Of a stretch of DNA of 10,633 nucleotides, positions 1-10,633 are shown piece after piece (the first letter of the stretch is position 1; each line of letters starts with the position of its first letter). The translations under genes and the position numbers were made by a program. Under the pieces are notes generated by a model that saw nothing but the letters and a program-made list of their open reading frames with translations, ran no database searches and was not told where the DNA came from. This stretch comes from Chlamydiota bacterium (lineage in GTDB: Bacteria > Auribacterota > Tritonobacteria > UBA1439). The DNA is taken from positions 1 through 10,633 of the forward strand of contig JBAXOY010000103.1 in the NCBI GenBank assembly GCA_037133055.1, given 5' to 3'.

Positions 1-255
1 GCCCCGCGGGCTCGAAATCCTCGCGCCGCCGGTCTCCGAACCGGTGGGCGCGGCGAACGGGAACGCGCGGATCCGCGAGCTGATCGGGCCGATCCGCGGC
101 GCCTTCCGCGCGGCGGTGTATCCGCTCATACTATTTCCCCTGGCATGGATGATGCTGAAGGCCGCGGCGCGGCATGCCTGCGCCCGCGCGCGCGGTGGAG
201 GGGAGGAGACGCGATGAAAATGGAGGCCCCCCGTGTCACCGTGGCGATCCCGTGC
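1..255 (+). repeat. GT2 junction direct repeat, copy 1
   Basis: 1-192 is identical to 1038-1229, and 203-255 is identical to 1258-1310. Copy 1 lacks 18 nt (6 codons) present in copy 2. Confidence 0.95.
2..217 (+). CDS. 3' end of an upstream gene, probably another GT2 paralogue (partial, 5'-truncated by window)
   Basis: Frame 2 reads PRGLEILAPPVSEPVGAANGNARIRELIGPIRGAFRAAVYPLILFPLAWMMLKAAARHACARARGGGEETR*. This matches the C-terminus of the next gene (nt 1-192 = 1038-1229). Stop TGA at 215-217 overlaps the next ATG (ATGA). The catalytic domain is outside the window. Confidence 0.75.
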   Translation, partial: PRGLEILAPPVSEPVGAANGNARIRELIGPIRGAFRAAVYPLILFPLAWMMLKAAARHACARARGGGEETR

Positions 256-1272
256 CATAACGGCGAACGGTTCCTTGCGCGCTCGATCGAGTCGGTCCTC
301 GCACAGGAATGCCCCGGGATCGAGATCGCGGTGTTCGACGACGGGTCCGACGACCGCTCGGTGGAGATCGCGAGGGTAGTCGATGACCCGCGGCTGACCG
401 TGAGGCAAACCCCGGCGCGGCTGGGGATCGGGGCGAACTGGAACCAGGGGCTCCGGCACGGGTCGGGGCCGTACGTGATCATCCATCACCAGGACGACGT
501 GATGGCGCCCGGGGCGATCGAGAAGAAGGCCGCCTTCATGGAGGCGCACCCCGGGGCGGGGTTCGTCTACTCGAGGATTGAGGCGATCGATGAGGAGGGG
601 AAGAAGCTGCCGGAGCAGTGGCACTGGTTCTCCAACGACCTTTTCGACCGGGACCGTCTCTTCGAATCCATTCCCTTCTTCATGGCGCTCCTCCTGGGGA
701 AGAACCTCATCTGCTGTCCCAGCGTGATGATGCGGCGGTCGGCGGCCCTCGAGATCGGCGGATTCAACGAGGCGATGGCGTTCACGCTGGACTGGGAGAT
801 GTGGCTCAGGATGGCGGCGGCGTACCCGGTGGGGTACGTGGATGCGGTGACGACCTACTACCGCTGTCACAAGAGGCAGGAGACGCAGCGGCACGTGGAC
901 CGGCAAGCGGAGCACAGCTATGACGCACGGATATCGGCGCTGCGGCGCTCTGCAGCAAGGGTCAACGCATGGCCCGCCTCGGAGGTGCTCGCCGAGATCG
1001 TCTCGCTCGTGCGGCAGATCGAGGAGCGGTCGCCCCTGCCCCGCGGGCTCGAAATCCTCGCGCCGCCGGTCTCCGAACCGGTGGGCGCGGCGAACGGGAA
1101 CGCGCGGATCCGCGAGCTGATCGGGCCGATCCGCGGCGCCTTCCGCGCGGCGGTGTATCCGCTCATACTATTTCCCCTGGCATGGATGATGCTGAAGGCC
1201 GCGGCGCGGCATGCCTGCGCCCGCGCGCGGGCCGGGAAGCGCGCGCGTGGCGGAGGAGAGGAGACGCGATGA
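214..1272 (+). CDS. Glycosyltransferase family 2 (GT-A fold) with hydrophobic/basic C-terminal tail, 352 aa
   Basis: Motifs VTVAIPCHNGE, VFDDGSDD, GIGANWN, HHQDD (DxD position), GGFNE and LDWEMWLR. Start placed at ATG 214 (MKMEAPRV) after a GGAGGAG RBS and an ATGA overlap, rather than at 145 as in the ORF track. Confidence 0.92.
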   Translation: MKMEAPRVTVAIPCHNGERFLARSIESVLAQECPGIEIAVFDDGSDDRSVEIARVVDDPRLTVRQTPARLGIGANWNQGLRHGSGPYVIIHHQDDVMAPGAIEKKAAFMEAHPGAGFVYSRIEAIDEEGKKLPEQWHWFSNDLFDRDRLFESIPFFMALLLGKNLICCPSVMMRRSAALEIGGFNEAMAFTLDWEMWLRMAAAYPVGYVDAVTTYYRCHKRQETQRHVDRQAEHSYDARISALRRSAARVNAWPASEVLAEIVSLVRQIEERSPLPRGLEILAPPVSEPVGAANGNARIRELIGPIRGAFRAAVYPLILFPLAWMMLKAAARHACARARAGKRARGGGEETR

Positions 1273-1310
1273 AAATGGAGGCCCCCCGTGTCACCGTGGC
1301 GATCCCGTGC
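990..1310 (+). repeat. GT2 junction direct repeat, copy 2
   Basis: Matches 1-255 as above. In addition, 990-1135 matches 2045-2190 with 3 mismatches in 146 nt. Confidence 0.95.
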
Positions 1311-2357
1311 GGCGACGGCGAGCGGTATATCGGCGAATCGATACGTTCTGTGCTGTGCCAGACCCACCGGAACATCGAAGTCCTCGTGATGGACCAGCAG
1401 TCGACGGACCGCACGCACCGCATCGCGGAGGATTTTCACGATCCGAGGCTCACGGTGCTCCGGAACCCGGTGTGCCTCAGCATCGGCGCGAACTGGAACC
1501 AGGGGCTCCGGCACGGCTCCGGGCCGTACGTGATCATCCACCACCAGGACGACGTGATGACCCCAGATTCGATCGCGAGGAAGGTCTCCTTCTTTGAGGC
1601 GCACCCGCAGGCGGGATTTGTCTACTCGAGGGTCGAAGTCATTGACGGGGAGGGCATGGCGCTTCCGGATCAGCGCCGCTGGTTCTCCAACGCCCTGTTT
1701 GACGGGGACCACCTCTTCGAATCCCTGCCCTTCTTTATGGCGCTCCTCCTCGGGAAAAACCTCATCTGCTGCCCCGGCGTGATGATGAAGCGGTCGGCGG
1801 CCCTCGGGGTGGGGGGGTTCAACGAGGAGATGCCGTTCACGCTCGACTGGGAGATGTGGCTGAGGATGGCGGCGGCGTATCCGGTCGGCTACGTGGATGC
1901 GGTGACCATGTGCTACCGCGTGCACCGCGGAATGGATTCCCTGAAGCATGTCGACCAAATCGCCAAGCACTCCTACGCCGCGCGGCTCTCCGCGGTCACG
2001 CGGTCGACGGCGCTCCTCGACCGCTGGGCCTCGGCCGACGTGTGCGCCGAGATCGTCTCGCTTGTGCGGCAGATCGAGGAGCGGTCGCCCCAGCCCCGCG
2101 GGCTCGAAATCCTCGCGCCGCCGGTCTCCGAACCGGTGGGCGCGGCGAACGGGAGCGCGCGGATCCGCGAGCTGATCGGGCCGATCCGCGATCCCCGCGA
2201 CCGCGTGGCGGCCCTCCTCCGCGAGGTGGCGCGCCTCGACGCCGACCGGGAGGCGCTGCGGGGACGCGTGAAAGAGTACGAGGAGTCCGCCTCGTTCAGG
2301 CTCGGGCGCCTGCTCCTCGCGCCGGTGCGGTGGATCCGCCGGACGCGTGATCGATAG
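1269..2357 (+). CDS. Glycosyltransferase family 2 paralogue with C-terminal coiled coil and SxSFRLGRLLLAPVR amphipathic tail, 362 aa
   Basis: Collinear with the previous gene at a constant 1055-nt offset and carries the same GT2 motifs. Start at ATG 1269 after a GAGGAG RBS, with ATGA overlap of the preceding stop. Confidence 0.92.
   Translation: MKMEAPRVTVAIPCGDGERYIGESIRSVLCQTHRNIEVLVMDQQSTDRTHRIAEDFHDPRLTVLRNPVCLSIGANWNQGLRHGSGPYVIIHHQDDVMTPDSIARKVSFFEAHPQAGFVYSRVEVIDGEGMALPDQRRWFSNALFDGDHLFESLPFFMALLLGKNLICCPGVMMKRSAALGVGGFNEEMPFTLDWEMWLRMAAAYPVGYVDAVTMCYRVHRGMDSLKHVDQIAKHSYAARLSAVTRSTALLDRWASADVCAEIVSLVRQIEERSPQPRGLEILAPPVSEPVGAANGSARIRELIGPIRDPRDRVAALLREVARLDADREALRGRVKEYEESASFRLGRLLLAPVRWIRRTRDR
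2045..2190 (+). repeat. GT2 junction direct repeat, copy 3 (partial)
   Basis: 146 nt matching 990-1135 (differences ctc/ctt, ctg/cag, aac/agc). Similarity ends abruptly after GGGCCGATCCGCG. Confidence 0.95.
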
Positions 2358-2595
2358 CATGGGGGAAGGGATACACTGCGGCCGGGATACTGCTTTAACG
2401 TAGCCCGCAGATGAACGCAGATCGTCAGGATAGACAGGATACAAAAGGGGGACAAAAGTGGCGGGATACCCGAATTGGACGCGGATTGTCGCGGATGAAC
2501 GCGGATCGCTTGAATAGGATGGATACAATGAAGCAACAGAGGATACATCATTCCGGACGTAGATTTCGCGGATGAACGCAGATAAAGAAGCCGCA

Positions 2596-2793
2596 TAACT
2601 ACTCAGATGGTCTGAAGTCAGGAGCCAGAATCCAGAATGGATCGCGAAAAAGCTTCCAGTAGCGTGCTGACCTCCTCGAGTAACTGCATTAACCCGGAAA
2701 CATCGCCGTAGCCCAAGTCCTCAAATATCAACGCCGGTGTCCTCATTCCGACTCCTGGCTCCTGACTCCTGAATTCTGGCTCCTGAGCAGTTA
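2596..2793. mobile_element. Inner cassette bounded by 11-bp terminal inverted repeats and inverted heptamer arrays
   Basis: TAACTACTCAG (2596-2606) pairs with CTGAGCAGTTA (2783-2793), 10/11. Heptamers TCAGGAG-CCAGAAT-CCAGAAT lie on the left and ACTCCTG-GCTCCTG-ACTCCTG-AATTCTG-GCTCCTG on the right. Perfect 14-bp IR at 2618-2631 / 2773-2786. No transposase is present, so mobility is inferred. Confidence 0.5.
2618..2746 (-). pseudogene. Four-helix-bundle protein (bAvd / 23S rRNA intervening-sequence protein family) remnant with large in-frame internal deletion, 42 aa
   Basis: Translates MRTPALIFEDL-GYGDVSGLMQLLEEVSTLLEAFSRSILDSGS*. The start resembles the family N-terminus (xxFEDLxVWQKA) and the rest resembles its C-terminus (xxDLGYGD...LEEVSxLLxxYxxxIL). 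The conserved core (LTSQxRRAAVSIxxNIAEG) is absent. An AGGAG RBS is supplied by the heptamer array. Confidence 0.7.
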
Positions 2794-3129
2794 CGAAACC
2801 GCACGGGATTTTCAAGAATGGATGGGACGCGGAGCCTTCTTCACTTCCCCCTTTTCCCCTTGAACTTTCATCCCTGAACCGTTGCGGTATCTGCGTGCTC
2901 TGCGTACATCTGCGTCCCAAAAGCCTTTATATCTTTGTTCCGCATTTTATCCGCGTGCATCCGCGTCCAAAGTCTCTTTGCCGTTTCCCTTTATGTCTTC
3001 ACGCCATGGTCTTATCCGCGTCCATCCTGACGATCTGCGTTCATCTGCGTCCCGGCGTTGAAGCACGTAACGCTGATGATTCGATGATTATTCAAGGTGT
3101 TATTCGAGGGTGCGCCGCGGCCGGATTTC

Positions 3130-3138
3130 TGGTACACT
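3130..3138 (+). promoter_or_regulatory. Putative extended -10 promoter (TGgTACACT) for the three-gene module
   Basis: TG-n-TACACT lies ~65 nt upstream of ATG 3203. No good -35 element is visible. GGAGGT RBS at 3190-3195. Confidence 0.4.
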
Positions 3139-3202
3139 AAGGCGCCACAATTGAACCGCGTCGGTATTCATTGCTCCGACCTGTTCCCGGGAGGTCGCCT
3201 GA

Positions 3203-3427
3203 ATGAAAGTAACGCTCGCCGTCGCCGCCGTGTTCGCCGCCGCCGCGTTGTCCCCGCCCTGTGCCTGCGCCTACCTTGACCCCGGCACGGGGAGCTACGT
3301 CGTCCAGGTCGTCATCGCGGCGCTCGTCGGGGGAGGGTTCGCCCTCAAGATATTCTGGAAGAGGATCTCCGACGCCCTCCGGCGCCTCTTCTCCCGCGGG
3401 GATACCGATGACACGGGTCGAAAATAG
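3203..3427 (+). CDS. Small membrane protein of the 'YLDPGTGS' family (signal peptide + conserved motif + TM helix + basic tail), 74 aa
   Basis: GGAGGT RBS 7 nt upstream. Signal-like MKVTLAVAAVFAAAALSPPCACA, then YLDPGTGS, hydrophobic YVVQVVIAALVGGGFALKIFW and basic KRI...RRLF. Overlaps the next gene by 20 nt. Confidence 0.8.
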   Translation: MKVTLAVAAVFAAAALSPPCACAYLDPGTGSYVVQVVIAALVGGGFALKIFWKRISDALRRLFSRGDTDDTGRK

Positions 3428-4793
3428 CGCGCGGGTCCCCGGCTCGTTCCGCGACCCGAGCGGCTTCCTTTTTCGGCGTGAGGGGATCCTTTACCGCCGG
3501 ATCAACCCGGCGTACCGCGCGCACTACGACCGGTTGATGGGGTCGGGGCTGTATGACGACCTCGTCCAGGCGGGGCTCCTCATTCCGCACCGCGAGGCCG
3601 CCATTCCCGGCGAGGCCGCGCCCCCCGGCTGCGTATTCATACAGCCCGAGGTCGTGCCCTTCATCTCATATCCGTACGAATGGTGTTTCAGCCAGCTCAG
3701 GGATGCGGCCCTCGCCACGCTGGAGATCCAGAGGCGCGCGCTCGACCGCGGCATGACCCTGAAGGACTCGAGCGCCTTCAACATACAGTTCGTCAGGGGG
3801 AAACCGGCGCTCATCGACACCCTCTCCTTCGAGGAGTACCGGGAGGGGGCGCCGTGGGTCGCCTACCGGCAGTTCTGCCAGCATTTCCTCGCGCCGCTCG
3901 CCCTGATGAGCCGCACGGATGTCAGGCTCGGGCAGCTCTCCCGGATTTTCCTGGACGGGGTGCCGATGGATCTCGCGAGCGCGCTCCTCCCCCGGTCGAC
4001 CCGGCTCCGGTTTTCTCTCCTCACGCACATCCACCTGCACGCGCGGGCGCAGAAAATGTGCGCGCGGAGCGAGGGCAAGGCGAGGGCCGGCACGCTCTCG
4101 CGCTTCAGCTTTCTCGCGCTCGTGGACAGTTTGAGGACCGCGGTCGGGCGCCTGCGGCGCGAGCCCGGCGGGACCGAGTGGGGGGAGTACTACGACGCCA
4201 CGAACTACTCCGCGGAATCGCTCGCGCACAAGAAGAGGCTCGTGGGCGAATTCCTCGACATCCTCCGCCCCCGCAGCGTCTGGGACATGGGGGCGAACAC
4301 GGGGATGTTCAGCAGGATCGCGGGCGGGAAGGGCATCCCGACCGTGGCGATGGACGGCGATCCCTCCGCGGTGGAGATGAACTACCGGCAGTGCAGGAAC
4401 GAGAACGAGGAGCGGATCCTCCCGCTTCTGATCGACCTCACGAACCCGAGCCCCGCCGTCGGCTGGGCCCACGAGGAGAGGATGTCGCTCGCAGAGCGGG
4501 GGCCGGCGGACGCGGTCATGGCGCTGGCTCTGGTCCACCACCTCGCCATCTCCAACAACACCCCGCTCCCTGACATCGCGCGCTTCCTCAGCCGCCTCGG
4601 GAACTCGCTCATCATCGAGTTCGTCCCGAAGGGGGACTCCAACGCCCGGCGGCTGCTCTCGACGCGCGAGGACATCTTTCCCGACTACGCGGAGGGCCCT
4701 TTCGAGGCCGCGTTCGGGGGGCATTTCGCCGTCGAGAAACGATCCCCCGTCCCGGGCACGGAGAGGACGCTCTACCTGATGAGGAAGAGATGA
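3408..4793 (+). CDS. NoeA-like protein: N-terminal kinase-like domain + C-terminal class I SAM-dependent methyltransferase, 461 aa
   Basis: SFRDPSG, ISYPYEW, LKDSSAFNIQF, IDTLSF and WVAYRQFCQHFLAPL are NoeA-family signatures as recalled. SAM motif I WDMGANTG at 4281-4304; also ALALVHHL and IIEFVP. Start placed at ATG 3408. Confidence 0.85.
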   Translation: MTRVENSARVPGSFRDPSGFLFRREGILYRRINPAYRAHYDRLMGSGLYDDLVQAGLLIPHREAAIPGEAAPPGCVFIQPEVVPFISYPYEWCFSQLRDAALATLEIQRRALDRGMTLKDSSAFNIQFVRGKPALIDTLSFEEYREGAPWVAYRQFCQHFLAPLALMSRTDVRLGQLSRIFLDGVPMDLASALLPRSTRLRFSLLTHIHLHARAQKMCARSEGKARAGTLSRFSFLALVDSLRTAVGRLRREPGGTEWGEYYDATNYSAESLAHKKRLVGEFLDILRPRSVWDMGANTGMFSRIAGGKGIPTVAMDGDPSAVEMNYRQCRNENEERILPLLIDLTNPSPAVGWAHEERMSLAERGPADAVMALALVHHLAISNNTPLPDIARFLSRLGNSLIIEFVPKGDSNARRLLSTREDIFPDYAEGPFEAAFGGHFAVEKRSPVPGTERTLYLMRKR

Positions 4794-7441
4794 CGGCGGG
4801 GATCCCCCCGAGGGAACGGTTCGTCACGCTCCTCTGCGTCGCATCCTTCCTCGCGTGCACGCTGTTCCTCTTCGGGCCGCTGCACCTCTATTTCACCAAC
4901 AGGGTGGAATTCTACAGCGTCCCGGTTGAGATACTCCCCCCACTGGCCGCGGTCTGCCTCACCGCGGCGGGCGTGATCATGCTCGCCTGCATCGCGCTCC
5001 CCCCGCGGCTCTTCAAGAAGGCCGTCGCGGTCGCGGTCATGACCGGCGTGCTCTTCTGGCTTCAGGGGAACGTGTGTGTCTGGAGGGTAGGGGTGCTGAA
5101 CGGCAGGGAGATCCCCTGGTCGGCCCATCGCGTCTACGGTTTCGTGGACGGCACGCTCTGGGCCGCCCTGCTCGCGGTCGCGCTCGTGAAGTCGGACCAT
5201 ATGTACCGAATCGCCCGCCGGGCAAGCGCGGCATTCCTCCTGATACAGCTCATCGCGGTGACCGTCTCCGCCGCGCGCGCCCCGAAGGGGATGAGCTCCA
5301 ACGACTATACCTCCGATGACGCCCTGAAGTTCACCTTCTCGAACAGGCAGAATGTCATCATCCTCGTGATCGACACGCTGCAAGGCGACGTCTTCCAGGA
5401 GATCGTGGACGGCGACGACCGTTACCGGGACGTCTTTTCCGGATTCACCTACTTCCGGAACGCGGTCGGGGGATACCCGACGACGTATCCCTCCGTGCCC
5501 CTCATCCTGACGGGACGGTACTATGACAACTCGGTCCCCATCCAGGAGTTCATAGAGACGGCGTTTTCCACGAACTCCCTCCCCCGGACCCTGCGCACGC
5601 TCGGATGGAGGGTCACCCTGCCGCTGAGTTATTATATTTACAACAGCGAGGACATTGCCTCGAATCTGAAAAAGAGGCCCCTCGCCCCGTTTTACGAGGG
5701 GAACCTGGGGTATGCGGCGGATCTCTACGACGCCGCCCTGCTCCGGTATGCCCCCTATTTCGCGAAGAAATACGTCTACGCGAACGGGCGCGGGCGCGTG
5801 AAGCCTTTCTACGCGTCCCGCGTCAGGGCCGCCCGCGCGGAGAGCGCCGCGTCCCCCCGCGGGGCCGCCTCGTCGAATCCCGATGTGGAGTTCATCGAGG
5901 AAATGGCGCGCGGCGCACACGCGAGCGACGCCCCGGACACGTTCGCCTATTATCATCTGGTCGGCCTTCATCCCCCGTTCACCCTCAACGAAAACCTGGG
6001 GAACGAAGAGATGCCGTATTCCCGGGAGAGCTACACGCGCCAGGCGCGCGGCATGCTGAAGATTGCGGAGGAGTTCGTCTCCACGCTCCGGAGGATAGGC
6101 GTCTACGACAAGAGCATGGTGTGCATCATCGCCGACCACGGTTTCGGGTTCCCCCTGCCGCGCTCCTTCTGCGCGGAGGGGGGAGGGGTGCGCGGCCATC
6201 GCACGGTCGCGGATGACAGTATTATCGGCACCGGGGTCCCCCTCATCCTCGTGAAACCGTTCGGGGCGCAGGGGAGGATGCGCGTGAGCGACGCCCCGGT
6301 GACCCTCGCCGATATCCCCGCGACCGTTGCCTCCGCGCTCGGCGTCGCACACGCATTCCCCGGCGAGTCGGTTTTCCAGAGGAGCGCGAAGGAGCCCCGC
6401 GAGCGGCGGTTTCTCTTCTACGATTGGGAGGACAAGTGGTACGCCGACTATCTCCCCCGGATGACGGAGTATGTCGTGCGCGGATTCAGCGGGTGCGCGG
6501 AGTCGTGGGCGCCGACGGGCAGGCGGTTCTCGCCCCCTTCCCCCGCGGCAGCCCCGGCGGTCTACACGCCGGGAACGGAGATAACCTTCGGAGAGAGTGG
6601 CACGTACCGGCAGTATGCGGGCGAGGGCTGGAGTTTCCCCAAGGGGGCGTCCACGTTTACCAAGGGAAAATCCGCTTCGCTCCGGATTCCGCTCCGCCCT
6701 CTCCGCACGCCCCTCATGATGAGGGTGTCGCTCTGGCCATTCCTCCCTCCGGGCACGGGGAAGGCGCAGAGGGTGGGAGTGTATGTCAACAACCACAAGG
6801 TGGCGGACTGGGAGGCGGTTCCGCAGCAACCGGAGTATAGCGCCTTTATCCCCCCGGACATGCTCGCCGGCGGTGCGCTGACTGTCCGTTTCGATCTCCC
6901 GGACGCGGTATCTCCCCTTGACGCGGGCCTCAGCCGCGACCATCGCACGCTGGGGATTTTGGTGCGGCGCATGACCCTGTGGGCGCTGAAGCCCTATGAC
7001 TACGGTACGCGCATCACCTTCGGTGCGGGCGGCGATTCGGTCCCGTACGAGGAATCGGGCTGGAGCTTTCCCGAGACGGGATACACGTGGACAAGCGGGA
7101 ATCGCGCGTCCCTGCTGATCCCGCTGCCCCCCCCCGCGTCGGATCTTGTCCTGCGGGCGGTCTTGAAGCCCCTGCGCATTGCGGAACGGGTGGACGCGCA
7201 GAGGGTGTACATCGGCGTGAACGGAAAGAGGGCGGGAGAGTGGCGGGTGGGCGCGGAAGGGGAATACCGAGTCGAGATACCCAAAAGCGTCATCGAAGGT
7301 CCCACCTCGCTCTTCTCCTTCGACCTGCCGGACGCATTCTCGCCGCCGGCGAAAGACGGACGCACGAGTCCCCGCCTGCTGGGGGTGCGATTCTACTCGG
7401 TGCGGCTGTCGCGCAAGGAGCCGCCCCCTCTCCTGAAATGA
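4790..7441 (+). CDS. Membrane-anchored alkaline-phosphatase-superfamily (sulfatase-like / LtaS-OpgB-EptA-type) transferase with two tandem C-terminal beta-rich domains, 883 aa
   Basis: About 5 N-terminal hydrophobic helices. NVIILVIDTLQ (metal Asp), GGYPTTYPS (Thr nucleophile position), HLVGLHPPF and IIADHG. ATGA overlap with the previous gene. Confidence 0.85.
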   Translation: MTAGIPPRERFVTLLCVASFLACTLFLFGPLHLYFTNRVEFYSVPVEILPPLAAVCLTAAGVIMLACIALPPRLFKKAVAVAVMTGVLFWLQGNVCVWRVGVLNGREIPWSAHRVYGFVDGTLWAALLAVALVKSDHMYRIARRASAAFLLIQLIAVTVSAARAPKGMSSNDYTSDDALKFTFSNRQNVIILVIDTLQGDVFQEIVDGDDRYRDVFSGFTYFRNAVGGYPTTYPSVPLILTGRYYDNSVPIQEFIETAFSTNSLPRTLRTLGWRVTLPLSYYIYNSEDIASNLKKRPLAPFYEGNLGYAADLYDAALLRYAPYFAKKYVYANGRGRVKPFYASRVRAARAESAASPRGAASSNPDVEFIEEMARGAHASDAPDTFAYYHLVGLHPPFTLNENLGNEEMPYSRESYTRQARGMLKIAEEFVSTLRRIGVYDKSMVCIIADHGFGFPLPRSFCAEGGGVRGHRTVADDSIIGTGVPLILVKPFGAQGRMRVSDAPVTLADIPATVASALGVAHAFPGESVFQRSAKEPRERRFLFYDWEDKWYADYLPRMTEYVVRGFSGCAESWAPTGRRFSPPSPAAAPAVYTPGTEITFGESGTYRQYAGEGWSFPKGASTFTKGKSASLRIPLRPLRTPLMMRVSLWPFLPPGTGKAQRVGVYVNNHKVADWEAVPQQPEYSAFIPPDMLAGGALTVRFDLPDAVSPLDAGLSRDHRTLGILVRRMTLWALKPYDYGTRITFGAGGDSVPYEESGWSFPETGYTWTSGNRASLLIPLPPPASDLVLRAVLKPLRIAERVDAQRVYIGVNGKRAGEWRVGAEGEYRVEIPKSVIEGPTSLFSFDLPDAFSPPAKDGRTSPRLLGVRFYSVRLSRKEPPPLLK
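6563..7408 (+). repeat. Intragenic tandem domain duplication (~138 aa x 2: 6563-6979 and 6995-7408)
   Basis: Both copies read YxxGTxITFGxxG...GWSFP...TxTxGxxASLxIPL...AQRVxxxVN...W...EY...IP...FDLPDAxSP...RxLG. Confidence 0.9.
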
Positions 7442-7567
7442 CATCATCCGCGGGGGTGACGTGGAGTACTGCATCGCCTCCCATGGCGCGAAAGCCCAAA
7501 ATGCGGGTTATTGCGGTAAACGGGTAGGCAGCGGCGCGCAAGTAGACGGCTCTTCCCTATTTGGTCC

Positions 7568-7595
7568 TTCCCAATTTCCGCATTTGCGTTAGAAT
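7568..7595 (+). promoter_or_regulatory. Putative sigma70 promoter for the CDP-sugar operon
   Basis: TTCCCA (7568-7573), 16-nt spacer, TAGAAT (7590-7595), in a locally AT-rich patch. GAGGAGG RBS at 7645-7651. Confidence 0.4.
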
Positions 7596-7654
7596 AGTGG
7601 CAGGTTCGCGGCGGGGTCGGAGAGGATCGGCCATGCGCCGCGGGGAGGAGGGGC

Positions 7655-8449
7655 ATGGAGCACTGCGAGGGCGTGCCGGTCTTCATCCTGTGCGGGGGCC
7701 TGGGCACCCGGCTCAAGGAGGAGACCGAGTTCAGGCCGAAGCCGATGGTCCCCGTCGGCGCGCACCCGATCCTCTGGCACATCATGCGGCGGTACCGGAG
7801 ATTCGGATTCAGGAAGTTCGTGCTCTGCACCGGCTTCAAATCCGAGGCGATAAAGTCCTACTTCCTGAACTACTCCTCGCTCAACAGCGACTTCACGGTC
7901 GACCTGAAGTCCAACCGCCTCTCGGTGCACTCGGTGGACCACGACCTGGACTGGGAGGTGACGGTGGCCTACACGGGCGAGACGGCCATGACCGGGGCCA
8001 GGATCGCGCGCGCGGCCGAAAAACACCTCGGCGGCGCGGAACAGTTCGCGGTCACCTACGGGGACGGGCTGACCGACGCGGACCTGGCGAAGGAGTTCGC
8101 GTTCCACCGCGCCCACGGGAGAATCGGCACGATTCTCGGCGTGAACCCCCCGTCCCGGTTCGGGGAAATCAAGCTGGAGGGGGACCACGTGCTCCAGTTC
8201 GAGGAGAAGCCCGAGTTCGGCGACAAGTGGATCAACGGGGGCTACTTCTTCTTCCGGAAGGAGTTTCTCTCCTATCTCTCGACGGACGAGCGGTGCGTGC
8301 TGGAGCGGGAGCCCCTCGTCACCCTGGCGCGGGACGGGCAGTTGGACATGTTCAAACACCGCGGCTTCTGGGAGTGCATGGACACCCAGCGGGACAGGGA
8401 TTTCCTGGAGCGGCTCTGGGAGAGCGGCACGGCGCCCTGGGCGGTCTGA
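7655..8449 (+). CDS. rfbF: Glucose-1-phosphate cytidylyltransferase
   Basis: ILCGGLGTRLKEETEFRPKPMVPVG, PILWHIM, TGETAMTGARI, TYGDG, PPSRFG, FEEKP, WINGGYF and HRGFWECMDTQRD. Confidence 0.95.
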   Translation: MEHCEGVPVFILCGGLGTRLKEETEFRPKPMVPVGAHPILWHIMRRYRRFGFRKFVLCTGFKSEAIKSYFLNYSSLNSDFTVDLKSNRLSVHSVDHDLDWEVTVAYTGETAMTGARIARAAEKHLGGAEQFAVTYGDGLTDADLAKEFAFHRAHGRIGTILGVNPPSRFGEIKLEGDHVLQFEEKPEFGDKWINGGYFFFRKEFLSYLSTDERCVLEREPLVTLARDGQLDMFKHRGFWECMDTQRDRDFLERLWESGTAPWAV

Positions 8450-8491
8450 GCGGCGGCGCGGCGCCTGCGCGCCGCGGGAAAGGCGAACGCG

Positions 8492-9493
8492 ATGCGCGTC
8501 TTCGTGACGGGGCACAAGGGCTATATCGGCGCCCACCTGGTGGAGCTGCTGAAGGCGGAGGGGCACTCCGTGACCGGGTGCGACCTCGGACTCTACGACG
8601 GCTGCGAGTGGGAGCCGCTCGTCCCGCCCGACCTCGACCTCGCCCGGGATATCCGGGGCCTCACCGCGCGGGACCTCGAGGGACACGACGCGGTGATGCA
8701 CCTCGCGGCGCTCTCGAACGACCCGATGGGGGAGCTCGACGCCGAGCTCACCTATGCCGTCAACCTGCGCGGCTCCGTCAGGCTCGCCGAGACGGCGAAA
8801 CAGGCCGGGGTGCCGCGCTACCTCTTCGCGAGCAGTTGCTCCATCTACGGCGCCGGCGTCTCGCTCGACCTCGACGAGTCGGCGCCGGTGAACCCGCTCA
8901 CCGCCTACGCCGTATCCAAGATCGAGACGGAGAAGCAGGTGCGCGCCCTTGCGGACGGGGATTTCTCCCCCGTCTTCCTGAGAAATTCGACGGCGTACGG
9001 CCATTCCAGGAACCTGCGCGTCGACCTCGTGGTGAACAACCTCCTCGCCTGCGCCTTTACCCGCGGCGACATCAGGATCCAGAGCGACGGGACCCCGTGG
9101 CGGCCGCTCATCCACTGCCGCGACATCGCCCGCGCGTTCATCGCGTTCGCCGCCGCGCCCCGGGAGCGCGTGCACAACGCGACGGTGAACATCGGGGGGA
9201 ACCGCGAGAACTACCAGGTCAAGGGAGTCGCCGAGAAGGTGAAGCGGCTCATCCCCGCGGCATCGGTCGTATTCACGGGCGAGGTGGGCGCAGACCCGAG
9301 GAACTATCGCGTGAAATTCGATCTTCTCGGGCGGCTGCTTCCGGAGTTCCGCCTGAGCCATACCCTCGACACGGGGATGGAGGAACTCCACCGGAAGTTC
9401 GTCGAGCACCGGTTCAGCCTGTCGGATTTCGAGGGCGACCGATTCGTGCGGCTGAGGACGATCAAAAAGCGGATGCGGATGCTCTCCGCCTGA
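8492..9493 (+). CDS. NAD-dependent epimerase/dehydratase family protein (extended SDR; StrP-like, not canonical RfbG)
   Basis: TGHKGYIG Rossmann motif, HLAALSNDP, ASSCSIYG, YAVSK (YxxxK) and SDGTPWRPLIH. Confidence 0.9.
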   Translation: MRVFVTGHKGYIGAHLVELLKAEGHSVTGCDLGLYDGCEWEPLVPPDLDLARDIRGLTARDLEGHDAVMHLAALSNDPMGELDAELTYAVNLRGSVRLAETAKQAGVPRYLFASSCSIYGAGVSLDLDESAPVNPLTAYAVSKIETEKQVRALADGDFSPVFLRNSTAYGHSRNLRVDLVVNNLLACAFTRGDIRIQSDGTPWRPLIHCRDIARAFIAFAAAPRERVHNATVNIGGNRENYQVKGVAEKVKRLIPAASVVFTGEVGADPRNYRVKFDLLGRLLPEFRLSHTLDTGMEELHRKFVEHRFSLSDFEGDRFVRLRTIKKRMRMLSA

Positions 9494-9503
9494 AAGGGAC
9501 GCC

Positions 9504-10064
9504 ATGCGATTCACGGAAACCCCGCTCCACGGGGCCTATCTCATCGAGCTCGAAAAGAAATCGGACGAACGCGGGTTCTTCGCCAGGGCTTTCTGCGTGA
9601 ACGAGTTCGCCCGCCTCGGCCTCGAGACCGGGATCGTCCAGATCAACAACTCCCTGAGCGCCCGGAAGGGGACGCTCAGGGGGATGCACTACCAGCTCCC
9701 CCCCATGGCGGAGACGAAGATCGTCCGGTGTCTCAGGGGCGCGTTCTACGACGCGATCATCGACCTGCGGCCCGAATCGCCGACGCGCATGCGCTGGTTC
9801 GGGGAGACGCTGAGCGCCGAAAACCGGAAGATGCTCTACGTTCCCAAGGGGTTCGCCCACGGGATCCTGACCCTCGAGGACGACACGGAGGCGTATTACC
9901 TGGTGACGCAGTTCTACAGCAAGGACCACGAGCGGGGGCTGCGCTGGAACGACCCCGTCTTCCGGATCGACTGGCCGATCGCCCCCGCCGTCGTCTCCGA
10001 AAAGGACGCCGCACACCCCGATTTCAACCCGGAGCACCACCTCGGGATCCGCCCGGCGCGATGA
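9504..10064 (+). CDS. rfbC: NDP-4-keto-sugar 3,5-epimerase (RmlC/RfbC cupin family)
   Basis: DERGFFAR, QINNSLS, GTLRGMHYQ, KIVRCLRG, IIDLRPESPT, LYVPKGFAHG and GLRWNDP. Confidence 0.92.
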   Translation: MRFTETPLHGAYLIELEKKSDERGFFARAFCVNEFARLGLETGIVQINNSLSARKGTLRGMHYQLPPMAETKIVRCLRGAFYDAIIDLRPESPTRMRWFGETLSAENRKMLYVPKGFAHGILTLEDDTEAYYLVTQFYSKDHERGLRWNDPVFRIDWPIAPAVVSEKDAAHPDFNPEHHLGIRPAR

Positions 10065-10633
10065 ACATCCTATTCACCGGCGGCAGCTCGTTCACCGGCT
10101 ACTGGTTCGTCAGGGAGCTCGCGGCCGCGGGGCACCGCGTGAGGGCCGTATTCACGGGGTGCGGCCCCGGCGCCTACACGGGGGTGCGCGGGGAGCGCGT
10201 CGGGGCGCTCCGGGGCCTCTGCGAGCCGGCGTTCAACTGCCGGTTCGGCGACGAGGCATTCCTCGCGGTGGTGCGGGAGGCCCGCGGATGGGACCTGTTC
10301 TGCCACCACGCCGCCGAGGCGGCGAACTACAGGAGCGAGGAGTTCGACGTGAGCGCGGCGCTCGCCGCCAACACGCGGAACCTCCCGCGGGTCCTCGACG
10401 CGCTGGGGGAAAAGGGGTGCCGGGCGGTCGTCCTCACGGGGAGCGTCTTCGAGCAGGACGAGGGGCGCGGCGACGACATGCGCGCGTTTTCCCCGTACGG
10501 CCTCTCCAAGGGGTTCACCTGGCAGGTGTTCCGCTACCAGTGCGCGCGCCGGGGACTCCGGCTCGGGAAGTTCGTCATCCCCAACCCGTTCGGCCCCTAC
10601 GAGGAGGAGCGGTTCACCGCATTCCTGGTCAGG
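10061..10633 (+). CDS. NAD(P)-dependent epimerase/reductase (extended SDR), 3'-truncated by window
   Basis: Not in the ORF track. The ATG overlaps the previous stop (ATGA) and the frame is open to the window end: MNILFTGGSSFTGYWFVRELAAAGH...HHAA...LTGSVFE...SPYGLSK...IPNPFGPYEE. Confidence 0.88.
   Translation, partial: MNILFTGGSSFTGYWFVRELAAAGHRVRAVFTGCGPGAYTGVRGERVGALRGLCEPAFNCRFGDEAFLAVVREARGWDLFCHHAAEAANYRSEEFDVSAALAANTRNLPRVLDALGEKGCRAVVLTGSVFEQDEGRGDDMRAFSPYGLSKGFTWQVFRYQCARRGLRLGKFVIPNPFGPYEEERFTAFLVR

Follow-up and report, generated by a model that had tools for sequence, protein, structure and literature searches.

How a long palindrome of nested repeats came to stand between two protein genes, and whether it behaves as mobile DNA or as RNA, is the question raised by the window analysed here, a contig of 10,633 nucleotides (C103) from a genome of 2.99 Mb that is 92% complete. 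The palindrome follows a GT2-family glycosyltransferase gene (1269..2357, plus strand) and precedes a conserved gene for a small protein of 74 aa (3203..3427, plus strand), and its region has a G+C content of 52% against 66% for the window. We lean towards an answer in which two unrelated non-autonomous elements are stacked on one another, the outer spread by a GxxExxY protein and the inner by an IS66-type enzyme, an overall reading that we hold with moderate confidence. The host context has features of its own. GT2 paralogues stand in tandem in the window (1-192, 1038-1229 and 2093-2284; period 1,037-1,055 bp), the first two of these stretches are 100% identical, the contig begins within a GT2 repeat, and the C-terminus of copy 1 is unlike that of copy 2, a pattern that points to a recent duplication, to conversion or to a join made in assembly. 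Downstream, window 3203-7441 holds the 74-aa gene, whose product has 0 matches in Pfam or NCBIfam, a methyltransferase-like gene and a sulfatase-fold membrane protein of 883 aa; the 74-aa and methyltransferase-like genes are kept together in several genomes of the phylum.

The inverted repeats described in an earlier note on this DNA are real. The outermost pair (2391-2400/3056-3065) matches at 9/10 positions, the perfect 26-bp repeat (2406-2431/3024-3049) forms a terminal stem within 30 bp at 97%, and the two inner pairs (2475-2506/2949-2970 and 2555-2584/2888-2917) are pairs of decamer words. The left arm is indeed purine-rich and the right arm pyrimidine-rich (purine fractions 0.63 and 0.33), and the folding comparison that the note had proposed came out as it expected: the region folds better than dinucleotide shuffles as plus-strand RNA (z -11.1), minus-strand RNA (z -5.7) and DNA (z -9.7), with 0/20 shuffles folding as well in each case. 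The loose complementarity seen between the spacers did not survive: six left/right spacer pairs gave scores within the range of shuffled spacers (p 0.19-0.80), and when the spacers alone were shuffled, the words, terminal stems and inner cassette staying unchanged, z was -1.75 and 2/40 shuffles were as good. Spacer complementarity is base composition only. The limits first assigned to the palindrome, 2391..3065, are close to ours and need extension, in that conservation on the right continues to ~3072 and REP-like sequence, now decayed, lies next to each end.

The inner element is an IS66/ISBst12-type MITE of 200 bp (2595..2794), in which terminal repeats (2595-2606/2783-2794) are followed inwards by heptamer arms (2611-2639/2744-2772). 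Formerly placed in the central loop, it actually interrupts the third module of the left arm, and the earlier view that the locus lacks a target duplication stands for the outer element and fails for this inner cassette, which lies between 8-bp copies, GAAGCCGC at 2587..2594 and GAAACCGC at 2795..2802 (both plus strand, 7/8 identical). On the minus strand it carries a four-helix-bundle gene (PF05635/TIGR02436; 2618..2746) with an in-frame internal deletion that leaves 42/121 codons. By itself the 42-aa remnant has 0 matches in NCBIfam and Pfam, and its identity comes from DNA alignment to an intact copy, a 444-bp cassette (G000:C135:447-890) with an intact PF05635/TIGR02436 gene; in that alignment the window copy has lost 79 codons, the deletion falling at a 9-nt microhomology. 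Copies comprise 21 paired short forms (137-200 bp) and the 444-bp parent, besides 15 unpaired ends, some of another family. An 8-bp duplication with no more than one mismatch is present in 15/22 paired copies, as against 0/462 cross pairs, and the peak is at 8 bp only, other lengths being without signal. In the intact parent the duplication shows 3 mismatches, in three copies from other genera it is perfect, and a paralogous empty site is 208 bp shorter. The inner 200 bp are a MITE, a deleted form of the 444-bp four-helix-bundle cassette, inserted with an 8-bp duplication.

Its ends (ATAACTACTCAG / GTAACTGCTCAG) can be set beside those of ISDge4 (GTGACTACTCAGCA / GTAACTGCTCAGCA), which belongs to the ISBst12 group of the IS66 family and whose transposition gives an 8-bp repeat, according to the relevant part of PMC12898284. 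Mobilisation in trans by an ISBst12-type DDE transposase is very probable. A search of the genome, 92% complete, found no gene for an IS66 transposase (PF03050), and the exact ends of the MITE occur at 0/21 IS66 loci of relatives, drawn from 8 of 41 genomes. The inner element is also present in G003, G006 and G007; the last, a genome of the same family that is rich in the 200-bp MITE, has a single-gene IS66 (L025:611-2450, on G007:C53) with ends, GTAATGGGTCAG, that are alike but not identical to those of the MITE, making it a candidate, if imperfect, trans partner. Two further four-helix-bundle genes of the window's own genome have word arms of their own (C91:2447-3267, with a 9-base GAAGGGTGT-type word, and C60:10929-11587, with a 7-base TAAGCCG-type word); no GTAAC ends were seen there, and the C60 gene is internally deleted.

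The remaining 480 bp form the outer element (2393..3072), a gene-less decamer-word palindrome and a member of a dispersed modular word family that is associated with GxxExxY genes. Its arms are built from rows of a 10-base word and purine-rich spacers, arranged as modules that all point inward. Three lie on the plus strand: the left terminal module B (2393..2476), which contains the 26-bp arm 2406-2431; module M (2477..2554), which is missing from the C85 paralogue and stands on the opposite arm in C12, C107 and C146; and module G (2555..2834), which the MITE interrupts and whose 3' part resumes at 2795 and runs to a degenerate word end near 2824-2834. Facing them on the minus strand are module A (2836..2917), innermost in the right arm, with a head like the words that surround the start codon in the GxxExxY gene of C122; module E (2918..2970, ~57 bp), missing from paralogues C8, C13 and C85; and the right terminal module C (2971..3072), in which lie the 26-bp arm 3024-3049 and, extending to ~3072, the conserved end. 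Both ends abut decayed REP sequence of CGTC/TGTC type, on the left the 3' half of a hairpin (2368..2392, plus strand), where a REP adjoins this end in intact paralogues such as C85 and C79, and on the right the end of a REP (3073..3082, minus strand) that is intact at this position in C13, C23, C85, C154 and C160; the family assignment goes by resemblance to CGTC-1 as it is described in a part of PMC3733652.

Across the genome the word pair yields 288 matches in 95 clusters, compared with 2-3 in shuffles, so that the non-autonomous hairpin family proposed in the earlier note is borne out, as is its expectation that the motif would be multicopy and not randomly oriented: wherever a cluster holds both orientations the arms face inward (34/34). 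In the other 61 clusters, of which 14 lie at contig edges, the words run in a single orientation; a degenerate opposite arm is present in only 10/46 one-orientation clusters. By gene calls from our own codon model 94/95 clusters are intergenic, and the orientation of the flanking genes is unbiased. Clustering of the sequence that follows each head gives ~24 module types genome-wide, of 50-90 bp and interchangeable between copies. Modules such as M and E are gained or lost singly on one arm, switch arms (M is on the right in some copies) and occur in unequal numbers. The ends of the element are ragged. Neither a target rule nor a target duplication was found, none being common to 22 end pairs at 2-12 bp at any offset, and the ends, which bring integron attC cores to mind, fit the consensus of those cores poorly. 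At C111:1-330 and C166:2513-2800 three minimal hairpin units of 107 bp follow one another head-to-tail, like tandem REPINs, and those on C111 stand directly upstream of its GxxExxY gene. Other word families occur at the same sites, with 18/52 TTGAAC heptamer pairs and 11/46 CACGRAG pairs lying within 150 bp of a decamer cluster (decamer clusters cover 1.5% of the genome), and certain module spacers are themselves arms of other word families, of the TTGAAC/CACGRAG kind.

The locus is useful because natural paralogues show the order in which it was assembled stepwise. In a series of ~90% identity, C85 has modules B-G then A-C, C13 has M in addition, C8 has gained the 200-bp insert and 8 bp, and the window has gained E. 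The window and C8 have the same insert at the same site and share their interior, with different flanks. The outer element and its MITE thus occur together at two unrelated sites, and copying or conversion, acting on the composite as a whole, came after the MITE had inserted. Empty sites, which the earlier note had hoped to see in relatives, exist at other loci, with none for the window locus, which has no syntenic orthologue among 40 relatives. Of 14 other loci retrieved, six were queried, and one of these (C17) gave no two-flank comparison; at the other five the syntenic gap in relatives is shorter and without the word pair in 11/11 comparisons, for example 295 bp in this genome and 23 bp in a relative, or 381 and 54. 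These relatives, at 70-89% in genes, are too distant to yield exact junctions. Five relatives have copies of the downstream genes, and no word pair occurs near these. Across 41 genomes the word motif numbers between 0 and 276 copies; one congener, only 80% complete, has none. Copies were gained in this lineage. Contigs from four environmental runs, which drop rare variants, showed no circle, excision joint or whole-element empty allele. A joint 2586-2795, with 200+8 bp removed, is present in run X4, and MITE-less loose ends in X1, X2 and X4; the joint and the loose ends alike may derive from paralogues and were therefore not counted as alleles.

Which enzyme might serve the outer element is suggested by the genes that the family encloses. 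The earlier note stated, correctly, that such decamer repeats flank GxxExxY and four-helix-bundle genes, and both GxxExxY genes of this genome lie inside word arms (C111:335-661 and C122:7590-7913). The exact 26-base arm occurs in 15 stretches of other genomes, with hosts among Desulfobacterales, Syntrophaceae, Scalinduaceae, Verrucomicrobiota, WOR-3 and others; one of the 15 (L082) has a GxxExxY gene, and there the arm, the same as that of module B, encodes the N-terminus of the protein. Inverted arms, at p up to 0.01 and with words of 9-11 bases, are present at 29 of 32 GxxExxY loci (the 29 top-scoring of the matches listed, the two of this genome, and L082). In a protein tree whose rows begin after the arms, a single branch parts 15 GAT-type from 17 GAG/AAG-type loci with support of 98/96, word labels having been set by eye and L060 (CCGAAT) put in the GAT class; on the same tree finer word classes need 16 changes, versus 23.2 when shuffled, and host family needs 17. 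All 13 genomes with at least eight motif hits have a GxxExxY gene, and none of the 16 without one has more than one hit, counts in which kin are not independent; 12/25 genomes with the gene have few copies of this word, and where examined use other words. G017, of the same phylum, has 19 GxxExxY matches, many of them broken by stops, and no occurrence of this word; the one locus examined there has a CGCAAAG word. Gene-bearing members of the family enclose a GxxExxY PD-(D/E)XK gene.

The partner protein belongs to PF13366 (E 1e-40). The catalytic residues D76 and K88 are invariant and E86 is present in at least 90% of the 32 GxxExxY proteins, leaving the D...ExK motif intact, and the predicted model (pLDDT 90) matches a minimal restriction-endonuclease-like fold. 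A fold search returned generic matches, the best at Z 8.4, with no single homologue standing out and Holliday-junction resolvases at Z 5-6 among many others; a sequence search of solved structures gave non-significant matches only (E 0.096 and 2). By predicted fold and by motif the partner is of the PD-(D/E)XK nuclease type, and nuclease activity is predicted. The family, as PDDEXK_3, is listed as of function unknown with multiple transfers in the part of PMC3424549 that deals with it. The note was right that the element contains no transposase. The HUH/RAYT or tyrosine-recombinase partner that it had proposed to look for did not materialise, as the nearest RAYT-type gene is 2,997 bp from any cluster. 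The genome has eight such genes (PF01797), and genome-wide no tyrosine-recombinase, RAYT or GIY-YIG gene is bracketed by the word repeat. The recombinase gene nearest to the family, 536 bp away from an isolated head, looks like an ordinary gene of XerC type.

We think it likely that the outer element originated in a GxxExxY cassette; whether the GxxExxY nuclease also mobilised it is close to an even call, on which we stay slightly to the cautious side. Under this model, the GxxExxY protein would recognise its own word array when the arms pair, as hairpin or cruciform, and would cut at the paired arms, and host repair would insert copies in intergenic DNA without target duplication, a step that we liken to the action of RAYT on REPINs. 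Recombination between repeated heads would add, remove and swap modules, an ISBst12-group DDE transposase would have moved the inner element in trans, and the palindrome would be a by-product of facing arms rather than an evolved RNA structure. A bolder proposal, possible rather than probable, is that GxxExxY is the mobilising enzyme of an undescribed class of selfish element: a PD-(D/E)XK protein of 120 residues, unrelated to DDE, HUH, serine or tyrosine enzymes, that would read a lineage-specific tandem word in paired arms and spread its own cassette together with scores of gene-less modular palindromes across phyla, the palindromes then offering safe landing sites to others such as the IS66-type four-helix-bundle cassette.

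The arms and the GxxExxY gene could instead be passengers, spread through bracketing doublets of CGTC-type REPs, by another transposase, or by gene conversion or recombination. Intact TGTC-REP matches directly adjoin the end sequence of the outer element in 11/12 cases and the C85 paralogue has one at each of its two ends, so that the REPs adjoining many outer ends could be the true mobile ends; four other word families also cluster near the elements, and the window and C8 share interior but not flanks. Most ends, however, have no REP, copies in distant genomes have the word arm without it, and CGTC REPs are reported without a dedicated transposase in the relevant part of PMC3733652. The match of word to nuclease on the protein tree is, moreover, not explained by hitch-hiking, and we consider the passenger account unlikely.

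The arms might also be selected as RNA, RNase III cutting the long stem as in 23S rRNA IVS and the product segmenting or stabilising the operon transcript, an idea to which we give little credence. It is consistent with the strong predicted fold, with the excision by RNase III of IVS elements that carry the same four-helix-bundle family (in the part of PMC4990558 devoted to them), and with the purine-rich word lying on the sense strand in 30/33 one-orientation clusters between co-directional genes, for which we offer no explanation. Yet within one element the two 26-bp arms are no more alike than arms taken from different elements (p 0.43), spacer pairing is compositional, the terminal arms keep no fixed polarity to transcription (B 11 sense/9 antisense; C 15/8), and orthologous operons lack the insert. 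An Rfam scan of 2300-3250 gave 0 matches at E up to 1, and a promoter and terminator scan found none. In contigs of the one RNA run, X15, the element is almost without coverage, which speaks neither way. At the window locus the structured-RNA reading has no positive support. A reading of the words as CsrA sites was set aside, the genome being without PF02599.

That the locus is an insertion platform of glycan loci, built up in concentric order by four hairpin elements each entering the one before it, is very improbable: the repeat pairs are nested in order and one true passenger, the MITE, was taken up, but modules come and go on a single arm, switch arms and differ in number, and therefore the concentric pairs are not successive insertions, nor are the clusters specific to glycan loci (19/95 have a GT1/GT2 gene no more than 5 kb away, where 14.5 would be expected; p 0.13), glycosyltransferase genes being enriched genome-wide near neither word clusters nor MITEs.

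Two widespread protein families whose function is unknown gain testable roles here. The GxxExxY protein comes with a matched DNA word and therefore with a defined substrate to test; should it prove to mobilise its arms, it would represent a new type of transposition enzyme and the smallest of its sort, and the pairing of GxxExxY with arms may amount to a mode of DNA spread that is so far undescribed. Here an IS66-type cassette carries the four-helix-bundle '23S-IVS protein' as its cargo. This provides one way in which the protein could have reached its scattered hosts, and is relevant to the idea that rRNA IVS are transposition remnants, one hypothesis listed for their origin in the pertinent part of PMC4990558. 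In a search of mostly open literature, at the level of main text, we found no published description of the GxxExxY-word-arm pairing or of the four-helix-bundle-IS66 pairing.

Among known systems the outer element comes closest to REPIN/RAYT, as these are described in PMC3337134: both comprise intergenic inverted doublets, long hairpins and tandem higher-order arrays, vary in copy number by lineage, and pair many gene-less copies with an enzyme gene, present once or twice, that the same repeat flanks. The outer element shares with REPINs the multicopy intergenic hairpin doublet but neither the palindromic REP unit nor the RAYT gene, its arms being tandem non-palindromic 10-base words rather than short palindromic REPs, the flanked gene encoding a PD-(D/E)XK protein of PF13366 instead of an HUH Y1 transposase, and the arm being able to encode the start of the gene. 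The BIMEs of enterobacteria are mosaic intergenic arrays of a repeated head and a small set of interchangeable spacers, whose units alternate in orientation. The outer arrays resemble them in this mosaic of repeated head and interchangeable spacers, and differ in that all modules of an arm point inward, with 0 outward-facing pairs. With CGTC-tagged REPs and dRS3, as set out in part of PMC3733652, the locus shares TGTC-tagged short hairpins with a CCA-type tail that adjoin the outer ends in several copies; in contrast to those systems, the window has only decayed remnants, which are neighbours of the outer element rather than its body.

The inner cassette resembles the ORF-bearing 23S rRNA IVS (S23p; the corresponding part of PMC4990558) in placing a PF05635 protein between terminal inverted repeats, and departs from them in standing between protein genes, being multicopy and having IS66 ends with target duplications. 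Like ISDge4 it has the end GTAACTGCTCAG over 12/12 bases and an 8-bp duplication (PMC12898284, in part), and like IS-derived MITEs it occurs at unrelated targets without a transposase; in contrast to IS66, a four-helix-bundle gene with heptamer arrays takes the place of the transposase in its full-length parent. Whereas the outer element lacks the sharp ends with target-site duplication of a classical MITE, the inner element has three traits of an IS66 MITE: terminal repeats, an 8-bp duplication, and a short, multicopy and transposase-free form.
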